Shown here: piece after piece, positions 1 through 64,000 of the stretch
Layout: every line of letters starts with the position of its first letter
Numbering within the stretch: position 1 is the first letter of the stretch
Assembly (NCBI GenBank): GCA_012735465.1
Contig: JAAYHJ010000016.1
Span: 16,648 to 80,647, forward strand
Reading direction: 5' to 3'
Length of the DNA stretch: 64,000 nt
Origin: Clostridiaceae bacterium
Lineage (GTDB): Bacteria; Bacillota; Clostridia; SK-Y3
The notes under the pieces: generated by a model
What the model saw: only the letters and a program-made list of their open reading frames with translations
Databases searched by the model: none
Told to the model about the DNA's origin: nothing
Translations under genes and position numbers: made by a program

Positions 1-1430
1 CAGTTTACATGGAAAATCTTGGGCGGGTTAGGAATCTTGCGTCCCATTTCCAGCCAATGTCTAAAATAATCTGCCATGTTATAACCACAGAACGGAATCA
101 TCGCCATCGGGTCACGTCTTACCACACCTACTGCACCGGCAGCTGCAGCGGTTGTTTCTGAAGCCATGGTGGCACCGACAAATACACCATGCTGCCAGTT
201 AAAGGCTTCATATACCAATGGGGCGGTTTTTGCCCTGCGTCCTCCAAATATAATTGCAGAAATGGGAACTCCCTGGGGATCTTCCCAATGAGGTGAGATG
301 CATGGGCATTGACGGGCAGGTGCTGTGAACCTCGAGTTGGGATGGGCACCCTTTACGCCGCTTTCCGGAGTCCAGGGATTTCCTCTCCAATCAATGCCTT
401 CCCTGGGCGGTTCTCCGTCAAGTCCTTCCCACCACACTGTTCCTTCCGGTGTCAATAAAACATTGGTGAATATGGTATTTTTCTGAATGGTGGCTAAAGC
501 ATTGGGGTTGGTCTTGGAACTGGTTCCCGGTGCAACACCAAAGAACCCTGCTTCAGGGTTTATAGCCCAAAGCCGCCCGTCTTCACCTATTCTCAGCCAG
601 GCTATATCATCTCCAACAGTCCATACCTTGTATCCCTTTAGCTCTTCCGGCGGAATAAGCATGGCCAGATTGGTCTTGCCACAGGCACTGGGGAATGCGG
701 CTGCAATGTATTTCACTTCTCCCTGCGGGTTTTCCAGGCCAAGGATTAACATATGCTCGGCCATCCAACCTTCCTTTTTGCCCTGATAGCTTGCAATTCT
801 AAGAGCAAAGCATTTCTTGCTTAAAAGAACATTCCCGCCGTAACCGGAGTTTATGCTCCAGATGGTATTATCCTGAGGGAAGTGCACAATATAACGGTTT
901 TCCGGGTCAATGTCTTTTTTGGAATGCAATCCCTTTACAAAATCCTCTGAATCCCCCAATTGGTCCATAACCGCTTTCCCTACACGGGTCATAATTGCCA
1001 TATTTAAAACCACATAAATGCTGTCGGTTAACTCTATACCTACTTTACTGAAGGGAGAACCCAAAGGTCCCATTAAAAAGGGAATAACATACATGGTTCT
1101 GCCTTTCATCGAACCATCAAATAACTTCGTCAATTTATCATACATTTCGGTCGGGTCCATCCAGTTATTTGTCGGACCAGCCTCTTCCCTGGTGGGAGTA
1201 CAGATAAACGTCCTGTCCTCCACCCTTGCAACATCATTTTCTGCAGCGCGGTGAAGATAACAGCCGGGAAGTTTATCTTGATTCAGCTCAATTAATTCGC
1301 CTGTAGCCAGAGCTTCCTTTCTCAATTCGTTCAGTTGTTCTTCAGATCCATCAATCCATACTACCTTATCAGGCTTAGTAAGTGCTACCATCTCATCAAG
1401 CCATTGTAGTACAACTTTATTGCTTGTCAT
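1..1430 (-). CDS. pckG: Phosphoenolpyruvate carboxykinase (GTP), N-terminal ~476 codons; 3' end lies beyond the left window edge
   Basis: Not in the ORF track because it is open at the window edge. My translation from ATG 1430 (alternative 1436), with RBS GAAAGGAG upstream, gives [15 protein letters not shown]... It contains GTP-PEPCK motifs [28 protein letters not shown] and IIFGGRR. Confidence 0.9.
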
Positions 1431-1657
1431 GTTCATACTCCTTTCATCTTGTGAAAATATGTTAAGGGAATTATATGCAAAGTAAACAGCAGAGTTCTTC
1501 CCGATGGAACATATATACCACGCTTTGTTATTCTTTTAACAATCACGAATACATTAAAAATAAAAAACCTTCTCCGTGTTTATATAATATATTCTACATT
1601 TATTTTTTTAAATCCTTCTTTTTTTTAATAAAATACGGTAAAAAAACAAACAAAATA

Positions 1658-2515
1658 TTAATAAATTGCATCTGACAATTGAGCAAATTGCATAATAGAT
1701 AATGTTTCTCCCCTCTGATCCTCGTGTATCCCAATATCTAAGAGGGTTTTACGAATCTCCTCTTTAGTCATATTGAATAATCCGGAGTTTGATAATGCAT
1801 TTAACAGCGTTTTCCTTCTTTGTCCAAAAGCAGCTTTCACAACACTAAAAAACCTATCCTCATCTTTTACCTGAACGGATGGCTGCTCAAGTATATCAAG
1901 CTTGATCACGGTGGACTCCACTTTAGGTTGAGGCATAAAACAATGGGGAGGTACGGTTAATATGATTCGAGGTTTTGTATAATACTGTACTGCCACACTC
2001 AAAGCCCCGTACTCCTTCCCCCCTTGCTTTGCAATCATGCGTTGGGCAACCTCTTTCTGAACCATAACAATCATGCTTTTAACAGGCAGTTTTTTCTCGA
2101 GTATTCCCATGATTATAGGGGTAGTAATATAATAGGGCAGGTTTGCTGCAATTTTTACGTCCATGTTCTCAAATTCCTTTGTTATTATTGTTTTTAAATC
2201 TATTTTTAGTGCGTTTCCATTGATTACCCTTACGTTTGGGTATCCTCCAACCGTTTCATCAAGGATTGGAATGAGATTGGCATCCAATTCAATGGCAACA
2301 ACCTTAGCTGCTTTTTCTGCAAGGGCTTGAGTCAAAACGCCTATACCCGGTCCAATTTCAATTACTCCTGTTTTTTCGTCTATCTCTGCTGCTTCCATCA
2401 TTTTATCCAGTATGTTAACGTCTATAAGAAAATTTTGCCCCAGCTTCTTATTAAAGCGAAATCCATACTTTTCAATTATTTTTTTTAAAACTTTTGGTGA
2501 TGACAATTTCTCCAT
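1658..2515 (-). CDS. rsmA: 16S rRNA (adenine1518/1519-N6)-dimethyltransferase RsmA/KsgA
   Basis: 285-aa ORF with SAM-binding VIEIGPGIGVLT and the KsgA-type ANLPYYITTPI motif. It sits in a Bacillus-like position next to yabE/tatD/metG. Confidence 0.95.
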   Translation of the reverse strand: MEKLSSPKVLKKIIEKYGFRFNKKLGQNFLIDVNILDKMMEAAEIDEKTGVIEIGPGIGVLTQALAEKAAKVVAIELDANLIPILDETVGGYPNVRVINGNALKIDLKTIITKEFENMDVKIAANLPYYITTPIIMGILEKKLPVKSMIVMVQKEVAQRMIAKQGGKEYGALSVAVQYYTKPRIILTVPPHCFMPQPKVESTVIKLDILEQPSVQVKDEDRFFSVVKAAFGQRRKTLLNALSNSGLFNMTKEEIRKTLLDIGIHEDQRGETLSIMQFAQLSDAIY

Positions 2516-2611
2516 TGTGAGACCTCCTGTTTTGTTGCATTGGACTTAATGATATAGGCATCTAAAATTATTTTACCACAACAGTCTACATACTATAAAC
2601 ATGGCTTCCAA

Positions 2612-2640
2612 CAAAAAAACCGGGAATCCCGGTTTATTTT
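2612..2640 (-). terminator. Rho-independent terminator after yabE-like gene (A/T runs on both sides, may act bidirectionally)
   Basis: aaaccggg-aat-cccggttt hairpin flanked by A7 and T-rich runs, 5 nt downstream of the stop at 2645. Confidence 0.75.
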
Positions 2641-2644
2641 TCTA

Positions 2645-3691
2645 TTATTCTATGAGATATACATTTACCTTTCTCTCTCCAAACCGTTTTACAATCTCAT
2701 GATCCTCGTAAAATAGATCTATCTTATTTCCTTTAATCCCTGAACCCACATCCCCCGCTACGGCAAAACCATAACTCCAACTGCCATCGGCTCCTTCTAT
2801 ATATAACCTCGAATGAAGCGGAATCACGTTAGGGTCCACCGCAACAATGCCCTGCCGGGCTTTCATGCCCGTGTACGTAAGACCATAGTGCTTATCTTCC
2901 GGCGTTTTGCCACAACTTTCATAAGAAAGGTCATAAGCGGTAGCAGTCATCTTTAACATCTTCTTATAGCGAAAGCTGTCACCACGGGATGTCTTATATA
3001 CAGACACCGTCCCGTACTCATTTATCTGGTCAACAGGCTGTGCTTTAATGGTTTCGCTTATAAGTTGCCTTGAAACCTCTTTCCCATCGTGCAATACAAC
3101 TACATATTTCTTTTCCTTTATCCCCTCTTTCCCTTTTTGTACAACCTTAACCTTTCCCTTATCCATGTTCTCATTGGCACGGCTGATGGTCTTATAAGGA
3201 ATGCTTTCCTGTACTGTTTCTATAGTTTCAGAAACCCTTGTAATTATTATTTTCATATTATCCCTGACCCGGTCGGTTAAACTGCAGTTCATAATATCCT
3301 TACTATTAAGGGAAATATTTGACTGCTCCAGTACTCCTTTAACAGTGTTTCTTACCGTCTTAACCAACACTTCGCTGCCGTCGACAAAAACGGTTACAGG
3401 TATTGCCCTCCTGATAACTATGCCTTGCTTTTTATTAAGCTTTGTTTTCAATCCCGGCTGAACCTCGTCACCCTCATATATTTCAATTCCCTGTTCTTCT
3501 AAAAATTCTCCCACTGTTTCCTTACGCGTCTTTATATTCAGCATTTGACCGTTATCTCTTACCGATACTTCCTTTGTACTGGCAATAACCGAATTAAATA
3601 AAGAGGCTGTCAGCGAAATGGCCAGGACCAGCGCAAGAAGAAACGCTTTTTTGTAAAACAGCATTTTATTTACCGAACTATTTTGGTGCAT
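2645..3691 (-). CDS. yabE: YabE-like cell-wall-binding protein (DUF348 repeats, G5-like region, C-terminal 3D/RlpA-like domain)
   Basis: 348 aa with an N-terminal TM and C-terminal TATAYD...GMKARQGIVAVDPNVIPLHSRLYIEG...AGDVGSGIKGNKIDLF. RBS AGGAGGG lies 7 nt before the ATG. Syntenic with B. subtilis yabE. Confidence 0.85.
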   Translation of the reverse strand: MHQNSSVNKMLFYKKAFLLALVLAISLTASLFNSVIASTKEVSVRDNGQMLNIKTRKETVGEFLEEQGIEIYEGDEVQPGLKTKLNKKQGIVIRRAIPVTVFVDGSEVLVKTVRNTVKGVLEQSNISLNSKDIMNCSLTDRVRDNMKIIITRVSETIETVQESIPYKTISRANENMDKGKVKVVQKGKEGIKEKKYVVVLHDGKEVSRQLISETIKAQPVDQINEYGTVSVYKTSRGDSFRYKKMLKMTATAYDLSYESCGKTPEDKHYGLTYTGMKARQGIVAVDPNVIPLHSRLYIEGADGSWSYGFAVAGDVGSGIKGNKIDLFYEDHEIVKRFGERKVNVYLIE

Positions 3692-3727
3692 TTTTGTGCC
3701 CTCCTAGAAGTGTAGGATTCGTTGCTT

Positions 3728-3756
3728 ATTTTATTACATTTTACCATTAGTGTCAA
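3728..3756 (-). promoter_or_regulatory. Candidate sigmaA promoter of yabE (TTGACA-17 nt-TAAAAT)
   Basis: Minus strand reads TTGACA (3751-3756), a 17-nt spacer, then TAAAAT (3728-3733). It is about 35 nt upstream of the ATG and bracketed by a 10-bp inverted repeat. Confidence 0.5.
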
Positions 3757-3857
3757 ATTGCAAAAAACGAATCCTTAATTTGGTAATGCTATTAATATTA
3801 AATATATAATTATTTTATCCTTAAAATTGAAAATTTATGAGTTATATTTATTAACAC

Positions 3858-3896
3858 AAAAATGACATCCAATTGTATTTTAATGGATGCCATTTT
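3858..3896 (-). terminator. Rho-independent terminator after the P/M/G/Y-rich ORF
   Basis: Minus strand AAAAATGGCATCCA...TGGATGTCATTTTTGTG: an 11-bp stem (one mismatch) followed by a T-run. Confidence 0.6.
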
Positions 3897-3912
3897 TGTA
3901 TTAACCTATAAT

Positions 3913-4233
3913 TTATTCCTCATCCTGCACCCTTGGGTATCCCATTCCGGGAAACGGGTAGTTGATACCACCCATACCGGGATAATAATAGGGCATACCA
4001 TACGGATAACCGTACATGCCGCCGTATAAAGGCGGGTATGTACCTCCGTACATGGGATCGCCACAGCCCATTTCACCCATCATTGGCATAGATGGATACA
4101 TCATTGGAAAACCATACTGCATCATGGGACACCAGGGCATTGGTTGGGGCATCGGCTGTGGTGCAGGGGGCATCATAGGAGGCGTATATTCTCTTTCAGG
4201 CACTTTGCGCTCACGTTCCCTCTTGTCTTCCAC
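3913..4233 (-). CDS. Low-complexity Pro/Met/Gly/Tyr-rich protein (possible spore-coat or other structural protein)
   Basis: 106 aa with a GTG start and RBS GGAGGAGG 7 nt upstream. It has charged termini around a PMMPPAPQPMPQPMP...YGGMYGYPYGMPYYYPGMGG core and its own terminator. Confidence 0.6.
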   Translation of the reverse strand: MEDKRERERKVPEREYTPPMMPPAPQPMPQPMPWCPMMQYGFPMMYPSMPMMGEMGCGDPMYGGTYPPLYGGMYGYPYGMPYYYPGMGGINYPFPGMGYPRVQDEE

Positions 4234-4300
4234 AAAAATTCCTCCTCCATAAATGGTATTTCAATCATTACCAGTATATGAAGGAGGGGCTTTTTGGTGA

Positions 4301-4912
4301 TTAGCCGCTGTAATTTCTTATTCGAAACTTCACCCCTAACCGCTGTGCAATTTTTCTACATTCCTCAATATCTTCTTTACTTATCACGTTTACAACGCTC
4401 AAAATCACTTCCGGTACATATTCTTTACAGCGCACTGCAAAATCAAGCATCCCGGCAAAGGCTTCTTCTCCATATTTAGAATGGCAGAGCCTTTGATATT
4501 CCTCGGCATTTTTTGCATTTAAACTTATGGATATGGTATCCACCAATCCCTTCAGTAATGGGGTAACATCCTTGCCGTAAATCATGTTTGCATGGCCATT
4601 GGTATTAATGCGAATGGGTATGGAGCTTTTTTCCCTTATTTCCTTACATACTTCAACAATATCATAGGTGCGAATCATTGGTTCTCCATAACCACAAAAT
4701 ACAATTTCATCATATAGGGACAAATCATGACTCATTATCGAATCGATAATTTCTTTAACCGTAGGCTCCCTTTCCAGCCACAGGTTTACCCCCGTACCTA
4801 CTCCTTGTTCCGTATTTCGAATACAAAAACTACAACAATTAGTACAGCGGTTTGTAATATTTACATAAAGACTTTTACCCAATACATAGGTTATTATCAT
4901 GTCTCTATTCAT
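4301..4912 (-). CDS. TatD-associated radical SAM protein
   Basis: 203 aa with the CTNCCSFC (CxxxCxxC) cluster motif near the N-terminus. It lies directly downstream of tatD, the arrangement described for the TatD-associated radical SAM family. Confidence 0.75.
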   Translation of the reverse strand: MNRDMIITYVLGKSLYVNITNRCTNCCSFCIRNTEQGVGTGVNLWLEREPTVKEIIDSIMSHDLSLYDEIVFCGYGEPMIRTYDIVEVCKEIREKSSIPIRINTNGHANMIYGKDVTPLLKGLVDTISISLNAKNAEEYQRLCHSKYGEEAFAGMLDFAVRCKEYVPEVILSVVNVISKEDIEECRKIAQRLGVKFRIRNYSG

Positions 4913-4933
4913 TATTTTCCAAATTACTCCTTC

Positions 4934-5698
4934 TTAAATTTTAAATAGCCTCCTGGCATTCTCCAATGTTATTTCAGCTACTTTTTCTGTAGAGATTCCC
5001 CGGATTTCACCTATTTTTTCTGCAACATATCCGATGTATGTAGAATCATTACGCTTCCCGCGGTGGGGCACCGGTGTAAGATAAGGGCAATCGGTTTCAA
5101 TAAGCAACCTGTCCAGCGGAATATTTTTTACTACTTCCACTACTTTTACTGCGTTTTTAAAAGTGACCGGCCCTCCTACCGAAATATAAATTCCCATGTT
5201 CAAAAGCCTTTTTGCCATCTCCCAGCTGCCGGAAAAGCAGTGAAACACTCCACCGACTGTAGAAATATCCTCTGAAGCCACAATTTCCAGGGAATCGGCA
5301 TGGGCATCCCGGTTATGTATGATCACCGGAAGGCCCAGTTCCCTTGCCAGTTGGATTTGTTTCCGAAACCAATATTTTTGTACCTCCCGCGGTGAATAAT
5401 CATAATAGTAATCAAGGCCTATTTCACCGATGGCTACTACCTTTGGGCTTTTGGCCATTTCGGCAATCAATTGGAATGAATTATCGTCCAGTGTTGCCGC
5501 ATCATGGGGATGAACCCCTACCGCAGCATAAATAAAATCATATTTTTCCGCCAGGCGGATGCACTCTTTGGACGAATCAATATTGGAAGCCGCGTTAAGT
5601 ATATATGAAATACCCTTGCCGGGCATACCCTTGAGCAGCGTGTCCCTGTCTTCGTCAAAACGCTCATCGTCGTAATGGGCATGGGAGTCAAAAAACAT
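4934..5698 (-). CDS. tatD: TatD-family metal-dependent DNase/hydrolase
   Basis: 254 aa with MFFDSHAHYDDERF, GEIGLDYYY and IETDCPYLTP motifs. Syntenic with B. subtilis yabD. Confidence 0.92.
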   Translation of the reverse strand: MFFDSHAHYDDERFDEDRDTLLKGMPGKGISYILNAASNIDSSKECIRLAEKYDFIYAAVGVHPHDAATLDDNSFQLIAEMAKSPKVVAIGEIGLDYYYDYSPREVQKYWFRKQIQLARELGLPVIIHNRDAHADSLEIVASEDISTVGGVFHCFSGSWEMAKRLLNMGIYISVGGPVTFKNAVKVVEVVKNIPLDRLLIETDCPYLTPVPHRGKRNDSTYIGYVAEKIGEIRGISTEKVAEITLENARRLFKI

Positions 5699-5712
5699 TT
5701 TATACCCTCTTT

Positions 5713-7668
5713 CTATCTAACTTTACTTCCGCTTTCCATATCTCCGTCAATCGTTACCAGGGCAAGCTTTTCATCCCCCTCGGTGGAAGCTGCCAGGATC
5801 ATGCCATGGGATTCCACTCCCCTAAGCTTTATGGGCTGGAGATTTGCAACCAATACTAAATTTTTACCTACAAGTTCCTCAGGAGAATAATATTTTGCTA
5901 TTCCGGAAACTACCTGACGGGTCTCACTGCCCACTTGTAGTTGAAGCTTCAACAACTTGTCCGCGCCCTTAACCTTTTCAGCCGATATAACCTTTGCTAC
6001 CCGCAAATCCAGCTTGGCAAAGTCATCGATGGTAATATAGGACGGTTCCTCCTGTTTCACGGGTTCCTCTTTCTTCTCCTCCTTATGCTCTTTTGCCTTT
6101 TGCATTGCTTCCAGCTCTTCCAGTTCCTTCTTTACATCAATTCTTGGGAATATAATATCGCCCTTCTTAACCTTTGCATCCTGCTTCAAAACTCCCCAAA
6201 CCTTAGAGCTATCCCATTCGGTTTCTGCTCCCGGTTCAATGCCCACCTGACTCCAAATAATAGGAGAAGTGTTGGGCATAAAGGGCTGAATGAGTATGGA
6301 TATAATGCGTATGCTTTCAGCAAGATTATACAGGACCGTTGCCAGCCTTGCACTCTTACTCTCATCCTTTGCCAATACCCATGGCATTGTTTCATCAATG
6401 TATTTATTTGTCCTAGACACAAGCTTCCATATTTCCGTAAGCGCATTGCTAAACAAAAGCTTATCCATCAGTTGTTCCACCTTTTCGGTGGTGGAAACAG
6501 CAAGGCTTATAAGCTCATCATCATACTCTCCTGCTTCCCTTTCCCTTGGAAGTTGCCCGCCAAAGTATTTATCAATCATTGCCACCGTCCTGCTGACCAG
6601 GTTACCCAGGTCGTTGGCAAGGTCGGAATTAATTCTGTTGATGAGCGCTTCATTGGAAAAAACTCCATCGGCTCCAAAGGGAACCTCCCTTAAAAGGAAA
6701 TAACGGATTGCATCAACCCCATATTTGTTGACCAGCATAACCGGGTCCACTACATTTCCTTTGGATTTGGACATTTTACCTCCTTCAAGAAGCAGCCAGC
6801 CGTGCCCAAAAACCTGCTTTGGTAAAGGTTCACCTAAGGCCATCAACATTGCCGGCCAAATGATGGTATGGAACCTTACAATTTCCTTACCTACCAAATG
6901 AACATCCGCAGGCCAATACTTTTTATAATCCGCATCATTTTCGGTCATGTATCCTAAAGCGGTAATATAATTGGACAGGGCATCAACCCATACATATACC
7001 ACATGTTTATCATCAAAGCTAACAGGAATCCCCCAATCAAAAGTGGTACGGGAAACACATAAATCTTCAAGGCCGGGCCTTAAGAAATTGTTTAGCATCT
7101 CATTTTGCCGGGATACGGGCTGTATAAAATCAGGGTTTTCCTCAATATGCTTTATCAGGCGGTCCTGATATTTTGACAAGCGAAAGAAATAGCTTTCCTC
7201 CTTTGTTAATTCCACTTCACGCCCACAGTCAGGGCATTTCCCATCTTTCAGTTGCCGCTCTGTCCAAAAGGCTTCACAAGGGGTACAATACCATCCTTCG
7301 TATTCACTCTTATAAATATCTCCCTGGTCATACAATTTTTTAAATATCTTTTGAACAATTTCTTCATGTTGCTTATCGGTAGTCCGAATAAACCGGTCAT
7401 TTGAAATATTTAATATCTTCCACAAATTTTTGATGCTTGCCACAATTTCATCCACATAAGCCTTCGGCTTAACCCCTTTTTCCTCTGCTATTCTTTGAAT
7501 CTTTTGTCCATGCTCATCGGTCCCGGTCAGAAACATTACATCATAGCCTCTCAACCTCTTATATCTTGCCATTGCATCTGCTGCTACAGTGGTATAGGAA
7601 TGGCCAATATGCAATTTATCGCTCGGATAATAAATAGGTGTTGTTATATAGAATGTCTTGTCACTCAC
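5713..7668 (-). CDS. metG: Methionine--tRNA ligase with C-terminal tRNA-binding (Trbp111/EMAP-like) domain
   Basis: HIGH (LHIGHSYT) and KMSKS motifs, CPxC...CPDC zinc knuckle, C-terminal LDLRVAKVISAEKVKGADKLLKLQLQVG. I place the start at GTG 7668 (RBS AGGAGGAG 5 nt upstream) rather than the track ATG at 7752. Confidence 0.93.
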   Translation of the reverse strand: MSDKTFYITTPIYYPSDKLHIGHSYTTVAADAMARYKRLRGYDVMFLTGTDEHGQKIQRIAEEKGVKPKAYVDEIVASIKNLWKILNISNDRFIRTTDKQHEEIVQKIFKKLYDQGDIYKSEYEGWYCTPCEAFWTERQLKDGKCPDCGREVELTKEESYFFRLSKYQDRLIKHIEENPDFIQPVSRQNEMLNNFLRPGLEDLCVSRTTFDWGIPVSFDDKHVVYVWVDALSNYITALGYMTENDADYKKYWPADVHLVGKEIVRFHTIIWPAMLMALGEPLPKQVFGHGWLLLEGGKMSKSKGNVVDPVMLVNKYGVDAIRYFLLREVPFGADGVFSNEALINRINSDLANDLGNLVSRTVAMIDKYFGGQLPREREAGEYDDELISLAVSTTEKVEQLMDKLLFSNALTEIWKLVSRTNKYIDETMPWVLAKDESKSARLATVLYNLAESIRIISILIQPFMPNTSPIIWSQVGIEPGAETEWDSSKVWGVLKQDAKVKKGDIIFPRIDVKKELEELEAMQKAKEHKEEKKEEPVKQEEPSYITIDDFAKLDLRVAKVISAEKVKGADKLLKLQLQVGSETRQVVSGIAKYYSPEELVGKNLVLVANLQPIKLRGVESHGMILAASTEGDEKLALVTIDGDMESGSKVR

Positions 7669-7791
7669 GTTAACTCCTCCTGTTTTTTCATTTGACTTCT
7701 TCATTTTACCCAATATTATATAATATAATATCACTAAATTTCTCTTTTTCAAGGTTTTTCTGAAGATTACAAATTAGGCCATTTTTTAATT

Positions 7792-8331
7792 TCATCCAAA
7801 TACTTTTTTACATATCCATAAGCTTGCCAATATACATGTAATATCGGCCAGCAAGGCGGCGCGTACAGTATGACGTACATTCTTTATCCTTACGGAACCA
7901 AAGTAAACTGCAATGGTATAAAACGTAGTCTCCGTAGAACCCATCATAACAGATGCCAGTCGTCCTATAAAGGAATCGGGCCCGTAATTTTTTATCAGGT
8001 CAGATACTATAGCCAGTGCACCGCTTCCCGATATTGGTCGCATCAGTGCCAAGGGTATTACTTCCGGAGGCATATTTATTGCAGTTGTTATAGGGCTAAG
8101 AGCATAGGTTACCAAATCCAGGGCTCCTGAAGCACGAAATACACCTATGGCAACCATGAGTCCTACCAGGGGAGGCAAAACCCTCAAGGTGGTTTCTATT
8201 CCGTCCTTTGCGCCATCCACAAAACAATCATATACATTAACCTTTTCCGTCAAACCATGGGCAATGATGCAAAAAAACATACATGGAATGGCAAAATTGG
8301 ATACCAGCTTAATTATTTCCACAGAAACCAC
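7792..8331 (-). CDS. spmB: Spore maturation protein B
   Basis: 179-aa polytopic membrane protein paired with spmA. GTG start overlaps the spmA end. The VYDCFVDGAKDGIETTLRVLPPLVGLMVAIGVFRASGA region resembles B. subtilis SpmB. Confidence 0.8.
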   Translation of the reverse strand: MVSVEIIKLVSNFAIPCMFFCIIAHGLTEKVNVYDCFVDGAKDGIETTLRVLPPLVGLMVAIGVFRASGALDLVTYALSPITTAINMPPEVIPLALMRPISGSGALAIVSDLIKNYGPDSFIGRLASVMMGSTETTFYTIAVYFGSVRIKNVRHTVRAALLADITCILASLWICKKVFG

Positions 8332-8957
8332 CTTCTCTGCCCATTATAATAACGCCTGCCGGAGGAACAACCTTTTAAATTATTGCCCGTCTTTTGCAAT
8401 ACCTTTGCTGCAGATATGCCGACAATAAGGGTACATATGCAGGAAAACCATACAGGTACAATAATTTCAAAAGGGTTTGCCGAACCTGCCGAGGCCCGGA
8501 TAGCAATTACGGTAGCCGGAATCAATTGAAGGGATGCGGTATTTATAACCACAAACATGCACATGGCATTTGAAGCCGTGTCCTTATACCTGTTAAGCTT
8601 TTGCAATTCTTTAATTGCTTTGAGACCAAGAGGTGTTGCAGCATTTCCCAATCCTAAAATGTTTGCTACCATATTAAGCACGATTGCCCCGGCAGCAGGG
8701 GAATCGGAGGGAATTTCCGGGAACAGAAACCTGATAACGGGCCTGATTGCTTTTGAAATCTTATTTACCAGGCCGGATTTTTCCGCAACGTTCATAATCC
8801 CTGTCCATAAGCACATTACACCCAAAAGGCCAATACTCATTTCAACAGCAGCTCCCGCCGAATCCAGGGCGGCTTGTGTAGTCTGTTCAATCCTGCCCAT
8901 AAAAGCAGCAACCGTAAAGGCAATAAGAATCATTGCTGCCCAAATATAATTTAACAT
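8313..8957 (-). CDS. spmA: Spore maturation protein A (nucleoside-recognition/Gate-domain membrane protein)
   Basis: MLNYIWAAMILIAF... start at ATG 8957 with RBS GGGGGA 4 nt upstream (track start 8972 lacks an RBS). Paired with spmB. Confidence 0.8.
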   Translation of the reverse strand: MLNYIWAAMILIAFTVAAFMGRIEQTTQAALDSAGAAVEMSIGLLGVMCLWTGIMNVAEKSGLVNKISKAIRPVIRFLFPEIPSDSPAAGAIVLNMVANILGLGNAATPLGLKAIKELQKLNRYKDTASNAMCMFVVINTASLQLIPATVIAIRASAGSANPFEIIVPVWFSCICTLIVGISAAKVLQKTGNNLKGCSSGRRYYNGQRRWFLWK

Positions 8958-9099
8958 AAAATCCCCCTTCAATACTATAAAAATCCAATGCCATCCTTAT
9001 ATCTATATGCCATAGGAATACATTGAATTCCACTTGGGTTGCACTACATGGTTTTATTCTTTATCGTGCTATGCATTTTCTACAATATACAAGGGGTAA

Positions 9100-9116
9100 T
9101 GTCGAAAATTGTCGAA
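9100..9116 (+). promoter_or_regulatory. Two perfect tandem Spo0A boxes (TGTCGAA) spaced 10 bp
   Basis: TGTCGAA at 9100-9106 and 9110-9116 in the spmA/abrB divergent intergenic region. Confidence 0.55.
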
Positions 9117-9337
9117 TGATTCGGTAAGTATATTCCCAGTTATAGAAAGTCAGTTTTCATATTTTTTTACATAATAATATTTTTTACAAATATATCCCTT
9201 ATCCTGAATTTATATCATTTTCAAATTAATGGCTTTTATTATTTAATACTTTACAATAATAAAAAAATATTTGAATTTATTTGATTCATTTTATTGCCAT
9301 TGTTGTAAAATGTTTTTCCAATATGTTTATTTTACTA

Positions 9338-9366
9338 TTGACGTTTATTGACATTTATGGTATTAT
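9338..9366 (+). promoter_or_regulatory. Candidate sigmaA promoter of abrB (TTGACG-17 nt-TATTAT)
   Basis: TTGACG 9338-9343, a 17-nt spacer, TATTAT 9361-9366. About 45 nt upstream of the abrB ATG. Confidence 0.55.
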
Positions 9367-9381
9367 AACAAATGTAGAGCT

Positions 9382-9388
9382 TGTCGAA
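9382..9388 (+). promoter_or_regulatory. Spo0A box just downstream of the abrB promoter
   Basis: Perfect TGTCGAA about 10-16 nt downstream of the predicted start point, the geometry known for Spo0A repression of B. subtilis abrB. Confidence 0.55.
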
Positions 9389-9412
9389 TCTTGTAATCTT
9401 AGGAGGAGTAAT

Positions 9413-9652
9413 ATGAAATCAACAGGTATTGTAAGAAAAGTAGATGAACTAGGAAGAGTAGTACTTCCAATTGAGCTGAGAAGAACGCTTGATATAGCTG
9501 AGAAAGATGCTTTAGAGATTTATGTAGATGGTAATACTATTATACTGAAAAAGTATGAACCTGCATGTATCTTCTGTGGGAATGCAAAAGACGTATATGT
9601 CTACAAGGGTAAGAATATTTGCCCCCAGTGCATGGAAGAATTAAAGAAATAA
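9413..9652 (+). CDS. abrB: Transition-state regulator AbrB (SpoVT/AbrB swapped-hairpin domain) with Cys4 C-terminal tail
   Basis: MKSTGIVRKVDELGRVVLPIELRRTLDIAEKDALEIYVDG is near-identical to the B. subtilis AbrB N-domain. RBS AGGAGGAG. The tail reads CIFCGN...CPQC. The track ORF start at 9281 has no RBS. Confidence 0.93.
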   Translation: MKSTGIVRKVDELGRVVLPIELRRTLDIAEKDALEIYVDGNTIILKKYEPACIFCGNAKDVYVYKGKNICPQCMEELKK

Positions 9653-9683
9653 TGAAAAAGAAGGGATATCCCTTCTTTTTCAT
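9652..9683. terminator. Bidirectional hairpin between convergent abrB and rsmI
   Basis: atgaaaaagaaggga-ta-tcccttctttttcat perfect palindrome immediately after the abrB stop. Confidence 0.7.
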
Positions 9684-10537
9684 TATTTCTTATTTTTTAA
9701 ATTAAGTGCATACACTTCCCTCTTTGAAATTCCCCGGTCCTTGGCTACTTTTTTTAATGCTTCCTTTTCGTCAATCCCCTGGGAAGTATACAGGTAAATA
9801 TGATCCGAAATGGACATATTCATCCATTCCTGATGTTTTTGTTTTTCCAACCGTCTGGGATCCGCACCTTCAACAATCAATACAAATTCACCTTTTGGCA
9901 TACTTTGTTTAAACCGGTTTATGGCTTCTTCAAGGGAACAACGAATCACCTCTTCAAACTTTTTTGTCAGCTCCCTGGCAAGGGCAATCTTCCTGTTCCC
10001 CAATATACTGTACATATCCTCCAAGGTGTTCAGAAGCTTATGGGGCGCCTCATAAAATATTAAAGTGCGCGGATCATTCTTTATTTGTTCCAGATGTTCC
10101 CTTCTGTTTCTCTTATTAACCGATAAAAAACCTTCAAAACAAAACCTCCCGGTAGGCATACCGGAAAGAATCAGTCCGGTAATTGCAGCTACAGGCCCTG
10201 GTAAAGCAGATACAGTAATATCCCTTTCAATACACAGTCTTACCAGATCCTCTCCAGGATCGGAAATGCCCGGTGTACCCGCATCTGACACAAGAGCTAC
10301 GTTTTTACCCTGCAGAATCTGCTCAACGATATATTTCCCTCTTTCCGACTTATTGTGCTCATAATAGCTGATCAAGGGCTTATTAATCTGAAAGTGGTTG
10401 AGCAGTTTTAATGTCTGCCGGGTATCCTCTGCTGCTATCAAATCCACCTCTTTTAGTACCCTCAAAACCCTCAAAGTGATATCTTCAAGATTTCCAATGG
10501 GTGTAGCACAAAGATACAGCATTCCTTTTTTATCCAT
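9683..10537 (-). CDS. rsmI: 16S rRNA (cytidine1402-2'-O)-methyltransferase RsmI
   Basis: 284 aa, tetrapyrrole-methylase fold, N-terminus LYLCATPIGNLEDITLRVLRVLKEVDLIAAEDTR. Syntenic with B. subtilis yabC. Confidence 0.92.
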   Translation of the reverse strand: MDKKGMLYLCATPIGNLEDITLRVLRVLKEVDLIAAEDTRQTLKLLNHFQINKPLISYYEHNKSERGKYIVEQILQGKNVALVSDAGTPGISDPGEDLVRLCIERDITVSALPGPVAAITGLILSGMPTGRFCFEGFLSVNKRNRREHLEQIKNDPRTLIFYEAPHKLLNTLEDMYSILGNRKIALARELTKKFEEVIRCSLEEAINRFKQSMPKGEFVLIVEGADPRRLEKQKHQEWMNMSISDHIYLYTSQGIDEKEALKKVAKDRGISKREVYALNLKNKK

Positions 10538-11321
10538 CTTTTTTCTCCCTGCAATAAATGGTATTTATCTCCTCGCTGTACTCCCCTTTATCATTATATA
10601 CATACAAGGGTTCCAACATATTAAGCTGCGGATTACCTCCCCTTACCCCTTCAATAAGGATGAGATTTGGTTTCTTACCCGGAGACGGGTGGACAAACCT
10701 AAGTCGTTTAGGCTCAAGCTTGTAATACCTCATCAGCCATATTATATCCACCAGGCGTTCAGGCCGGTGTACCATTGCAAGCTTTCCCCCGACTTTCAGA
10801 AGTTTAGAGGCTATACGAATTACATCCTCAAGAGTGCATTTGATTTCATGACGGGAAATTGCTTTAGAATCATTTGGATTAATAAGGCCGCCTTTTGGCT
10901 GGGTATAAGGAGGATTGCACGTAATAACATCAAAAACGCTTGCACCAAATAAGCTGACTCCATCCTGTAAATCCCCTTCTATAATGCTTACCCTGTCCTC
11001 TAAATTGTTTAATGCAACGCTTCTGCCGGCTATTTCCGCCAGATGCGGTTGTATTTCAAGCCCAATTATCTTCGCTGCTTCCGTCTTACCTGCAATAAGA
11101 AGGGGAATGACTCCTGTTCCTGTTCCCATATCCAGGACAGTATCACCTTTCCGAACGGTAGCAAAATTAGCCAGCAAAACCGCATCCACCCCAAAGCAGA
11201 AGCTCCTCGTGTCCTGAATAATGCGCAAGCCCTTGTACTGAAGGTCGTCAATCCTTTCCCAATCGTTTATAAGTATATTATCCTTTCCACAGGCACTATT
11301 CACTGCTGAGCGCCTCCACAT
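10530..11321 (-). CDS. tRNA1(Val) (adenine37-N6)-methyltransferase-like SAM methyltransferase (YabB/TrmN6 family)
   Basis: SAM motif VLDMGTGTGVIPL and N6-adenine motif CNPPY. Syntenic with B. subtilis yabB. The start is uncertain (26-nt overlap with the upstream gene). Confidence 0.8.
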   Translation of the reverse strand: MWRRSAVNSACGKDNILINDWERIDDLQYKGLRIIQDTRSFCFGVDAVLLANFATVRKGDTVLDMGTGTGVIPLLIAGKTEAAKIIGLEIQPHLAEIAGRSVALNNLEDRVSIIEGDLQDGVSLFGASVFDVITCNPPYTQPKGGLINPNDSKAISRHEIKCTLEDVIRIASKLLKVGGKLAMVHRPERLVDIIWLMRYYKLEPKRLRFVHPSPGKKPNLILIEGVRGGNPQLNMLEPLYVYNDKGEYSEEINTIYCREKKDG

Positions 11322-12006
11322 ACCTGAGTAAATTTGCTTCTTCCATTGGCCCTATTACAACATCTTGTATTATTCCATCCTTGTCCAGGATATAAGTGGT
11401 AGGTATGCTGTGAATGCGGTAAACCACTGCTACTTTCCCACTGGTATCAAGAAGCACCGGGAAAGTAAAACCATTGTCCTGTAGGAAATCTTTTACTTCT
11501 TCTTTCCCTTCCTGTATATTCACAGCAAGAATAACCGCTTCCTGGCTCTCTTTAAATGTCTGATGGGCCGACTCAAAATGAGGCATTTCCAGCCTGCAGG
11601 GTCCGCACCATGTAGCCCAAAAATTTAAAAATACCACCTTACCTCGGTAGTCAGATAATTTAACCTTATTGCCTTCAATATCCATTAGCTCGAAATCCGG
11701 TGCTCTTTGAAGCCTCTGTATACCTTCCTCTACTTGCTGAACCTCCTGGTCAGGCCCAACATCAACGGGATCCTCTGACTGGGAACCCTTATCGGGTACA
11801 ATTACATCACCTTCCGGTATTTCACCGGTACCCTTGTCTTCCAGCCCGCCATTTTTATTATCAGGCTGTCCCCGTGCCAGACGTTCTTTATCAAGATACT
11901 CCTGGTAATAATTATGCGCAAAAAAAATGCCAACGGCCGCCGCTATTATTCCTGCTGTAATTAACAATACCGTAATAATTTTTGCTCTACCAGAGCCCTG
12001 TCCCAT
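11296..12006 (-). CDS. Membrane-anchored TlpA/ResA-like thiol-disulfide oxidoreductase
   Basis: N-terminal TM, acidic linker, thioredoxin fold with WATWCGPC. Start placed at ATG 12006 (RBS GGGAGGTG). Confidence 0.85.
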   Translation of the reverse strand: MGQGSGRAKIITVLLITAGIIAAAVGIFFAHNYYQEYLDKERLARGQPDNKNGGLEDKGTGEIPEGDVIVPDKGSQSEDPVDVGPDQEVQQVEEGIQRLQRAPDFELMDIEGNKVKLSDYRGKVVFLNFWATWCGPCRLEMPHFESAHQTFKESQEAVILAVNIQEGKEEVKDFLQDNGFTFPVLLDTSGKVAVVYRIHSIPTTYILDKDGIIQDVVIGPMEEANLLRYVEALSSE

Positions 12007-12025
12007 AAAAACACCTCCCAGTATC

Positions 12026-12057
12026 AAAAAAACCCAAGAATAATCTTAGGTTTTTTT
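12026..12057 (-). terminator. Rho-independent terminator after the ferredoxin gene
   Basis: Minus strand AAAAAAACCTAAGA-TTAT-TCTTGGGTTTTTTT, 35 nt after the stop. Confidence 0.7.
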
Positions 12058-12092
12058 ATTGAACTGTATTATTGATTTTATTGTATCATTTA

Positions 12093-12299
<207 letters not shown>

Positions 12300-12366
12300 T
12301 TACCACTATAATGTAAAATTGAAAACACTTTTTTGATGAAAAACCACTGTTTATGGGCTAATTTAT

Positions 12367-13251
12367 CTAAACATCTTCCAAATCCTTTAGTTCTTCCAGT
12401 ACTTCCTCATCCTGCTCATTTTCTGCCTCTTTATTTTCCCCATCTTTTAGTATTTTAATCTCATCAAGGCGAAAGACCTGAAGTACATTTTCATCATCCT
12501 TATCCAGTTTTACCTTTACAGTTTCTTTTAACAAACTCACATCCATCACAACCCCTTGCCCCTGGGGCGTAAGTACAAGGGCATCTATCTTCGGGACCTT
12601 ACCCAGCATTTCTTCGTATGTCTCCTGCTCATATTTCAGGCAACACATTAACCTGCCACACGTACCGGATATCTTGCTGGGATTTAATGACAAATTTTGT
12701 TCTTTTGCCATCTTGATGGAAACAGGCTCAAACTCTCCCAAGTGGGTTGAACAACAGAGAGCGCGGCCGCATATACCAAGCCCTCCGATCATCTTTGCTT
12801 CGTCCCGAACACCAATCTGCCTCAGCTCAATCCGGGTTTTAAACACAGCTGCCAAATCTTTAACCAATTCCCGGAAATCCACCCTGCCTTCGGCTGTAAA
12901 GTAGAAAAGCACCTTATTTCCATCAAACGTGTACTCCACATCAATCAGCTTCATGCCAAGATTATGATCCTTTATTTTCTGCAGGCATATTTTGAAAGCT
13001 TCCTTTTCCTTTTTCTTGTTTTCTGCTGCATGTTGTATGTCTTCTTCGGTTGCAATTCTGATAACCTTTTTCAAAGGTGCAATAATATCTTCTTCAGCTA
13101 CTTCTCTATTGCTAATAACCGTTTCTCCAAATTCAATACCTCTAGCAGTCTCAACGATTACCCAGGTCCCCCTTTCAATCACGAGGTCCTCCGGATCAAA
13201 GTAATAAATTTTACCTGCTCTTTTAAACCGTACTCCTACCACCGTTGCCAT
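12367..13251 (-). CDS. ricT: PSP1-domain protein YaaT/RicT (stage 0 sporulation / RNase Y regulator complex)
   Basis: MATVVGVRFKRAGKIYYFDP... with the Cys-rich CGRALCCSTHL...GTCGRLMCCLKYE motif. Syntenic after holB. Confidence 0.9.
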   Translation of the reverse strand: MATVVGVRFKRAGKIYYFDPEDLVIERGTWVIVETARGIEFGETVISNREVAEEDIIAPLKKVIRIATEEDIQHAAENKKKEKEAFKICLQKIKDHNLGMKLIDVEYTFDGNKVLFYFTAEGRVDFRELVKDLAAVFKTRIELRQIGVRDEAKMIGGLGICGRALCCSTHLGEFEPVSIKMAKEQNLSLNPSKISGTCGRLMCCLKYEQETYEEMLGKVPKIDALVLTPQGQGVVMDVSLLKETVKVKLDKDDENVLQVFRLDEIKILKDGENKEAENEQDEEVLEELKDLEDV

Positions 13252-14233
13252 GTATTTCCTCCCAACTCCGAATGAACATCGTCTCAATTGCCAAAGCATA
13301 ATTGACATTCATATCTATTTTCTTTTTAGTATCCATTATTATTTCAATTATCTTACATATTGAATAGCTTGTAACATTTAGTGCAAACTCATAAATATTA
13401 TCAATCATATCTATATTTATAACCTTCTTTTTATCATGTGATTCCTTTATTATCAGTACGTCCCTGAACCATGACAGTAAAAAATCCAAAAGCAGCCTGT
13501 TGCTTTGCTTATACTCAATAAAATAATCTGCTGCATCTATGAGTACCGCTTTATTGGGGCTTAATAATTTATAAACCCTATTAAAAATATCCCTTCTTAG
13601 GGTCCGAAACTCCTGGGATTCGGCAACATCTTTTGCCCTGCCTATGATGCCTCCTGAAAGCCTTGCAATAACCGATACTTCCTCTCCCAGTCCGGGATAT
13701 TCATTTTTCAGGAATTCTTCAATTTCTTCATACGGATGTACAGCAAACCTTAAGACCACTGACCTGGACAAAATGGTTTTCAAAAGGAGAGAAGCATTGA
13801 TTGTAGTGAGAATAAACATGCCGTATGCAGGAGGTTCTTCCAATACCTTCAGCAGACTGTTCTGTGCCTGCAAAGTCATCTTATCCGCCTCGGAAATGAT
13901 ATATATTTTTTTATCTGCTGAATAAGGCTTAATATACATGTCCTTCTGAAGGTCTCGTATCATGTCAACACCGATGCTGCCGGTTTCACCGTGCAAAAAC
14001 TTAACATCAGGATGATTCCCGCTCTTATTTTGGATGCAGCTTTTGCAAACACCGCAGGGATCAGTACCTTTTCGCTCGCAGGTTAATGCAGAAGCAAGAA
14101 GAGATGCAATCGTCTTCTTTCCAATGCCTTCTGGGCCTTCAAAAATGTAGGCATGGCTAACCTTATTATTACGAATACAGTTTTTCAGGCTATTGATAAC
14201 CACTTTTTGACCTATAATTTTATTAAAGCTCAT
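13223..14233 (-). CDS. holB: DNA polymerase III subunit delta'
   Basis: AAA+ GPEGIGKKT, zinc module CGVCKSC, LKVLEEPP. Syntenic between yaaR and yaaT. Start taken at MSFNKIIGQ. Confidence 0.9.
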   Translation of the reverse strand: MSFNKIIGQKVVINSLKNCIRNNKVSHAYIFEGPEGIGKKTIASLLASALTCERKGTDPCGVCKSCIQNKSGNHPDVKFLHGETGSIGVDMIRDLQKDMYIKPYSADKKIYIISEADKMTLQAQNSLLKVLEEPPAYGMFILTTINASLLLKTILSRSVVLRFAVHPYEEIEEFLKNEYPGLGEEVSVIARLSGGIIGRAKDVAESQEFRTLRRDIFNRVYKLLSPNKAVLIDAADYFIEYKQSNRLLLDFLLSWFRDVLIIKESHDKKKVINIDMIDNIYEFALNVTSYSICKIIEIIMDTKKKIDMNVNYALAIETMFIRSWEEIHGNGGRSTV

Positions 14234-14275
14234 ATTCATCTCTTTCCCCAAACTCGCAAAATATCTAAAACATTT

Positions 14276-14728
14276 TTACATCAATATATCCAGCAACAAA
14301 CCCCGGATATCATCTAGACGCTGTAAAATCTTTACATTATTCCTTTCTTCCATTAAGACTTCCCGTGTGAGATTGTCTAAATGTTCGTCCACTTTATGAA
14401 TCATGGCATATACCTTGTATCTTCCCCTACGATCCAACATACTTTCTTTACTAAACTTATGGGAATACCTTACCGCTTCATAAAGAAATTCTGAAATCAG
14501 CTTCCTGTACCGCTTCAACTCTTTTATATCAATATTTTTTGACAACCTCTCGCCTTGCCGGTTAACCTGATCCAGCAATTCAGTCAAACGTTTACGATAA
14601 TCCTGTTCTTCTGCCTTTATCAACTGCTCATCAAAGGACAATTTCGCTGTATCTGAAAGCTTCTTATCCTCTGCCACCTGCTTACTCTGTATTCCTGAAA
14701 GATGATTTATAACCTCATTAATTTTCAT
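14276..14728 (-). CDS. yaaR: YaaR (DUF327) family protein
   Basis: 150 aa, charged and helical. Its position between darA and holB is identical to B. subtilis yaaR. Confidence 0.7.
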   Translation of the reverse strand: MKINEVINHLSGIQSKQVAEDKKLSDTAKLSFDEQLIKAEEQDYRKRLTELLDQVNRQGERLSKNIDIKELKRYRKLISEFLYEAVRYSHKFSKESMLDRRGRYKVYAMIHKVDEHLDNLTREVLMEERNNVKILQRLDDIRGLLLDILM

Positions 14729-14740
14729 AAATATAGCCCC

Positions 14741-15070
14741 TTACACTTTTTCAAAGCGTTCAACATCCAATACGAATATGGTAGCCCCTCCCACATCAAC
14801 TTCCACCGGATAGGGTGCATAAACACCTGCTGCGCCCGTAGCCGGCATAGGAGAAGTTATAATCTGCTTCCTGCCCATGCATTTTCTCTTTATTATATCG
14901 ATTACCGTTTGTACGTTTTCTTTGCTCGTTCCAACAAGAAGGGTAGTGTTACCGGCCTTTAAAAATCCTCCCGTAGTTGCTAACTTCGTTACGCTAAACC
15001 CTTCCTTATTTAGCTCACTCATCACCCGGTTTCCATCATCATCATGTACAATTGCCAGTACAATCTTCAT
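14741..15070 (-). CDS. darA: Cyclic-di-AMP receptor DarA (PII-like, YaaQ)
   Basis: MKIVLAIVHDDDGNRVMSELNKEGFSVTKLATTGGFLKAGNTTLLVG is a typical YaaQ/DarA sequence. Synteny agrees. Confidence 0.88.
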   Translation of the reverse strand: MKIVLAIVHDDDGNRVMSELNKEGFSVTKLATTGGFLKAGNTTLLVGTSKENVQTVIDIIKRKCMGRKQIITSPMPATGAAGVYAPYPVEVDVGGATIFVLDVERFEKV

Positions 15071-15138
15071 GCCATACACCCCTCTCCCCTTAATACTGTA
15101 TTTAATTTAATTATACCTTTTCCCAAAAAAAAGTTCCA

Positions 15139-16578
15139 CTACAAATTCCGCTTTACCGCTTTTACGTATGAATTATCAACCAGGCCGTGCACAGTGCCTC
15201 CCGAATCAATTATACATTTTAAATAATCAATAATATTTTGAGAAAACTGTTCTCCAGGGCACAGAACCGGAATCCCGGGTGGAAAACAAATAATAGTATC
15301 ATTTGAAATGGCACCTGCAGATTTTTCCAGCGGAATAAGCTCCCACTCACTGTAAAAAGCATTCATTGGAGGCATGCTATACCGGGCAATGGGAAGGTTA
15401 TGGTAATACCTGTTGGTTTTATCTTGTTCCCAGGACAAGGACATCTCCTGCAGGGCATCACCAAGAAGCTTAATCTGCTTTTCCGTATTTGCTATGGAAG
15501 GGATACACACGATATTACTCATATCCGCCATTTCCACCTGTATGCCATACTTAAGACTCAGTTCCTTAGCCACCCCATACCCCGTTACAGAAACATTTTT
15601 TAAATGAATCACTATCCTTGCCAGATCAAACTGATAAATAAAACCGGAATCAATTATTTCATCTCCAAGACAGTACATGTGCTCATTGTCCCTTAAATGA
15701 TACCGCAATTGTTCAATATTATCAATCAGCCGGCTAAGAGCAGCGTACCCTTCTTTTGCCATGATACCAATTGCTGCATCAAGGTATGCCATAAGTATAT
15801 AGGATGGGCTGCTGGTCTGAAACATTCTTAAACAGCTTTTTAAACGATGTAAGTCTATTCTGTCCGAGTTAAGATGCAACAGGGAGCTTTGGGTTAAAGC
15901 AGGCAATGTCTTGTGAGCGCTTTGCACACACATATCGGCACCTGCCCGAAGCGCTCCCTTAGGAAGTCGATCGTGAAAATAAAAATGGGCTCCGTGCGCC
16001 TCGTCCACCAAAAGTATTTTACCCTGGCGGTGTACAATTTCTGCAATGGACTCCACATCGGAACAAATTCCATAATAAGTAGGGGAAGTGATAAGTACCC
16101 CCTTTGCTTTAGGGTAGCTTATGAGCATCCTTTCTACTTCCTGAGGAGCTATCCCTCCCACAATACCCAGCTCATTCAAAAAACAAGGATAAACATACCT
16201 GGGAACCACCCCGCATAGTATTAATGAGTGAACCACTGAGCTATGACAATTGCGGTCTATAATAAGTTCATCACCGGGATTGCATGTGCTTGCAATCATT
16301 GCCTGAATTCCACAGGTTGAGCCGTTGACAAGAAAAAAACTATGTTTTGCCCCAAACACCTCTGCTGCCCTCTCCTGGGCCAAAAGTATAGCCCCTTCCG
16401 GGCTGTGAAGGCAGTCGGTTTCGGGAAGTTCCGTAAGATCGATTTCAAAAGCATAGGATTTAAGCTCTTCCGGTATGCCTTTACCTTGTTTATGCCCGGG
16501 CATGTGAAAAGGAATCTTCTTTTTTAAGTTGTATTTTATCAATGCATCAAATAAAGGTGTATCATATCTTCCCATCAT
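15139..16578 (-). CDS. Orn/Lys/Arg decarboxylase family protein (YaaO-like, PLP-dependent)
   Basis: 479 aa with FHMPGHKQGKG at the N-terminus and the PLP-lysine region SAHKTLPALTQSS. Syntenic with B. subtilis yaaO. Confidence 0.85.
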   Translation of the reverse strand: MMGRYDTPLFDALIKYNLKKKIPFHMPGHKQGKGIPEELKSYAFEIDLTELPETDCLHSPEGAILLAQERAAEVFGAKHSFFLVNGSTCGIQAMIASTCNPGDELIIDRNCHSSVVHSLILCGVVPRYVYPCFLNELGIVGGIAPQEVERMLISYPKAKGVLITSPTYYGICSDVESIAEIVHRQGKILLVDEAHGAHFYFHDRLPKGALRAGADMCVQSAHKTLPALTQSSLLHLNSDRIDLHRLKSCLRMFQTSSPSYILMAYLDAAIGIMAKEGYAALSRLIDNIEQLRYHLRDNEHMYCLGDEIIDSGFIYQFDLARIVIHLKNVSVTGYGVAKELSLKYGIQVEMADMSNIVCIPSIANTEKQIKLLGDALQEMSLSWEQDKTNRYYHNLPIARYSMPPMNAFYSEWELIPLEKSAGAISNDTIICFPPGIPVLCPGEQFSQNIIDYLKCIIDSGGTVHGLVDNSYVKAVKRNL

Positions 16579-16601
16579 ATATGTTCTCTTTCAGTACCTC
16601 T

Positions 16602-16635
16602 AAAAATATAACGAGGCATAAAATTTTGCCTCGTT
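16602..16635 (-). terminator. Rho-independent terminator
   Basis: aacgaggca...tgcctcgtt stem with a T-run on the minus strand, 24 nt after the stop at 16659. Confidence 0.65.
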
Positions 16636-16658
16636 GAAACGGTGTGTTTTCGTATTTT

Positions 16659-17111
16659 CTATTTCAAAAACTTGTCCGGTATACTCTTCTTAAGAGCCTG
16701 AATAAAACTCTCACTGGGCTCAATAATCAACTTATAATTCTTGCCTTGTCTTTCAAAAATTACGCAATATTTATTTCTGCCAAATAAAGTAATGGATACG
16801 TCGTATTTACCGGCAGTACCATATTTTTTTATGGCACTGCTGGACAGGGGCGCAATTATACGTATATCTTTCGTATTCACCCCAAGTACCACCGTTTCAC
16901 GGTTTCCAATTATCTTATGAAATATTAAATCCGTATCAATAATAGTATATTCAAAATAAGCCACAAAATACCTGAGCACCACATACCCGCAAATTACAAA
17001 TAACGCCAGCTTAATGAGGTCGGCAATTATCCTATACCTAAATAATATTGAAAAAACAGGATCCAATATACTCATAAAAACAAACAGCAAGACGACCAAG
17101 CCAATTGCCAT
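16659..17111 (-). CDS. Hypothetical membrane protein (2 TM plus a soluble C-terminal domain)
   Basis: ORF 16659..17186. I prefer the start at MAIGLVVLLF (17111) because the longer form overlaps the malic-enzyme gene. I recognise no family. Confidence 0.5.
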   Translation of the reverse strand: MAIGLVVLLFVFMSILDPVFSILFRYRIIADLIKLALFVICGYVVLRYFVAYFEYTIIDTDLIFHKIIGNRETVVLGVNTKDIRIIAPLSSSAIKKYGTAGKYDVSITLFGRNKYCVIFERQGKNYKLIIEPSESFIQALKKSIPDKFLK

Positions 17112-17169
17112 TAAAAAACTATTGCCTTCTCTTTTTACAGTTTCTTTGTACAACCCAACGCAGTCCCCC

Positions 17170-18342
17170 TTAAACCCTTGCCACACCGGTTTTTTTTGCT
17201 GCTTTCCTCACAGCTTCGGCAACGGCTTCTACCACCCGTGGGTCAAAAGGCCTGGGAATTATGTACTCCTCATCCAGTTGTTCATCAGTTATTAATCCTG
17301 CAATGGCATAGGCTGCCGCTACCTTCATTTCATCATTTATTTCCCTTGCCCTGACATCCAGTGCTCCTCTGAAAACCCCCGGAAAGGCCAGTACATTATT
17401 AATCTGATTTGGATAATCAGAACGTCCGGTCCCAACCACCCTTGCTCCTGCTTCTTTTGCATCGGCAGGGAAAATTTCAGGAACAGGATTTGCCATGGCA
17501 AATATAATTGCATCCTTATTCATCAACTGAATCATTTCTTTTGTAACAACACCCGGTGCCGAAACACCTATAAAGATATCCGCACCTACCAAACAATCTT
17601 TTAAGCTGCCTTTTTTACGCTCCCTATTGGTAATTCCGGCAATTTCAGCCTGTGCATCATTTAAGGAAGAATCCCCTTCATATAAGGCTCCTTTTTTGTC
17701 ACATAATATAATATCTTTAAAACCTACATGAAGCAAAAGCTTTGCAATTGCAATTCCCGCAGAACCGGCACCGTTTATTACCACAGAAACCTTGGCCATA
17801 TCTTTATGTACAATCTTCAAGGCATTTATAAGTCCTGCAAGAACAACAATGGCAGTACCATGCTGGTCATCATGAAACACAGGTATATCCAATTCTTCTT
17901 TAAGCCTACGCTCAATTTCAAAGCAACGGGGCGCAGAAATATCTTCTATATTGATTCCTCCAAAAGTAGGAGATATGTTTTTTACCGTTCGTATGATTTC
18001 TTCCGTATCCTTTGAATCGATGCATATGGGGAAAGCATCCACGTTTGCAAAGGTTTTAAACAATACGGCTTTCCCTTCCATAACCGGCAGGCCCGACTCA
18101 GGGCCAATATCCCCAAGACCCAATACAGCCGTACCATCGGTAACCACAGCAACAAGGTTCCACTTGCGGGTATAATCGTATACCTTGCTCTTGTCTTTAT
18201 AAATCTCTTTGCATGGCTCAGCAACCCCCGGTGTATATGCAATGGATAAGTCCTTAACATCTGCAATATCCACAGTGCTTCTTACCTCGATCTTCCCTCT
18301 CCATTCCTTGTGCAACCGAAGTGCATCTTCTTTTAGTCCCAT
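17170..18342 (-). CDS. NAD(P)-dependent malic enzyme (oxaloacetate-decarboxylating malate dehydrogenase)
   Basis: About 390 aa, short-type malic enzyme with VVTDGTAVLGLGDIG and GAGSAGIAIAKLL. Start at ATG 18342 (RBS GGGAGGA 6 nt upstream). Confidence 0.9.
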   Translation of the reverse strand: MGLKEDALRLHKEWRGKIEVRSTVDIADVKDLSIAYTPGVAEPCKEIYKDKSKVYDYTRKWNLVAVVTDGTAVLGLGDIGPESGLPVMEGKAVLFKTFANVDAFPICIDSKDTEEIIRTVKNISPTFGGINIEDISAPRCFEIERRLKEELDIPVFHDDQHGTAIVVLAGLINALKIVHKDMAKVSVVINGAGSAGIAIAKLLLHVGFKDIILCDKKGALYEGDSSLNDAQAEIAGITNRERKKGSLKDCLVGADIFIGVSAPGVVTKEMIQLMNKDAIIFAMANPVPEIFPADAKEAGARVVGTGRSDYPNQINNVLAFPGVFRGALDVRAREINDEMKVAAAYAIAGLITDEQLDEEYIIPRPFDPRVVEAVAEAVRKAAKKTGVARV

Positions 18343-18394
18343 AATATTTCCTCCCAAACTAAGCGGTGTATGCTAATGCATATTTATCGTTACT

Positions 18395-19165
18395 TTAGTT
18401 TTGATTCCTTTCGTATATGATCCTCAGCCCTTCAAGTGTAAGGCGTGAATTTATTTCATCAATGGTGGAGGATTCGGAAGCAATTAACCTTGCCAGGCCA
18501 CCGGTTGCTATGACCTTTATTTTTCCGCCTCCCATTTCTTCTTTCATCCTGTTCACTATATAGTCCACTTGTCCAACATAACCGTATATTGCCCCGGACT
18601 GCATACTGTTTATAGTGTTTTTGCCAATTACCCTTTCCGGCTTTACAAGGTCTATCCTTGGAAGCTTAGCAGCCTTATTGAACAAGGCATCAACGGATAT
18701 CTTGATTCCGGGACAAATCACTCCACCCATATATTCTCCCTTTTTGTTTATTGCACAAAAAGTGGTAGCTGTACCGAAATCCACGATAATCAGGGGCCCG
18801 CCATATAATTCATATCCGGCTACCGCATTTACAATCCTGTCCGCTCCCACTTCTCTCGGGTTATCGTATTTAATATTGATTCCGGTTTTTATTCCCGGCC
18901 CCACTATCAAAGGCTCCTTATGTATATATTTCCTTATCGCATGTTCAAGGGAATACATAATAGGCGGAACAACGGAGGATATTATAACCCCTTCAATATC
19001 CGATACATTAATATTGGCACTGTTAAAAAACAGCATAAACATCATGCCTATTTCATCTGCTGTCCTTTCCAATTGGGTTGCCATCCGCCAATAAACTAAC
19101 AGCTCTTTATCCTTATATATACCCAATACAATATTTGTATTTCCTACATCCACAACAAGTATCAT
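18395..19165 (-). CDS. coaX: Type III pantothenate kinase
   Basis: [17 protein letters not shown]..., [10 protein letters not shown] and DFGTATTF motifs. Confidence 0.93.
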
Positions 19166-19189
19166 TAAAAATTCTCCTTTAATTAAAAA

Positions 19190-20179
19190 TCATACATATC
19201 CATATAGACCCCTGACGGATACTTCACCTGATAAGATGCGGTGTTTTATTCCGTCATCCGTCCGCACCACAAGCTGTCCGTCATCCGCTACATCCACAGC
19301 AGTACCTTCAATAACCTCTTCCTTAAGATTGACCTTTACCCTTCGTCCTAAGGTAACACAATAACCCTTATATTCGTTTATCATCATTTTTCTTGCATCT
19401 TTATCCCGCATTTTCATATATGCTTGTTCAAAGTTTTCAAGTAATTTTACAATCAATTCATTTCGGTCTATATCCCGTCCTGTAACGCTACTTAAAGAAG
19501 TCGCCATCCCTTTTATTTCTTCCGAAAAATCCGACTTGTTTATATTAACATTTATGCCGATTCCCACCACAATGTAATTCACATGTCCAATCTCTGCACT
19601 CATCTCGGTAAGTATGCCACAAACCTTTTTACTTTCCAGTACAATGTCGTTGGGCCATTTGATTCCTGCATGTACTCCTGCCACGTTTTCTATGGCATGT
19701 ACTGTTGCCAGGGACGCAAGCATTGTCATAAACGGAGCCTGTTCCGGTAAAATATCCGGCCGCAAAATAATTGACATCCATATTCCTGACCGAGGTGGCG
19801 AAACCCATTTTCTTCCCAACCGACCCCTACCGGACGTCTGACCTTCTGCAATAACTATCGTACCTTCTTCGCACCCTTCTGCTGCCTCTTTCTTGGCAAT
19901 GGTATTGGTGGAAGCAACCGTATCATAATAAAGTATGTTCTTACCAAAAAACTGTGAAGATAACCTCATACGTATTTCTTCCGGCACTATGGAACCGGAC
20001 AAGGCAATCAGTTTATACCCCTTTTTTGAAGAGGATTCTATAACATACCCTTCTTCCCTAAGGGCTGAAATATGCTTCCAGACAGATGTCCGGGATATCC
20101 CCAGACTACTGCTGATCTGTTCTCCGGAAATATATTTATGCATGTTATCCTTCAATATCTTTAAAATTCTAGCTTTCAT
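19190..20179 (-). CDS. birA: Bifunctional biotin--[acetyl-CoA-carboxylase] ligase / biotin operon repressor
   Basis: N-terminal HTH (ISGEQISSSLGISRTSVWKHI) and GRGRLGRKW biotin-binding motif. Start at ATG 20179 (RBS GGAGA). Confidence 0.92.
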   Translation of the reverse strand: MKARILKILKDNMHKYISGEQISSSLGISRTSVWKHISALREEGYVIESSSKKGYKLIALSGSIVPEEIRMRLSSQFFGKNILYYDTVASTNTIAKKEAAEGCEEGTIVIAEGQTSGRGRLGRKWVSPPRSGIWMSIILRPDILPEQAPFMTMLASLATVHAIENVAGVHAGIKWPNDIVLESKKVCGILTEMSAEIGHVNYIVVGIGINVNINKSDFSEEIKGMATSLSSVTGRDIDRNELIVKLLENFEQAYMKMRDKDARKMMINEYKGYCVTLGRRVKVNLKEEVIEGTAVDVADDGQLVVRTDDGIKHRILSGEVSVRGLYGYV

Positions 20180-20202
20180 TGCTTTCTCCATTTTTCTAAT
20201 AT

Positions 20203-20466
20203 TTATCGCCCTGATATGTACATGACTACAAGGGCAATATCCACAACAAAAAAACCCGCTGCAACAATCCAGGAAAGAAGGCGGATAATATAGGCCGGAA
20301 CCCGTTTCAGTTTCTTAAGATATTGCAGGAATAAAAACAAACCCATAAAAATTATACCCAACCCGTATGGATTATATGGGTTTATTGCCATGCTGCTAAA
20401 GCCTCCTATGAAGCATAAAGCAGACAGCACAAACATACCATACCCATATGAACTAATATTTTTCAT
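20203..20466 (-). CDS. Small hypothetical membrane protein (3 TM)
   Basis: Hydrophobic 87-102 aa ORF. Start MKNISSYGYG has RBS AAGGGTG. Confidence 0.45.
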   Translation of the reverse strand: MKNISSYGYGMFVLSALCFIGGFSSMAINPYNPYGLGIIFMGLFLFLQYLKKLKRVPAYIIRLLSWIVAAGFFVVDIALVVMYISGR

Positions 20467-20558
20467 TATTAACACCCTTACGCCTTTACTTTCACATAAA
20501 TTATACACCAATATAAAATTTTTTCAAGTGAAAGCAATAAACCCAGGTACATTGCAAA

Positions 20559-20592
20559 GGTCCTACTGCCCGCTGAAGCGGGCAGTAGGACC
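20559..20592 (-). terminator. 15-bp perfect GC-rich hairpin closing the agr-like operon
   Basis: ggtcctactgcccgc-tgaa-gcgggcagtaggacc, 19 nt after the orf77 stop. The trailing T-run is weak (TTTG). Confidence 0.6.
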
Positions 20593-20610
20593 TCTGTAGT
20601 TGTGTTCCTC

Positions 20611-20844
20611 TTAGGCTTGGTGATATATTCTGAGAATAATACCTTCTTCTATTTCAAACTGTACCATTCCATTTTTCTCCAAAATTTTGTCCTCCACAGA
20701 TGTCCATATAGGCGGTACACCTATTCCCAGCTCATCGCATATGCTAACATATGCAATGAAAAAGCCTTTTCTGTCATTATACATCAGTTTAGCTGTTTTA
20801 GTTATTGTTCCCTCCTGAATGATTTCTCCTACTAGCGTTTTCAT
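20611..20844 (-). CDS. Hypothetical 77-aa soluble protein translationally coupled to agrB
   Basis: ATG 20842-20844 overlaps the agrB TGA 20841-20843 (ATGA). RBS GAAGGAG lies 6 nt upstream. Product MKTLVGEIIQEGTITKTAKLMYNDRKGFFIAYVSICDELGIGVPP... I recognise no family. Confidence 0.6.
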   Translation of the reverse strand: MKTLVGEIIQEGTITKTAKLMYNDRKGFFIAYVSICDELGIGVPPIWTSVEDKILEKNGMVQFEIEEGIILRIYHQA

Positions 20845-21410
20845 GCGCATCTCCTTCTATTAGCTAACTTTCCCAGAAAAAGAGTTAATGCTTCTATAAA
20901 TATTGCTATCACTGCTGTACCGGAGTATATATCAGGCAATAGAAAACTCATGGCTCCCATAACACATATAGCAGCCACCGAAAAATACTTTAAACGTAAT
21001 CTTCTGGACTGGCTGATAATAGGTTTATTTGGATGGTCCACTGGTGCAAATACTACCGCCAGAATAATTGATAGCAAAATGATGTATACTTTTACATTTA
21101 CTGGGAATGTATAACTTTTCCCCATTATAATAATTATTGTAAAAATAAGTAAAGTTGTAAAAAAACAGCGCCAGTACGTCTTTGAATGGTATCCTCCTGC
21201 TATTATGCGAAGCGTGCAAAAGAATATTGCTGCAACAAGAAAATAATCCAGTACCTTGAAAACTGAAAATAGGAAAACATATATTAGCATTTTTGTAATC
21301 TCACCTATAAGACATTCCAATCCATATTTAATTGTTCTGACTTGCAAATCTGTTAATTCTGTATTTTCACGCTGAATGGCATTGGTGATCTTCCTCGCTA
21401 ACTTTTCCAT
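20841..21410 (-). CDS. agrB: Accessory gene regulator B (AgrB) family peptide-processing membrane protease
   Basis: 189 aa, polytopic. It carries the conserved RIIAGGYHSKTYWRC His/Cys pair and the APVDHPNKPI motif (compare S. aureus APAATKKKPI). Confidence 0.88.
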   Translation of the reverse strand: MEKLARKITNAIQRENTELTDLQVRTIKYGLECLIGEITKMLIYVFLFSVFKVLDYFLVAAIFFCTLRIIAGGYHSKTYWRCFFTTLLIFTIIIIMGKSYTFPVNVKVYIILLSIILAVVFAPVDHPNKPIISQSRRLRLKYFSVAAICVMGAMSFLLPDIYSGTAVIAIFIEALTLFLGKLANRRRCA

Positions 21411-22746
21411 TATTATTCTTCCTTACATTAAATGTTATTAAAAACTCTGTTTCTTCTTCTGAACTAAATACGGAAATATTACCATTATTCTGCTGAACAA
21501 ATTTTTTAACAATATATAGTCCATATCCACGGTCTTTCTTATCATCTACATCCTTTGTGGAAAAACCGCTTTCAAATATTTTTTCCCTTATTTCATGAGG
21601 TATCATAGGACCGTTATCAGAAATAGATAAATAAAATTTGTCGTTTTCAATATAGGTGCAAAGAGATACCACTTTTCCGCTTTTTTCCGGAACGGAAAGG
21701 AAGGATTCAAAAGCATTGTCTAAAATATTTCCCACAATACTTGTCAAGTGGCTGTTATTTACATCCGCTTGGCTAAAAGGTGCTTCTATATCAACTTCCA
21801 GGTAAATATCATTTTCAAAGGCAAAATTATTTTTTACTGCCAGCAGCCCATCTATGTAAACATTTCCCGAATTAAAACACCGTACCGACGACTTCAGATT
21901 ATTAGTTAACTGCCTAATATATAATTCCATTTTCTCCAGGGCATCCGGTTTCTTCAACATGCAAATCGCAAGAAGTGTATTTAAATGATTTGTGAAATCG
22001 TGCTTTTCCCTTCTTATTATTTCAACAATAGTTTCCATGTTCTTTACATACTCTTGCTGCTCGTCCATTTTATATTTAAGCTTTAACATATTTTCCCTTT
22101 CATTGAGGTCAATAAAACATAATATAACGTACAGCAAATATATGATGAATAATAAAATATTGTAATGGGTGACATTTTTCTGCTGCGATACAACATAATT
22201 AACGCTTGCCATAAATACGGACATCATAAAAACCTGCATAATGACAAAGGAAAATGCGGATTTACCCTCATTTATTTCATTATGAATTTTAATACTAACA
22301 TTAAAACGGTAAAGTAAAATAGCCAAACCGGACTGAGCTATCTTACAACAAAGGGCATGAACAAATTTATTATTCGGTACCGCTAACAGTTCAGACATAT
22401 TGGTATTTAATAAGGTCATCCCAATAACCAAGATAATTGATTCGGTCACTATCAGAGTAACTCCAATGACAATCACAGTAATGGTTGAAGAATAAAAGCT
22501 GGATTTGGTAATAAAACTCAACACTATAATCATGAAAGCAGCTATACAAAGGGTATGAAATATGGGAGAAATATAGTTGGTAGCCCAATAAGTAAAAAAG
22601 GTATACAATAATATAAATACTATTGATTTAAATCTATTTTGTCTAATAAATTGTTTTATATTATTTAAACATGTAAAATAAACAAGTACAATAATTGATT
22701 CCCAAAAATCAAATAGTATTTCACGGGCAAAACTTATATTCCCCAT
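21367..22746 (-). CDS. AgrC-like (HPK10 family) sensor histidine kinase
   Basis: 459 aa with about 6 N-terminal TM helices, H-box IIRREKHDFTNHLNTL and a GHKL ATPase region (NILDNAFES...DNGPMIP...GFSTK...GYGLYIV). Overlaps agrB by 44 nt. Confidence 0.85.
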   Translation of the reverse strand: MGNISFAREILFDFWESIIVLVYFTCLNNIKQFIRQNRFKSIVFILLYTFFTYWATNYISPIFHTLCIAAFMIIVLSFITKSSFYSSTITVIVIGVTLIVTESIILVIGMTLLNTNMSELLAVPNNKFVHALCCKIAQSGLAILLYRFNVSIKIHNEINEGKSAFSFVIMQVFMMSVFMASVNYVVSQQKNVTHYNILLFIIYLLYVILCFIDLNERENMLKLKYKMDEQQEYVKNMETIVEIIRREKHDFTNHLNTLLAICMLKKPDALEKMELYIRQLTNNLKSSVRCFNSGNVYIDGLLAVKNNFAFENDIYLEVDIEAPFSQADVNNSHLTSIVGNILDNAFESFLSVPEKSGKVVSLCTYIENDKFYLSISDNGPMIPHEIREKIFESGFSTKDVDDKKDRGYGLYIVKKFVQQNNGNISVFSSEEETEFLITFNVRKNNNGKVSEEDHQCHSA

Positions 22747-22776
22747 ATTTAAAACCCCTTTTTAATTAATTATAAT

Positions 22777-22803
22777 AAAAAGGATGCAATATGCATCCTT
22801 TTT
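22777..22803 (-). terminator. Intercistronic hairpin/partial terminator between agrD and the kinase gene
   Basis: aaaaaggatgca-ata-tgcatccttttt: a 7-bp core stem extended by A/T runs. It overlaps the agrD stop codon. Confidence 0.5.
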
Positions 22804-22945
22804 ATTTGAGAAGTTCTTTAGGGCATTCCGGCTGATAGGAAGTGAAGAAAGAAGTAATCTGTACACCTCCTACTGCTACTGCAAGTGCCAGAGCTCCTAA
22901 AATGGATAAGGAGTACTTTCTTAAAAAGGATACGATATTTTTCAT
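22802..22945 (-). CDS. agrD: AgrD-type cyclic autoinducing-peptide precursor (47 aa), absent from the ORF track
   Basis: My translation is MKNIVSFLRKYSLSILGALALAVAVGGVQITSFFTSYQPECPKELLK. RBS GGAGGAGGG lies 7 nt upstream. The YQPECPKELL tail matches the AgrD (Y/H)(E/Q)PxxPxEL recognition motif. Confidence 0.7.
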   Translation of the reverse strand: MKNIVSFLRKYSLSILGALALAVAVGGVQITSFFTSYQPECPKELLK

Positions 22946-22976
22946 AAAAAACCCTCCTCCTTTGTTGGTTTATCTA

Positions 22977-22985
22977 ATTATACCA
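22977..22985 (-). promoter_or_regulatory. Extended -10 element (TGGTATAAT) upstream of agrD
   Basis: Minus strand TGTGGTATAAT, 32 nt upstream of the agrD ATG. No good -35 element. Confidence 0.45.
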
Positions 22986-23048
22986 CAAAGGAAAGGCAAT
23001 ATTTTGTAAAATTTTGTATGTAGTGTAAAAAAATTTTCTCCTAATTTT

Positions 23049-23534
23049 CTACAAATAATGATTGCAAATGCAACTTGTCAGTTTATTATTATACATCTCG
23101 ATTACCCCATAGGAATAATTACCCCATTTAGGCAAGGATATACTGCCGGGATTTAATACTAGCATACCATTTTTGTACGTTTCATATGCTTCATGGGTAT
23201 GACCGAACAATATCGCATCTGCTTTTAAAGATATGCCCTTATTAATAATCGTATCATATTCATATTTTACGCGGTATAAATGGCCATGGGTAATGAATAT
23301 TTTTTTATCACCTATTTCCAATACTTTTTCAGAGGGAACAGAATATTTATAATAATAATCATTATTTCCTGCAACGAATTCAACAGGGATATTAGGATAA
23401 AGTATTCTTAAGTCTTCCGCATCCCTTACAATATCCCCGAGATGGATAATCATATCTATATCTACAATTCTATCAATAACATCTATGCATCTTCGAATGT
23501 TACCATGGGAATCACTAAAAATCAACAGCCTCAT
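23049..23534 (-). CDS. YfcE/MJ0936-family metallophosphoesterase
   Basis: 161 aa with MRLLIFSDSHGN, HLGDIV, GNND, THGH and GHTH motifs. Confidence 0.85.
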   Translation of the reverse strand: MRLLIFSDSHGNIRRCIDVIDRIVDIDMIIHLGDIVRDAEDLRILYPNIPVEFVAGNNDYYYKYSVPSEKVLEIGDKKIFITHGHLYRVKYEYDTIINKGISLKADAILFGHTHEAYETYKNGMLVLNPGSISLPKWGNYSYGVIEMYNNKLTSCICNHYL

Positions 23535-23618
23535 TTTTTTACCTATTCTTTACTTATTTTCTCAAAAAAAATTATATCATTCGTTCCGCCTATGTCAATA
23601 CCAATTTGGAGTAAAACT

Positions 23619-23662
23619 AAAAAGGTTCCTTAATTTTCCGATTAAAGATTAAGGAACCTTTT
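23619..23662 (-). terminator. Rho-independent terminator
   Basis: aaaaggttccttaat...attaaggaacctttt: 15-bp stems with a T-run on the minus strand, 16 nt after the stop at 23678. Confidence 0.75.
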
Positions 23663-23677
23663 AATTGCTCAATTTTT

Positions 23678-24049
23678 TTACAGGACTTTTCCAGGTATAA
23701 TCGCATCTACAATTCCAAAAATAATGGCAGCAATTATTGCACCAAACAATGTAATATTATATCCTGCTACTATGAATTTTGTTGCATAAATAATAACTGC
23801 AGCCAGTATAAAACCGGTTATACCCCTTCCAAAAGGAGATGCATCGGTCCGAAGAACTTTAGATACACCGTAATCCAGCAAGGATAATACAATTGCTGCG
23901 AGCACCAAAGACCATATGCTGTCAATGGTAAAGCCCGGCGTAAAAAATGCAGTAATAGCTAATACAACGGCTGCTGCAACCAGTCTCCCTATAAGCCCAC
24001 CAAAAGTACTTTTTGTTTCTGTATTTTGAACATTATCCTGAGTTGCCAT
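23678..24049 (-). CDS. 4-TM membrane protein, phage-holin-4-like (DUF360-type) family
   Basis: 123 aa. The FTPGFTIDSIWSLVLAAIVLSLLD and VAGYNITLFGAIIAAIIFGIVD repeats resemble the PGfxvdxfw pattern of that family. No phage context. Confidence 0.5.
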   Translation of the reverse strand: MATQDNVQNTETKSTFGGLIGRLVAAAVVLAITAFFTPGFTIDSIWSLVLAAIVLSLLDYGVSKVLRTDASPFGRGITGFILAAVIIYATKFIVAGYNITLFGAIIAAIIFGIVDAIIPGKVL

Positions 24050-24289
24050 ACTCTATCTTCCTTTCACATATATAAAATTTTTATATTGATTTAGATTTGC
24101 AAGCATATAATATATTTTACCTGCAAATATTTAAATATATTTAAAAGTCATTTCAGTAATATTGTGCATTGAAACGGGAAAAGTATTCTTCCAATTTTTG
24201 AATTAAAATTCTTCATATAATTATATTTAATTAAATTTAGAAAGGATGATTAAAATGTTTTCAAAAGACAAAGATGTATTTTTCCAAAG

Positions 24290-24502
24290 TCATAAAAATA
24301 TTCTTATCAACATATACAAGGCAACCGACCCTATTGCATACACTATGCCGCCAATTCGCGCAACCGCTGCTTCCTTGTAAAACCCTCCGCTTTCTATATA
24401 TGGGGCAATTACCAATGTACTTACTGCTCCGCAATATATTGACAGAACCACGAAATACAGTGAAATAATCCCTTCAATTATATCAAAAGCATAGTTAAGC
24501 AT
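24290..24502 (-). CDS. Small hypothetical membrane protein (2 TM) downstream of the ger operon
   Basis: 70-aa hydrophobic ORF, 30 nt after the Ger(x)C stop. Confidence 0.45.
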   Translation of the reverse strand: MLNYAFDIIEGIISLYFVVLSIYCGAVSTLVIAPYIESGGFYKEAAVARIGGIVYAIGSVALYMLIRIFL

Positions 24503-24532
24503 CCTTGTTCACCTTCCTGCCAAAATTCTGCA

Positions 24533-25669
24533 TTATTGCGAAAAACCTACCGTCCTCACATAAGCTTCTACATTCATATTCAATTTTGATTTTTTAAAAA
24601 TATTTCTCCAGTCTTTTTCATGTTCTTTCCACCAACGAAGGTTATAATTTTTTACCAGCTTTCCAAGACCCAAAAAATCCGCATTGAATTCATCCTGTGA
24701 TTTTTTTAAAATTTCATTGCACTCTTTTTTTACCAATTCCTCGATGGAACTCTGAAGGCTTTCTATATATGCAGAAGATTCGGTAACCCGGTAATCCAGG
24801 TCTTCCATCTCTGTTACTCTTCCCTCTATACGAATATGCACGTTAAAATCCACCTTATCCTCGTAAAATACCGGCTTTATAGTTGTTCTTACTTCTTCCG
24901 TAACAAAAACAGTTGCCCCTTGGGACCCTGCTATGTTTTCAAACTTTATAATCCCTTCGGTCATATCTCGAGTAAGCCATTTGGCTTTTCGTATGTCTTC
25001 ATCGGAAAGAAAACCTATGAGCTTATCTTCTCTAAACACAGCCCCTCCTGCCAATGAAATATCCTCTTCACCTTTTGATAATTTTTGAAGTAAAAAGTCC
25101 ATATTGGACACCATAACTTTTGACATTTTCAGCAAATCCATACTTGGACTAATACGATAAAGGCGTTTTGCATTTAAAACCGATATCTCATTTAGATACT
25201 GGGCTGTGCTCATTGCAGTGGGAGGGGTCACTTCAAGAATATCCTTTGCTTTTCCTTCCGCTACCATTACATTGGTTTGCAGCCTGATATCAATTTCCCT
25301 TAAAAACAGGTCCATATATTTGCGGATTCCGTCCCTGGCAAGTTCTTCCCCAATGATCAGCACCTGGGTATGTTCCAGATCAATTACTTTGTTCATCCTT
25401 GCCAACATTTTTTTATCTGCCACTATAAAACGGTCAGCAACAGCACTAATATTCCATGTCTTGTTCTCTTCCGCCCCTTCACCAAACATCCCTTGCGGTA
25501 AAGCTATTTGATAAGTAACAACTATTTCCCCTTCATTTTCACCCTTATCCAACCCCATTCCCATAACAAATCCCCTGTCTTCAATCTCCACAATATCCCA
25601 GCATCCGGACAAAGGAAGTATAGAGATTATACACAGAAAGATTAAAAAGTTTCTTTTATACTTTCTCAC
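24533..25669 (-). CDS. Spore germination receptor subunit C, Ger(x)C-family lipoprotein
   Basis: Lipobox LPLSGCWD. 378 aa. Third gene of the A-B-C operon. Confidence 0.85.
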   Translation of the reverse strand: MRKYKRNFLIFLCIISILPLSGCWDIVEIEDRGFVMGMGLDKGENEGEIVVTYQIALPQGMFGEGAEENKTWNISAVADRFIVADKKMLARMNKVIDLEHTQVLIIGEELARDGIRKYMDLFLREIDIRLQTNVMVAEGKAKDILEVTPPTAMSTAQYLNEISVLNAKRLYRISPSMDLLKMSKVMVSNMDFLLQKLSKGEEDISLAGGAVFREDKLIGFLSDEDIRKAKWLTRDMTEGIIKFENIAGSQGATVFVTEEVRTTIKPVFYEDKVDFNVHIRIEGRVTEMEDLDYRVTESSAYIESLQSSIEELVKKECNEILKKSQDEFNADFLGLGKLVKNYNLRWWKEHEKDWRNIFKKSKLNMNVEAYVRTVGFSQ

Positions 25670-26768
25670 TTTTCTTTTCTCCCTTCTTGCGAATCAATGC
25701 AATTACCAGCAGAATTCCCGGAACAGTTACCACCACAGCAACCCCTAGATAAGACACCCATATGCTGTATTTATTTACCTCGCCAATATCCTGTGGAATT
25801 AATGATAAGAGATAAATTAAGGGCAAAATCAAATAACTAAAGGGCCTGTAATTTTTTAGCCCAACAAGCCTTGTTACATTATAGGTCGCAAGATAATAAA
25901 AAATTGAAATGGTAGTAAAAATGTTAAATATCCAAGGCACAGCAAATAATATATCAAATCTCTCCCCAAATACCCCTGGAAAAGAAATTGCCCTTGCCAT
26001 CTCCAGGGTAGGATAGGGGGAATATTTGAGTTTGTCAATTCCAAATACTCCTATGCTAATTGCCGTTGTTAAAGTAAATAAGGTAATGCAAAAAACAATA
26101 GCTACTGCGCTATAGGTTATTAATTTTTTGGGCCGGGCTGCAAAGGCTCCTGCAAAAAACAAGACTTCAAAACCTAAATAGGCCAACATAACCGAAGGAA
26201 TCTCCTTCAATAGGGTTAATATATCTATCTGCCAAAAGGAATACAGTTCCCGGATATCAAAAATGGTTAAGCTTACCACTGTCAATATGCCAAGAGCAAT
26301 AATTACAATGGGCAAAAAGGCTTCACAAATCCTTGCCAGAGGATTGATACCATTTTGTACGAGGTATGCCGACAGCACCAGAATAGTTCCAATGATGATC
26401 TCCGTAGGTGTTTTTTCCAAAAGAAACATATTGACTGTAACAGCAAATATCCGCACCACAATGGAAGCAACGCCGATAAAATATATAAATAATATGCCGT
26501 TTATTATTTTAGAACCCAACTTCCCCACCAGCTTTTTACTGTAGTCCAAAACTGTTTGACCGGGGAATAAGCTTCCAAGATATGCAATTACCGATGTAAA
26601 CAATAGGGTTATCAGTCCCGTAACAAAGGTTAAGATTACTCCCCCCGATGCCATTTTTTCTATTGCCTTGGCCGGAAGGGACATAAACCCCACTCCCATG
26701 ATTGCCGAGATAGTCAGTATTGCCAGTTGAATTCCACTTAGCATGTCTTTCTGTTGCTTCAAATACAA
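25656..26768 (-). CDS. Spore germination receptor subunit B (GerAB/APC-superfamily-like permease)
   Basis: 370 aa with about 10 TM. Overlaps the C-subunit start and abuts the A-subunit stop. Confidence 0.85.
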   Translation of the reverse strand: MYLKQQKDMLSGIQLAILTISAIMGVGFMSLPAKAIEKMASGGVILTFVTGLITLLFTSVIAYLGSLFPGQTVLDYSKKLVGKLGSKIINGILFIYFIGVASIVVRIFAVTVNMFLLEKTPTEIIIGTILVLSAYLVQNGINPLARICEAFLPIVIIALGILTVVSLTIFDIRELYSFWQIDILTLLKEIPSVMLAYLGFEVLFFAGAFAARPKKLITYSAVAIVFCITLFTLTTAISIGVFGIDKLKYSPYPTLEMARAISFPGVFGERFDILFAVPWIFNIFTTISIFYYLATYNVTRLVGLKNYRPFSYLILPLIYLLSLIPQDIGEVNKYSIWVSYLGVAVVVTVPGILLVIALIRKKGEKKSEKV

Positions 26769-28388
26769 TCACATCTCCTTCACTGGATCCTGTTCATAAC
26801 GGTCAATATCCACCGGGTTTATATATTCAGGCCTTCTTTTCATATATTGAATAGGAAGACGCAGTATAACATCCTTCCAATCCCTTAACTGGACAGGCGC
26901 AACGGGCGCCATGTAATTTACTCCAAAGCTTTTTAAAATCACCAGGTGAATGTTAATCAAAATAAAAGCAATGCATACCCCATATAAGCCCAGTATTCCT
27001 GCAAGAAACATGCTGAAAAAACGAAAGACTCTAAAGGCAATAGCCACACTATAAGAAGGTATTATAAAGGAAGCAATGGCAGTAATGGATACAACAACCA
27101 CCATGGAAGGAGAAGTTATACCTGCCCGTACGGCAGCATCCCCAATAATAATACCTCCTACAATTCCAATAGTCTGGCCAATGGGCTTTGGCAGTCGCGC
27201 TCCTGCTTCCCTCAGCAATTCAATGGTTATTTCCATGAGCAGTGCTTCAATTATAGCCGGAAACGGCACCAGCTCACGGTCGGCAGCTACCGATAATGCT
27301 AATGTGGTAGGCAGCATCTCGGGATGATAGGAAACAACAGCGATGTATAAGGCAGGAGCAAAAGTGGCCAGCAACGAGCCTATCCAGCGGAGCGACCGTA
27401 ACAGCGACCCTATAATCCATCTCTCATAATAGTCTTCAGGGCTTTGGAAGAACTGATACAGGTTAGCAGGTAAAATAAGGGCAAAAGGTGAGCCATCCAC
27501 CAGTATTACCACCCGTCCTTCCATCAATGCCGTTGCTGCCTTATCGGGACGTTCCGTATTTTGTATTTGAGGAAAAGGACTTAATTTATTGTCTTCAATA
27601 TACTGTTCAATCTGCCCCGCTTCATGAATATCATCCGTATCAATATCTTTTATCTTCTTTTCAATTTTATCCACCAACTCCGGCTGTGCTATCCCTTTAA
27701 TATAGCACAGCACCACATTTGTTTTGGTACGCCTTCCTAAGGTCATATTTCTCATAACAAAATTAGGGTCACGAATTCTTCTGCGCAGCAAAGCGGTATT
27801 AAATCTAATTGTCTCTGTAAAGCCATCCCGCGGTCCCCTTACAACCGCTTCCGTAGGCGGTTCCTCCACACCCCTTGATTCCAAATGACGAGTGCCTATA
27901 ACTATTGCTTTGTCATACCCGTCAATTAAAAGTATGGTTTCGCCGGACAAAAGGGGCAGCATGGCCTTATCAATGTCTTCTGCCTCTTTTAATTCGGCTA
28001 CCGATATTATTCTCTCCACTATAAGCGCTGCCGCCTGTTCCTTCTTTACGTCCTGTACCTTCTGTTCTTCCAGGAGCGCGCCGCCCCACATAATGGGTTG
28101 AATTATATGTAATTGTATCAAGGACTTATCAACCATTCCATCTACAAAGATTACACCACATTTAATATTGCTTATGAATGATGTAAACTGGCGAAAAACT
28201 ATATCATCACTGTCTTTAAGATAGGCTTTGAATTTATTAAAATTATCATCAAAATTTTTTGAAAAATTTGACGATACCTGCTCTTCAGGAGGCAGATTCT
28301 TGTCCTTTTCCTGGTCATCGTTTTTTGTTTCTCTTTTATTTTTTTTAATTATTTTTACCATACTGTCATCCTTTCGGACATTATTCAT
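26769..28388 (-). CDS. Spore germination receptor subunit A (GerAA/GerKA family)
   Basis: 539 aa with a soluble N-domain and C-terminal TM bundle (PALYIAVVSYHPEMLPTTLALSVAADRELVPFPA). The start may be ATG 28361 (RBS AAGGA) rather than 28388. Confidence 0.88.
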   Translation of the reverse strand: MNNVRKDDSMVKIIKKNKRETKNDDQEKDKNLPPEEQVSSNFSKNFDDNFNKFKAYLKDSDDIVFRQFTSFISNIKCGVIFVDGMVDKSLIQLHIIQPIMWGGALLEEQKVQDVKKEQAAALIVERIISVAELKEAEDIDKAMLPLLSGETILLIDGYDKAIVIGTRHLESRGVEEPPTEAVVRGPRDGFTETIRFNTALLRRRIRDPNFVMRNMTLGRRTKTNVVLCYIKGIAQPELVDKIEKKIKDIDTDDIHEAGQIEQYIEDNKLSPFPQIQNTERPDKAATALMEGRVVILVDGSPFALILPANLYQFFQSPEDYYERWIIGSLLRSLRWIGSLLATFAPALYIAVVSYHPEMLPTTLALSVAADRELVPFPAIIEALLMEITIELLREAGARLPKPIGQTIGIVGGIIIGDAAVRAGITSPSMVVVVSITAIASFIIPSYSVAIAFRVFRFFSMFLAGILGLYGVCIAFILINIHLVILKSFGVNYMAPVAPVQLRDWKDVILRLPIQYMKRRPEYINPVDIDRYEQDPVKEM

Positions 28389-28564
28389 TCCATAAATCAG
28401 TTTTTATATTTCGCATAAACCGTAAAAAATATACATCTATATTATAAAAGGATTGCTATTCTTATTGATTTACCTCTCTGTAACATTTCCCCTTTCTTAC
28501 TCATATTATGTAACTATAAAGTACTCTGTATTTTCATTTAACCCGGTTGAAAGGAGGCTTTTTT

Positions 28565-28765
28565 ATGAGTAAAGATGTATCGTACAGTAAAAAAGGCAAC
28601 AGTGAAATATTATTTTTCATACTGGTATTTCTTCTTTTATTCTATGATAACAGCGCAATTTGCGGGTACCCTTATGCCGGCGCAGCCAAAGGCAAGAAAC
28701 GTGACAGTTCCATATTGTTCTTTATTTTAATCTTCCTTCTTTTATTTTATGATAACGGAGCTTAA
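28565..28765 (+). CDS. Tandem-duplicated tiny hydrophobic peptide (66 aa), YjcZ/tiny-TM sporulation-peptide-like
   Basis: RBS AAAGGAGG 7 nt before ATG 28565. Internal repeat KKGNSEILFFILVFLLLFYDNSA / KKRDSSILFFILIFLLLFYDNGA. Confidence 0.55.
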   Translation: MSKDVSYSKKGNSEILFFILVFLLLFYDNSAICGYPYAGAAKGKKRDSSILFFILIFLLLFYDNGA

Positions 28766-28881
28766 TTCCTTTCGTTAAGATGTAACATATCAGCATCCAT
28801 CATCATAAGATAAATGGGATATAAAAAGAGTGGGCTATACAAGAAAGAATATCCGTTCTAGTGCTAAATGGTCACTATTGT

Positions 28882-28912
28882 ACCATACATATTAGTGTAT
28901 GGTTATTTTTTT
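28882..28912 (+). terminator. Rho-independent terminator
   Basis: accataca-tattag-tgtatggt followed by tattttttt. Confidence 0.6.
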
Positions 28913-28928
28913 GAAAAGGAGGTACACG

Positions 28929-29258
28929 ATGTTTCCCATTCTGAATAAAAAGCTTCAACAAATGCTCTCAAATGTGGATCCGGCTACATTAGAAAAGAGT
29001 ATAAAGGTGGTTTCCGAATTAATGAATACTGAAGAAGGTAAAAAAATTGCTCAACTTATTCAAAAAATGGATAAGCAAAAAATCATGGAAAAAATACAAG
29101 GGATACATGAAGATGCACTGGTGCAGGAACTTGAAAGCATAGATATTAATACACTTGCTAAAAAAATTGAAAATACGGAAAAAGAAAAGATAATTCAACA
29201 ATTAGTTTCAAATCCTGAACTCATGAAAAAGCTCCAAGAATTCATAAATATGAAATAG
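28929..29258 (+). CDS. Hypothetical K/E/Q-rich helical protein (109 aa)
   Basis: RBS AAAAGGAGG before ATG 28929 (MFPILNKKLQQ...). No family recognised. Confidence 0.55.
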   Translation: MFPILNKKLQQMLSNVDPATLEKSIKVVSELMNTEEGKKIAQLIQKMDKQKIMEKIQGIHEDALVQELESIDINTLAKKIENTEKEKIIQQLVSNPELMKKLQEFINMK

Positions 29259-29277
29259 CAGGAAGGAGGGATAGGTA

Positions 29278-29700
29278 GTGACCGATGAGTTTAATAATAA
29301 ATTAGACCAGGTTAAAACCCTGTTAGAAAATGAGAATATGGTAAACAGCTTAAAAACACTTATAAACATGCTTGGTAATTCTGCTCAAGGAGACCAAAAA
29401 CAAGTAGCCCCTCAGCCCGGTTCAGAAAACGAACCTGCAAAAGAATCTGCCGTCAGCCAAGTAGCTCCCTCAAATACATCATTGCAACAATCGTCCATGG
29501 ATGAAACAATGGATGCAATTATACGCATAAAAAACGCTTACGATAAGATCAGCAGGGAAGATGACCCTAGGATAAATTTATTAATGGCATTAAAACCCTA
29601 CTTAAGTCCCAGAAGGAAATCCAAGCTTGAAACGGCTATAAGGGTCGCAAACCTTACCAAATTGTCAAGCGCCATAAGCCGAGAATTTGAAAAATTTTAA
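29278..29700 (+). CDS. Hypothetical protein (140 aa)
   Basis: GTG start with RBS GGAAGGAGGG. It has a disordered Q/S/P-rich middle and a conserved-looking C-terminus, DPRINLLMALKPYLSPRRKSKLETAIRVANL. Confidence 0.55.
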   Translation: MTDEFNNKLDQVKTLLENENMVNSLKTLINMLGNSAQGDQKQVAPQPGSENEPAKESAVSQVAPSNTSLQQSSMDETMDAIIRIKNAYDKISREDDPRINLLMALKPYLSPRRKSKLETAIRVANLTKLSSAISREFEKF

Positions 29701-29713
29701 GGAGTGAATCAAT

Positions 29714-30097
29714 ATGTATAGGCGATATTACGACCGGTTTGACAGGCCAGGTGAAATCCCGCAGAGACCGATTGGTGCAAACCTTTTTGAAGCTAATGAT
29801 ACCGAGATAAAAAATACAGCAGACAATACCCCTGCTGCCGGTGAACCTGAGATTATCGTTCCCGAAAAGCCTGTCCCACAGGAAAATATTGAAGTTTCAT
29901 CAGCCGAACCGGCCGCACCTCAAATTGCCTCCGGACCTTTTTTCCCCAGCCTGTCAAGAGGGATAGAAAACTTCTTCAAAAGAATCAAGCGGGATGATCT
30001 GCTTTTACTGGCACTGCTTTTTATCCTTTTACAGGAAGAAGTGGATGATGAGCTGCTCATACTTATATTGTTATTCCTGTTTTTTATCGGCCTGTAA
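29714..30097 (+). CDS. Hypothetical protein with acidic-hydrophobic C-terminal anchor (127 aa)
   Basis: RBS AAGGAG. MYRRYYDRFDRPGE... ending in DDLLLLALLFILLQEEVDDELLILILLFLFFIGL. Confidence 0.5.
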   Translation: MYRRYYDRFDRPGEIPQRPIGANLFEANDTEIKNTADNTPAAGEPEIIVPEKPVPQENIEVSSAEPAAPQIASGPFFPSLSRGIENFFKRIKRDDLLLLALLFILLQEEVDDELLILILLFLFFIGL

Positions 30098-30107
30098 AAA
30101 TACATAT

Positions 30108-30129
30108 GGAGTGGCTGAACAGCCACTCC
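30108..30129. terminator. Bidirectional hairpin between convergent genes
   Basis: ggagtggctg-aa-cagccactcc: 10-bp perfect stem between the stops at 30097 (+) and 30140 (-). Confidence 0.6.
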
Positions 30130-30139
30130 TTATCCATCC

Positions 30140-31009
30140 TTATTGGTCCAATACCACTTCAGCCACTACGGGCAGATGGTCGGAAGACTGGGTTCCAATA
30201 TATTTATTGCTTTTTATTTCAAAGGCATCCGAAACCAGGATATAGTCAATTCGCGCCTCAGGTTGATAGGACGGATAAGTGCAATATTCTTCCATAGCAG
30301 TATCCTTCATGAGGTCAAGCAGGCTTTTCATTTCATCCGAGTGGGGAAGGGAGTTAAAATCCCCCATTAATATGGTTGGGCCTTCACTTTCCTTGATCTT
30401 CTTTTCTATAAAGCTTATTTGTTCAGGTCTTTCTTTCGTTTTAATGGATAAATGGGTAACAAAGACTTTTATGTGATTCCCTTCGACATCCAAATCGGCT
30501 TCAATTAGTCCCCTGGGCTCCGAAAAACTGCTTTTGGGCAAAGGATGATTGGTAAAAGACTTTATAGGGAAGCGGCTTAATAATACATTTCCATACTTGC
30601 TGCCTAAATTAATATTATATCCATAGGCAAAATAAAGTCCCAATTGCTCGGCAATAATCTTATCCTGTTTTTGCATATTGGAACGGGGCATAAGATGATC
30701 CACCTCATTAAGGGCTATAATATCTGCGTCAGTATCCCGAATTGTTTCAATAACCCTGTTTAAATCCAAACAATCATCAACCCCAACCCCATATCTCATA
30801 TTAAATGTCATCAGCTTCAGCACTTGTTCCCTAGCCTTATTCAGGCTTATCTCCATGGCAACCGCATCCTCTTGCTGAATAACAGGCAATTCTTTCTTAA
30901 CCGCAGTAAAAGATGTGCATATAGTAAGAACAGCAAATAACATGATGGGGCAAGCTATAATCCATTGACTAATAATTGATTTTATGATCGTCTTTAAACA
31001 CAATGCCAA
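30140..31009 (-). CDS. Endonuclease/exonuclease/phosphatase (EEP) family protein with N-terminal membrane anchor
   Basis: 289 aa with LMTFNMRYG, ALNEVD, GDFNS and SDHLPV motifs. Confidence 0.8.
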   Translation of the reverse strand: MALCLKTIIKSIISQWIIACPIMLFAVLTICTSFTAVKKELPVIQQEDAVAMEISLNKAREQVLKLMTFNMRYGVGVDDCLDLNRVIETIRDTDADIIALNEVDHLMPRSNMQKQDKIIAEQLGLYFAYGYNINLGSKYGNVLLSRFPIKSFTNHPLPKSSFSEPRGLIEADLDVEGNHIKVFVTHLSIKTKERPEQISFIEKKIKESEGPTILMGDFNSLPHSDEMKSLLDLMKDTAMEEYCTYPSYQPEARIDYILVSDAFEIKSNKYIGTQSSDHLPVVAEVVLDQ

Positions 31010-31110
31010 TCACCCCATCAGTTTACTTATTATATATTATGTATACTAATTGATATTAATTATATCATACCTTCGTACATTTTAACAAGAAAAATAATTC
31101 AAACAATTAA

Positions 31111-31130
31111 GGCAGACGCATCGGTCTGCC
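31111..31130 (-). terminator. Hairpin after leuB
   Basis: ggcagac-gcatcg-gtctgcc, 19 nt after the leuB stop. T-run modest. Confidence 0.45.
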
Positions 31131-31148
31131 CTGCAATTCCAATTTGCG

Positions 31149-32207
31149 TTAAATATTATCAATAATCCGTTCACCCATTTCATTGGTACCCACAAGCTTC
31201 ATTCCCGGGCTCATGATGTCCCCGGTTCTATACCCCTGGTCCAATACACTGCCAACTGCCTTTTCAATCGCATCCGCTTCCTCTGCCAAATCAAAGGAAT
31301 ATCTTAACATCATTGCAGCAGATATTATCATGGCAATGGGGTTTGCTTTATCCTGCCCTGCTATATCCGGCGCCGACCCGTGTACCGGTTCATACATGCC
31401 CCGCCTGTCCGTTCCCAGGCTGGCGGACGGCAACATGCCAATGGACCCGGTAAGCATGGATGCTTCATCGGATAATATGTCTCCAAACATATTACTGGTG
31501 ACAATAACATCAAACTGCTTGGGATTTCGGACCAGCTGCATGGCCGCATTATCCACATACATATGCTCCAGGGTAACTTCCGGATACTCTTCAGCCACCC
31601 GTTCTACCACTTCCCTCCACAGGCGGGAACTTTCCAATATATTTGCCTTATCCACCGACACAACCTTCTTCTTTCTTTTAATTGCAATGTCAAAAGCCAC
31701 CCGCGCTATTCTTTCCACCTCTTCAATACTGTATTTCTCGGTGTCATAGGCATAGTTACCGCTTCTGCCCCTGTCACCAAAGTAAATACCCCCGGTAAGC
31801 TCCCTTACCACTATTATGTCCAGGCTTTCACCAATTATCTCCGGTTTAAGGGGAGATGCTTCCTTAAGGGCATTATGCAGCACTGCCGGGCGAAGGTTGG
31901 CAAATAAACCAAGCCCTTTCCTGAGACCCAACAGGGCCTGTTCCGGCCTTTCGCTTCCAGGCAATGTATCCCATTTAGGTCCTCCCACCGCCCCCAGAAG
32001 CACCGCATCACTTTTTTTACATACTTCCAAGGTTTCTTCCGGTAAAGCCACGCCATATTTATCGATGGCACATCCCCCGGCATCCACTTCCGTAAGCTCA
32101 AATATATGACCATATTTACTGCCCACGGCTTTTAGCACCTTTACTGCCTGTTCCACAACTTCCCTGCCTATTCCGTCCCCGGGAATAACAGCAATATTGT
32201 ATTTCAT
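31149..32207 (-). CDS. leuB: 3-isopropylmalate dehydrogenase
   Basis: 352 aa with [43 protein letters not shown] and GSAPDIAGQ. Confidence 0.95.
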
Positions 32208-32214
32208 ATTTACC

Positions 32215-32706
32215 TCATCTCCTTGTGCTTTTAATATATCCTATAAGCCCGTTATTTGCAATTATTTCCTGCATAAAATCAGGGAAAGGTGCACCTTGGT
32301 ATACTTTGTTTCTGGTTAAATTAAATATTTCTCCCGTATCAAAATTTACTTTTATTTCATCTCCATCCTGTATGTCCCTCGAGGCTTCAGGGCATTCCAA
32401 AATGGGCAAACCGATATTAATGGCATTGCGATAAAAAATTCGTGCAAAGGTCTCGGCAATAATACAGGATATTCCTGATGCTTTAATGGCAATAGGTGCA
32501 TGTTCCCTGGAAGAACCGCATCCAAAATTTTTAGCAGCAACTATTATATCTCCTTTATTAACCTTTTTTGTAAACAGGGGATCCAAATCCTCCATACAAT
32601 GCTTTGCCAACTCTTCCGGATCGGATGTGTTTAAGTACCTGGCAGGTATTATAACATCCGTATCCACATTATCTCCGTATTTGATTGCTTTTCCATGGGC
32701 CAGCAT
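32215..32706 (-). CDS. leuD: 3-isopropylmalate dehydratase small subunit
   Basis: 163 aa, short LeuD type, with [12 protein letters not shown]. Confidence 0.92.
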
Positions 32707-32707
32707 C

Positions 32708-33970
32708 TTATACCACCTCCTCCGGTGAAATTATCCTGCCTGCTATGGCAGAAGCAGCCGCTACTGCGGGACTGGCCAAATATACCTCGCTTTTAGGATG
32801 CCCCATCCTGCCCACAAAATTTCTATTGGTGGTGGCAACAGCCCGTTCACCCTCAGCCAATATGCCCATATGACCTCCAAGACAAGGCCCGCAGGTAGGT
32901 GTACTCACTACCGCACCTGCTTCTATAAAAATTTTCAACAGTCCTTCTTCCAGGGCCTGAAGGTAAATTTTTTGCGTAGCAGGAATAATAATAGTACGTA
33001 CCCGTGGGTGAACTGTTTTCCCTTTAAGGATGCTTGCAGCTATCCTTAAATCTTCAATCCTTCCGTTTGTGCATGAACCAATTACCACTTGATCAATTGC
33101 AATTTCTCCTACCTCATCAATGGTGCGCGTGTTTTCAGGAAGATGAGGAAATGCCACCGTAGGTTTTATCTGACCTAAATCAATGGTATAGGTTTTTACA
33201 TATTCTGCATCTTCATCCGCCTTGTATACCTTATATTCCCTGGTGGAATGTTCCTTTACATAGGCAATGGTCTTTTCATCCACTTCAAAAATGCCGTTTT
33301 TCGCACCGGCCTCTATTGCCATATTGGCCATCGTAAAGCGGTCATCCATGGACAACGCTTTTAAACCTTCCCCCGTAAACTCCATGGATTTATACAGGGC
33401 ACCATCCACTCCAATCATTCCAATGATATGCAGTATAACATCCTTTCCGCTAACCCATTTGTTTAATTCACCTTTAAGCTCAAATTTTATTGCTTCAGGT
33501 ACCTTAAACCAGGCTTCCCCCGTTGCCATTCCTGCTGCCATATCCGTACTTCCTATGCCGGTTGAAAAGGCTCCCAATGCTCCATAAGTACATGTATGGG
33601 AATCGGCTCCAATTACCACGTCCCCGGGAACCACCAGACCTTTTTCCGGGATCAATGCATGTTCAATTCCCATCTGCCCGACTTCAAAATAGTTTACTAT
33701 ATTCTTTTCCCTTGCAAATTCCCGGATAATTTTACATTGTTCTGCCGATTTTATGTCTTTATTTGGTGTGAAATGATCCGGTACAAGGGCAACCTTATTG
33801 ACATCAAATACTTCATTTATTCCTATTTTGTTAAATTCTTTTATTGCTACCGGTGCAGTAATATCATTTCCCAATACCAGATCCAACTTTGCTTTTATCA
33901 ATTGGCCGGGTATTACCTTATCCAGTCCTGCATGATCCGCCAGGATTTTTTGTGTCATTGTCATTCCCAT
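32708..33970 (-). CDS. leuC: 3-isopropylmalate dehydratase large subunit
   Basis: [16 protein letters not shown]..., with [22 protein letters not shown] and CGPCLG aconitase-family cluster ligands. Start at ATG 33970 (RBS GGAGGG). Confidence 0.93.
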
Positions 33971-34092
33971 CCAAATCCCTCCTTTATAATTAATATTATT
34001 TTTCATTTCGATAATAAGCCTAAATACTCTTTTGTTTTCGTTTATTTTACGGGAAACATGGCATTAATTCTTCCCAATTACTATGAAAGTAA

Positions 34093-34134
34093 GAATAAAA
34101 AAAATAATGTTTTTTGCTTGGAAAACATTATTTT
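34093..34134 (-). terminator. Rho-independent terminator after the AraC-family gene
   Basis: aaaataatgtttt...aaaacattatttt: 13-bp AT-rich stem with a T8 run on the minus strand. Confidence 0.6.
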
Positions 34135-34148
34135 AAAGAATTTGAATT

Positions 34149-35081
34149 TTACTGCTTCTTATTCATCTTCTCCATCTTAACTTTTTTTCTGTATTTAAGA
34201 GGAGTCATTTTTACATATTTTTTAAACATATCATTATACCTTTGTTGGCTGGAAAAACCTACGCTCAATGCTATATCGCTTATTTTTAAATCTGTTTTTT
34301 CCAAGAGTTCCTTAGATTTTTCAACTCTAACCTTCAGCAAAAAACTTTTTGGACTTATATTAAATTCTTCTTTAAAAGCGTGAGCAAAATAACTTTGGCT
34401 TAAGAACACATATTTTGCCACATCCGCTAATGTTAAATCCTTTTCATAATTTTTTTCCATGTAATCTTTTGCAATATGCATTAATTCCTTTACTTTCAAA
34501 CTTTTATTTTTTATATTTTCTTCCCACTCCATCTTTAATGCGCGGGATATCAACACGAAAAGTTCCATGATCAGGAGGTAACTTAAAAAGTCTCCCCATA
34601 TGTCTTGTTTTTCTCTTTCTCTTAAAATCCTATTCATTATATGTATAATATCATTTTTCCTGCTGACTTTAAGGGTAATAAACGCACCGCTTTCCTGATT
34701 CTTAACAAACTCAATAAAATCATTTAATGAAACATCCGAATAGGATTCGTCATATTGGTTTCTAAATTTAAACCTTAAAACTATAAATTCACATCCACTC
34801 TGTGACTTCACTGTAAATTTATGCTTTTGATAGGGTTTTATGATAACAATATCATTGGGCCCTAAGGGTACATCTTGTCCCGCAATCCTAAAAACCGTGT
34901 TTCCCCTTTTTACATATACCATTTCAAAATGATCATGCACATTTGCTTCCATGGACCAGCTTGGATCATGAATTCTCTCCAGGGTTTTTACAATCACAGG
35001 TAAAAAGGTGCCATTTTGAATAAGCCTTTCCCAGGCTCTAGGCAGCATTGCCTCAGACATGATACTCATCCTTCTTCCCAA
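34149..35081 (-). CDS. AraC-family transcriptional regulator with N-terminal cupin sensor domain
   Basis: 310 aa. The C-terminal double HTH contains LTLADVAKYVFLSQSYFAHAFKEEF and ISDIALSVGFSSQQRYNDMFKKY. Confidence 0.85.
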   Translation of the reverse strand: MGRRMSIMSEAMLPRAWERLIQNGTFLPVIVKTLERIHDPSWSMEANVHDHFEMVYVKRGNTVFRIAGQDVPLGPNDIVIIKPYQKHKFTVKSQSGCEFIVLRFKFRNQYDESYSDVSLNDFIEFVKNQESGAFITLKVSRKNDIIHIMNRILREREKQDIWGDFLSYLLIMELFVLISRALKMEWEENIKNKSLKVKELMHIAKDYMEKNYEKDLTLADVAKYVFLSQSYFAHAFKEEFNISPKSFLLKVRVEKSKELLEKTDLKISDIALSVGFSSQQRYNDMFKKYVKMTPLKYRKKVKMEKMNKKQ

Positions 35082-35153
35082 GTATTGTCGTATTTAAAGG
35101 CTATATAGATGATTATAACATAGATACGGTTAAATGGCGAGTAAAAGGTATGT

Positions 35154-35181
35154 AAAAAGGAGAGCATTAAGCTCTCCTCTT
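35154..35181 (-). terminator. Rho-independent terminator after the CotF-like pair
   Basis: aggagagc-attaa-gctctcct with a T-run on the minus strand. Confidence 0.65.
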
Positions 35182-35230
35182 TGCGGCAAGTTCACCTTTG
35201 TATTTACTCCTATACTTTTTACTTTATATT

Positions 35231-35476
35231 TCAAACACTAACCTGTGACTTAACTTGCATAATATCGCTTTGATCAGCTTGGGCTGCAGGTTTATAGTAT
35301 CCCTTCTGTTCTGCAATTTTATACAAATCATACTGCATCATTTCGCAATTATTGCGCATTTGCTGTACGGTTTGCCTGAATTGCTGGTTGCTTGCCTGGG
35401 TAATTACATTGGCATAACCTACAATACTGCTGTTTAGCATAGAAAGAACATCATTTACCATATCTTTTTCTTGCAT
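35231..35476 (-). CDS. Spore coat protein, CotF (Coat_F) domain
   Basis: 81 aa: MQEKDMVNDVLSMLNSSIVGYANVITQASNQQFRQTVQQMRNN, typical of the Coat F domain. Confidence 0.7.
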   Translation of the reverse strand: MQEKDMVNDVLSMLNSSIVGYANVITQASNQQFRQTVQQMRNNCEMMQYDLYKIAEQKGYYKPAAQADQSDIMQVKSQVSV

Positions 35477-35489
35477 GATTTTTCCTCCC

Positions 35490-35675
35490 CTAGCTTAAGA
35501 ATGACATTAATTTTTGCTTGGTGTTTTTGGCATCCTGTGCAGACTGTTCAAACATTCTTTTGATTTGTGGATCGGTAGCTTGCTGAGCGTATGTATTTAA
35601 CTTTTGATACGCCGTTTCATGGGAATCAATAAGATGTCTTAGGTTCTGAAGTTCCAACTGGTTAAGTTGAACCAT
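35490..35675 (-). CDS. Small helical protein paired with the CotF-like gene (probable spore coat-associated)
   Basis: 61 aa from ATG 35675 (RBS GAAAGGAG): MVQLNQLELQNLRHLIDSHETAYQKLNTYAQQATDPQ... Confidence 0.5.
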   Translation of the reverse strand: MVQLNQLELQNLRHLIDSHETAYQKLNTYAQQATDPQIKRMFEQSAQDAKNTKQKLMSFLS

Positions 35676-35865
35676 TAAAAACACTCCTTTCAAAATTGTT
35701 CTTTGCATATTCTAGTATTCTATATTGGCATGCAAATTATTCATTTTTAATTAATTGTTTGCGAATTTATTTAAAGCCACGGGGATATTGAATTTTCTAT
35801 TTGTAACCTTTTAATACCAGTCAGCATATTATACTACTGAAAAATTTGATAAGGGAGGTCGCTAT

Positions 35866-35988
35866 ATGTCAGAGGTAAATGTACAAGGTAGTTATGGCTG
35901 CGGAAATGATATCATCTGGATTATAATTGTAATATTTATAATCCTGTGGTTGTGTGGTGGTTTCTTCGCTCCACCAAGAAGATACTAA
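35866..35988 (+). CDS. Tiny hydrophobic peptide (40 aa), YjcZ/tiny-TM sporulation-peptide-like; absent from the ORF track
   Basis: My translation is MSEVNVQGSYGCGNDIIWIIIVIFIILWLCGGFFAPPRRY. RBS AAGGGAGG lies 7 nt upstream and a terminator follows. Confidence 0.55.
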   Translation: MSEVNVQGSYGCGNDIIWIIIVIFIILWLCGGFFAPPRRY

Positions 35989-36056
35989 ACAAGTACTTAA
36001 CATTAAACATATAAATCCAATGTACTTATATTCATACCAAAAAATGCTAATACTTA

Positions 36057-36088
36057 AAAGGAGGATGGCAATACTACCATCCTCCTTT
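36057..36088. terminator. Bidirectional terminator between the tiny-peptide gene and speA
   Basis: aaaggaggatgg-caatacta-ccatcctccttt: 12-bp perfect stem. Confidence 0.7.
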
Positions 36089-36095
36089 GTGTAAC

Positions 36096-37568
36096 TTATT
36101 CAACACCAAGCACCCGTATATAATCTACATACGGATCTGCTGTCCCCTGCAGTTGACAATGTTCTTCCTTTAGTATCTGTACATATTCAATAATCTCTTT
36201 TGTAATCCTTTCACCAGGACAGATCACAGGAATACCCGGTGGATATGCCATTATCATTTCTCCTGCAATTTCTCCTGCTGCTTCTTCTAACCTAACACTC
36301 TTTTTGCTGCTGTAAAATGCATCCCGCGGGCTTACAATATGCTTTGTTTTATAAGGAATCCGGGTAGAATTTTTTATTTCTTTTACTTCTGTACGGGCTG
36401 AGATGTCTTTTAATGCTCCAATCAATGCCAAAAGGTCTTCTTTGGTATCTCCGATAGTTACAACAGCCAGTATGTTATATAAATCCGACATTTCAATCTG
36501 GATATTGTACTCATTCCTCAGCTTTTTCTCCATTTCATATCCGGTATAGCCTAGTTTTCTTACATTGATCCCAAGCTTTGTCTCATCAAAATCATGGCAT
36601 CCCGGTGTACCAATTAATTCCTTACCAAAAGCATATAACCCGTCTATCTTATTAATTTCTTCCCTTGCCCAACGGACCAGCTCCAATGTTTTTTCAAGCA
36701 TCTCCGGACCCATGGTTGCCAACTGTTTACGCGCCACATCAAGAGATGCCATCAATACATAGGATGCGCTTGTCGTCTGCATCAAATTTATAACCTGCTT
36801 TGTTATTTCCGGCGAAACAAGATTCCCTCTGGTCAACAGTACAGAACTTTGTGTCATTGATCCTGCTGTCTTATGCAAACTAACCGCACTCATGTCGGCT
36901 CCTACTTCCATTGCAGTAAGCGGAAAATCATCATGAAAGGACATGTGCGCTCCATGGGCTTCATCTACCAATACCGCCATATTATTTCTATGGGCTATGC
37001 GTACAATCGCTTTCAAGTCCGATGTTACACCATAGTAGGTTGGATTAATTACAAAAACCGCTTTTGCATGAGGATGTTTTTTAATGGCCTTTTTTATTGA
37101 TTCTTCCGTAACACCCATAGCAATACCCAACTCTTCATTTATTTCCGGCTGGACATACACCGGTATGGCACCGCTTAATATAATACCACCTATAACGGAT
37201 TTATGCGCATTTCTGGGTACAATGATTTCGTCTCCCGGCTCACACACGCTCATGATCATTGCCTGTACTCCTGCAGTCGTACCATTGACCAGGAAATAGG
37301 CATTTTGAGCGCCAAATGACTGAGCACATAATTCTTCCGACTCACGTATCACCCCAATGGGATTGCTTGCATTATCCAAATCTTCCATACCATTAACATC
37401 CATTTCAAGTACCCTGTCCCCAACATATTGCCTGAATTCCTGCATACCTTTCCCGTGCTTATGGCCGGGTACATGAAAAGGGATTACTTTACTGTCAACA
37501 TATCTTTTTAACGCATCAAAAAGAGGTGTCTTTTGCTGATCAAGTCTCTTTATTTTCTCCACCCCCAA
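36096..37568 (-). CDS. speA: Arginine decarboxylase (Orn/Lys/Arg decarboxylase family, B. subtilis SpeA-like)
   Basis: 490 aa with close full-length resemblance to B. subtilis SpeA: PFHVPGHKHGKG, IVPRNAHKSVI, VSLHKTAGSMTQSS and YPPGIPVICPGE. The start codon is uncertain (TTG 37568 or GTG 37562). Confidence 0.8.
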   Translation of the reverse strand: MGVEKIKRLDQQKTPLFDALKRYVDSKVIPFHVPGHKHGKGMQEFRQYVGDRVLEMDVNGMEDLDNASNPIGVIRESEELCAQSFGAQNAYFLVNGTTAGVQAMIMSVCEPGDEIIVPRNAHKSVIGGIILSGAIPVYVQPEINEELGIAMGVTEESIKKAIKKHPHAKAVFVINPTYYGVTSDLKAIVRIAHRNNMAVLVDEAHGAHMSFHDDFPLTAMEVGADMSAVSLHKTAGSMTQSSVLLTRGNLVSPEITKQVINLMQTTSASYVLMASLDVARKQLATMGPEMLEKTLELVRWAREEINKIDGLYAFGKELIGTPGCHDFDETKLGINVRKLGYTGYEMEKKLRNEYNIQIEMSDLYNILAVVTIGDTKEDLLALIGALKDISARTEVKEIKNSTRIPYKTKHIVSPRDAFYSSKKSVRLEEAAGEIAGEMIMAYPPGIPVICPGERITKEIIEYVQILKEEHCQLQGTADPYVDYIRVLGVE

Positions 37569-37649
37569 AGTGAAAACCTATCATTTAATTTTTGACATAA
37601 TTAATATGATAATGCATATTAAAAGAAAATTCAAGTATAATCCACATTA

Positions 37650-37676
37650 AAAAAAGCACCCAAAGGGGCACTTTTT
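37650..37676 (-). terminator. Possible terminator after spoIIR
   Basis: Minus strand AGUGCCCC-UUU-GGGUGCU (includes G-U pairs) followed by T7. Confidence 0.4.
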
Positions 37677-38325
37677 ATTTTGTTCCGTTCAAGGCGGTTT
37701 GAATTTTAATTTTTGAATTTTGCCACCATTCAACTACTTTAAATTTAATCTGCACAGGTATCTCATCTTCTTTATTTGCCGACGTAATGATTTTGTATTC
37801 TTCTTCGGACAGAACATTTTTTAATCTTTGCTTTGACTCTTCCGGCATTTCTCCATGGGTGGCATCCACAAAACATAGTGGCGGGAAAAGAACACACCAC
37901 CAGTTTTCTCCTTCCCCTTCTCCTATTACAATACGAAGCGCCTCATACTTTCCAGCAGGAAGTGTAATCTCTCCATATACTTTTGTGGGGAAGGGATAAT
38001 TCCCTAGTGAAACGCTAACCGGATAATCCTTATTGCTCTTACGTATTTCATCCCGAGCAATTTCTTCAATTCTTTGCATATTATCCCGTATTATTTTTTT
38101 TGTACTTTCAATATCATCGGATACCTCAAATTGTTCCTGCATTTCTTTAATGATTCTGTCCCTTACACGATGTTTTAATTCCTGGTCTTCTGCCGAATTA
38201 CTATTTGCTACTACATGAAACCGGACCAAATTATGTGCTAAGTCTGCTTGTACAGCATTTGAGTAAGTACTAACAAAAAGAGTAATTATTATTCCAATTG
38301 CAATTGCCAATAATGCTTTTTTCAT
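37675..38325 (-). CDS. spoIIR: Stage II sporulation protein R (pro-sigmaE processing signal)
   Basis: 216 aa with a signal/anchor, LVRFHVVANSNSAEDQELKHRVRD and NWWCVLFPPLCF motifs. Confidence 0.9.
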   Translation of the reverse strand: MKKALLAIAIGIIITLFVSTYSNAVQADLAHNLVRFHVVANSNSAEDQELKHRVRDRIIKEMQEQFEVSDDIESTKKIIRDNMQRIEEIARDEIRKSNKDYPVSVSLGNYPFPTKVYGEITLPAGKYEALRIVIGEGEGENWWCVLFPPLCFVDATHGEMPEESKQRLKNVLSEEEYKIITSANKEDEIPVQIKFKVVEWWQNSKIKIQTALNGTK

Positions 38326-38402
38326 TTTAATTCCCCCTATTCTGCCTATACCTTAAGTATTAACATAAATAAGGGAAATCATACACAAAAAGCATTAAAA
38401 TT

Positions 38403-39155
38403 TTACGATATCTGTTTATTTTTCAAATACTGCCTGGCATAAAGAAGATGGGACATTTTATCAACATCATTTGCCAATTCAGGATAATTACTTATGATTG
38501 CTTTTGCTTCAATACCGAATATTTGGGAAAATCTTTTTTCCGCATGCATTATAGTCAATCTTCTCGTCAAAAGAAGGACCAATATCTCCCATCCCAGCAC
38601 CCTGGCCATCTTAAACACATTTTTTCTATAAGCAATCAGCTTTTGTGCCTGATCACAACACTTATTCAGCACTTTAGGATTAACATAAAATAAATTGCCT
38701 CCTGTAAAAGTGCCCTCTTTCATTCGTGTATATGTTCGTTCTATACCAGGGAACATTGCTTCATTTAATGATTTCTCAATAATGGGATAGCAAAAATCTG
38801 CCTTTGTATGCTCACAGCGTATAAGAAAATCCTCAAGGCTTTCAACGGTCAGCATCGGTACGTCGGATGTACAAATCAGTATATTTCTATTTAAACCCAG
38901 GTGTTTTGCCCCCTGCATCACGTTTTCAATAATTGAACCCCTGCCGTCAATAACCTCATCAACCATTTCACCAAGCAGCGGATATAACACCTCATAGGGA
39001 CCTACAACTCCAATTCTATCAATCATTTTGCAATTCTTCATCACGCTTATTATATACTGAATCATTGGCTTGCCGTTAATATCCACTATCCCTTTTACCC
39101 TTGTCCCAAAATGGCTGTTATGGTCTTCTCCGGCAAGGATGAGCGCATTTACCAA
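38403..39155 (-). CDS. Nucleotidyltransferase-domain protein (MobA-like NTP transferase family)
   Basis: 250 aa, TTG start with RBS GGAGGT. The N-terminus ALILAGEDHNS...DINGKPMIQYII is typical of sugar/MobA-type nucleotidyltransferases. Confidence 0.5.
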   Translation of the reverse strand: MVNALILAGEDHNSHFGTRVKGIVDINGKPMIQYIISVMKNCKMIDRIGVVGPYEVLYPLLGEMVDEVIDGRGSIIENVMQGAKHLGLNRNILICTSDVPMLTVESLEDFLIRCEHTKADFCYPIIEKSLNEAMFPGIERTYTRMKEGTFTGGNLFYVNPKVLNKCCDQAQKLIAYRKNVFKMARVLGWEILVLLLTRRLTIMHAEKRFSQIFGIEAKAIISNYPELANDVDKMSHLLYARQYLKNKQIS

Positions 39156-39159
39156 TTCT

Positions 39160-39837
39160 TTATACCTCCGTTCTCAATGAGTTAATCATTATCCTTTTTT
39201 GATGCTTTACATGCTCATAGGCAAGCTCTCCGGCTAACTTGGCATCACCTGTTTCAATTGCTTGACAAATATCATTATGTTCTTTTACAAGCTCTTTCGG
39301 GCTGCTATAATCCTTCAGATAAACAACTCTAAAACGGTGTATCTGCTCTTTTAAGTTCCTGGCAATATGAACTAATTTTTCATTCCTGGAAGCATTATAT
39401 ATAAGTTCATGAAACTCCACATCCTTTTTAATAAGACCCTGAACATTATTTTTTTCCATGTATTGTGCAAACTGTCTTGCTATATTTTTCAAATCCCTTA
39501 ACTCGTCCTTTTTTATTCTTTGAGCTGCCAGTTCCGAGGCCAAACTATCCAAAGCACCTCTTACTTCCAGCACGTCCACCAAATCTTTCAACGATAATTC
39601 GGCCACATAGGCACCCTTCCTGGGAACCATGGTCACCAGGCCTTCTAATTCCAATTTTCTAATCGCCTCGCGAACAGGTGTTCTGCTTACGCCCATTTTT
39701 TCCGCAAACTGAATTTCCATCAACCGTTCACCGGGTTTTAATTCACCCATGATAATTGCTTCTCTTAATGAATCAAAAATTATTTCTCTTAGCGGTTTAT
39801 AATCATTAAAATTTACTTTTGATAGTTTACCTGCCAT
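39160..39837 (-). CDS. GntR-family transcriptional regulator (FadR/FCD subfamily)
   Basis: 225 aa with wHTH GELKPGERLMEIQFAEKMGVSRTPVREAIRKLELEGLV plus a helical FCD domain. Confidence 0.88.
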   Translation of the reverse strand: MAGKLSKVNFNDYKPLREIIFDSLREAIIMGELKPGERLMEIQFAEKMGVSRTPVREAIRKLELEGLVTMVPRKGAYVAELSLKDLVDVLEVRGALDSLASELAAQRIKKDELRDLKNIARQFAQYMEKNNVQGLIKKDVEFHELIYNASRNEKLVHIARNLKEQIHRFRVVYLKDYSSPKELVKEHNDICQAIETGDAKLAGELAYEHVKHQKRIMINSLRTEV

Positions 39838-39842
39838 AAGTT

Positions 39843-40718
39843 TTACCTCTCTCTACCATTACTATTATATGTATTCACTATAAAAATATCACTTGCCACC
39901 TTCTCCAGTCTACTAACCGCTTTTCTTGCCGATACCTTATCTTCAAAAACTCCAAAAACGGTGGGGCCGCTGCCGCTCATAATGGCCCCTAACGCCCCAC
40001 TGTCCAACATAATTCTTTTTATCGTATTTATAACAGGATGCCGCTTGGCAGTCACTTCTTCCAGAACATTATACATACCTTTTGCAATGGATTTAACATC
40101 CTGATTGTAAATTGCATGAATAACACCTTCCGTGTCCGGTCTGGCCATAATAGTGTTAATGTTTAACTGTTTATACACGCTGGCTGTAGATACACTGACA
40201 GGCGGTTTGGCCAGCACCATCAACATATTGGGTATGGGTGGAAGAGGCGTTAGAACATCGCCGATTCCTTCCGCCAATGCTGTACCCCCTAAAATACAGT
40301 AGGGGACATCCGCACCCAATTTTTTACCCATTTCCATAAGCTGCTCCGTCTTCAATCCTGTGCCATACATCTTATTCATAGCCACCAAAACCGCTGCTGC
40401 ATTGGTACTTCCGCCTGCCAGCCCTGCTGAAACCGGAATGTTTTTCTTAATATTTATCCTTATCCCTTCATTTTCAATGCCTAAGGTATCAAAAAATAAT
40501 CTTGCTGCCTTATAAGCAATGTTTTTTTTATTAACAGGCAGATAGGGCAGGTTGGTCTTAAGTTCAATCCCATGTGCAATCTTTTCCAGGTACAGTACGT
40601 CATATAAATCTATCGTTTGCATAATCATTCTTATATTATGGTAACCATCATCTCTCTTGTTTACAACATCAAGGGTAATATTAACCTTGGCTCTTGACTT
40701 TATCTCCATTTTATTCAT
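39843..40718 (-). CDS. ispE: 4-diphosphocytidyl-2-C-methyl-D-erythritol kinase
   Basis: 291 aa, GHMP kinase with KVNITLDV and PVSAGLAGGSTNAAAVL. Confidence 0.93.
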   Translation of the reverse strand: MNKMEIKSRAKVNITLDVVNKRDDGYHNIRMIMQTIDLYDVLYLEKIAHGIELKTNLPYLPVNKKNIAYKAARLFFDTLGIENEGIRINIKKNIPVSAGLAGGSTNAAAVLVAMNKMYGTGLKTEQLMEMGKKLGADVPYCILGGTALAEGIGDVLTPLPPIPNMLMVLAKPPVSVSTASVYKQLNINTIMARPDTEGVIHAIYNQDVKSIAKGMYNVLEEVTAKRHPVINTIKRIMLDSGALGAIMSGSGPTVFGVFEDKVSARKAVSRLEKVASDIFIVNTYNSNGRER

Positions 40719-40816
40719 TATTCCACCGCCCTACCTCATTAATAATAATTATATACAAAATACTGTATACTTTAAAGCCCTATCTGTATAATTTGTTGAA
40801 GTAAATATCAAATATG

Positions 40817-42475
40817 TCATATTTCCACTACTATCGGGAGTATCATAGGGTTTCTTTTTATTCTGCTATACAGGTATTCCTTTAATACATTTTTTACAAT
40901 AAGCTTCATCGTACTCCAGTCCTTCCCTTCATACTGCAAAAGGGCATTATAGGTCGTTTTCCTCATTTTTTCAATCAGTTCTTCCGATTCCCTTACATAT
41001 ACAAATCCTCTGGATATGATATCCGGCTCTGATATTAATGTACCGTATTCCTTTTCAATGGTTATTACAACAATGACCAATCCGTCCTGCGATAAGAGCT
41101 TCCTGTCCCTGAGCACTATATTGCCCACATCTCCTACCCCAAGTCCATCTATAAGCACTTTGCCTGCAGATACCTTGCCGGTAACCTTCGCACTCACTTC
41201 ATCCAATTCCAAAACATCCCCAATGCTCATAACAAATATGTTTTCCTCAGGTATACCTGTCTTATGGGCAAGATAGGCGTGCTGTTTTAAGTGCCTGTAT
41301 TCACCATGCACCGGCATAAAAAATTTTGGTTTTACCAGGCTCTGTATTAATTTCAATTCTTCCTGGCAGGCATGGCCTGAAACATGTATCTCTGCCAGCG
41401 ACTTATATATTACATTGGCCCCCTTTTCAAATAACTGGTTAATAACCCTTGCCACGGTTTTTTCATTGCCGGGTATGGGTGTTGCTGAAATTACCACCAG
41501 GTCGCCGGGAATGATTTCCACATGCCTATGGGTGGATGATGCCATTCTTGTCAGTGCGGACATGGTTTCCCCCTGGCTTCCTGTAGTGATTATCATCAAT
41601 TTATCGGGCTGATACTTATTAATATCATTTATATCAATCATTGTCCCTTTAGGCACATTTAAGTAGCCCAGTTTTAATGCCAGGTTTACTACGTTTACCA
41701 TGCTTTTTCCGCAAAAGGCTACTTTACGGCCATATCTAACTGCTGAATTAATAACTTGCTGCACCCTATGAATATTTGATGCAAAAGTTGCCACAATTAT
41801 ACGGCCCTCTGCATCGGCAAACATCTCATCAAAAGCTTTGCCCACTGTTTTTTCAGACATGGTATACCCTTCCCGTTCCACATTTGTACTATCGGACATT
41901 AAAAGAAGCACCCCTTGTCTGCCTAATTCTGCAAATCGAGCCAAATCAATAGGGGCGCCTTGTATGGGGGTATAATCTATTTTAAAATCAGACGTATGTA
42001 CCACAATACCTACCGGGGTATGTATGGCCAGTGATACCGCATCTGCAATGCTATGACAGGAATTGATAAATTCTACATTAAATACCCCCAACTTGATAAC
42101 TTGCCCCTGTTCAACAGTTCTTAGAATTGCACCGGATGCCATTCCATGTTCTTCCAGTTTTATTTCCAATAATCCAAGGGTAAGCTTTGTACCATAAATA
42201 GGAACATTTATTTCTTTCAATATATAAGGAATTGCTCCGATATGATCTTCATGTCCATGCGTCAGGATTATCCCCCTTATTTTTCCCTTTTTATCTTTTA
42301 AATAGGTAATGTCAGGAATTACTAAATCAATACCCATCATATCATCTTCGGGAAAAGCAACTCCGCAATCAACTATAATTATTTCTTCATCATACTCAAA
42401 CAAAGTAATATTTTTACCTATTTCTCCAAGGCCACCAAGCGGTATAACCCTGAGTTTCTTTTTCTTCTTTGCCAT
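40817..42475 (-). CDS. rnj: Ribonuclease J
   Basis: MAKKKKKLRVIPLGGLGEIGKN..., metallo-beta-lactamase THGHEDHIGA, beta-CASP and C-terminal domains. Start at ATG 42475 (RBS GGAGGT). Confidence 0.93.
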   Translation of the reverse strand: MAKKKKKLRVIPLGGLGEIGKNITLFEYDEEIIIVDCGVAFPEDDMMGIDLVIPDITYLKDKKGKIRGIILTHGHEDHIGAIPYILKEINVPIYGTKLTLGLLEIKLEEHGMASGAILRTVEQGQVIKLGVFNVEFINSCHSIADAVSLAIHTPVGIVVHTSDFKIDYTPIQGAPIDLARFAELGRQGVLLLMSDSTNVEREGYTMSEKTVGKAFDEMFADAEGRIIVATFASNIHRVQQVINSAVRYGRKVAFCGKSMVNVVNLALKLGYLNVPKGTMIDINDINKYQPDKLMIITTGSQGETMSALTRMASSTHRHVEIIPGDLVVISATPIPGNEKTVARVINQLFEKGANVIYKSLAEIHVSGHACQEELKLIQSLVKPKFFMPVHGEYRHLKQHAYLAHKTGIPEENIFVMSIGDVLELDEVSAKVTGKVSAGKVLIDGLGVGDVGNIVLRDRKLLSQDGLVIVVITIEKEYGTLISEPDIISRGFVYVRESEELIEKMRKTTYNALLQYEGKDWSTMKLIVKNVLKEYLYSRIKRNPMILPIVVEI

Positions 42476-42803
42476 AATTACCTCCAAATAACTGTTAACA
42501 TGCTTTACCATAAACCGTTATGCATTTCAACGAAGCAAAAAAAAATCCTTGCCACCTTAATACTCACCCTCTGCAAAGGCAGGCACATATTTAACACTAC
42601 GTTTTATTTTAACATAAATTAATATAACAATATTATTTTCCTTACGCCAAAAAAACTAATTTATATTTATGGGATGTCTCTTAACATATTATTTTCTTAT
42701 CCATTCTAATTTTTCTTACGTCCATGTTAAAAATGTATTTCATTTATTAATAAACTCATATATAATAAAAACAACTGGATATTAATAACAAGGGGGGGTA
42801 GTT

Positions 42804-43325
42804 TTGTTTTATAATGCAAAGGATATTGTAAAATCAGGCATGTTTCTTGCACTTGGAGTACTTATAACTTATACTTTTCATTTAACAGGTATTGCAGCAA
42901 AAGCTCTTCTTCCGATGCATATTCCTGTTTTGCTCTGTGGCTTCATTGTCGGCCCCCAATATGGACTTATTGTGGGTTTTTTAACCCCTTTATTAAACAG
43001 CCTGTTGACAGGTATGCCCCAAATATATCCCTCGGGTATCTCGATGTCTCTTGAGCTTGCAACCTATGGGTTGGTATCAGGGTGGATGTATAAAGTCAGA
43101 AATAAAAACATAATGATATCTTTGATTGTCTCCATGCTTTCAGGAAGAATTGTACTGGGGATAGCAAACTATATACTTTTAGGATTTTCAGGAAAGCAAT
43201 ATTTGTTTCAGGCATTTTTAATGTCTGCTTTTGTAAATGTTATCTGGGGGATAGCCATACAATTAATTATCATCCCTTTAGTGGTAAAAGCAGTTGAAAA
43301 ACAAAGGGAAGCATCTAAAAATTAA
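42804..43325 (+). CDS. ECF-transporter S (substrate-capture) component, substrate unknown
   Basis: 173 aa, 5-6 TM, TTG start with RBS GGGGGGG. The LLPMHIPVLLCGFIVGPQYG...MSLELATYG pattern is that of ECF S components. No riboswitch is evident upstream. Confidence 0.6.
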   Translation: MFYNAKDIVKSGMFLALGVLITYTFHLTGIAAKALLPMHIPVLLCGFIVGPQYGLIVGFLTPLLNSLLTGMPQIYPSGISMSLELATYGLVSGWMYKVRNKNIMISLIVSMLSGRIVLGIANYILLGFSGKQYLFQAFLMSAFVNVIWGIAIQLIIIPLVVKAVEKQREASKN

Positions 43326-43942
43326 GAGCTTCCCCCATCATACAACGCTTTTTTTGCAAGCAAATCAACCTCTTCATTGTATTTGTCTCCGCTATGGGAT
43401 TTAACCTTGACAAAGCATACTTCAAGCTTGCCCCTTATTCCTTCATAGTATTGTTTATATTTTTTAGTTGATTCCTTGTTGGTTTTCCATTTGCCGGTAC
43501 ACCATTTTTCAATACCTTCATAATCATAATACAGATAAAGGGTTTTAACACCATGCTGTACAGCTATGTCCATTGCTTTCATTGCAGCTTCGATTTCACC
43601 GGCCACATTTCTCATTTCTACGGCTTCACTGTTTTGGCCCTTATCATAAAGTAAACCTTTTTTTCCCTTAAGGAAATATATAATCCCGTAACCATAACAG
43701 TTTTTTTCAGCATCAAAACTGCCGTCAACGTAGGCAATCATTTCATCGTCCTTTAATTCATTTATTCTTTGGACAATATATTCTTGTTCATCCTCTAAAA
43801 ACCTTTTTGCATCATCAATGTTTCCAAAGCTTTTATATATGGCACCCGAATACCCTTTTGTCGCTTTTTCACATTCTGCCCAGCTGGAGAATATTCCTGT
43901 TTCTCTGCCCTTTTTTACTGCATAGTATTTGTTTTTTGCCAT
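43322..43942 (-). CDS. rnhA: Ribonuclease HI with N-terminal hybrid-binding (RNase H1 N-terminal/caulimovirus-type) domain
   Basis: 206 aa: KYYAVKKGRETGIFSSWAECEKATKGYSGAIYKSF followed by an RNase H fold (IAYVDGS...HSGDKYNEEVDLLAK). Confidence 0.85.
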   Translation of the reverse strand: MAKNKYYAVKKGRETGIFSSWAECEKATKGYSGAIYKSFGNIDDAKRFLEDEQEYIVQRINELKDDEMIAYVDGSFDAEKNCYGYGIIYFLKGKKGLLYDKGQNSEAVEMRNVAGEIEAAMKAMDIAVQHGVKTLYLYYDYEGIEKWCTGKWKTNKESTKKYKQYYEGIRGKLEVCFVKVKSHSGDKYNEEVDLLAKKALYDGGSS

Positions 43943-44196
43943 AATGTTTTACTCCCATCACCTTCTATACGATAAGCTAAAAGAACCCGCTTATGACCTT
44001 TATTATGCCATCTAAATGAGCAGTATTAAACTTGTTCTCACATAATAATATAGCATTAAGCCAAATTATTCAATATAAGGCTTATTCTTTTATTGACTTG
44101 AATCATTCTATGTTTCTATATATTAGATATGGGTATATTAAAAATGATGTACCATTTGCAGAAATAAAAGATTCAGGTTTTTTGGAGGACATATGA

Positions 44197-44826
44197 ATGA
44201 AGATTATGAAATACTTATACAAAGGATTTTTATCTATTTTTAATTATCCCTATATTCCAAAGGAGATTATTAAGGATATCAAGGGACCTTTATTATTGCA
44301 TATAAGTGATACGCCAATGGTAAGCTACAATTATATATTTAGAGTAATAAAAATTCTAAAGCCTCAATATATCATACACACCGGTGATTTGGTAGATAAT
44401 ATAAAACTGGAAATATATAGAAATAGGGTTGAACAATATGAAACGGAAGTCGAATTGCTCATAAGAGGGTTGGAAAAGAATGAATCAACAAAAATATTTT
44501 ATGTATTGGGTAACCATGATGATTATAAAACCGTCAGTCAATTGATAAACCGAGGTGAAATAATTCAGGAGGGGGAACTCCTGTCAATAGAGGAATGCAA
44601 ATTTGTGGTAGGCCATTACCCCAAGGATTATTCATACGATGTAGATTTTTACCTTTATGGTCATAGTTTTTATCCCAAACATCACATTAAAAATGGTACT
44701 ACCGGTCTCAATGGACTACTAAATATAAATGTAATAGATCTATCAACCAAGGAGGTGTTCCATATTAATTATCCAATAGGTACGGACAGCTCAAGACGTA
44801 TGAAATTTAATAAGTTTGGCTTATAA
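44197..44826 (+). CDS. Calcineurin-like metallophosphoesterase (209 aa)
   Basis: Motifs LLLHISDTP, IIHTGDLVDN, VLGNHDD, VGHYP and LYGHS. RBS GGAGGA 7 nt upstream. Confidence 0.75.
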   Translation: MKIMKYLYKGFLSIFNYPYIPKEIIKDIKGPLLLHISDTPMVSYNYIFRVIKILKPQYIIHTGDLVDNIKLEIYRNRVEQYETEVELLIRGLEKNESTKIFYVLGNHDDYKTVSQLINRGEIIQEGELLSIEECKFVVGHYPKDYSYDVDFYLYGHSFYPKHHIKNGTTGLNGLLNINVIDLSTKEVFHINYPIGTDSSRRMKFNKFGL

Positions 44827-44880
44827 CACTGTGGAACACATCTTTTTAATATTTCGTTATAAAAGAAAGGGGGGATAGGT

Positions 44881-45885
44881 ATGCTTTTATTCAGGAGGGG
44901 GCCACGTATTTTGTTTTTAAGAAGCAGATATATAGACGACATAACAGATTTCTTAATAACAACATTTAATGGCGAAATATTCGAATTCATGGACGGAATG
45001 AAAAGGGCTACGGAAAACAGTACAATTTGCTTTATAACAGGCATTGGTCTTGACAAACCTCGTGTGAAGGACGCTAAAAAAATAGTACTTATTAATGATG
45101 ATGCCTTTGTAATACTGTCTTCAATCATCAATAACCATGTATGTAATCTTTTTAATAAGGTTGATATAGGACCTGCAACAATTGTTATGCGTGTACCCGT
45201 ACCCGGCAATGAACAAAAATTAATTGACAAGATTAAAGAGGTCTTTAATGCCAAGGAAGTTGACCTGATTGAAGGAATCGACATAGGTGGAAAGGATGAT
45301 ACGATAATTGCCTTTACTTACAAGGTACTCAGCGGTCCGGTCACTGACTTTTTGGACACCAAGTTGCTAATCCCACAGCCTGGCAGATTGGTCCGGGGTA
45401 AGCTGCGGTTAGAAGGACTAAGGTTTATTACACAAAGCCTGGATGACAGTCAATGGTATGAACTTAGAATTAACATTTATGATTCAACAGGAAGGTATAA
45501 GGAAAACTATGACCGGCTGATGTTTGTATTGTCAAAGCTTGAAATAGGAATGATACTAGGCGAAAGCTGGACCAAGGACTACGCTGTCATGCTATATTCA
45601 GTTTTGACCTATCAGGTGAGATTGTTCACATTTTCTAAACCGGAAGACATAAAAAAGATATTGATGGCACTGGAATATTCTGCTGACGGAACCAGGTTGG
45701 TAGATTTCGACTTATATTATAAGAACAGGAAAATTCATTGGAGTGAAGTTAATAAAGTTAAGAGTAAAAAAAGCAAAATTGAAGAAGTAGTAGAGTATAG
45801 AAAAAAACTGTATGAAATGCTGAATGAAGAGGATATAAAGACATTGGAAGATATGGAAAAGCACTTATTATTAAAAAAAGCATAG
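44881..45885 (+). CDS. Hypothetical 334-aa soluble protein, family not recognisable by eye
   Basis: RBS AAAGGGGGGA. No TM. K/E-rich helical tail. Co-directional with the phosphoesterase (54-nt gap) and followed by a strong terminator. Confidence 0.6.
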   Translation: MLLFRRGPRILFLRSRYIDDITDFLITTFNGEIFEFMDGMKRATENSTICFITGIGLDKPRVKDAKKIVLINDDAFVILSSIINNHVCNLFNKVDIGPATIVMRVPVPGNEQKLIDKIKEVFNAKEVDLIEGIDIGGKDDTIIAFTYKVLSGPVTDFLDTKLLIPQPGRLVRGKLRLEGLRFITQSLDDSQWYELRINIYDSTGRYKENYDRLMFVLSKLEIGMILGESWTKDYAVMLYSVLTYQVRLFTFSKPEDIKKILMALEYSADGTRLVDFDLYYKNRKIHWSEVNKVKSKKSKIEEVVEYRKKLYEMLNEEDIKTLEDMEKHLLLKKA

Positions 45886-45926
45886 CCTTTTAATACTTTC
45901 ACACATAATTCATTATAAAAAAACAT

Positions 45927-45972
45927 AAGCTTGGGATTGCTTGATATTCAAAGCTTCCCAAGCTTTTTTTTA
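45927..45972 (+). terminator. Rho-independent terminator
   Basis: aagcttggga...tcccaagctt: 10-bp perfect stem followed by T8. Confidence 0.8.
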
Positions 45973-46010
45973 TTTACCAATAATCAAAGAATTATATGTT
46001 CAATGATTGA

Positions 46011-47270
46011 TTAATGGAATAACTCTTTTGCAAAATTATATAAGCTATCCTTCCAAACTGTAAAATCGTGGCCGCCTGCAAGTTCATAATAAAAGTGCTT
46101 TGTTCCATTTTTCTCTAATACTAAATGATATCTTTTAGGCTCATCCCTAACAACTGTATCATTTAAACCTGCAGAAATCATAACCACTGTTTTACCGTTA
46201 TATTCTTCCGGTAGTTTAAATGTGTCTTCGGTAAATAAACCTTTTTCCGTTACTCCTAAATTTGTATATTCCAAGATACCAAATGCAGGTGTAAATGCTC
46301 CTATGTATCCAAATGTTTCCGGCATTGTGAAACCGACATGCAGTGATACACGTCCTCCCATTGAAAGACCTGCAATAGCAGTATTTTCGCGACCTTCGGC
46401 AACGGAATAATTTGCTTTTATATAGGGCATGAGATCGTTTTTAAGATCATTTATAAAGTTGTCAAATTCTTGAAAATGAGCAAGTGAAAACATATCTGTG
46501 GTTGGAACAGAATCATCCGCTCGTGCTCTACAATTTGGAATAACAACAATCATTTCATCCGTTCTACCTGCAGCAACTAAATTACCAATAATATACTGTG
46601 GATTACCTGACAACCATTCTCTATGATCCCCACCTATGCCATGAAGTAGATATAGCACGGGATATTTTTTGGTTTCATCATATCCAGGTGGCAGAATTAC
46701 GTTTGCTTTTCTCATTCTGCCTGTAGTGTTTGAATAATATTGTATCTCCACAATATTTCCGTAAGAAACCCCACTCTTTGCAACATCGAATCCTGCTGGC
46801 GGCGTCTCATAAGATATTATTCTTTCCGGCTCGGTACCTAATTCAAATACTTCTGACAATGGCCGCATTGTAGTATCGGATAAAGATTCACCTTCCCATA
46901 CAAATGCCCTTACAACATGGTCAGTAACATCTTCCGGAAGTCTAAACCCTGCAATCATATTTTCTGTAGCACCCACAGGAATTGACTTTGAAATATATGA
47001 TACATTCTTCATCTCATTATTTCCATCAAATAGTGCCACAATTGCTAAAGCAGGAACGCTCTTCTCACTCCTATTTGTCACACTTACTGTGACGTCTAGT
47101 ATTTCGTCTGGATGAAGGTAATTCATATTTGATGTAACAGAAATGTCCATATCATAGTCTTCAGTTGTACCTTCACCTGCCAATACCGCTACTGCAGTTG
47201 TACTAAGCAGCAGACTAATAATCATCGAGGTAACGATAATCATTAAAATGATTCTGTTTTGTTTTGTCAT
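46011..47270 (-). CDS. Secreted esterase (esterase D/CE1-like alpha/beta hydrolase) with N-terminal ~105-aa beta-sandwich-like module
   Basis: 419 aa with a signal peptide, a module (VSVTNRSEKSVPALAIVALFDG...RAFVWEGE), then LYLLHGIGGDHREW and the nucleophile elbow GLSMGG. Confidence 0.8.
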   Translation of the reverse strand: MTKQNRIILMIIVTSMIISLLLSTTAVAVLAGEGTTEDYDMDISVTSNMNYLHPDEILDVTVSVTNRSEKSVPALAIVALFDGNNEMKNVSYISKSIPVGATENMIAGFRLPEDVTDHVVRAFVWEGESLSDTTMRPLSEVFELGTEPERIISYETPPAGFDVAKSGVSYGNIVEIQYYSNTTGRMRKANVILPPGYDETKKYPVLYLLHGIGGDHREWLSGNPQYIIGNLVAAGRTDEMIVVIPNCRARADDSVPTTDMFSLAHFQEFDNFINDLKNDLMPYIKANYSVAEGRENTAIAGLSMGGRVSLHVGFTMPETFGYIGAFTPAFGILEYTNLGVTEKGLFTEDTFKLPEEYNGKTVVMISAGLNDTVVRDEPKRYHLVLEKNGTKHFYYELAGGHDFTVWKDSLYNFAKELFH

Positions 47271-47960
47271 TTTTCATCCCCCGTTAAATTTTTCTTTTAT
47301 AGATACACATTTACCTTTTCTTACATAATTTATTATATCATGAAAAATATGAAATTCAACGGGATATTTTTTGTTCTTATCATATTCCACCGGTGGTGTC
47401 TAATAAGATATTATTCCCTTTTCGGCTCGGGACTTAATTCAAATACGTCTGACAATGGATACATTGTAGTATTTTCTAAACTTTTCCCTTCCCATACAAA
47501 TACTCTCAAAACATGGTCAGTAACATCTTCCGGAAGTCTAAGACCTGCATTCAACTGTTCTGTGACACCCACGTCAATTGTTTTTGACATATATGCAAGA
47601 CCCATCATCTTATTGTCCCTGTCAAATAGCGCCACAATTGCCATAGCATGAACGCTTCTTCCACTCCTATTGGTCACACTTACAAAAACAAAAATAATCT
47701 CGCCTGCCTTAAGGTAATTCATAGTTGTTTCAACAGAAATATCCATGTCAAAAAACTCCTGTTGCCGTTTCCGCCGCCGATACCCCTACGACCGTTGTAC
47801 TAAACAACAGGCTAATAATTATCGAAGTAACGATAATCATTGAAATTATTCTGTTTTGTCTTGTCATTTTTAATCTCCTGTTAAATTTTTCTCTTAGATA
47901 CAAATTTTGCCCCTTACAGAATTTATTATATCATGTAAAATATGAAAACCAAATGAACAA
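46811..47960. repeat. Tandem ~560-595-bp segmental duplication (two diverged copies: 46811-47370 and 47405-47960)
   Basis: Both copies contain the promoter/5'UTR (ttattatatcatg[at]aaaatatgaaa), RBS, signal peptide and module-coding sequence. Identity is roughly three quarters by eye. Confidence 0.8.
47411..47867 (-). pseudogene. Decayed duplicate of the 5' third of the esterase gene (signal peptide plus module), interrupted by a stop
   Basis: From ATG 47867 the translation is MTRQNRIISMIIVTSIIISLLFSTTVVGVSAAETATGVF*. A 111-aa ORF then resumes (MDISVETTMNYL...VFVWEGKSL...), and there is no esterase domain. Confidence 0.75.
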
Positions 47961-48022
47961 TTAATGCATTTGATTGAAAGAGTTGCCATGAGTTGCCATG
48001 AAAAGTTCAATGAACAAATATC

Positions 48023-48051
48023 TTGACAAAGCCTCCATAACTGGCTATAAT
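48023..48051 (+). promoter_or_regulatory. Consensus sigmaA promoter (TTGACA-17 nt-TATAAT) upstream of tRNA-Ser
   Basis: TTGACA 48023-48028, a 17-nt spacer, TATAAT 48046-48051. About 70 nt upstream of the mature tRNA 5' end. Confidence 0.8.
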
Positions 48052-48121
48052 ATAATAGTCGCATGAAATCGGTTAAGAGAATTATGCGACAAGTGCTAGA
48101 TTAAGTGAATCAATATATCAT

Positions 48122-48216
48122 GGAGAGATGGCTGAGCTGGTCTAAGGCGCACGACTGGAAATCGTGTGTACCTGCTAAAACGGGTACCGAGGGTTCGAAT
48201 CCCTCTCTCTCCGCCA
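48122..48216 (+). tRNA. tRNA-Ser (anticodon GGA), CCA-encoded
   Basis: Acceptor stem GGAGAGA/TCTCTCC, anticodon loop CTGGAAA, long variable arm, T-arm GAGGGTTCGAATCCCTC, discriminator G plus CCA. Confidence 0.92.
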
Positions 48217-48250
48217 ATGTTGAAGGTTTCAGTTTTCATGGCTTGAAAAA

Positions 48251-48312
48251 ATATAGGCACTATGATTATTTGAAGAATACGTCAAATAATTATAGTGCCT
48301 ATATTTGTTTTA
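48251..48312 (+). terminator. Long (23-bp, one mismatch) hairpin terminator after tRNA-Ser
   Basis: atataggcactatgattatttga-agaatacg-tcaaataattatagtgcctatat followed by ttgtttta. Confidence 0.75.
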
Positions 48313-48362
48313 TCCGAACGATTACATCCCGCCTTAATGTTCTAAACCTCAAAATACCCTCT

Positions 48363-48448
48363 TCACATCCCAACATAATGTGAAATGAATAATGTCAGAA
48401 GAACCGTCCCCTTGGCAATTAATGTCATAGGGACGGTTCTTCTGACAT
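48363..48448. repeat. Structured repeat, copy A (small hairpin, 27-nt core, and an inverted copy of the core forming a 19-bp hairpin)
   Basis: tcacat-N9-atgtga, 7 nt, aatgtcagaagaaccgtccccttggca, then gggacggttcttctgacat (inverted). Confidence 0.7.
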
Positions 48449-48667
48449 GCTAATTTATCTTATGTTTCTATTTATCCCTCACATTCCTAAAATTTTTCCA
48501 AGAAATAATAAACTTTTATCCATTAATTCTTTCACAAGTATATCCTGCTAATACCTATATCCCCTTTGTTAAAAATATTCCAAATGAATATTTTAACAAG
48601 ACACTGTTAATGATTCAAGCATTTTCGTACTCTTTGTCGTATGGTTCCAAGCACCTAAATACACACC

Positions 48668-48722
48668 TGACATCCAAACATCATGTCAAACGAACAATGT
48701 CAGAAGAACCGTCCCCTTGGCA
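48668..48722. repeat. Structured repeat, copy B (small hairpin plus identical 27-nt core)
   Basis: tgacat-N9-atgtca, 7 nt, aatgtcagaagaaccgtccccttggca. The core is identical to copy A and the hairpin stem carries compensatory changes. Confidence 0.7.
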
Positions 48723-48735
48723 CGCTTCTCCCTTG

Positions 48736-49017
48736 CTACTCTATTGGAAAATTAAACGTATACGCCTTCTTAATGGTTTTTCTTACTTCCCATACACACT
48801 TCATCCCTTTAGGAAAGGATACCAGCATACCCGGTGTAATATGAGTCTGTTCCTCTCCGTGTTTTACAATAACATCTCCTTCAAAAACGTATGCTGTTTC
48901 CTGTTCAGGATACTCCCAATCAAAAGTAGAAGGTTCACATTCCCATCTGCCCCAGGAGTCGATACCCAATTTCTTTGCTTCTTCCAGCGTCATTGTTTTT
49001 GTTACTATCTTTGACAT
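48736..49017 (-). CDS. Small cupin-domain protein (DUF861/cupin_3-like)
   Basis: 93 aa: WGRWECEPSTFDWEYPEQETAYVFEGDVIVKHGEEQTHITPGMLVSFPKGMKCVWEV. Confidence 0.65.
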   Translation of the reverse strand: MSKIVTKTMTLEEAKKLGIDSWGRWECEPSTFDWEYPEQETAYVFEGDVIVKHGEEQTHITPGMLVSFPKGMKCVWEVRKTIKKAYTFNFPIE

Positions 49018-49372
49018 TCAGCATCCCTCCAATATAATTTTTTTTCATTATACCTTACTATCATTTACATTGGCAATGCATTGCTAAATGAATAACCATA
49101 AACATTTGAAGCCCCTCAGAACTTTATCGACAAACTTTCATTGAAGGCAATATGGTTAATTGATAAGCTAAATTTCTCATATCGACAAATCCTACCGTAA
49201 TACTTTACAATGATAAAAGTTATGCCAAAAAATTTATGAATATCTATTAAAAGTATTTTTATCGAAAAATCCAATTGATCAATACTAATAAGCTATAATA
49301 CAAAAATAGGCTTTGTAAACTTAAAATGAAAAAATGACACAATGTTTTATACAATTGCTCTGATTTGTTATA

Positions 49373-49493
49373 AATTTCGCCTGAAGAATAGTAAATGTTC
49401 GTCGTTGAGATTGTCAAGGGTAAAAATGAACGCGCTGAAGCGCGCCCTTGACAATCTCGAGGACGAACATTTGAAAAATAGTTAGGCGAAATT
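49373..49493. repeat. 121-bp compound palindrome inside the IS, between IRL and the transposase stop
   Basis: aatttcgcct[gaagaatagt]aaatgttcgtcgttgagattgtcaaggg...cgcgc-tgaa-gcgcg...cccttgacaatctcgaggacgaacattt[gaaaaatagt]taggcgaaatt. Confidence 0.8.
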
Positions 49494-49503
49494 AAAACAA
49501 AGC

Positions 49504-50178
49504 TTATGCAACAAGAAGATACTTTTTCTTCTGTTTAGCAGTTAGAGTTAATCCAGCTACTTGAGCAGGTGTTAAACCATTAAGAGATGAATGGGGTCTA
49601 ACAAAGTTATAAAAGAATAAGAACATGCTGATTAGGTTATTTGCTGATTCAAAAGAGTTGAAACCTTGCTTTGTCTTATACCAAGCTTTAAATTGATGAT
49701 GGAAAGACTCTATAAGATTGTTAGAAATATCATCTTTAAAGCTTTCAACACGAATGTGTTTAATGTTATTGCCTAAAACAGTTTTAACAGGAACCTTATA
49801 AGCACTGTAACGGTCACTGACAATAGCAACAGGTTGGCCTAAGCTTTTAACAGAATTAAGTAAAGAAAAAACCTGCTCTGAATCTCTATGTGGTGAAAGA
49901 TGAAATCCTAAGACAAAGCGAGTCTCTGAGTCCATAATGAACCATATATAATATTTTTTACCAGAGATTTTTACAGTAGTTTCATCAGCGTGCCATTCAT
50001 CAGAATCAAAATTTAACATTGTCATAAGTTCCAATACAATATTATTAAAATAAGGAGCAAATTGGTGCTTACACTTATGGCAAAGATATTTTTGGAAACC
50101 ATCTTTATCTTTGCCATAGCGATAAAAAGAATGCTCATTATTGCATTTTGGACATTTAACTGGTACAATTTTTTGCAT
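49504..50178 (-). CDS. IS6-family DDE transposase with N-terminal zinc-finger
   Basis: 224 aa: CPKCNN...CHKCKHQF, then WHADETTVKISGKKYYIWFIMD, IVSDRYSAY and NNLIESFHHQFKAWYKTKQGFNSFESA. Compare IS26 HMDETYVKVNGRWAYLYRAVD / NTDKAPAY / NNVIECDHGKLKR. Confidence 0.85.
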   Translation of the reverse strand: MQKIVPVKCPKCNNEHSFYRYGKDKDGFQKYLCHKCKHQFAPYFNNIVLELMTMLNFDSDEWHADETTVKISGKKYYIWFIMDSETRFVLGFHLSPHRDSEQVFSLLNSVKSLGQPVAIVSDRYSAYKVPVKTVLGNNIKHIRVESFKDDISNNLIESFHHQFKAWYKTKQGFNSFESANNLISMFLFFYNFVRPHSSLNGLTPAQVAGLTLTAKQKKKYLLVA

Positions 50179-50287
50179 GAGGACTTCATTCCTTTCTGGG
50201 AGGTATTTGTTTCATAAGCAAAAACATTGTACCACAGAGGATTGGAGTCCTCATTTTCATTTAAGTTTACAAAACGAAAATGAAAAC

Positions 50288-50563
50288 ATGGAGTTGAAGA
50301 ATAAAATTGATTCAATAGGCGATATCATTATCAAAGCGGAAAAGTATGCCAGTGAAATAATATCACAAGCTCTCATGGAAGCTCAATCCATTATCCAGGA
50401 AGCCTTATTAAAAGTGGAACAGGAAACCCAACGATTAGCAACTGCCAAAAAATATATTGAGCAAATCAGAAAGAATGTAAACGATACTTTATATAAAATT
50501 AATGATATCCTGGATACCTCTGAAAAAGAAATAGAAAACCATGTTACAACCATAAAAAGATAA
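50288..50563 (+). CDS. Hypothetical coiled-coil protein (91 aa), possibly 5'-truncated by the IS
   Basis: MELKNKIDSIGDIIIKAEKYASEIISQALMEAQSIIQEA... The ATG lies 12 nt from the IS end, there is no SD sequence, and a terminator follows. The track ORF start at 50141 lies inside the IS. Confidence 0.35.
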   Translation: MELKNKIDSIGDIIIKAEKYASEIISQALMEAQSIIQEALLKVEQETQRLATAKKYIEQIRKNVNDTLYKINDILDTSEKEIENHVTTIKR

Positions 50564-50582
50564 AAGGAAAAGTAAAAAAAAG

Positions 50583-50620
50583 AAAAGCTTGCTGATAATT
50601 GCAGGCTTTTTTGCTTTTTC
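50583..50620 (+). terminator. Rho-independent terminator
   Basis: aagcttgc-tgataatt-gcaggctt (one G-U pair) followed by ttttttgcttttt. Confidence 0.6.
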
Positions 50621-50766
50621 AAGGGAAAAATTTAACTGTAGAATCTTTTTCACTTTTATAGATTATGTACTTATGTACCTATATACTTTTTAGTTAACAA
50701 TATTATAAATATTTGCTATGCAATGAAAAAAATTACACATAAAACTATCCCAATAAAACGATTATA

Positions 50767-50775
50767 TGGTATAAT
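50767..50775 (+). promoter_or_regulatory. Extended -10 element (TGGTATAAT) upstream of the GH67 gene
   Basis: tggtataat, 33 nt upstream of ATG 50808. The -35 is not obvious. Confidence 0.4.
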
Positions 50776-50807
50776 TTTATTAAATTTACAACGAAAGGGG
50801 TAAATGT

Positions 50808-53800
50808 ATGAAAAAGCTTTTTAAAAAAATCATCAGCTCAATTTTATTATTATCCATATTATTCACTTTCATTGTCCCCGGTACTTTTGTTGCAGCGGAA
50901 GAAAATCCTTTGCCATCTTTACCACCGGATGAGGACGGATCCAACTTGTGGCTGCGTTATGTCAGGGTTAGCGATGCAGACAAGTTGGACGAGTACCGAA
51001 GGGTTGTTACCAATATAGTAGTGCCGAATCCTTCATCTTCAGCCACCTTAACCATTATACGTGATGAACTAAACATGGGATTGGACGGCCTGTTGGACCT
51101 GGACATACCTTATGTTGAAACCGATACAATCAGTGAAGGTTCGGTAATAGTGGGTACTCCTGCCAGCTCCTCTATTATTAGAAGCCTGAACCTGGAAGAT
51201 ACGCTTGATTCATTAGGGGACGAAGGCTATATTATTAAATCCGTCACTATCGACGGGAAGAAGGTTACCGTAATTGCTTCCAAGGGCGAATTTGGTGCTC
51301 TCTATGGAACCTTTGGTTTCCTAAGGCTTCTTCAAACCCAAAAGTCCATAACCAACCTGGACATCTCCGACAAACCTAAAGTTAAAATTCGGAAATTGGA
51401 TCACTGGGAAACCGAACGCAATTATGCCGGCGGTAATTTTATAAACTGGAACTCGCTGCCGGATACCCTCCTGCCCCGATACACCACCTTTGCACGGGCT
51501 TGTGCTTCAGTAGGAATCAATGCTTTCGTATTTAATAATGTCAATGCATCTGCCACATATTTGACCGCTGAGTATATAGCAAAAGAAAAGGCATTGGCCG
51601 ACTTATTCAGACCCTATGGAATTAAAGTTTACTTATCCGTGCCATTCAATGCACCACGCAGTATAGCAACACCTTCCTATCCCGGTGTATCCAGCAGCCC
51701 CAGATTAAACACTGCCGACCCGCTGGACCCACAGGTTATTAAATGGTGGAACGATATGGTTGACGCCATTTATTCGCAAATACCCGACTTTGGAGGATTT
51801 TTGATTAAAGCCGGCTCAGAAGGTCAATCCGGACCCGGTGACTACGGTCGTACCCATGCCGATGGTGCAAACTGTCTGGCCAGGGCCTTGGCTCGGCATG
51901 GAGGTATTGCATTCTGGCGCTCCTTTGTTTACCGTGCCGATGTGGACCCCGACCGCCTGAAGAGGGCTTACCTGGAATTTAAACCCCTTGACGGACAATT
52001 TGACGATAATGTATTTGTCCAGACCAAATACGGTCCCCTGGATTTCATGCCGCGCGAGCCGTTCCATCCCTTGTTCGGGCAAATGCCGCAAACAAAACAA
52101 TGTATTGAATTGCAAATAACCCAGGAATATACCGGCCAAAGCACTCACCTTACCTACCTGGCACCGATTTGGGAAGAAATATTAAAATCAGATACCTACG
52201 TCGATGGTGCCGGTTCCTATGTGGGAAAGGTCATTGACGGAACACTTCACGGACATACTGATATGACAAGTATGACCGGTGTTTCAAATATCGGTTCTGC
52301 AACCAACTTAACTGGTCATCCCTTCGGTCAGGCTAACTGGTTTGCTTTCGGACGCATGGCCTGGGACTGGACACTTACATCCAAATCAATTGCTGACGAT
52401 TGGATCCGCATGACATGGAGCAACGACCCCTACGTGGTTGATACGATTAAGCGCATGATGATGGGTTCCCGAGAGGCCTTGGTCAATTATCAGGAATCCC
52501 TAGGTCTTGTTCATCAGCAACGGCAAAGCGACCATTACGGTCCCGGACCCAGCGAAATCTCCACCGGCTCCAACCCGGACTGGTACGCAAGATGGTATAG
52601 CAGGGCCGACTCGGTTGGTCTTGGTTACGACCGTTCCAGTAACGGCAGTAATTTTGCAAGCCTGTACGCGCCGGAACTTGCCACCATGTTTAACAGCATG
52701 GAAACCTGTCCGGAAAACCTGCTGGCTTTGTTCTATCATGTACCCTTCACCTATACCATGAAATCAGGCCGAACTTTCTGGGACGAGTTATGCCGCAATT
52801 ACCAAATAGGTGTGCACTATGTAACCAACATGCGCGCACAATGGGATTCCCTCCAGCCATATATAGATAATGCTCGTTTTACCGATGTTAAAAACCGATT
52901 AGCCAACCATGAAAGAGATGCCGGAATATGGCGCGATACTTGTATCAGTTACTACGGCAGTTGGAGCCAAATGCCGGTACCCCCTGATCCTTTACAGCTG
53001 CGCAACCTTATGATAGACGGAAACCAGATAGATGGGTTTGAACCCGGTGTTTATGATTATACCGTAGGAGGCTTAACCGGCGATAAAATACCGCAAGTCA
53101 GCGCCGTTCCCAATGATCCCAATGCCACGGTAACCATTACCCAGGCAACAGGAATACCCGGGCAGGCAGTAGTAAAAGTATACATGGAAGAACCATTTTT
53201 CTACGGTCCGGAATTCATATTAAAGGATTATCCCAATACCATGCTGGCAGTCTACACTATAAACTTCACCGATGAAGTAATTCCTGAAAATTTTGTGGTG
53301 GCTATTGAAGCAGAAACTGCAGCGGAAAACACCGAAAATGCTTATGTACGTGGTGTTGCCAACGGCACTTATACCTGGTCCCTTGTTGACGGACAGACGA
53401 CAAAAGCCATGCAGTTCTTACCTGACGACGGCACCTTGGTTACATCAGGTACTGATACGGACAGCCTGAATGCCGGTTCAAGTCTTAATTATAAGATCAA
53501 TTTCCCAACCGGAGGAACATATTACGTTTGGCTGCTTTGCAAGAGCCGTAATTACAACACGGACTCCATTCACGTTGGATTGGATAAAGAGTATAAATTC
53601 ACCGCCAACGGTATCCAGGGTAAAAGCAACGGCCAGTGGCGATGGGTTAATATAAGCGATGGCAGTGATGGCATAATACTCGGTGCATCTACTTTAGAAA
53701 TCAGCGCCGGCGTACATGAACTTAACTTCTGGGGAAGAGAATCAGGACTTGCAATAGACAGGATATACTTAACCACTGACGGTTCAATCTCAGAACCTAC

Positions 53801-54422
53801 CTGGCCCATAGCGGTAACAGGAATAACGCTTGATAAGAGCACACTGACCCTGAAGAAGGGTTCAAGCGAAACCCTGACCGCAACCGTAACCCCTGCAGAT
53901 GCAACGAACAAGAGAGTAAAATTTACATCGGACAATACGGAAGTGGCTACCGTAAGCGGATTATTTTATGATGCCGCAACAGGAAAGACCAGCGTAACCG
54001 TAAATGCAATAGCTCCGGGAACAGCAACAATAACTGCTACTGCGGTGGACGGTAGTAACAAAACAGCAATATGTAATGTGATAGTGGAAGATGAGGAAGA
54101 ATACGGGTACACTGTTTCGACAGAATTCAACATGGATAAACTGGTGGCAAACAAGATAGTTAATGCAGAGGTTACAGCTACAAACGCAAACAGCAGTATA
54201 ACAGATGTTTTGGTCATCGTTGCATTGTACGAGGGAGACAGAATGATTAATGTTTCCTACATATCAAAGAATATACCTGTAGGAGCTTCCGAAAAACTCA
54301 CAGCAGGATTCATGTTGCCCCCAGTAATAACTGATCAACATAAATTAAAGGTATTTGTCTGGGATGGAGAAACGATAGGTTCATCAAACGGCATTCCATT
54401 ATCCGAAATACGCGAATTATAA
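50808..54422 (+). CDS. aguA: Secreted multi-domain GH67 alpha-glucuronidase (GH67 core, lectin/CBM-like jelly-roll, Big_2, C-terminal ~105-aa module)
   Basis: Signal peptide. GH67 blocks LWLRY, GALYGTFGFLRLLQ, VGINAFVFNNVN, TADPLDPQVIKWW, IPDFGGFLIKAGSEG and ELQITQEYTGQ match G. stearothermophilus AguA as I recall it. Big_2 region ITLDKSTLTLKKGSSETLTATVTPADATNKRVKFTSDN. Confidence 0.88.
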   Translation: MKKLFKKIISSILLLSILFTFIVPGTFVAAEENPLPSLPPDEDGSNLWLRYVRVSDADKLDEYRRVVTNIVVPNPSSSATLTIIRDELNMGLDGLLDLDIPYVETDTISEGSVIVGTPASSSIIRSLNLEDTLDSLGDEGYIIKSVTIDGKKVTVIASKGEFGALYGTFGFLRLLQTQKSITNLDISDKPKVKIRKLDHWETERNYAGGNFINWNSLPDTLLPRYTTFARACASVGINAFVFNNVNASATYLTAEYIAKEKALADLFRPYGIKVYLSVPFNAPRSIATPSYPGVSSSPRLNTADPLDPQVIKWWNDMVDAIYSQIPDFGGFLIKAGSEGQSGPGDYGRTHADGANCLARALARHGGIAFWRSFVYRADVDPDRLKRAYLEFKPLDGQFDDNVFVQTKYGPLDFMPREPFHPLFGQMPQTKQCIELQITQEYTGQSTHLTYLAPIWEEILKSDTYVDGAGSYVGKVIDGTLHGHTDMTSMTGVSNIGSATNLTGHPFGQANWFAFGRMAWDWTLTSKSIADDWIRMTWSNDPYVVDTIKRMMMGSREALVNYQESLGLVHQQRQSDHYGPGPSEISTGSNPDWYARWYSRADSVGLGYDRSSNGSNFASLYAPELATMFNSMETCPENLLALFYHVPFTYTMKSGRTFWDELCRNYQIGVHYVTNMRAQWDSLQPYIDNARFTDVKNRLANHERDAGIWRDTCISYYGSWSQMPVPPDPLQLRNLMIDGNQIDGFEPGVYDYTVGGLTGDKIPQVSAVPNDPNATVTITQATGIPGQAVVKVYMEEPFFYGPEFILKDYPNTMLAVYTINFTDEVIPENFVVAIEAETAAENTENAYVRGVANGTYTWSLVDGQTTKAMQFLPDDGTLVTSGTDTDSLNAGSSLNYKINFPTGGTYYVWLLCKSRNYNTDSIHVGLDKEYKFTANGIQGKSNGQWRWVNISDGSDGIILGASTLEISAGVHELNFWGRESGLAIDRIYLTTDGSISEPTWPIAVTGITLDKSTLTLKKGSSETLTATVTPADATNKRVKFTSDNTEVATVSGLFYDAATGKTSVTVNAIAPGTATITATAVDGSNKTAICNVIVEDEEEYGYTVSTEFNMDKLVANKIVNAEVTATNANSSITDVLVIVALYEGDRMINVSYISKNIPVGASEKLTAGFMLPPVITDQHKLKVFVWDGETIGSSNGIPLSEIREL

Positions 54423-54434
54423 AATGTAATTTAT

Positions 54435-54496
54435 AAAAAAAGCAAGATGCAAATATCAGTTTAGTATAACTGATGCTTTGCATCTTGCTTTTTATT
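54435..54496. terminator. Bidirectional compound hairpin between convergent GH67 and isomerase genes
   Basis: agcaagatgcaaa / tttgcatcttgct outer stem plus atcagtt / aactgat inner stem, flanked by A7 and T5 runs. Confidence 0.75.
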
Positions 54497-54522
54497 TATG
54501 TAATAAGATTATTGAATGTTTC

Positions 54523-56004
54523 TTATTTGAAAGGGTTTTCATCCTTATACAGCATAGAAGCCGGTTGGTTGAAAGAAATATCGTCAACGCCAAGCATTTT
54601 AAGGGCTGCAAACAGTACCTTTCCGACATGCTTAAATGCAACTCCTGCATGGTGCGGGAATCTCTTTGCAATCAGCACATAACGGTAGAACCTTGCCATT
54701 TCCTTAATGGCAAAAACACCAATACCTCCAAAGGATTTTGGATCAATATCAATGACTTCTCCTTCGGCGATATAACTTCTCAATGTGCAATCTGCTGTGC
54801 TCTGAAGCCTGAACAGGGTAATGTCCCCAGGTCTTATAGCACCTTCCAATGTTCCCCTGGTGATATCCGGTTCCTTATCCGGCTCGAGAAGCCTGTGCAT
54901 GATAAGCTGGTACTTCATTGAAGCATTTTTCATATTGCATTTTGGTGTATTACCACAGTGGAATCCCATGAACAGGTCATCAAGCCTATATCCTGCCAGT
55001 AATTCTTTATTATTTTCATACATATCCTTTGGTACGGAATTATTTATATCAAGAAGCGTGGCAGGAATCTGGGTAGCACATGTGATAATGTATTCGCTAA
55101 GTGCACCGTAAATATCCGTCTCACAAGCTGCAGGAATTCCCATGGATGCCAGCCTTGAATTTACATAACATGGAACAAAGCCAAACTGGGTTTGGAAAGC
55201 CGGCCAGCATTTATTGGCAAATATGGCATATTCCGAAGCGCCCAGGTTTTTCTCCATCCAATCCTTCAAAGTAAGCTCGTATTGGGCAAGCTTAGGCAAA
55301 ATACCCGGGTATCCATTGCCTTCTCCCAGTTCTTCTTCCATTTCTTTAACCAATGCCGGAATCCTTTCATCGTTTGCATGTTTTTGAAAAGATTCAAACA
55401 AATCCAGTTCGGAGTTTTCCATAATCTCTATTCCCAAATCGTATAAAGGTTTGATGGGTGCATTACATGCCAGGAAATCCTGTGGTCTTGGTCCAAAGCT
55501 CATTATTTTAAGCTTTGACAGTCCCAGTATAACTCTGGCTATGTCTTCAAAATCAGCAATCATATCTGCTATTTCTTCTGCTGTGCCTACAGGATATTCC
55601 GGAATATATGGCCTCAACTTCCTAAGGGCCAGGTTATAGGAAGCATTTAACATACCGCAATATGCGTCACCGCGACCACCGATGAGGTTGTTCTCGGTTT
55701 CTTCTGCTGCAGCCACAAACATTGCAGGGCCGCCGAATTTTTGCGCCAGCAGCGTTTCAGGACCTTCAGGTCCAAAATTTCCAAGGTAAACAACTAATGC
55801 GTTTACTTCTGCACTCCTTAATTCATCCAAAGCCTTTAAAACATCTTTTTCATTTTCAATCGTTGTCTTTATCTCACAAACTGCCAAACCCTTGTTTGTG
55901 CAAGCTTGAATCACTGCCTCTCTTCTTCTTTCGCTTAATTCCATGGGAAAGCAGTCTCTGCTTACTGCCACAAGTCCTAGTTTTACTTTTGGAATATTTA
56001 TCAT
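54523..56004 (-). CDS. L-fucose/L-arabinose isomerase-family sugar isomerase
   Basis: 493 aa. The N-terminal KVKLGLVAVSRDCFP...LVVYLGNFGPEG arrangement is typical of the FucI/AraA-like superfamily. Substrate unknown. Confidence 0.55.
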   Translation of the reverse strand: MINIPKVKLGLVAVSRDCFPMELSERRREAVIQACTNKGLAVCEIKTTIENEKDVLKALDELRSAEVNALVVYLGNFGPEGPETLLAQKFGGPAMFVAAAEETENNLIGGRGDAYCGMLNASYNLALRKLRPYIPEYPVGTAEEIADMIADFEDIARVILGLSKLKIMSFGPRPQDFLACNAPIKPLYDLGIEIMENSELDLFESFQKHANDERIPALVKEMEEELGEGNGYPGILPKLAQYELTLKDWMEKNLGASEYAIFANKCWPAFQTQFGFVPCYVNSRLASMGIPAACETDIYGALSEYIITCATQIPATLLDINNSVPKDMYENNKELLAGYRLDDLFMGFHCGNTPKCNMKNASMKYQLIMHRLLEPDKEPDITRGTLEGAIRPGDITLFRLQSTADCTLRSYIAEGEVIDIDPKSFGGIGVFAIKEMARFYRYVLIAKRFPHHAGVAFKHVGKVLFAALKMLGVDDISFNQPASMLYKDENPFK

Positions 56005-56103
56005 TTTTTATTAACCCCCCGACAAATTAATAACATAAACATAATAAAATGTTCTAATTTAATTATATCTTACTTCAATTATGGGCACAAGCTTTTTTCT
56101 ACG

Positions 56104-58512
56104 TTATCCGGATAACCTTTTAACCAGCTTTACAGCATCATGGGCATCCTTTGCATATCCGTCCGCCCCTATTTCCCGTGCAAACTGTTCATTTACAACC
56201 GCACCGCCGATTATAAACTTACAGCGCAGCCCTTCTTCTTTGGCCAGTGCTATTACTTTTCCCATTTCCACCATTGTCGTGGTCATCAAAGCAGACAATC
56301 CAATGATTTCGGCTCCCACTTCTTTTGCCTTTTGAATTATCTTATCGGCACTGACATCCTTTCCAATGTCATATACCTCAAAGCCATAATTTCTTAACAT
56401 TAACCCCACAATATTTTTGCCAATATCATGAACATCTCCCTTTACCGTCGCCAACACCATCTTCACTTTTCCTGACTGTCCTTCTGCTTTCCGTGCTTTT
56501 AGCACGGGTTCCAACTTTTCAAAGGCAGCTTTCATTGTTTCAGCGCTTTGAATCAGCTGGGGAAGATAATATTTTTTTTGCTCAAATAGATCCCCCACGT
56601 AGTTAATGGCAGGGATAAGTATATCGTCTACCAGGCAGTTGGCATCAACACCCTGGGATAAAGCCATATCTATAAGCCCGGCTATACGTTCGCTGCTGCC
56701 TTTCACAACCGCATCATAAACCTGTTGCGTCACCGGTGTTTCCTCCTGTTCTGTTTTTCTGCCGCTTGAAACCGGTCCTTCTCCAAAATGAGCAATATAT
56801 CTTTCACTATTGGAATCATTGGCAGCTAAAACGTCACAGGCCCTTTTAATATTCATCAGCATTTGATCGGACGGATTTGCAATCGCCATGGTCAAGCCTT
56901 TGCCTATTGCCATTGCCAAAAAAGAAGCATTAATCCAACTGCGTTCGGGAAGTCCAAAGGATACATTGGACAAACCTATAATGGTATTACAGCCAAATTC
57001 ACGGGAACACCAGTCGATAACCTTTAATGTTTCCACGGCTGCCTTTTGGTTGGAGGAAACCGTTAAGACAAGCCCGTCTACAATCAAGTCTTGTTTATCA
57101 AACCCGTACTTTTTTGCTTCTTCATATACATATTTTACCAAATCAATTCTCTGCTCTGCCCTTTCCGGGACACCTTGTTCACCAATGGGAAGGATTATGA
57201 ACATGGCTCCATACTTTGCTGCAATAGGGAGCATCTTTTCTACTTTTTTCCTTTCGGCAGAAATGGAATTGATGATTGCCCTACCGGGGTATATACGAAG
57301 AGCCGCTTCAATTACCTCCGGGGAAGAAGAATCTATACACAGCGGCACATCAATCCTGTTGCTTAAAAGCTCCACGACCTTTACAATGGTTTCCCTTTCA
57401 TTAATCCCGGGCATCCCTACATTTACGTCCAAAATCTCTGCTCCGTTTTCCACCTGTTCCAAGGCCAAGTCCAAAACTATATCCAGCCTTTCTTCCCTTA
57501 AACTTTCCTGCAGCTTCTTTTTCCCTGTAGGATTGATGCGTTCACCTACTATAATCACGGGACGATTGTTGCCTATGTTTACTGTTTTCCTGGCAGAGGT
57601 AACTACACTTATTTCATTGGCTTTGATTAGAGCCGGCTCATAACCTTCAAGCTGAAAGCAAATACTCTCTATGTATTCCGGGGATGTACCGCAGCATCCT
57701 CCCATCATCCTAACACCTAGTTCGGCAAATTGCCTTGCATATTTACCAAATTCCTTTGCATCCATATCAAATACGGTATTGCCGTCCACAAACCTGGGCA
57801 GCCCGGCATTTGGTTTAGCCATAAGCGGTATCCGGGCATAAGGGCGCATAGCCGCGATTATATCCAGCATCGTCCCGGGGCCGGTAGAACAATTGCAGCC
57901 AACCACATCAGCACCAAGGCTTTGCAGTATAATCAAGGCGGTGGCCGGGTCGGTACCGGTCAATGTTCTGCCGTCTTCATTAAAGGTCATGCTTACACAT
58001 ACGGGCAAATCACAGCTTTCCTTAACAGCCAAAAGGGCTGCCCGCGCTTCCTGTATATCCATCATCGTTTCAATAACAAAAAAGTCCACTCCTCCTTCAA
58101 GCAGACCTTTTACCTGTTCCTTATATATATCCACAAACTCTTCAAAAGGTCTATCACCCATGGGGCGTACAAATTCCCCTGTAGGCCCGATGTCCCCGGC
58201 AACCCATTTATCCCGCCCTGCTGCTTCCCGCGACAGCTGTGCCAATGTCCTGTTAATCTCTACAACCCTATCCCCCAATCCATACTCATTCAGCTTTATT
58301 CTGTTTGCTCCAAAGGTACAGGCAAATACTACATCGGAACCGGCCTTGAAATACTCCCTTTGTATATCAATAATTACTTCCGGATGTTCAAGAACCCATT
58401 TCTCAGGGCATACCCCTTGCGGCATCCCTTTCTTTTGAAGCTGTGTCCCCGTTGCACCGTCCAATATCATAATATTTTGCTGCAGGTATTGTTTAAAATC
58501 TTTTTTATTCAC
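56104..58512 (-). CDS. metH: Cobalamin-dependent methionine synthase core (Hcy-binding, pterin-binding and B12-binding domains; no activation domain)
   Basis: ILDGATGTQL, GGCCGTSPE, pterin-binding LSNVSFGLP and B12 motif GDVHDIGKNIV. Start probably GTG 58512 (RBS AAGGA 7 nt upstream); the track gives TTG 58521. Confidence 0.9.
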   Translation of the reverse strand: MNKKDFKQYLQQNIMILDGATGTQLQKKGMPQGVCPEKWVLEHPEVIIDIQREYFKAGSDVVFACTFGANRIKLNEYGLGDRVVEINRTLAQLSREAAGRDKWVAGDIGPTGEFVRPMGDRPFEEFVDIYKEQVKGLLEGGVDFFVIETMMDIQEARAALLAVKESCDLPVCVSMTFNEDGRTLTGTDPATALIILQSLGADVVGCNCSTGPGTMLDIIAAMRPYARIPLMAKPNAGLPRFVDGNTVFDMDAKEFGKYARQFAELGVRMMGGCCGTSPEYIESICFQLEGYEPALIKANEISVVTSARKTVNIGNNRPVIIVGERINPTGKKKLQESLREERLDIVLDLALEQVENGAEILDVNVGMPGINERETIVKVVELLSNRIDVPLCIDSSSPEVIEAALRIYPGRAIINSISAERKKVEKMLPIAAKYGAMFIILPIGEQGVPERAEQRIDLVKYVYEEAKKYGFDKQDLIVDGLVLTVSSNQKAAVETLKVIDWCSREFGCNTIIGLSNVSFGLPERSWINASFLAMAIGKGLTMAIANPSDQMLMNIKRACDVLAANDSNSERYIAHFGEGPVSSGRKTEQEETPVTQQVYDAVVKGSSERIAGLIDMALSQGVDANCLVDDILIPAINYVGDLFEQKKYYLPQLIQSAETMKAAFEKLEPVLKARKAEGQSGKVKMVLATVKGDVHDIGKNIVGLMLRNYGFEVYDIGKDVSADKIIQKAKEVGAEIIGLSALMTTTMVEMGKVIALAKEEGLRCKFIIGGAVVNEQFAREIGADGYAKDAHDAVKLVKRLSG

Positions 58513-59140
58513 ACTTATCAATCCTTTCTATTCCTGCAATAGCAATTACCGATTTTTCCGGAACAAGCATGTAACTTTCGGTAAGTGCTAATTGGAGTTT
58601 TTCCAGTTTAAGCAAATCAAAGAGGATTTTTTGATTCTCCAAAGGCAAATCCCCGTATCCCGGACTATAGCGATGTTTTGTAAGCCTCTTCCCTTCCCTG
58701 TATAAATGTTGATTTATATAACGTACAATCCAGGTTAAGCCCGCATCGGCTGTTTGGGAAGCAACGGAATCAAGTATTACCCCCAGGGATGCATCCCCCT
58801 CATTTATCTCATAAACTATCCTGTCAACAATTTGTTTCCCGACAGTGGACGCCATTAACACTACTTCATCACTGTTTTCCAAAAGACGGGCAAGGCTATT
58901 GCTCTTCAGCACTTGCCCATTCTCCAACATTATAAAGTCCGTTTGATGTTCTTTTATTATAAAGCGGCCGAAAGCACCCCTCGGCTGACAAAGGGCAAAC
59001 CCCTTTTCGATACCCTTTTCAAGCTCTTCACGCTGAATATTATCTAAAACAGTTGTACCTTTTTTATATCCTAACCGCATCTTAATCATTTCTATGCTGG
59101 CACGGACAGGCATATTTATAAAATATTTTACTTTATCCAC
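58505..59140 (-). CDS. Stand-alone methionine synthase activation-domain protein (Met_synt_B12 family)
   Basis: 211 aa with ...HRYSPGYGDLPLENQKILFDLL..., directly upstream of and overlapping metH. Confidence 0.75.
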   Translation of the reverse strand: MDKVKYFINMPVRASIEMIKMRLGYKKGTTVLDNIQREELEKGIEKGFALCQPRGAFGRFIIKEHQTDFIMLENGQVLKSNSLARLLENSDEVVLMASTVGKQIVDRIVYEINEGDASLGVILDSVASQTADAGLTWIVRYINQHLYREGKRLTKHRYSPGYGDLPLENQKILFDLLKLEKLQLALTESYMLVPEKSVIAIAGIERIDKCE

Positions 59141-59171
59141 TGGGCATCACCTTAACATATGCTCCTGCTCA

Positions 59172-60020
59172 TTAATGCTTTTCATGGGGCTTTCCCTCTT
59201 TTTCCCTGTCAAAGGCAAGGGTTGCATTTAATTCTCCCCCCATTAGTATGATCATTGAGCTTAAAAACAACCAAACCAACAACACAATGGCTCCACCAAG
59301 GCTACCATAAACTATGGAATAGGTTCCAAAGTTATTTACATAAAATGCAAATCCCATTGAAGCAATAATCCACGAGATGGTAGTAAAAACAGCTCCCGGC
59401 AGCACTTCCCTCCAACACAAACGGCGGTTAGGTACATAACGGTAAAAGGCCGCAAATACCATGATAATTATAAGGGTTATTGAAATATATCTTATAACAT
59501 TCCACAACGCATAAAAATAGCTTTCAATCCCTATCCTTCCCGCCAGGTAGATACCTACATGCTGGCCAAAAATTAAAAGCACGAAGGATAAAAGTATTAC
59601 AATGGCAAGGGCAATGGTAAAAAAGACGGACATGAATTTAATCTGCCAGAACGGCCTCTTTTCCTCCACATCATAAGCCTTATTCAAGCATCTTACCGCT
59701 GCCCCGATCCCATTGGATGCAGTCCACAGCATTGCTATAAAACCAAAAGACAGAAACTGTCCCGTCACTTTTGTATTACCAAGGAAAACACTTTCTTCAA
59801 TCAGTTCAAAGGCGCTTTCAGGTAAAATATATGCCAATTCTTTTAATACATCCTCACTGGATATAGGAGTATAACTTATTATTGTAATGAGAAGGATTAA
59901 AAACGGAAAAAAAGAAAGCAAAAAATAATAAGCAAGCTGGGCACCCAATGCCGGTATATCATCTTTATAAAATCGTATATAAAGACTCTTTATGTACCTT
60001 ATAAATTTTGCTTTTCTCAT
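59172..60020 (-). CDS. YihY/BrkB-family membrane protein
   Basis: 282 aa, 6 TM, with an N-terminus YKDDIPALGAQLAYYFLLSFFPFLILL typical of the YihY family. Confidence 0.8.
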   Translation of the reverse strand: MRKAKFIRYIKSLYIRFYKDDIPALGAQLAYYFLLSFFPFLILLITIISYTPISSEDVLKELAYILPESAFELIEESVFLGNTKVTGQFLSFGFIAMLWTASNGIGAAVRCLNKAYDVEEKRPFWQIKFMSVFFTIALAIVILLSFVLLIFGQHVGIYLAGRIGIESYFYALWNVIRYISITLIIIMVFAAFYRYVPNRRLCWREVLPGAVFTTISWIIASMGFAFYVNNFGTYSIVYGSLGGAIVLLVWLFLSSMIILMGGELNATLAFDREKEGKPHEKH

Positions 60021-60042
60021 TTTATTCCTCTCAACTGTTTTT

Positions 60043-60603
60043 CTAATTCTTTGGTACCAAAATCACTTGCCCATCCTGTAAAATGGTACTCTCGGAAAAG
60101 CCGTTGATTTCCATAAGCTCTTTACTTCTTTTCCCATCACCATATAGTCTTACGCTAATACTCCACAATGTATCGCCTTTTTGTACAACGTATTCTTTAT
60201 AATTTGGATTCCCATTCGAAGCACCTGCAGGTAAAGAAGTATCACCAGTCTCCTCAAAGTTCCACTCAAACTGGCCCATGATTTTGCTCAAATTGTTCTC
60301 AACTTCCACCAGCTTATTTTCCATTTGCTCAATCTTGCTCGTACTTCCTCCGCTGTCTTCACTTTGGATAATCCCCTGCTGCTCAAGAAGCATTACCATT
60401 TTTTTATACCTTGCACCAAGCTGGAATTGGGAAAATGCTAAAACTGCTACAATACCGGCCAGGGCTATGTTATAAACCTTATTATAATTGAGTGACTGAA
60501 TGATGCTTTTGCCCTTCCTTACATACTGTGACTGGCGGCTTGTCCGGTTATAAATGGGCTCTGTAAACCTTGTTTTCTTTTCCAGTTCCCGTTCCACATC
60601 CAT
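60043..60603 (-). CDS. Membrane-anchored LysM-domain protein
   Basis: Start at ATG 60603 (RBS GGGGGGA). One TM. C-terminal LysM YVVQKGDTLWSISVRLYGDGKRSKELMEINGF...GQVILVP. Confidence 0.8.
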   Translation of the reverse strand: MDVERELEKKTRFTEPIYNRTSRQSQYVRKGKSIIQSLNYNKVYNIALAGIVAVLAFSQFQLGARYKKMVMLLEQQGIIQSEDSGGSTSKIEQMENKLVEVENNLSKIMGQFEWNFEETGDTSLPAGASNGNPNYKEYVVQKGDTLWSISVRLYGDGKRSKELMEINGFSESTILQDGQVILVPKN

Positions 60604-60698
60604 TACATATCCCCCCCGCATATATAATTATTTACAATAAATATTCGCCTTGTTTTTTATAATTCCTCTTAAAAAACGGAATTTTTTATTTCCCTTCT

Positions 60699-61541
60699 TT
60701 AACAGCACTTTTGTGCATTAATTAACCTGTAAATTTCTTCTTCTGCCTGGTCAATATCAATGGGAATATTAACATTATAACCTTTTTTTGCCAGCCTGTC
60801 AAACAGCTGAATAAGAATAGGTGGTTCAAGATTAGCTTCCTTAAGTACATCCGACTGTTTGAAAATCTCTTCCGGGTCACCACTGCTTACAATGCGCCCT
60901 TTATTAATAATATAAATCAGATCAGCAATGTAAGTTACAATGTTTACATCATGGGTGGTAATGATGGTGGTAACCCCCCTATCCCGGTTAAGAGCATTAA
61001 TAAGCTCGATCATTTCCTTTTTTGACTTTGGATCCAGGCCGTCAAAAGGCTCATCCATAATTAACAGCTCAGGAGACATGGACAGTGCGCCGGCTAAAGC
61101 AACCTTTTTCTTTTGTCCCCCGCTTAAGTAATGGGGTATTTTACCCAATATATCTTCAATTTCCAGTGTTTTGGCAATATCATAGACCTTATCCCTTACC
61201 AGTTCTTTGCTCATACCTGCATTTCGCAGCGAAAAGGCAATATCGTCATATACCGTTGGGCCTATAATCTGTTCATCTACATTTTGAAATACTACCCCAA
61301 TCTTCTTTCGGATATGTTTGAATTCTTTAAAGGGGTTGACACCAAAAACACTTATCTGCCCATCTACCGGCTTTAATATCCCCAATATATGAGAAAGCAG
61401 TGTAGTCTTGCCTGTACCATTGGGTCCCAGTATAACCACCCTGTCACCTTTATTTACAATAAAGTCCAGGCCACATATATCTACTTCTGTTTTATCGGGA
61501 TAAATATGCTTCAGGCATTTTACTTTTATAATCGTATTCAT
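60699..61541 (-). CDS. cbiO: ECF/cobalt-type ABC transporter ATPase (CbiO/EcfA-like)
   Basis: Walker A GPNGTGKTT, signature LSGGQKKKVALA, Walker B LLIMDEP. ATG 61541 overlaps the cbiQ stop (ATGA). Confidence 0.88.
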   Translation of the reverse strand: MNTIIKVKCLKHIYPDKTEVDICGLDFIVNKGDRVVILGPNGTGKTTLLSHILGILKPVDGQISVFGVNPFKEFKHIRKKIGVVFQNVDEQIIGPTVYDDIAFSLRNAGMSKELVRDKVYDIAKTLEIEDILGKIPHYLSGGQKKKVALAGALSMSPELLIMDEPFDGLDPKSKKEMIELINALNRDRGVTTIITTHDVNIVTYIADLIYIINKGRIVSSGDPEEIFKQSDVLKEANLEPPILIQLFDRLAKKGYNVNIPIDIDQAEEEIYRLINAQKCC

Positions 61542-62242
61542 AAAACCACCACCAATGCCAGTATTATTATGCCAATACCAAGAGGAATGCAATCCCATTT
61601 TTTAAGCCCATACCACTTGCTTTCCAGTACCAGCCTTCCTTCATACCCTCTCAGGGAATATATATTGTACATTCTTTCAGACATATCAAATGCATGAATA
61701 AACAATACGCCTATTACTCCGGCTAAATTTTTCACATTAAAGATAATATTGAACGGTCTAAAGCCTCCCCTAAGCTTTATTACGGTTAATGCTTTTTGCA
61801 GCTTGTCAAGCAATATAAAAAAGGTCCTGTAAGTAAAGAGCAGTCCATCCACCACCACACCGGGCAGAAACAAACGTAAAAAAGAAAAAATCAGCGGATA
61901 AGGAGTCGTAACCATTAAAAGAATCATTGCTACAGCGGCATTTGCACCTTTCAATAATACCACAAATCCCATCTCAACAGAATAACTGAACCGCATCAAA
62001 GCAAATAAAAGGCTAAAAAAAACAGGGTATGCAGCAATATGCAGTATTTTACCCAAAGGCATTTTATTAACTACAATTAACAGAAGCAGTACTGCAAAGA
62101 TAACAGCCAATTCCGTCACGTTTTCACATAGGATTACGGATACAATGATGCAGACAGTCATCAAAATTTTAGAGATGGCTGACGCCTTGTTTAAACAGCC
62201 ACCTCCGTTATTTGACAATTGGTCAATATAAGCTATGTCCAT
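61538..62242 (-). CDS. cbiQ: ECF transporter transmembrane (T) component, CbiQ family
   Basis: About 234 aa, 5-6 TM, lying between the cbiM-like and cbiO genes. Start taken at MDIAYIDQL. Confidence 0.8.
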   Translation of the reverse strand: MDIAYIDQLSNNGGGCLNKASAISKILMTVCIIVSVILCENVTELAVIFAVLLLLIVVNKMPLGKILHIAAYPVFFSLLFALMRFSYSVEMGFVVLLKGANAAVAMILLMVTTPYPLIFSFLRLFLPGVVVDGLLFTYRTFFILLDKLQKALTVIKLRGGFRPFNIIFNVKNLAGVIGVLFIHAFDMSERMYNIYSLRGYEGRLVLESKWYGLKKWDCIPLGIGIIILALVVVL

Positions 62243-62270
62243 AAAACTCCTCCACAATTTAAAATAGTAA

Positions 62271-62951
62271 TCAAATAACCATCTCCGGCCTTACTTTCAT
62301 AAAAAAACGAACTACCAGTGCAGTCACCAATGCTTCCAACATAATACCGGATAATAATATAACAACAAATGCACTCCATCCCGAAAGGGCAAAAAAGCCT
62401 ATCTCCAAAGGCTCTCCCTCATGAAGTATACTTGTATGCCCATCACCATGGGAAAGCGCATGTTCCCAATTCGCATTAACTGCCGCTAACATTCCCAACA
62501 TTAGAGATGTGGACAATAACAACGCAATTACCACAGAAATTATGGAAGCCTTTACAGGTTTAATTCTATTAACAAGCAGTTTATACACAAAAGAGCCTGC
62601 AAATACTTCCACACCTATAATCAATGTATTTAATCCTACGGCAGTTATACCACCATGCCCTATTAAAGCAAGGATCAGGTTCACTATAAATACCCCGATA
62701 AAACCTAACCACGGGCCTGCAAGGATTCCTGCCAATACGGTTAAATTCAGATGAACAGGTAAAAATCCTAAAGGTATCGACATGGTAATAAGCATCAGGG
62801 CACTGATTACACCGATAAAAGGAACCTTTTTGGCCAGTTCCACCTTTCTCACCTTTGTAACGGCAATGCCAAGTATCCCTAAAGTAATAGCATAACCAAG
62901 GACCCACCATACAGGTTCAAGTACACCATCTACCAAATGCAAATGACTCAT
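62271..62951 (-). CDS. cbiM: CbiM/NikM-family ECF metal-uptake substrate component (atypical N-terminus, His-rich loop, no separate CbiN)
   Basis: 226 aa: MSHLHLVDGVL... (compare canonical MHIxEG), a conserved HGGITAVGLN block and a HALSHGDGHTSILHEGE loop. RBS AAAGGTGA 7 nt before the ATG. Confidence 0.7.
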   Translation of the reverse strand: MSHLHLVDGVLEPVWWVLGYAITLGILGIAVTKVRKVELAKKVPFIGVISALMLITMSIPLGFLPVHLNLTVLAGILAGPWLGFIGVFIVNLILALIGHGGITAVGLNTLIIGVEVFAGSFVYKLLVNRIKPVKASIISVVIALLLSTSLMLGMLAAVNANWEHALSHGDGHTSILHEGEPLEIGFFALSGWSAFVVILLSGIMLEALVTALVVRFFMKVRPEMVI

Positions 62952-62978
62952 TTATATATCACCTTTCTTTAATAAATT

Positions 62979-63398
62979 TTAAACTGTACCCTGACATTCG
63001 GGACAATACCCATAAACCTCCAGGCGATGGCCTATAATTTTAAACTTTGTCTGAGCCCTTATCGAGCTTTCAAAATCCGGAACCGGACACCCTTGAACCT
63101 TAAACATCTTTTTGCATCCCATGCAAATAATATGATGATAATGGGTATTGGAATTTATTTCATACCTGTATTTATTATCACCAATATCAATCTTGTTTAA
63201 CATGCGGTACGAAGCCAACAGCTCAATTGTCCTGTATACGGTAGTGAGACATATGTTGGGGTTAATATTTTTTGCCTTAATGAAAATTTCTTCTGCAGAT
63301 AGACATGTCCTGCTGTCCATGAGTATTTCCAGGATTGCTTTTCTCTGCTTTGTCATCTTGCATCCGCTTGCCGCAAAAAAGTCTTTTATATCGTTCAT
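62979..63398 (-). CDS. Fur-family metalloregulator (Fur/Zur/Nur-like; metal specificity unknown)
   Basis: 139 aa: MTKQRKAILEIL...TVYRTIELL wHTH, HYHHIIC, and CxxC...CPEC structural zinc site. First gene of the cbiMQO operon. Confidence 0.88.
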   Translation of the reverse strand: MNDIKDFFAASGCKMTKQRKAILEILMDSRTCLSAEEIFIKAKNINPNICLTTVYRTIELLASYRMLNKIDIGDNKYRYEINSNTHYHHIICMGCKKMFKVQGCPVPDFESSIRAQTKFKIIGHRLEVYGYCPECQGTV

Positions 63399-63419
63399 AT
63401 TTTCACCTCCGGCTCTATC

Positions 63420-63434
63420 TGCAAATTGTTTGCA
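63420..63434. promoter_or_regulatory. Candidate Fur-family operator (TGCAAA-TTG-TTTGCA palindrome)
   Basis: Perfect 6-3-6 inverted repeat 22-36 nt upstream of the fur-like ATG. It has the same 15-bp architecture (TG....N....CA) as Fur/Zur/PerR boxes. Confidence 0.45.
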
Positions 63435-63509
63435 TTTACATTAAGTATTCTATTTCATTTATATACTGCTGTCAAGTTTCCTGTATTGGGATAAAATTTT
63501 TTCTGCAAA

Positions 63510-63545
63510 CAAAAAAAGTACCTACCGGTTTAGTAGGTACTTAAT
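63510..63545 (-). terminator. Rho-independent terminator after adhE
   Basis: agtacctac-cggttta-gtaggtact with T7 on the minus strand, 8 nt after the stop. Confidence 0.8.
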
Positions 63546-63552
63546 AAAAATA

Positions 63553-64000
63553 CTATTCAATTCCCTCATATGCCTTCATGTAAATTTCCTTTAATTCAGA
63601 TATTAAAGGCATCCTTGGATTTGCAGTGGTGCACTGATCCTCGTAGGCTTTCTCCGCAAGTTCATCCAGCACTTTCATAAACTGTTCTCTTCTCACACCG
63701 CATTCCTTTATCGAGGTAGGCATATCCAGGCTGTTGATAAGGTCAATTACAGCCGAAACCAGGCTGTTGACGCCTTCTTCAACACTACTGCAAGGGAGCC
63801 CAAGGTATTTTGCTATTTCCGCATATTTTTCATCGGCTACATAATGCTCATATTTTGGGAAAGCAGTAAATTTCGTCGGCCTCGACGCATTATACCGTAT
63901 TACATGGGGCAGTAGTATTGCATTGGCTCTGCCGTGAGGAATATGGAACTCGCCTCCCAACTTGTGCGCCAAACTGTGGTTTATACCAAGAAAAGCATTG
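63553..64000 (-). CDS. adhE: Iron-containing alcohol dehydrogenase domain, C-terminal part (probably bifunctional AdhE); 5' end beyond the right window edge
   Basis: The reading frame stays open to position 64000. ...NAFLGINHSLAHKLGGEFHIPHGRANAILLPHVIRYN... with the Fe-ADH His ligands and an AdhE-like tail. Confidence 0.8.
   Translation of the reverse strand, partial: NAFLGINHSLAHKLGGEFHIPHGRANAILLPHVIRYNASRPTKFTAFPKYEHYVADEKYAEIAKYLGLPCSSVEEGVNSLVSAVIDLINSLDMPTSIKECGVRREQFMKVLDELAEKAYEDQCTTANPRMPLISELKEIYMKAYEGIE

Follow-up and report, generated by a model that had tools for sequence, protein, structure and literature searches.

Organization of the locus

Four open reading frames follow one another on the minus strand of the window, by which we mean the whole 64-kb stretch of DNA that was analyzed. 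They have 47 codons (agrD), 459 codons (a sensor kinase), 189 codons (agrB) and 77 codons (orf77), and together with the associated control elements they make up the module described here (Table 1). The reading frame of the kinase runs 44 nt into agrB (21367-21410), and the TGA of agrB and the ATG of orf77 share the sequence ATGA, a 4-nt overlap. The four genes, both overlaps, an extended -10 and a terminal hairpin had been proposed in a first-pass annotation of this DNA, and all of their positions are borne out by the sequence. The G+C content of the module is 33%, against a window average of 39%.

Table 1. Features of the agr-type module, with positions numbered along the window.
Feature	Position	Strand	Basis
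Conserved promoter element upstream of agrD, CATACAAAAT-TTTACAAAAT	23001..23020	-	Alignment with L006 and L008-L011
Extended -10, TGGTATAAT	22977..22985	-	Direct reading; conserved in L006 and L008-L011
agrD, 47-aa autoinducing-peptide precursor	22802..22945	-	TIGR04223 and family alignment
Predicted autoinducing-peptide ring, codons S32-F-F-T-S36	22838..22852	-	Family S/C/T column; C. thermocellum precedent
Hairpin directly 3' of agrD, AAAAAGGATGCA-TAT-TGCATCCTTTTT, intrinsic-terminator-like	22775..22805	-	Fold energy and conservation
AgrC-like polytopic sensor histidine kinase, 459 aa	21367..22746	-	Pfam domains, TM segments, AgrC collinearity
AgrB membrane cysteine peptidase/cyclase, 189 aa	20841..21410	-	PF04647 and invariant residues
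orf77, 77-aa acidic cytoplasmic protein of an uncharacterized family	20611..20844	-	Homologues, context, dN/dS, AF2 model
Operon-end hairpin, 15-bp GC-rich stem and 4-nt TTCA loop	20559..20592	-	Fold energy

The gene beyond the operon-end hairpin has a promoter of its own (TTGAAA-16-TATAAT). The operon thus ends within the window, at the hairpin and ahead of unrelated genes, so that no regulator gene can be part of it, and this includes any LytTR regulator that might lie beyond the edge of the window. An Rfam scan of the window returned one tRNA only; near the locus it found neither an RNAIII-like RNA nor any other.

The peptide precursor, its processing enzyme and the kinase

The 47-codon frame, credited at first sight with the hallmarks of AgrD, gives a product that passes the TIGR04223 model (E = 9e-10; 38.4 bits, cutoff 19). 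The product has a leader, a ring Cys/Ser five residues ahead of the cleavage position and a charged follower, as expected of an AgrD. When aligned with 60 relatives, it shares with them the tail [HYQ]QP[EK]CP[KDE]ELLK, which includes an unusual invariant Cys, and the column five residues ahead of the conserved [HYQ]Q is occupied in the family by S, C or T. In C. thermocellum, a lactone pentapeptide of the S...F|Y type without an N-terminal extension has been proven experimentally (PMC5322536). From this precedent and the family alignment, we infer that the autoinducing peptide (AIP) of the window would be a five-residue serine lactone, SFFTS, released by cleavage ahead of Y37.

The 189-aa product matches PF04647 far above the cutoff (E = 5e-39; 134 bits, cutoff 23), and across 60 family sequences its residues G72, G73, H75 and C82 never vary, with the His and Cys spaced as H-x6-C. 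The original assignment as AgrB with a His/Cys pair is upheld on both counts, and the window encodes an AgrB peptidase complete with its catalytic His and Cys.

The kinase begins with about 6-7 hydrophobic (TM) segments in residues 1-214, its cytoplasmic domain taking up residues from about 215 to 459, and contains the Pfam domains SPOB_a, HATPase_c and HATPase_c_5 (37.6 bits for the last). The predicted phospho-accepting residue is His249, in the H-box EKHDFTNH. The kinase is collinear over its full length with the NCBIfam model for staphylococcal AgrC, but at 45 bits falls far below the cutoff of 500. The structure of S. aureus AgrC (PDB 6e52) aligns over the DHp and CA domains (E = 1e-10), whereas that of KinB (PDB 3d36) aligns in the CA domain only; the DHp is of the AgrC/SPOB_a type, not of the HisKA type. 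DcuS/CitA-type models, rather than AgrC, give the higher scores for the catalytic core. The earlier label of HPK10/AgrC-type kinase is thus supported in part, by the polytopic, AgrC-collinear layout, and weakened by the low model score and the DcuS/CitA-leaning core. No record matched the kinase in an exact-sequence look-up. The kinase family is found at 455 places in GTDB species genomes, and one member (P0050) has been annotated automatically by JGI as "LytTR family sensor histidine kinase AgrC".

Promoter and hairpins

Neither the two hairpins nor the extended -10 was picked up by a consensus promoter/terminator scan; they were assessed instead by folding and by direct reading, respectively. 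In alignments, TGnTATAAT is kept at the equivalent position in five related loci (L006 and L008-L011); a good -35 at 17-bp spacing from the extended -10 of agrD was not found. The conserved element farther upstream consists of ACAAAAT repeated in tandem at 10-bp intervals. In the same five relatives, the aligned positions hold a Spo0A-box-like ATCGACA followed by TTNTACA. The 0A-like box of the window lacks the CG core, reading CATACA where the relatives read TCGACA.

The hairpin behind agrD folds at -16.2 kcal/mol (z = -5.1) and is followed by a T run. Of 65 related loci, 41 have a hairpin of -13 kcal/mol or stronger at the equivalent site. The window's hairpin probably acts as a leaky attenuator, fixing how much agrD transcript is made relative to the downstream genes. 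This second hairpin was absent from the first-pass annotation. The operon-end hairpin is much stronger (-39.5 kcal/mol, z = -8.9 against shuffles), with only three T residues behind it.

Gene order across Clostridia and the missing regulator

Gene neighborhoods were compared at 80 related loci in other Clostridia, spread over many genera. The order agrD-kinase-agrB (D-C-B) is present in 57 of them, 30 as D-C-B (plus 2 clipped by a contig end) and 22 as D-C-B-orf77 (plus 3 clipped); with the window there are 23 complete D-C-B-orf77 modules. Complete genomes with the module include those of Petroclostridium sp. X23 (NZ_CP124862), Clostridiaceae bacterium 35-E11 (CP121688), C. bovifaecis (CP046522) and Geosporobacter ferrireducens (CP017269). 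The gene order is therefore not peculiar to one strain, the point on which a comparison with other genomes had been called for. No response regulator adjoins any of the 57 D-C-B(-orf77) loci, the nearest being at least 2.5 kb from the module, and none of the 80 loci has a LytTR regulator within 10 kb. In the window itself, phmmer searches of all ORFs of at least 60 aa with CheY, Spo0F, AgrA, PhoB and NarL seeds found no receiver domain (best E = 0.03), while the same seeds found the regulators of control loci with E values down to 1e-53.

The earlier claim that the window is free of response regulators thus survives a dedicated search, and the in-operon AgrA LytTR regulator of canonical agr loci is missing. 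The description of the locus as an orphan agr-type module likewise stands: AgrB and AgrD pass their family models, there is no regulator and the order is conserved. The description "rewired" makes the locus seem newer than it is, as D-C-B without agrA is a widespread and already published clostridial architecture. Taken together, the locus is probably a genuine and functional agr-type AIP signaling cassette of the clostridial agrD-agrC-agrB class, whose members are always without agrA.

Possible links to sporulation and the output of the kinase

The surveyed loci contain 26 Spo0E-like genes, of which 23 lie no more than 1 kb from the module (binomial p about 6e-13). In the window, a custom Spo0E HMM finds no Spo0E-like ORF, and orf77 fills the slot. 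The promoters of agrD were searched in 66 relatives using the 0A box consensus of PMC3485338 and the sigma-H consensus of PMC12456013. Eleven of the 66 have the 0A box core TCGAC[AG] between -65 and -80 (0.5 expected), and 23 have a sigma-H motif (0.2 expected). The agrD promoters of L028 and L034 contain a perfect TTCGACA. The Spo0E-like neighbors together with the 0A boxes or sigma-H motifs at the relatives' agrD promoters suggest, at the level of sequence, that the module is coupled to sporulation initiation across the family. Since the window has neither a 0A CG core nor a Spo0E-like gene, its link to Spo0A is drawn only from the relatives. The 0A boxes and sigma-H promoters would be expected, too, if Spo0A just controlled agrD, with no input from the kinase to Spo0A.

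AgrC-type kinases are normally paired with LytTR regulators. It is quite possible that the kinase output here also goes through an unlinked regulator, of the LytTR type or another. Direct phosphotransfer from the kinase to Spo0A may be suggested tentatively; points against it are that the known kinases of Spo0A have a HisKA-type DHp, unlike the kinase here, and that KinB aligns with the latter in the CA domain only.

If the partner were specifically an unlinked LytTR regulator (AgrA-, VirR- or RgaR-like) of the same agr cassette, the Spo0A and sigma-H links would mean only that the module becomes active as cells pass into stationary phase. The kinase is suited to such a partner by its collinearity with S. 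aureus AgrC over DHp and CA, by an H-box of the form HDFxNH and by the JGI annotation of its relative. Non-contiguous partners are also established, as in VirS/VirR with agrBD of C. perfringens (PMC7492741) and RgaS/RgaR of C. difficile (PMC10602386, PMC11210211). However, LytTR regulators are missing within 10 kb of all 80 loci, and the clustering of the module with Spo0E-like phosphatase genes would stay unexplained. Autoinduction through a LytTR regulator would, moreover, need 9-bp direct repeats; no conserved LytTR-style repeats of this kind, with 12-nt spacing, were seen upstream of agrD, and their absence counts against such a partner. An unlinked LytTR regulator is thus conceivable, although somewhat doubtful.

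A small-protein family behind the module

The gene behind agrB had been singled out as an extra, tightly coupled component. This is supported in the family: every copy of orf77 found is directly 3' of an agr module, and the ATGA overlap with agrB recurs in eight other loci (L006, L008, L009, L011, L037, L047, L055, L080). The family amounts to 32 clusters among 1.84 billion representative proteins, and all 32 homologues are annotated as hypothetical and are without Pfam domains. They share the motif P-[ILV]-W-T and the invariant residues F28, V33, P45, W47 and T48. A dN/dS of 0.16 indicates purifying selection, and the AF2 model (pLDDT 91.8) has a ββααββ fold. An identical copy of the protein (P0001) is encoded on a 2.8-kb contig. 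orf77 is thus a conserved small-protein family, the one new feature of an otherwise published cassette type.

Searches for distant relatives gave little. The protein itself has no Pfam or NCBIfam match, the 32 members of the family drew only scattered matches at chance level when scanned against Pfam and PHROGs, and a sequence-profile search of the PDB returned no match. With the model as query, Foldseek found nothing in the PDB better than E = 0.9, and in BFVD just uncharacterized phage proteins at E = 4e-3 or weaker. Several specific identities were also considered and rejected. Membership in the Spo0E phosphatase family is contradicted by the ββααββ fold, the lack of an SQELD motif and the lack of a match to the custom Spo0E HMM; nor is orf77 a simple replacement for Spo0E, as four loci (L013, L017, L020, L047) hold both genes. 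A receiver domain is incompatible with a length of 77 residues, a ββααββ rather than (βα)5 fold, no invariant Asp and no receiver-seed match. A role as phospho-acceptor fails for lack of any conserved Asp or His; residues T48 and E51 resemble a helix N-capping box.

The clues to a partner come from gene context and covariation. In two Geosporobacter loci (L022 and L023), orf77 is directly behind the kinase gene, with agrB absent and agrD present. Pairwise distances of orf77 and the kinase, with AgrB controlled, give partial correlations of 0.43-0.53, a weak mirror-tree signal that is confounded by shared phylogeny. The corresponding value for orf77 and AgrB, with the kinase controlled, is 0.11, and there is no correlation with the peptide core. 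Because orf77 is retained behind the kinase without agrB and its distances track those of the kinase, it most likely partners the kinase rather than peptide maturation, perhaps as a small acidic protein-binding accessory. The coupling to agrB by the 4-nt overlap, seen in most close relatives, would fit an AgrB partner as well.

A role in peptide maturation, in which orf77 would bind AgrB or the cleaved follower YQPECPKELLK and promote lactone formation, appears unlikely. The ATGA overlaps would then imply stoichiometric co-translation with agrB, the follower with its invariant Cys is highly conserved in exactly the same family, and agrD is still present beside orf77 in both Geosporobacter loci. 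These same two loci keep orf77 without agrB, however, and orf77 is absent from about half of the D-C-B loci, in addition to the low partial correlation with AgrB.

A proposed pathway and its implications

The features of the module can be combined into a pathway. The extended -10 promoter would drive agrD, most transcripts would stop at the post-agrD hairpin, and read-through would yield the kinase, AgrB and orf77. AgrB would remove YQPECPKELLK and close the serine-lactone ring SFFTS, which, once exported, would be recognized by the membrane domain of the kinase with its 6-7 TM segments. Autophosphorylation on His249 would follow, and the kinase would act on a regulator encoded elsewhere, with coupling to the Spo0A sporulation-initiation switch being favored. 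In its boldest form, Spo0A would replace AgrA: the AIP would act through the kinase to raise Spo0A~P, which would bind the 0A boxes at agrD, giving an AgrA-less autoinduction loop that gates sporulation by cell density, with Spo0E-like phosphatases as the brake and orf77 as a kinase-associated modulator or connector. So complete a scheme is speculative, and we consider it rather doubtful as a whole.

The cyclic peptide might alternatively be a growth-modulating or stress peptide that is not primarily a quorum signal, with the kinase as a self-sensing or immunity-like receptor. The precedent is in C. thermocellum, where the synthetic lactone pentapeptide slowed growth and the gene was induced by xylose stress, not by cell density (PMC5322536). 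However, that agrD stands alone, without a kinase or AgrB gene in its vicinity, whereas a receptor kinase is conserved beside every agrD in the family surveyed here, and agr mutants of other clostridia have regulatory phenotypes (PMC8748961; PMC8102284), making this role of the peptide quite improbable. That the module descends from a canonical agrBDCA operon and is now in decay, with agrA lost by rearrangement, would agree with 64 kb devoid of regulators and with a low G+C content compatible with acquired DNA, but is extremely improbable and, judged from sequence conservation, effectively refuted by four intact reading frames, invariant catalytic residues, the purifying selection on orf77 and a D-C-B order shared by many genera.

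In clostridia, which lack the Bacillus phosphorelay, how Spo0A phosphorylation is decided is an open question, and how AgrD1 promotes sporulation in C. difficile is not known (PMC11210211, a 2024 review). The regulator-less family makes testable the hypothesis that a peptide-sensing kinase directly feeds the sporulation switch. orf77, as a new small-protein family restricted to such modules, is a candidate for a missing signaling or maturation component.

Comparison with known systems

The window resembles agrBDCA of S. aureus in the H-x6-C arrangement of AgrB, in an AgrD made of leader, five-residue ring and acidic follower, and in a polytopic kinase with DHp and CA in collinear arrangement. 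Unlike in S. aureus, the order is D-C-B and not B-D-C-A, AgrA and RNAIII are both missing, a terminator-like hairpin stands behind agrD, and orf77 is additional. Ser also takes the place of Cys at the ring, so that the product would be a lactone.

The kinB-kapB operon of B. subtilis provides another parallel, since there the gene of a small accessory protein, needed by the kinase for signaling, follows that of a polytopic sporulation kinase in one transcript. The likeness to the kinase and orf77 is a functional analogy only, with no similarity detected in sequence or fold, and KapB works without a peptide signal.

Among the agr systems of other clostridia, agr3 of the C. difficile phage phiCDHM1 (agrD, agrB and agrC without agrA; PMC3901668) is likewise an agr set with a kinase and no response regulator. 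It is phage-borne and is set apart by another gene order and small-gene content. In the split systems, agrBD with VirS/VirR in C. perfringens (PMC7492741) and agr1 (agrB1D1) with RgaS/RgaR in C. difficile, the peptide genes and the response regulator are at separate loci, as they would be here. In these systems agr signaling influences sporulation (PMC7492741; for C. difficile, PMC10602386, PMC11210211). However, their kinase too is unlinked from agrBD, whereas in the window it is between agrD and agrB and the regulator alone is missing.

The closest counterpart is "System 1" of C. autoethanogenum, agrD1-agrC1-agrB1 (CLAU_0816 to CLAU_0814; Piatek et al., 2022, PMC8748961), the agrD-agrC-agrB arrangement without agrA having been published for this species and other acetogens. 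In both System 1 and the window, precursor, kinase and AgrB follow in this order on one strand with no agrA, and AgrD has a P-x-x-P follower and a five-residue ring. Kinases of C. ljungdahlii (L048, L060, L082), C. ragsdalei and C. drakei (L046 and L049 being the remaining loci) are 36-38% identical to that of the window (E = 1e-81 to 1e-91 with the kinase profile, and 1e-81 to 1e-90 for the three C. ljungdahlii loci). The window thus has the gene order and the AgrC1-homologous kinase of the System 1 class, without its adjoining Spo0E-like gene. The promoters differ as well: sampled Clostridium sensu stricto, including C. ljungdahlii (L048), have sigma-H-type agrD promoters, in contrast to the extended -10 and 0A-box-like element of the window's clade. 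A small gene stands behind agrB in both systems, Spo0E-like in System 1 and orf77 in the window, which is otherwise an ordinary member of the published architecture.

Organization of the module

The four co-directional minus-strand genes described in the first-pass annotation are present exactly as claimed, and so are the extended -10 ahead of them and the 15-bp hairpin that closes the operon, although only three T residues follow its stem. The 44-nt overlap of the kinase gene and agrB and the overlap of the agrB stop codon by the ATG of orf77 (ATGA) were likewise found. Identical proteins come from a metagenome-assembled "Clostridiaceae bacterium" (locus-tag prefix GX066, 119.8-kb contig). 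The GC content of the module (20559-22985) is 33.3% vs 39.2% for the window; low GC and the genome-to-genome differences in flanking genes would fit a cassette that is mobile or was inserted independently.

Features of the module and of other parts of the window
Feature	Position	Strand	Details
Extended -10	22985-22977	(-)	TGGTATAAT
agrD-like ORF	22802-22945	(-)	47 codons
Hairpin after agrD	22775-22805	(-)	AAAAAGGATGCA-TAT-TGCATCCTTTTT; -16.2 kcal/mol, z = -5.1
Kinase gene	21367-22746	(-)	459 aa
agrB	20841-21410	(-)	189 aa
orf77	20611-20844	(-)	77 aa
Operon-end hairpin	20592-20559	(-)	15-bp stem, TTCA loop; -39.5 kcal/mol, z = -8.9
Small two-TM ORF	20203-20511	(-)	up to 102 aa, between operon-end hairpin and birA
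Promoter of two-TM ORF	20527-20500		near-consensus, TTGAAA-16-TATAAT
tRNA gene	48122-48213	(+)	single; sole Rfam match in the window
224-aa ORF	49504-50178	(-)	Cys-rich zinc-finger-like N-terminus; may be an IS-related transposase

The hairpin after agrD, which begins in the agrD stop codon, is absent from the first-pass annotation. A stable hairpin at this place (-13 kcal/mol or stronger) is found in 41/65 related loci, including L006, L008-L016 and L018-L024. It probably acts as a leaky terminator: short agrD transcripts would be plentiful, and fewer would read through into the kinase, agrB and orf77 genes. This would give a reason for the precursor gene to come first.

AgrB, the kinase and the signal peptide

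The 189-aa protein, previously taken as AgrB with its His/Cys pair, passes PF04647, and 60 related sequences all keep G72, G73, H75 and C82. The kinase had been assigned to the polytopic HPK10/AgrC type. Residues 1-214 form about 6-7 hydrophobic segments, the DHp domain is of the SPOB_a type with His249 in EKHDFTNH, and HATPase_c and HATPase_c_5 are both matched. Alignment with the staphylococcal AgrC model is end-to-end but weak (45 bits vs a 500-bit cutoff), and PDB 6e52 (S. aureus AgrC) is, among the matches listed, the only one aligning over DHp as well as CA. The protein is therefore named AgrC-like and is only a putative member of HPK10 in the strict sense. Two loci carry a second, paralogous AgrC-like kinase gene directly after orf77 (L008:12181-13629, L009:12143-13600), and another has two AgrC-like kinases in tandem (L072:10001-12735).

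The 47-aa product passes TIGR04223, as its AgrD hallmarks had suggested. In 60 AgrD sequences from the fetched loci the follower peptide takes the common form [HYQ]QP[EK]CP[KDE]ELLK, and their alignment places S, C or T exactly five positions ahead of it. This spacing predicts for the window a ring of five residues, S32-F-F-T-S36, in the form of a serine lactone, and cleavage ahead of Y37. A precedent is the lactone pentapeptide of C. thermocellum, which has no N-terminal extension (PMC5322536); the R. cellulolyticum peptide, which controls endospore formation, also lacks one (PMC8251862). Within the follower peptide (AgrD residues 37-47 in the window, 22802-22834), the Cys of QP[EK]CP is nearly invariant (59/61 aligned AgrDs), which is unusual compared with staphylococcal AgrD.

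Architecture across relatives

A kinase-family profile matched 455 places in GTDB species genomes, of which 80 were fetched with 10-kb flanks and their six-frame ORFs searched by phmmer and HMMs. The order agrD-kinase-agrB occurs in 30 loci (plus 2 truncated), and agrD-kinase-agrB-orf77, the order proposed earlier for comparison, in 22 (plus 3 cut upstream). The others are agrD-kinase-orf77 (2 loci), agrD-kinase (8), kinase alone (12) and kinase-agrB (1). Hosts are Petroclostridium, Geosporobacter, Lutispora, Anaerophilus, Ruminiclostridium and many Clostridium sensu stricto, including C. ljungdahlii, C. ragsdalei, C. drakei and C. tyrobutyricum. The agrD-kinase-agrB(-orf77) order is thus a shared, conserved layout rather than a rearrangement confined to one strain.

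As the first-pass annotation held for the whole 64 kb, five response-regulator seeds detect no receiver domain in the window (best E = 0.03); the same seeds matched regulators in control loci with E down to 1e-53. Nor does a response regulator lie closer than 2.5 kb at any agrD-kinase-agrB(-orf77) module among the 80 loci.

Eight Clostridium loci (L026, L032, L045, L061, L069, L070, L073, L076) have, just downstream of the module, a convergent gene for a conserved protein of ~115-130 aa with a TPR-like look (MSYFD.AN.LYN..EY.KAI..YKKAIE...). In L088 (1-622 and 3093-4457), a second agrB and a 44-aa ORF precede the kinase-agrB-orf77 module by ~5 kb and adjoin phage-type integrase and HTH genes.

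The orf77 family

A first search with orf77 returned, besides orf77 itself, a single orthologue (71% identity) on ENA metagenome contigs (one labelled biogas fermenter), where it again overlaps the upstream ORF by 4 nt. A profile of homologues from the fetched loci matches 32 proteins among 5.8 billion, and an exhaustive HMMER search 32 clusters among 1.84 billion representatives. Among the matches listed the sizes are 65-99 aa, except for P0149 (805 aa), which matches in 10 short stretches at profile positions 46-68 and may be a repeat or low-complexity artefact. Homologues with annotation shown in the database carry no informative name or Pfam domain. Every copy with examinable surroundings, including the divergent ones in L086-L089, lies directly 3' of the module, and stays there although flanking genes vary among genomes. 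The orphan reading of the module, with an extra coupled component, is supported.

A dN/dS of 0.16 against the orthologue, a confident AlphaFold2 model (32-sequence alignment, pLDDT 91.8, two-layer ββααββ fold) and the invariant residues F28, V33, P45, W47 and T48 argue that orf77 is a real protein. It is acidic (net charge about -3, counted from the sequence); T48-x-x-E51 looks like a helix N-cap, and the family alignment has no conserved Asp or His. Pfam, PHROGs and PDB sequence profiles give no match; with the model, Foldseek finds nothing significant in PDB, and its BFVD matches are all uncharacterised phage proteins.

The partner of orf77 may be AgrB, as the 4-nt orf77/agrB overlap in many loci would suggest. 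However, in Geosporobacter L022 and L023 orf77 is kept directly after the kinase gene in the absence of agrB. Pairwise distances of orf77 correlate with those of the kinase domains when controlled for AgrB (partial correlation 0.43-0.53), but with AgrB, controlled for the kinase, at only 0.11; the correlation with the peptide core is about 0. The agrB-less loci and distance correlations are weak evidence for the kinase rather than AgrB.

Links to sporulation

When an HMM made from four Spo0E-like ORFs located 3' of agrB is run on the 80 loci, it identifies 26 Spo0E-like genes, of which 23 lie no more than 1 kb from the module, close ahead of agrD or close behind agrB (binomial p about 6e-13, target fraction 22%). 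Genes with the SQELD-type motif lie near the module in L013, L017, L020, L033, L036, L038, L040, L042, L044, L047, L048, L051, L052, L058, L059, L062, L068, L077, L079, L081 and L082. The same HMM finds none in the window.

The agrD promoters add two further links. TCGAC[AG], the core of the reverse complement of the 0A box TGTCGAA (PMC3485338), lies, read forward, between -65 and -80 relative to the agrD ATG in 11/66 upstream regions (shuffled regions: mean 0.5, maximum 3). All 11 loci carry orf77 (TTCGACA or ATCGACA in L006, L008, L009, L011, L012, L028, L029, L034, L035, L043 and L055). A motif matching the sigma-H signature AGGA/GAAT (PMC12456013), R-N-AGGAWWW-N10-13-R-N-N-GAAT, is present in 23/66 regions vs 0.2 in shuffles, and all 23 loci lack orf77. 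These promoters, which precede agrD by 60-105 nt in Clostridium sensu stricto loci (for example GCAGGAAAA-N11-GTAGAAT), belong to L033, L036, L038, L040, L041, L044, L046, L048, L049, L051-L054, L059, L062, L064, L066, L068, L075, L077, L079, L081 and L083. The window's agrD promoter has neither exact motif. Spo0A contacts the CG of the 0A box; aligned with its closest relatives, the window reads CATACAAAATTTTACAAAAT where they read ATCGACAAAATTCTACAAAG, and therefore lacks this CG, its homologous site being degenerate (CATACA).

These associations indicate that, over the family as a whole, the module is part of the sporulation-initiation circuit. The kinase may feed Spo0A directly, in keeping with guilt by association, the neighbouring phosphatase family being specific for Spo0A~P, and with the complete absence of a linked regulator. 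However, known Spo0A kinases have a DHp of the HisKA type, unlike the SPOB_a type seen here, and KinB aligns with the kinase in the CA domain only. Alternatively, Spo0A and sigma-H may only control agrD, with the kinase not feeding Spo0A.

Relation to known Agr systems

The module was first presented as a rewired, regulator-less agr. The module itself and its orphan reading hold, but not the novelty: exactly this arrangement was described in C. autoethanogenum and noted in other acetogens (Piatek et al., 2022; PMC8748961), so the regulator-less, precursor-first layout was already known. Three points appear new in the searched literature: the orf77 family, linked to these modules only; how large the regulator-less agr family is; and, in numbers, how strongly that family is associated with Spo0E-like genes, 0A boxes and sigma-H promoters. 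C. autoethanogenum also has a "System 2", which consists of agrD2-agrC2 only (PMC8748961). Geosporobacter has agrD-kinase-orf77 without agrB (L022:9766-11653, L023:9715-11585), and G. subterraneus has in addition a complete agrD-kinase-agrB-orf77 locus (L019). This pair of loci, one complete and one agrB-less, resembles the pairing of "System 1" with "System 2" in C. autoethanogenum.

What the first reader, a model, noticed from the sequence alone, without database searches (positions are those of the whole stretch)
22802..22945. Unlisted 47-codon AgrD precursor predicting a serine (lactone) autoinducer ring
Seen: the ORF is below the track cutoff, with a strong RBS (GGAGGAGGG 7 nt upstream). 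The product is MKNIVSFLRKYSLSILGALALAVAVGGVQITSFFTSYQPECPKELLK. Established (from my memory of characterised AgrDs): a hydrophobic/amphipathic leader, then a 5-residue ring starting at Cys or Ser, then a charged tail beginning (Y/H/D)(E/Q)PxxPxEL. Examples are C. perfringens ...CLWFT/HQPEEPKSL and Listeria ...CFMFV/YEPKSP. The tail YQPECPKELL aligns with this pattern and places the ring at S-F-F-T-S. Position -5 is therefore Ser, not Cys, so an oxygen lactone is predicted (the known precedent is the Staphylococcus intermedius group). The only Cys lies in the discarded tail.
Basis: partly seen in the sequence, partly recalled or inferred. Interest (0 to 1): 0.7.

Follow-up and report, generated by a model that had tools for sequence, protein, structure and literature searches.

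The report
Serine-type AgrD quorum-signal precursor gene
This is a genuine small gene for a cyclic-peptide quorum signal in a Clostridia genome, with serine where the textbook version has cysteine, but databases already annotate it and the same serine-ring prediction is published for its close relatives.

Summary
The 47-codon ORF exists exactly as described, but on the minus strand (22945→22802). It is the only AgrD-profile hit among 1,383 reading frames in the window.

It heads an operon: agrD, a hairpin, an AgrC-like membrane kinase, AgrB, a 79-aa ORF, then a terminator hairpin. There is no response regulator in the 64 kb.

Alignment to S. aureus AgrD1 puts Ser32 on Cys28 and Ser36|Tyr37 on the known Met32|Asp33 cleavage site. 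In 117 subfamily members the ring-start residue is always Ser (82), Thr (18) or Cys (17). Ring positions 2-5 are hypervariable and the 11-residue tail is conserved. The Ser32-Ser36 lactone prediction is therefore well supported.

It is not new. NCBI already names this peptide. Piatek 2022 drew the same S-x4 ring for the same operon type in acetogens. C. thermocellum has an LC-MS-verified Ser-lactone pentapeptide.

Across 134 cluster representatives it tracks Ser/Thr ring starts (odds ratio 13, not corrected for phylogeny). This is unexplained.

Verdict: real, correctly read, a new member of a known kind.

The parts
22977..22985 (-). Extended -10-like element TGgTATAAT upstream of agrD. No good -35 at 17 nt. 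A possible promoter only.
   Evidence: Read by eye. The consensus scan lists only a weak TTTACA-17-CAAAAT at 23029-23001. Not evidence of function.
22952..22960 (-). Ribosome-binding site GGAGGAGGG, 6-nt spacer before the ATG
   Evidence: read directly from the sequence.
22802..22945 (-). agrD, the 47-aa precursor. Leader M1-T31 (22945-22853), predicted ring S32-F-F-T-S36 (22852-22838), tail Y37-K47 (22837-22805), stop (22804-22802).
   Evidence: ORF. (TIGR04223, 38.4 bits against cutoff 19). (register against S. aureus AgrD1). (family conservation). (the only profile hit in the window).
22850..22852 (-). Codon TCT for Ser32, the predicted ring-forming nucleophile
   Evidence: It aligns with S. 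aureus Cys28. The column is S 82 / T 18 / C 17 in the subfamily. It is C 70 / S 42 / T 16 / K 4 in 134 wider representatives.
22823..22825 (-). Codon TGC for Cys41, tail position 5. It is invariant in the subfamily and its role is unknown.
   Evidence: It is the only invariant column in alignment A2 and is present in 117 of 117 members. It is coupled to Ser/Thr ring starts with odds ratio 13.3, p = 2e-10, not corrected for phylogeny.
22774..22806 (-). 15-bp hairpin with A- and U-tracts that overlaps the agrD stop codon. Terminator- or attenuator-like, between agrD and the kinase gene.
   Evidence: -20.5 kcal/mol, z = -4.4, 0 of 200 shuffles fold as well. A hairpin at the same place, with unrelated sequence, occurs in 30 of 30 related loci. 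The simple terminator scan did not list it.
21367..22746 (-). 459-aa AgrC-like sensor histidine kinase. Polytopic N-terminal half of about 6-7 hydrophobic segments, then a DHp domain (H249 in the EKHDFxNH box) and an ATPase domain. The presumed AIP receptor.
   Evidence: SPOB_a 30.8, HATPase_c 62.9 and HATPase_c_5 37.6 bits; the S. aureus AgrC kinase module 6e52 aligns over DHp plus CA, E = 1e-6; the staphylococcal AgrC equivalog scores only 45 bits against a cutoff of 500; conserved H-box; the sensor half averages 30% identity across relatives and the kinase half 53%.
20841..21410 (-). agrB, a 189-aa membrane cysteine peptidase/cyclase. It overlaps the kinase gene by 44 nt.
   Evidence: PF04647, 134.1 bits. 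R68, G72/G73, H75 and C82 conserved at 98-100% in 45 AgrBs. These match R70, G75, H77 and C84 of S. aureus AgrB (PMC10196373); the overlap is conserved in relatives.
20611..20850 (-). 79-aa ORF that overlaps the agrB end by 10 nt. A conserved fourth gene of the cassette in the closest relatives. Function unknown.
   Evidence: tblastn hits directly after agrB in about 17 loci; no NCBIfam or Pfam family. AF2 single-sequence pLDDT 85.8, topology beta-beta-alpha-alpha-beta-beta; no significant PDB fold match.
20555..20596 (-). 19-bp GC-rich hairpin after the 79-aa ORF. The likely end of the operon.
   Evidence: -43.7 kcal/mol, z = -7.3. Sequence.

Best explanation
The ORF is a functional agrD gene. 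It is the first gene of an agrD - AgrC-like kinase - agrB - 79-aa-ORF operon in an uncultured spore-forming Clostridia bacterium.

Inferred mechanism, by homology to S. aureus AgrBD:
1. The amphipathic, hydrophobic leader takes the 47-aa precursor to the membrane.
2. AgrB recognises the conserved tail YQPECPKELLK.
3. AgrB Cys82, with His75, cleaves between Ser36 and Tyr37 and holds residues 1-36 as a thioester.
4. The Ser32 hydroxyl attacks that thioester and closes a five-residue lactone ring, S-F-F-T-S.
5. After export a signal peptidase removes the leader. The site is uncertain. Candidates are after Thr31 (giving the bare pentapeptide), after Gly27 (giving VQIT-ring) or after Ala24.
6. The secreted peptide is sensed by the co-encoded polytopic kinase. 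Its output partner is not encoded nearby.

The hairpin after agrD probably gives abundant short agrD transcripts, with partial read-through into the kinase, agrB and 79-aa genes.

Shown here: the gene, family membership, the alignment register, conservation of a nucleophile at position 32, the AgrB catalytic residues, and the operon anatomy. Inferred: every chemical step, expression, the leader cleavage site, and the receptor assignment.
For: - TIGR04223 scores 38.4 bits against a cutoff of 19. This frame is the only profile hit in the window.
- AgrB scores 134 bits on PF04647. H75 and C82 are invariant in 45 of 45 AgrBs, and R68 and G73 are also conserved. These equal S. aureus R70, G75, H77 and C84 (PMC10196373).
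- MAFFT aligns S32 with C28 and S36|Y37 with the experimentally known M32|D33 cleavage site, and aligns the PKEL motifs.
- In 117 distinct subfamily peptides the ring start is S 82 / T 18 / C 17. Ring positions 2-5 are hypervariable. The tail is always 11 residues, [HYQ]-Q-P-K-C-P-x-E-[LF]-L-K.
- In 134 representatives at 50% identity the column is C 70 / S 42 / T 16 / K 4. The remaining two have Cys one residue earlier.
- The five closest loci (L002-L006) all keep Ser with different ring residues.
- The kinase sensor half diverges faster than the catalytic half, 30% against 53% identity, as expected for a receptor of a variable ligand.
- The D-kinase-B order recurs in about 40 of the roughly 60 fetched loci.
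- Experimental precedents: the C. thermocellum AgrD gives an S25-F29 lactone followed by Y30 and P35, the same Y-x4-P spacing, confirmed by LC-MS/MS against a synthetic standard (PMC5322536). The S. pseudintermedius AIP is a Ser lactone (PMC3673130). The C. autoethanogenum agrD1-agrC1-agrB1 system belongs to the same subfamily, and a double agrD deletion has a phenotype (PMC8748961).
Against: - No transcript, peptide or mass evidence exists for this organism, which is a MAG.
- No member of the tail-Cys subfamily has had its AIP chemically determined. I could not establish whether the C. thermocellum peptide belongs to this subfamily, because its sequence is not in the held text.
- The residues before the ring (V-Q-I-T) are a poor signal-peptidase site, unlike the A-x-A found in relatives, so the mature N-terminus is unknown.
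- The staphylococcal Pfam AgrD model does not hit.
- The invariant Cys41 has no role in this mechanism, which leaves a strongly conserved feature unexplained.
- No response regulator is present in the window, so the signalling output is unknown.
Confidence: 0.75

Rival explanations
1. The biosynthesis is the same, but the mature signal is not a lactone. If leader removal exposes the free alpha-amine of Ser32 (the tail-free pentapeptide), an O-to-N acyl shift converts the lactone into the isomeric head-to-tail lactam cyclo(SFFTS). This has been shown for tail-free Cys AIPs of Clostridia.
For: Molloy 2021 (PMC8251862) showed that the R. cellulolyticum AIP is a homodetic cyclopeptide that arises from a thiolactone. 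The authors state that the fate of Ser lactones lacking an N-terminal extension 'remains to be clarified'. Many relatives have an A-x-A signal-peptidase motif immediately before the ring residue (for example VSTA|S and ASAA|T), which predicts tail-free pentapeptides.
Against: The window peptide has V-Q-I-T before Ser32, a poor -3/-1 site. The better candidates (VGG|V, AVA|V) would leave an exocyclic tail that blocks the shift. Oxoesters are less reactive than thioesters. The C. thermocellum product matched a synthetic lactone standard (PMC5322536).
Confidence: 0.12
2. The invariant Cys41, not Ser32, is the residue that matters chemically. Either it forms a thiolactone ring itself (C-P-K-E-L, leaving only -LK as a tail), or cleavage occurs just before it and gives a 9-residue, GBAP-like Ser32-Glu40 lactone.
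For: Cys41 is the only invariant column of the subfamily and is present in 117 of 117 members. It is the only Cys in the peptide. E. faecalis GBAP shows that AgrB-type enzymes can make 9-residue Ser lactones (PMC3673130).
Against: In S. aureus the aligned residue is Val37, inside the tail that is released. In 84 of 134 representatives the position is V, M, I, F, L, T or similar, so it is not a general nucleophile site. A CPxEL ring would be almost identical across species, while the kinase sensor domain diverges. Only 2 residues would remain for AgrB recognition. The cleavage site lies 5 residues before the conserved Pro in S. aureus (PMC10196373) and in C. thermocellum (PMC5322536). The S/T/C-only column at position 32 would be left unexplained.
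Confidence: 0.04
3. The peptide is made and cyclised as in the best explanation, but it is not a classical density signal. It may act as a stress-induced growth modulator, or mainly on other species.
For: In C. thermocellum the Ser-lactone peptide was induced by xylose stress rather than by density, and it slowed growth at 50 uM (PMC5322536). There is no agrA and no receiver domain in the 64-kb window. Only 6 of about 60 related loci have any receiver gene within 5 kb.
Against: A dedicated polytopic AgrC-like kinase is co-transcribed with agrD and agrB in about 40 of the roughly 60 fetched loci. Its sensor half diverges faster than its catalytic half, as a cognate receptor would.
Confidence: 0.07
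4. It is a chance ORF or a decayed, unexpressed remnant.
For: It is short, and no expression data exist for this MAG.
Against: Profile E = 3.6e-21 and it is the only hit in the window. It has a strong RBS. The reading frame is intact and the tail matches the consensus. The neighbouring kinase, agrB and 79-aa genes are intact. The structural hairpin is conserved.
Confidence: 0.02

Closest known systems
Clostridium autoethanogenum / C. ljungdahlii Agr 'System 1' (agrD1-agrC1-agrB1; Piatek et al. 2022, PMC8748961)
   Same: Same gene order, D-C-B, with no agrA. Same AgrD subfamily: 47 aa and an 11-residue tail [HYQ]QPKCPxELLK with the invariant Cys. The kinases are full-length homologues (C. ljungdahlii L027, L033 and L046 at 36-38% identity). 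Their Table S5 draws the same Ser-x4 ring.
   Different: Only about 36-40% peptide identity. The window cassette carries a 79-aa ORF after agrB instead of a spo0E-like gene. The ring sequence SFFTS is unique. The organism is an uncultured bacterium whose closest kinase match in a named organism is Petroclostridium (55%).
Clostridium (Acetivibrio) thermocellum AgrD Clo1313_2818 (Verbeke et al. 2017, PMC5322536)
   Same: A clostridial AgrD with Ser at the ring start. Its five-residue lactone (S25-F29) is followed by Tyr, with a conserved Pro five residues later. This is the same spacing as S32-S36, Y37 and P42 here. The product was verified by LC-MS/MS.
   Different: That gene is not next to agrB or a kinase. 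Its leader ends in a predicted A|S signal-peptidase site that gives a tail-free pentapeptide. I could not establish whether it has the tail Cys.
Staphylococcus pseudintermedius / intermedius AIP (Ji et al. 2005, cited in PMC3673130)
   Same: A Ser-lactone AIP made by AgrB from AgrD. It is a nonapeptide with a four-residue exocyclic tail, the format the window peptide would have if it is cleaved after Gly27 (VQIT-SFFTS).
   Different: It belongs to a canonical agrBDCA operon with an AgrA/LytTR regulator and RNAIII. It is a staphylococcal-type precursor, and the staphylococcal Pfam AgrD model does not hit the window peptide. The staphylococcal AgrD1 aligned here has Val, not Cys, at tail position 5.
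Staphylococcus aureus agrBDCA
   Same: AgrB catalytic residues R, G, H and C are conserved. The AgrD register is identical from the nucleophile to the P-K-E-L motif. The kinase module aligns with the S. aureus AgrC module 6e52 over DHp plus CA.
   Different: S. aureus uses a Cys thiolactone, gene order B-D-C-A, and has agrA. Here the kinase scores 45 bits against the 500-bit cutoff of the staphylococcal AgrC equivalog model, and its DHp domain also matches the SPOB_a/CitA-DcuS type.

Membership tests
AgrD family cyclic lactone autoinducer peptide (TIGR04223) | Scores above the curated cutoff of the family model | tested here: met
   38.4 bits against a cutoff of 19, E = 9.3e-10, model positions 1-38 of 38.
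AgrD family cyclic lactone autoinducer peptide (TIGR04223) | Cys or Ser nucleophile five residues before the cleavage site, with a conserved Pro at tail position 6 and an E-L motif | tested here: met
   MAFFT with S. aureus AgrD1 gives S32 = C28, S36|Y37 = M32|D33 and P42-K-E-L45 = P38-K-E-L41. The column is S/T/C in 117 of 117 subfamily members. Pro is conserved in 124 of 124 representatives.
AgrD family cyclic lactone autoinducer peptide (TIGR04223) | Encoded with an AgrB peptidase/cyclase that has the catalytic His and Cys | tested here: met
   PF04647 at 134.1 bits. H75 and C82 are 100% conserved, R68 98% and G73 100%, in 45 AgrBs. They correspond to S. aureus H77, C84, R70 and G75 (PMC10196373).
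AgrD family cyclic lactone autoinducer peptide (TIGR04223) | The precursor is actually processed to a secreted (thio)lactone peptide | not testable with these tools
   This needs co-expression and LC-MS/MS. Predicted masses are given.
Staphylococcal AgrD (Pfam AgrD model) | Match to the Pfam model | tested here: not met
   No Pfam family at E <= 1 for the 47-aa peptide. It is not a staphylococcal-type AgrD.
Canonical agrBDCA quorum-sensing operon | Gene order agrB-agrD-agrC-agrA | tested here: not met
   The order here is agrD, kinase, agrB, 79-aa ORF. The same order occurs in about 40 of the roughly 60 fetched loci.
Canonical agrBDCA quorum-sensing operon | Adjacent AgrA (receiver plus LytTR) response regulator | tested here: not met
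   phmmer with a CheY receiver domain (sequence from memory) finds no hit at E <= 1 among all ORFs of 40 aa or more in the 64-kb window. Only 6 of about 60 related loci have any receiver ORF within 5 kb. The rest of the genome could not be searched.
Canonical agrBDCA quorum-sensing operon | AgrC-type (HPK10) polytopic receptor kinase | tested here: inconclusive
   For: HATPase_c_5 at 37.6 bits against a cutoff of 22, a full DHp plus CA alignment to the S. aureus AgrC module 6e52 at E = 1e-6, and a multi-span N-terminal half. Against: NF046015 at 45 bits against a cutoff of 500, and better core scores to DcuS/MalK/DpiB with a SPOB_a DHp domain.
Acetogen-type agrD-agrC-agrB system without agrA (C. 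autoethanogenum System 1) | D-C-B order, AgrD tail [HYQ]QPxCPxELLK, homologous kinase and AgrB | tested here: met
   Table S5 of PMC8748961.
Acetogen-type agrD-agrC-agrB system without agrA (C. autoethanogenum System 1) | Neighbouring spo0E-like gene | tested here: not met
   No Spo0E-like ORF in the window. A 79-aa ORF of unknown family follows agrB instead. Spo0E-like genes (PF09388, 43 and 42 bits) flank the cassette in at least 10 related loci.
Serine-lactone AIPs (S. pseudintermedius, C. thermocellum) | Ser in the ring-forming column | tested here: met
   S32.
Serine-lactone AIPs (S. pseudintermedius, C. thermocellum) | Oxygen ester (lactone) linkage in the mature peptide | not testable with these tools
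   A lactone and its lactam isomer have the same mass. Distinguishing them needs synthetic standards or base hydrolysis (the issue is raised in PMC8251862).

The most novel reading that the evidence does not exclude
The invariant tail cysteine (Cys41) marks a mechanistically distinct AgrB/AgrD subclass. In this subclass a thiol in the leaving tail is needed to process precursors whose ring nucleophile is a hydroxyl (Ser or Thr), for example as an acyl relay or as a covalent or metal contact with AgrB. A second, independent part of this reading concerns the kinase. The orphan AgrC-like kinase of this cassette has no partner regulator, has a Spo0B-type DHp domain, and has Spo0E phosphatase genes as frequent neighbours. 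It may pass the peptide signal directly to Spo0A.
Probability: 0.12. Interest if true: 0.65.

Novelty: new member of a known kind. Interest (0 to 1): 0.3.

Why it matters
For this window it adds little. The gene is already annotated, and the serine-ring reading is already in print for sister systems.

The value lies at family level. This agrD-kinase-agrB cassette is widespread in Clostridia, including industrial acetogens and solvent producers. None of its peptides has been chemically defined. About 70% of the cassette's own subfamily start the ring with Ser and 15% with Thr (31% and 12% of the wider cluster representatives).

A single co-expression and LC-MS experiment on any member would do three things:
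- fix the chemistry of a large, uncharacterised block of quorum signals;
- test whether Thr (and possibly Lys) rings exist;
- show whether the conserved tail Cys has a role.

Identifying the kinase's partner would address how peptide signals reach sporulation or metabolism in clostridia that lack AgrA.

Tried and rejected
- A single-sequence search with the 47-aa peptide found only itself. I had to reach relatives through the kinase and then use a peptide profile.
- No solved AgrB structure was found by sequence, so catalytic residues were checked by conservation and against the literature instead.
- The consensus terminator scan missed both hairpins. They were found by eye and confirmed by folding.
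- The promoter scan gave only weak hits upstream of agrD. The TGnTATAAT element was read by eye and is unproven.
- The 79-aa ORF has no Pfam or NCBIfam hit. A confident single-sequence AF2 model gave no significant PDB fold match (best E = 0.54). Its function stays unknown.
- I tried to obtain the C. thermocellum AgrD sequence from the paper and its supplement, to see whether it carries the tail Cys. It is not in the held text.
- I searched for papers on Thr-lactone AIPs and on AgrC-like orphan kinases acting on Spo0A. Nothing specific turned up.
- I considered and rejected Cys41 as the ring residue (see the rival explanations).
- I considered T31, T35 and S36 as alternative nucleophiles and rejected them. 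Only column 32 is nucleophile-only across the family.
- Genomic context for the Lys-type peptides could not be looked up, because those ids came from the representative search.

Full report
**Observation.** The ORF is real. GGAGGAGGG sits at 22960-22952, followed by six T and the ATG. TIGR04223 scores 38.4 bits against a curated cutoff of 19, E = 9.3e-10. A profile built from the subfamily hits this frame alone among 1,383 stop-to-stop frames of the window (E = 3.6e-21, next best 0.31). The staphylococcal Pfam AgrD model does not hit. The identical peptide is already in NCBI as 'cyclic lactone autoinducer peptide' from a Clostridiaceae MAG, GCA_001513565.1.

**Surroundings.** All the parts below lie on the minus strand, in this order:
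- A possible extended -10 element, TGgTATAAT, at 22985-22977. This was read by eye. The scan gives only weak hits.
- agrD.
- A 15-bp hairpin with flanking A and U tracts that overlaps the stop codon (22806-22774; -20.5 kcal/mol, z = -4.4).
- A 459-aa kinase (22746-21367).
- agrB (21410-20841), with a 44-nt overlap.
- A 79-aa ORF (20850-20611), with a 10-nt overlap.
- A 19-bp GC hairpin (20596-20555; z = -7.3).

AgrB scores 134 bits on PF04647.

The kinase has a multi-span hydrophobic N-terminal half and three domain matches: SPOB_a, HATPase_c and HATPase_c_5. Among solved structures, the S. aureus AgrC kinase module (6e52) is the only one that aligns across both DHp and ATPase domains, E = 1e-6. 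It is far from the staphylococcal AgrC equivalog, at 45 bits against a cutoff of 500. Its core scores higher on DcuS/MalK-type models.

No receiver domain and no Spo0E-like ORF occur anywhere in the 64 kb. That search used a CheY sequence recalled from memory.

**Related loci.** A kinase alignment retrieved 79 genome loci. About 40 of the roughly 60 loci with a kinase relative carry the same agrD-kinase-agrB order. The closest ones also have the 79-aa ORF.
- A hairpin follows agrD in 30 of 30 loci tested, with unrelated sequences. It is therefore conserved as structure, not as sequence.
- Only 6 of about 60 loci have any receiver gene within 5 kb, so this is a family of orphan kinases.
- Spo0E-like genes (PF09388, 43 and 42 bits) flank the cassette in at least 10 loci.
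- AgrB H75 and C82 are invariant in 45 of 45 sequences, and R68 and G73 are also conserved. These are the counterparts of S. aureus R70, G75, H77 and C84, which are required for activity (PMC10196373).

**Where the ring is.** PMC10196373 gives the S. aureus AgrD1 sequence, the nucleophile Cys28 and the cleavage site Met32|Asp33. MAFFT places window Ser32 on Cys28, Ser36|Tyr37 on Met32|Asp33, and P42-K-E-L45 on P38-K-E-L41.

The AgrD peptides extracted from the loci, and 117 distinct subfamily members from a profile search, show the classic AgrD pattern:
- The ring-start column is Ser 82, Thr 18, Cys 17, and nothing else.
- Ring positions 2-5 are hypervariable.
- The tail is always 11 residues, [HYQ]-Q-P-K-C-P-x-E-[LF]-L-K.

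An exhaustive profile search of 1.84 billion cluster representatives gave 134 AgrD-like clusters. In these the same column is Cys 70, Ser 42, Thr 16, Lys 4. The two exceptions have Cys one residue earlier.

The five closest loci (L002-L006) all keep Ser with different ring sequences: SFFSS, SWHTG, SWFEG, SWITS and SLFTL.

T31, T35 and S36 are not conserved as nucleophiles, so Ser32 is the only consistent candidate.

**Mechanism.** By homology, AgrB Cys82/His75 cleaves after Ser36 and forms an acyl-thioester. The Ser32 hydroxyl then closes a five-residue lactone, and a signal peptidase removes the leader. These steps are inferred, not shown.

The N-terminal boundary is uncertain. Most relatives have an A-x-A-type site immediately before the ring, which predicts a bare pentapeptide. 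The window has V-Q-I-T there, with better sites after Gly27 or Ala24. If the pentapeptide is tail-free, an O-to-N shift to the isomeric lactam is possible. Molloy 2021 showed this for Cys AIPs and left it open for Ser (PMC8251862).

The kinase is the presumed receptor. Its sensor half averages 30% identity across relatives, against 53% for the catalytic half. Its downstream partner is unknown.

**Comparison with what is known.** The closest described system is C. autoethanogenum 'System 1', agrD1-agrC1-agrB1. It has no agrA and has a spo0E-like neighbour (PMC8748961). Its AgrDs and those of C. ljungdahlii, C. ragsdalei, C. drakei and C. coskatii fall in the same subfamily. Those AIPs were never chemically determined.

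A clostridial Ser-lactone has been verified. The C. thermocellum S25-F29 ring is followed by Y30 and P35, the same spacing as here (PMC5322536).

The finding is therefore a correct reading of a new member of a known kind. In this part of the AgrD family Ser is common, at 31% of clusters and 70% of the subfamily.

The 'discarded' Cys41 is the only invariant column of the subfamily (117 of 117). Among the 134 representatives the counts are:

| | ring start Ser/Thr | ring start Cys |
|---|---|---|
| tail Cys present | 40 | 10 |
| tail Cys absent | 18 | 60 |

This gives an odds ratio of 13.3 and Fisher p = 2e-10. The test is not corrected for phylogeny, and the tail-Cys peptides are largely one clade. 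It may be no more than a clade marker or an AgrB-recognition residue. I know of no mechanism that gives a tail thiol a role.

Reading Cys41 as the ring residue is unlikely, for four reasons:
- The aligned S. aureus residue is Val37, in the released tail.
- Most other AgrDs have a hydrophobic residue there.
- A CPxEL ring would be nearly the same in all species.
- Only two residues would remain as a tail.

**Verdict.** Novelty is low for the window itself. Modest interest remains at family level: undefined chemistry, Thr and possibly Lys ring starts, the tail Cys, and an orphan kinase with Spo0E neighbours.

Noticed in passing
window 22823-22825 (Cys41 codon); loci L002-L055; proteins P0093-P0335: The tail Cys (position 5 of the 11-residue tail) is the only invariant residue of the AgrD subfamily. 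Across 134 cluster representatives it co-occurs with Ser/Thr ring starts (40 against 10 with Cys starts). Peptides without it mostly have Cys ring starts (60 against 18). Odds ratio 13.3, p = 2e-10, not corrected for phylogeny. Thr at the same tail position also goes with Ser rings (5 of 6). No known mechanism explains this.
   Followed up: partly
L008, L010, L011, L013, L015, L017, L022, L026, L036; P0107, P0149, P0159, P0160, P0165 and others: Eighteen of the 117 subfamily AgrDs, and 16 of 134 representatives, have Thr at the ring-start column. It usually follows an A-S-A-A signal-peptidase motif. This predicts threonine-lactone pentapeptides. One full-text search found no paper describing such an AIP.
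   Followed up: partly
P0232 (KMVWF), P0234 (KLIIF), P0237 (KYIFF), P0242 (KFFIF): Four AgrD-like representatives have Lys at the ring-start column. This would predict an isopeptide (lactam) ring made by an AgrB-type enzyme.
   Followed up: no
window 20611-20850 (-); L002 6870-7103, L003 6903-7118, L007 6869-7099 and about 14 more loci: A 79-aa ORF overlaps the end of agrB and is conserved as the fourth gene of the cassette in the closest relatives. It has no Pfam or NCBIfam family. The AF2 model is confident (pLDDT 85.8, beta-beta-alpha-alpha-beta-beta) but has no significant PDB fold match.
   Followed up: partly
L018 4413-4577, L021 4486-4650, L024 4484-4651, L025 4424-4582, L026 4435-4617, L032 7139-7309, L044 7147-7293, L046 4485-4658, L049 4457-4651: Spo0E-like phosphatase genes (PF09388) lie immediately beside the agrD-kinase-agrB cassette in many Clostridium loci. 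The kinases have no adjacent response regulator, and their DHp domain matches the Spo0B-type model. This hints at a link to Spo0A. The link is untested, and no paper was found that shows it.
   Followed up: partly
L003 7274-8611, L004 7245-8540, L041 6401-7705: Some relatives carry a second, tandem copy of the AgrC-like kinase downstream of the cassette.
   Followed up: no
window 23030-23024 and 23011-23005 (-): Two direct copies of TTTTACA lie 19 nt apart, just upstream of the putative agrD -10 element. They could be a regulator binding site or just AT-rich chance.
   Followed up: no
window 23598-23571 (-): A perfect 12-of-12 sigma-70 consensus with a TG extension lies upstream of the YfcE-family phosphodiesterase gene (23534-23049). 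That gene sits directly upstream of agrD on the same strand.
   Followed up: no
window 24533-28388 (-): Three consecutive ORFs of 539, 370 and 378 aa look like a GerA-type spore germination receptor operon (A, B and lipoprotein C subunits), judging from the sequences alone. This would fit a spore-forming host. It was not tested against family models.
   Followed up: no

Follow-up and report, generated by a model that had tools for sequence, protein, structure and literature searches.

This study identified, at the C-terminus of a secreted alpha-glucuronidase encoded in the window (the whole 64,000-nucleotide stretch of DNA analysed), a protein module that is real, confidently folded and mobile, that occurs once per protein and nearly always at a terminus, and that is hugely expanded in this genome. 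By analogy with known enzyme-targeting domains, we favour reading it as a new glycan-targeting, CBM-like module with a glycan as the candidate ligand class, a preference that stops a little short of even confidence; we infer both that the module binds anything and that its ligand is a glycan. The copies in the window and the genes that carry them are given in Table 1.

Table 1. Module copies and their carrier genes in the window
Feature	Position	Strand	Details and basis
Module copy 1, GH67 C-terminus	54099..54419	+	107 aa, residues 1098-1204; stop codon 54420-54422; translation
Secreted alpha-glucuronidase gene, 1204 aa, GH67	50808..54422	+	ORF list, Pfam
Module copy 2, esterase N-terminus	46836..47159	-	Residues about 38-145; BLASTP, HMM
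Secreted esterase gene, 419 aa, module N-terminal	46011..47270	-	PF00756, E 2.3e-25, aa 180-411
Pseudogene, tandem partial duplicate of esterase 5' end	about 47392..47907	-	blastn, three-frame translation

The GH67 protein comprises a signal peptide, the GH67 N, M and C domains (aa 47-725), a GH115_C-like beta-sandwich (830-992), a Big_2 domain (1002-1087) and, at aa 1098-1204, the module, a stretch covered by no Pfam family (Pfam E values: Glyco_hydro_67M 7e-125, 67C 6e-80, 67N 2e-25, Big_2 7e-18, GH115_C 9e-09). The module reads EYGYTVSTEF...SEIREL up to the stop and matches an HMM built from 40 genomic copies at E 4.4e-41. The esterase copy (E 4.0e-44 against the same HMM) follows the signal peptide directly and is continued by the linker GTEPERIISYETPP; the catalytic part of this protein belongs to PF00756, 'Putative esterase', the alpha/beta-hydrolase family to which CE1-type esterases belong. 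An earlier sequence-only reading had aligned these two copies and a third, decayed one along the whole length of the module, which our comparison confirmed: the esterase copy, aligned at aa 38-144, is 44% identical to the GH67 copy over 108 aa (BLASTP E 1e-26), and the module ORF of the pseudogene (111 aa) is 40% identical to the GH67 copy (BLASTP E 1e-24) and 66% identical to the esterase copy. The coordinates given there for the esterase copy stand, with its strand now fixed as minus. Judged by these scores, the similarity among the three copies is far beyond chance.

The decayed state of the third copy was likewise borne out. From the promoter region and RBS, through the signal peptide and the module, to the start of the linker, the pseudogene copies window positions 46798-47312 (minus strand), with which blastn aligned it over 519 nt at 79% nucleotide identity. 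What remains of the signal peptide (ATG near 47865) lies out of frame with the module ORF at 47411-47746 (minus strand) because of one frameshift, and a second one, with a stop, truncates the reading frame after the module; in the three-frame translation, MTRQNRIISMIIVTS...AAETATGVF and a stop occupy one frame, and the module follows in another. The proposed mobility of the module also holds, since the esterase has it at the N-terminal end and the GH67 protein at the C-terminal end.

A search of the genome (2.32 Mb, 98.6% complete) by tblastn and the module HMM returned 44 matches in 41 secreted proteins, and the idea that the module is specific to two xylan side-chain enzymes had to be given up. 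Every carrier whose N-terminus is present has a Sec-type signal peptide, all 41 have one module copy each, and tandem copies do not occur in the genome. The module ends 0-9 aa from the stop in about 33 carriers and is N-terminal or internal in 5 of the 41. About 24 carriers have a recognised catalytic domain for plant polysaccharides (GH43 in eight, GH127 in four, GH10 and GH3 in three each, GH51 and GH95 in two each, GH67 and the esterase), and about a third have no recognised CAZyme catalytic domain, one of them being an M14 peptidase; in metagenomes, GH48, GH9 and PL1 join the catalytic partners. As the carriers extend far beyond xylan side-chain enzymes, a ligand in xylan side chains is not indicated. 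Many carriers already have CBM6, CBM35, CBM4_9, F5/8-C or GH43_C2 domains, and Ig-like stalk domains (Big_2, Big_4, FIVAR) commonly precede the module. Among the signal-peptide proteins predicted by a rough, custom rule, 23 of the 36 that reach 900 aa and 17 of the 24 that reach 1200 aa carry the module. With plant-polysaccharide enzymes strongly prevailing among its carriers, a single terminal copy and dominance in the large secretome, it behaves like a targeting module, and it looks like a general tag across the secreted plant-fibre enzymes, one copy each, for which a targeting role is predicted. Carriers that are not CAZymes, including peptidases (M14 here, S8 in Monoglobus), and the absence of tandem copies, which are common for CBMs, were recorded as observations against glycan targeting.

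Outside this genome, the module is rare. The sampled Clostridia genomes hold 0-4 copies each, with a maximum of 4 among 399 genomes in a survey that leaves genomes G114 and G366 unscored; 15 copies were found in one digester MAG. Nine genomes of the same family have 0-1 copies compared with 44 here, 6 of 400 genomes in a phylum sample have one copy each, Clostridium drakei SL1 has three, and single copies occur in the Bacilli Priestia, Neobacillus and Paenibacillus. The plasmid collection yielded only a distant copy, on the Monoglobus S8 peptidase. A homologue search with the GH67 module region gave three matches only, because that search was word-based, and 888 metagenomic cluster representatives match the module profile. 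Among the best 150 database representatives, 133 are non-self proteins, with the module C-terminal in 96, N-terminal after the signal peptide in 12 and internal in 11; carriers elsewhere, metagenomes included, are GH43, GH127, PL1, GH48, GH9, CBM96 and GDSL esterase proteins. The one short metagenome contig encoding P0038 held no useful gene context. In a tree, with the domain too short for firm branching, the copies of this genome do not form one clade and interleave with metagenomic representatives, some of which are 74-77% identical to whole carriers; therefore, close relatives not yet sampled share the expansion.

Concerning the fold, the AlphaFold2 model of the GH67 copy is all-beta with 6-7 strands (pLDDT 96.8, pTM 0.86), in agreement with the beta-sandwich that had been suggested from its hydrophobic pattern, and 40 paralogous genomic copies align without large gaps. 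That the module matches no named family was also upheld by sequence searches of three collections: in Pfam and NCBIfam, CARDB and FxLYD matched weakly and no model was significant, and in the PDB nothing fell below E 0.07 with either a single copy or the profile. Foldseek against the PDB gave generic Ig-like matches only (E to about 1e-3, identity 6-15%, rmsd 3-8 A), among them the internal Ig-like domains of GH2 beta-galactosidase/beta-glucuronidase, C2 and UNC119, which share the beta-sandwich topology with TM up to 0.68 (query-normalised); judged from the model, these matches are a generic fold resemblance and not family membership. None of the Pfam CBM models matches the module, and CBM_6, CBM_35, CBM_4_9, CBM96 and GH43_C2 were found elsewhere in the carriers. 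In the literature on FxLYD, on CARDB with glycoside hydrolases, on novel Clostridia CBMs and on GH127/Laminin_G_3/Big_4, we found no description of it.

The two families with weak matches, CARDB and FxLYD, are Ig-like E-set domains of bacterial surface proteins and resemble the module in general size and in the all-beta sandwich, and the (I/V)ALYD motif of the module recalls the name-giving motif of FxLYD. The sequence-only reading had allowed for a match to a defined CARDB or Ig-like family. For CARDB (PF07705), 7 of 40 copies had matches (best E 0.0024), all below the gathering score of 22.7 bits, and the GH67 copy had no match at E<=1. For FxLYD (NCBIfam NF038353), 13 of 40 copies matched weakly (best E 6.7e-4), below the curated cut-off, and the GH67 copy matched no NCBIfam family; the sequence comparison suggests distant kinship here, not membership. 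For both families, about 1e-3 is the best E value that any module copy attains. Since no molecular function has been established for CARDB or FxLYD, assigning the module to either would leave its role unexplained. These data are best explained if the module forms an autonomous Ig-like beta-sandwich that is non-catalytic and belongs to an undescribed family with a distant likeness to CARDB and FxLYD.

One alternative is that the module is an inert structural domain, an Ig-like end-cap or spacer without a specific ligand that stabilises or solubilises large multidomain exo-enzymes or shields their termini from proteolysis, and that spread by gene duplication and domain shuffling. Its closest structures are non-binding Ig-like domains in GH2 enzymes (E about 1e-3, TM 0.5-0.68), most of its conserved positions are hydrophobic and seemingly structural, it immediately adjoins the GH127 catalytic domain in an internal order that is conserved, and ligands are not known for many of the Ig-like, fn3 and Big domains in CAZymes. 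However, a spacer role would not account for a position at the very end of the protein in about 80% of cases, for the absence of the module from SLH and dockerin proteins, or for its occurrence alone behind a signal peptide, in P0073 (145 aa) and P0083 (138 aa), or as the sole displayed domain of an SLH protein, in P0072; moreover, the polar positions N29, N51, K57, K/R84, D/E89 and S102 (GH67 copy numbering) are kept among paralogues that are only 40-50% identical. We regard an inert domain as unlikely. The conserved aromatics Y44, F86 and W88 appear to be buried under the C-terminal tail, which suggests that there is no exposed platform, with residue exposure guessed from the strand periodicity of alignment columns and not from model coordinates; by the same column pattern, both faces of strands beta3 and beta6 are hydrophobic. 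The modules are acidic, with a median pI of 4.6. Beside the carrier types noted above, the observations that speak against glycan targeting are these seemingly buried aromatics, the two strands with two hydrophobic faces, the acidic pI, the lack of Pfam CBM similarity and the carriers' own CBMs.

The nearest known counterpart in distribution is CBM37 of Ruminococcus albus, reportedly treated by Xu et al. 2004 and Ezer et al. 2008. Both CBM37 and the module are non-catalytic, about 100 aa long and usually C-terminal, both are found on many enzyme families as well as on non-catalytic proteins and very rarely or never together with dockerins, and both stand where related bacteria have dockerins. 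CBM37 is species-restricted, with 51-102 copies per R. albus genome, and sits on GHs, CEs, PLs and non-catalytic proteins, very rarely with dockerins (PMC4081043). It was experimentally shown to bind many polysaccharides and to attach enzymes to the cell wall (PMC4081043). The 44 copies of the module thus parallel CBM37 in being dozens in one genome and essentially of one lineage, whereas CBM37 is often tandem and the module never is in this genome. Identity of the two was rejected: aligned by hhalign with the CBM37 at the C-terminus of the R. albus 7 xylanase WP_013483737, a reference sequence from plasmid pRUMAL02, the 40-copy profile gave a probability of 1.8% and only 6 aligned columns, at the string FVWD, and tblastn of a consensus-like module copy against the R. 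albus 7 plasmids found nothing at E<=1. The likeness of the module to CBM37 in architecture and distribution is a clean case of convergent evolution.

Several known attachment and sorting domains were tried and rejected. The module has no Pfam match to the type I dockerin (PF00404), and its all-beta model lacks the duplicated 22-residue Ca-binding loop-helix motif. Sortase (LPXTG) substrates do not fit, as the genome has no sortase and the carriers end 0-9 aa past the module with no hydrophobic tail; none of the best 150 database representatives has an LPXTG-like C-terminus. The T9SS C-terminal sorting domain gave no Pfam or NCBIfam match, the hosts are Bacillota, and N-terminal or internal placement in 5 of 41 proteins here and in 23 of the 133 non-self database proteins counts against such a signal. 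No SLH Pfam match or motif was found in the module. The genome has 57 SLH (PF00395) matches in 26 ORFs, none of which carries the module, and its six dockerin proteins are also without it. Two pairs of paralogues differ only in an exchange of such ends: two GH3 proteins, 42% identical and collinear over about 1540 aa, end in cohesin plus dockerin and in the module, respectively, and two C95 operon proteins, 52% identical over 250 aa, end in SLHx3 and in the module. The module is thus, like a dockerin, terminal and single and, like dockerin and SLH, present on a large share of secreted enzymes and interchangeable in this genome's paralogues, while its fold, all-beta and about 105 aa, is unrelated to both.

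These exchanges also bear on the alternative that the module serves envelope retention, binding non-covalently the bacterium's own secondary cell-wall polymer, peptidoglycan or S-layer lattice and not a plant polysaccharide, and so keeping about 40 exo-enzymes on the surface of a sortase-less organism. The mutual exclusion of module and SLH fits this, as does the absence of SLH from the plant CAZymes of the genome, whose SLH proteins are of Flg_new, Big_2, fn3 and GH18 types. The paralogue swaps, in a genome that has a cohesin-SLH anchor, were also counted for it, together with the peptidase and non-catalytic carriers, the preceding stalk domains and an extreme lineage-specific expansion that fits an organism-specific ligand. 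Weak sequence links lead to S-layer-type proteins as well (5 of 40 copies match the NCBIfam model PACE-CTERM S-layer protein; the C-terminal domain of the 'cell surface protein' PDB 8c8k, aligned over the whole length of the module at E 0.98). However, swaps between CBM and dockerin are a known pattern for free versus cellulosomal enzymes, and the paralogue swaps therefore do not discriminate. Against retention, a wall-anchoring module would be redundant in the metagenomic protein P0072, in which the module is followed by a Pro/Thr linker of about 190 aa and SLHx3; the internal order Big_4-module-GH127 is kept from Paenibacillus to Clostridium drakei and this genome; the Bacilli with single copies have quite different envelopes; and the acidic pI gives no electrostatic affinity for anionic wall polymers. 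Envelope retention is, on balance, improbable; with CBM-like targeting, it is one of the two candidate roles that the sequence-only reading had put forward and that still rank first. P0072 is anchored in the wall and presents nothing but the module, much as CBMs are presented by surface adhesins, and by that analogy it points to an external ligand.

Alternatively, the module might dock to a protein, binding a surface receptor or itself as dockerins bind cohesins. Its dockerin-like distribution, with one terminal copy in each protein, dozens of copies in the genome and no overlap with dockerin or SLH, is consistent with this, P0072-type proteins would be a natural surface receptor if modules self-associate, and the double-faced hydrophobicity of beta3 and beta6 would also fit an interface. 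However, a windowed all-against-all BLAST of the module-less signal-peptide proteins revealed no scaffold with repeated candidate receptor domains, a relaxed HMM search detected no module-like domain, even a weak one, in the SLH proteins of the genome, and the single copies in many unrelated Bacillota would each need a receptor. Docking is a very unlikely role, and the bolder form of it, in which the module is the docking half of a new Bacillota display system unrelated to cohesin-dockerin, with about 40 tagged enzymes of this genome kept at the surface by module-module or module-receptor contacts and P0072-like SLH-anchored modules as the receptor, seems more doubtful still.

Under the favoured glycan-targeting reading, the carrier enzymes would leave the cell by Sec export, and the module, on a short acidic linker and often behind Ig-like stalk domains, would bind polysaccharide and keep the attached enzyme on its plant-fibre substrate; the bacterium's own wall glycans may be bound too, as with CBM37 in Ruminococcus albus. 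By holding the enzyme on a glycan, the module would take the part that dockerins, SLH repeats or classical CBMs play in other fibre degraders, and it may serve this Clostridia lineage as a general end tag for the plant-cell-wall enzymes that it secretes.

Fibre-degrading Firmicutes organise their exo-enzymes in three main ways, namely cohesin-dockerin cellulosomes, SLH or sortase anchoring, and CBM37, the last of which is, to our knowledge, known in R. albus only. The module would be a fourth tag, unrelated to these in sequence, which about two in three large secreted proteins of this 2.3-Mb genome carry and which escapes the current domain databases searched here (Pfam and NCBIfam). Discovery of its ligand would establish a new family of CBMs or anchoring modules, hundreds of metagenomic CAZymes could be annotated better (888 cluster representatives match the profile), and a compact (about 105 aa), confidently folded, acidic module would become available for enzyme targeting in biomass conversion.

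The search of the source genome (2.32 Mb, 95 contigs, 98.6% complete; the window lies within contig C94) with tblastn and a module HMM revealed 44 module matches, representing 41 carrier ORFs, that is, genes for module-bearing proteins, and a few decayed fragments. By this genome-wide count, the module is not specific to the two xylan side-chain enzymes on which the sequence-only reading had noticed it. All carriers with an intact N-terminus have a Sec-type signal peptide, each of the 41 contains exactly one copy, and in approximately 33 the module ends 0–9 residues before the stop codon, the upstream linkers being short and acidic. In five carriers (the esterase, two GH127, one GH43, and one without a Pfam match), the module is N-terminal or internal. 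Its earlier description as mobile therefore holds, since it is C-terminal in the GH67 protein, N-terminal in the esterase, and internal elsewhere.

Pfam, run on all carriers, returned GH43 (eight), GH127 (four), GH10 and GH3 (three each), GH51 and GH95 (two each), GH67, and the esterase. Also among the carriers were an M14 peptidase, a Calx-beta/CARDB protein of 2516 aa, and roughly a dozen that have LamG or Ig-like domains only or are Pfam-blank. By our own rough heuristic signal-peptide rule, on which these counts rest, the module is present on 23 of the 36 secreted proteins that reach 900 aa or more, and on 17 of the 24 that reach 1200 aa. Several carriers are interrupted by contig ends. 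Recent carrier-gene duplicates probably break the assembly; therefore, 41 is an approximate count, and the actual copy number may be somewhat higher because near-identical copies lie at contig ends. Near-identical module-bearing fragments (272-aa ORFs) end contigs C17 and C29, and those at the ends of C14 and C55 have identical N-terminal stretches (AKDYEVLTLGDTSAV...).

Coordinates of module-bearing genes and associated features (window positions unless a contig or plasmid is named)
Feature	Location	Strand	Description
GH67 gene	50808-54422	+	1204-aa secreted product; three GH67 domains, GH115_C-like sandwich, Big_2, module
Esterase gene	46011-47270	minus	419 aa; module at aa 38-144
Module ORF	47411-47746	minus	111 aa
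Pseudogene	47392-47907	minus	~516 nt duplicating esterase promoter, RBS, signal peptide, module, linker
Transposase-like ORF	49504-50178	minus	224 aa; between esterase/pseudogene/tRNA-Ser region and GH67 gene
Minimal cohesin-dockerin system	C93:54520-59625; C92:16511-20419; C84:4555-5589; C16:31193-32335		two GH3 ending cohesin+dockerin on one polypeptide, small cohesin(+dockerin) protein, cohesin-SLHx3 anchor
Operon	C95:28431-33933	minus	three paralogous secreted proteins; outside window
Decayed module fragments	C16:32347-32553; C29:4020-4178; C1:41907-42002		stops or truncations
Propeller-repeat protein	C1:50408-51520	minus	370 aa; BNR/Ycf48-like repeats (ILTSxDGxxW), Pro-rich linker, C-terminal divergent module
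Big_2-repeat protein	C6:53619-56438	minus	at least 939 aa, runs off contig end; five repeats of Big_2 + ~95-aa domain
Monoglobus pectinilyticus S8 family serine peptidase	plasmid NZ_OY725740, 139310-145225		very large; distant internal module copy

Within the window, the esterase copy aligns end to end with the last 107 residues of the GH67 protein (44% identity, E 1e-26), and the 111-aa ORF aligns with the same copy (40% identity, E 1e-24), confirming the proposed homology of the three. The last of these, already taken for a decayed copy, is by its sequence a pseudogene: it is 79% identical in nucleotides to the esterase 5' region, with one frameshift at the signal peptide/module junction and a second truncating it 3' of the module. 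Together with this pseudogene, the three decayed fragments elsewhere indicate that copies of the module are still being gained and lost. The fragment on C16 lies directly upstream of the cohesin-SLH anchor gene. The transposase-like ORF presumably resembles IS6-family transposases, with an N-terminal Cys-rich zinc finger and a DDE-type core; mobile DNA would thus separate the two module-bearing genes of the window.

No Pfam family covers the final 107 residues of the GH67 protein. The alignment of 40 copies (~107 columns) has six invariant positions (I40, M49, G70, V87, W88, and G90), the consensus ...VLVIVALYDxxNRMVNVSYISK...AGFxLPxDVTGHxVKVFVWDG...PLSxVVxL, and an acidic character (median pI 4.6). 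AlphaFold2 on this alignment gave an all-beta sandwich of 6–7 strands (pLDDT 96.8, pTM 0.86), in agreement with the predicted beta-sandwich. Foldseek against the PDB returned generic Ig-like folds only (GH2 internal domains, C2, UNC119, and Spo0M; E ~1e-3, TM at most 0.68). PDB sequence searches gave no significant match, the sole full-length alignment being with the C-terminal domain of 8c8k, a 'cell surface protein' (E 0.98). Of the 40 copies, 7 matched CARDB of Pfam weakly, with E 0.0024 at best, and 13 matched FxLYD of NCBIfam weakly (best E 6.7e-4); five of 40 matched an NCBIfam model of a putative archaeal S-layer protein. Compared with the Pfam and NCBIfam models, the module thus appears to be outside every curated family, and the weak CARDB/FxLYD matches and generic fold place it among the Ig-like E-set domains, as a divergent member that has no name.

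Two further proteins were observed. The propeller-repeat protein has no obvious signal peptide at its called start, and its module copy scores E 1e-14 with the HMM. The Big_2-repeat protein, whose gene adjoins an SLH protein gene, has the motif VTISDVTVKVD...GKFRFEFTP... in its ~95-aa domain and ends in a sandwich (…QEVVVFQLM…YTVEVFVFNKFDS…APIILAE) under HMM detection that looks like a very distant module cousin.

When 1.84 billion cluster representatives were searched with the profile, 888 proteins matched at E<=1e-3, of which 259 also passed E<=1e-10 and 59 passed E<=1e-30. Among the 133 non-self proteins in the best 150, the module is at the extreme C-terminus in 96, after the signal peptide in 12, and internal in 11. 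The Pfam partners in 57 representatives comprise 89 families, including GH43, GH127, PL1, GH48, CBM96, fn3, and GDSL esterases, and the copy on a GH9 enzyme is 72% identical to the GH67 copy. The module is rare among genomes: nine same-family genomes have 0–1 copy each, 29 of 399 evenly drawn Clostridia have matches (maximum four copies), and 6 of 400 genomes of the phylum have one each. The digester MAG 'Clostridiaceae bacterium AS04akNAM_34' has 15 copies, Clostridium drakei SL1 has three, and Acidaminobacter, Herbinix, Flavonifractor, several Paenibacillus, Priestia megaterium, and Neobacillus have one each. In the tree of 200 copies, which has low resolution, Bacilli are basal and source-genome copies interleave with metagenomic ones, which argues for an expansion common to unsampled close relatives. 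The Monoglobus peptidase copy is 39% identical to the module over 66 aa (E 4e-7).

In the source genome, 26 ORFs account for 57 SLH matches, and six dockerins and four cohesins are encoded, one of the cohesins on the cohesin-SLHx3 anchor protein; no sortase was found in it, its SLH proteins include no plant CAZymes, and the module is absent from all its SLH and dockerin proteins. Of two GH3 paralogues (1700 and 1699 aa; 42% identical, collinear over ~1540 aa), one has cohesin+dockerin at its end and the other has the module. The C95 operon products have in common a ~220-aa helical, Pfam-blank N-terminal domain with the motif DPFQRF(L/M)IE(A/S)MSL, arranged as two domains and module (606 aa), domain and module (370 aa), or domain, ~350 aa, and SLHx3 (793 aa). 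The latter two are 52% identical over 250 aa and differ in ending with the module versus SLHx3; the products could form a surface complex linking module-tagged and SLH-anchored proteins. By the mutual exclusion and these two swaps, the module therefore takes the place that a device for targeting or attachment has in the architecture.

These architectures lead us to favor, tentatively, a glycan-targeting, CBM-like module. A dedicated anchor to the cell's own envelope would agree with the exclusion of SLH and dockerin, the missing sortase, the peptidase and non-catalytic carriers, and the lineage-specific expansion. However, the metagenomic representative P0072 consists of the module, a 190-aa Pro/Thr linker, and SLHx3, and is thus a wall-anchored protein displaying the module alone; proteins of only signal peptide and module also exist. 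The internal Big_4-module-GH127 layout is likewise kept across Bacillota (LamG-aBig_2-Big_4-module-GH127 in Paenibacillus and C. drakei; P. megaterium has LamG-aBig_2-Big_4-GH43-module). Moreover, the swap is already familiar, as cellulosomal paralogues carry a dockerin where free enzymes carry a CBM. We therefore consider the envelope anchor unlikely; an inert structural cap seems similarly improbable, and a protein–protein docking module is the least probable reading. As for the glycan-targeting module, F86, W88, and Y44 seem, from strand periodicity read without coordinates, to lie buried beneath the C-terminal tail, and no aromatic platform can therefore be named.

The nearest known system is CBM37 of Ruminococcus albus, a module unique to that species with 51–102 copies per genome, carried by many GH, CE, and PL families and non-catalytic proteins, and very rarely alongside a dockerin; its binding to many polysaccharides has been demonstrated, as has its holding of enzymes on the cell wall (PMC4081043). 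The present module is likewise many-copy in one genome, on diverse enzymes and non-catalytic carriers, and apart from dockerins. Identity with CBM37 was ruled out (hhalign probability 1.8% against the C-terminal CBM37 of the R. albus 7 xylanase WP_013483737). The literature search found no publication describing the module, which is apparently undescribed; it differs from CBM37 and matches none of the CBM models in Pfam, and an existing CBM number for it is conceivable. Having no homology to CBM37, the module is thus a convergent, sequence-unrelated counterpart of it in architecture and distribution.
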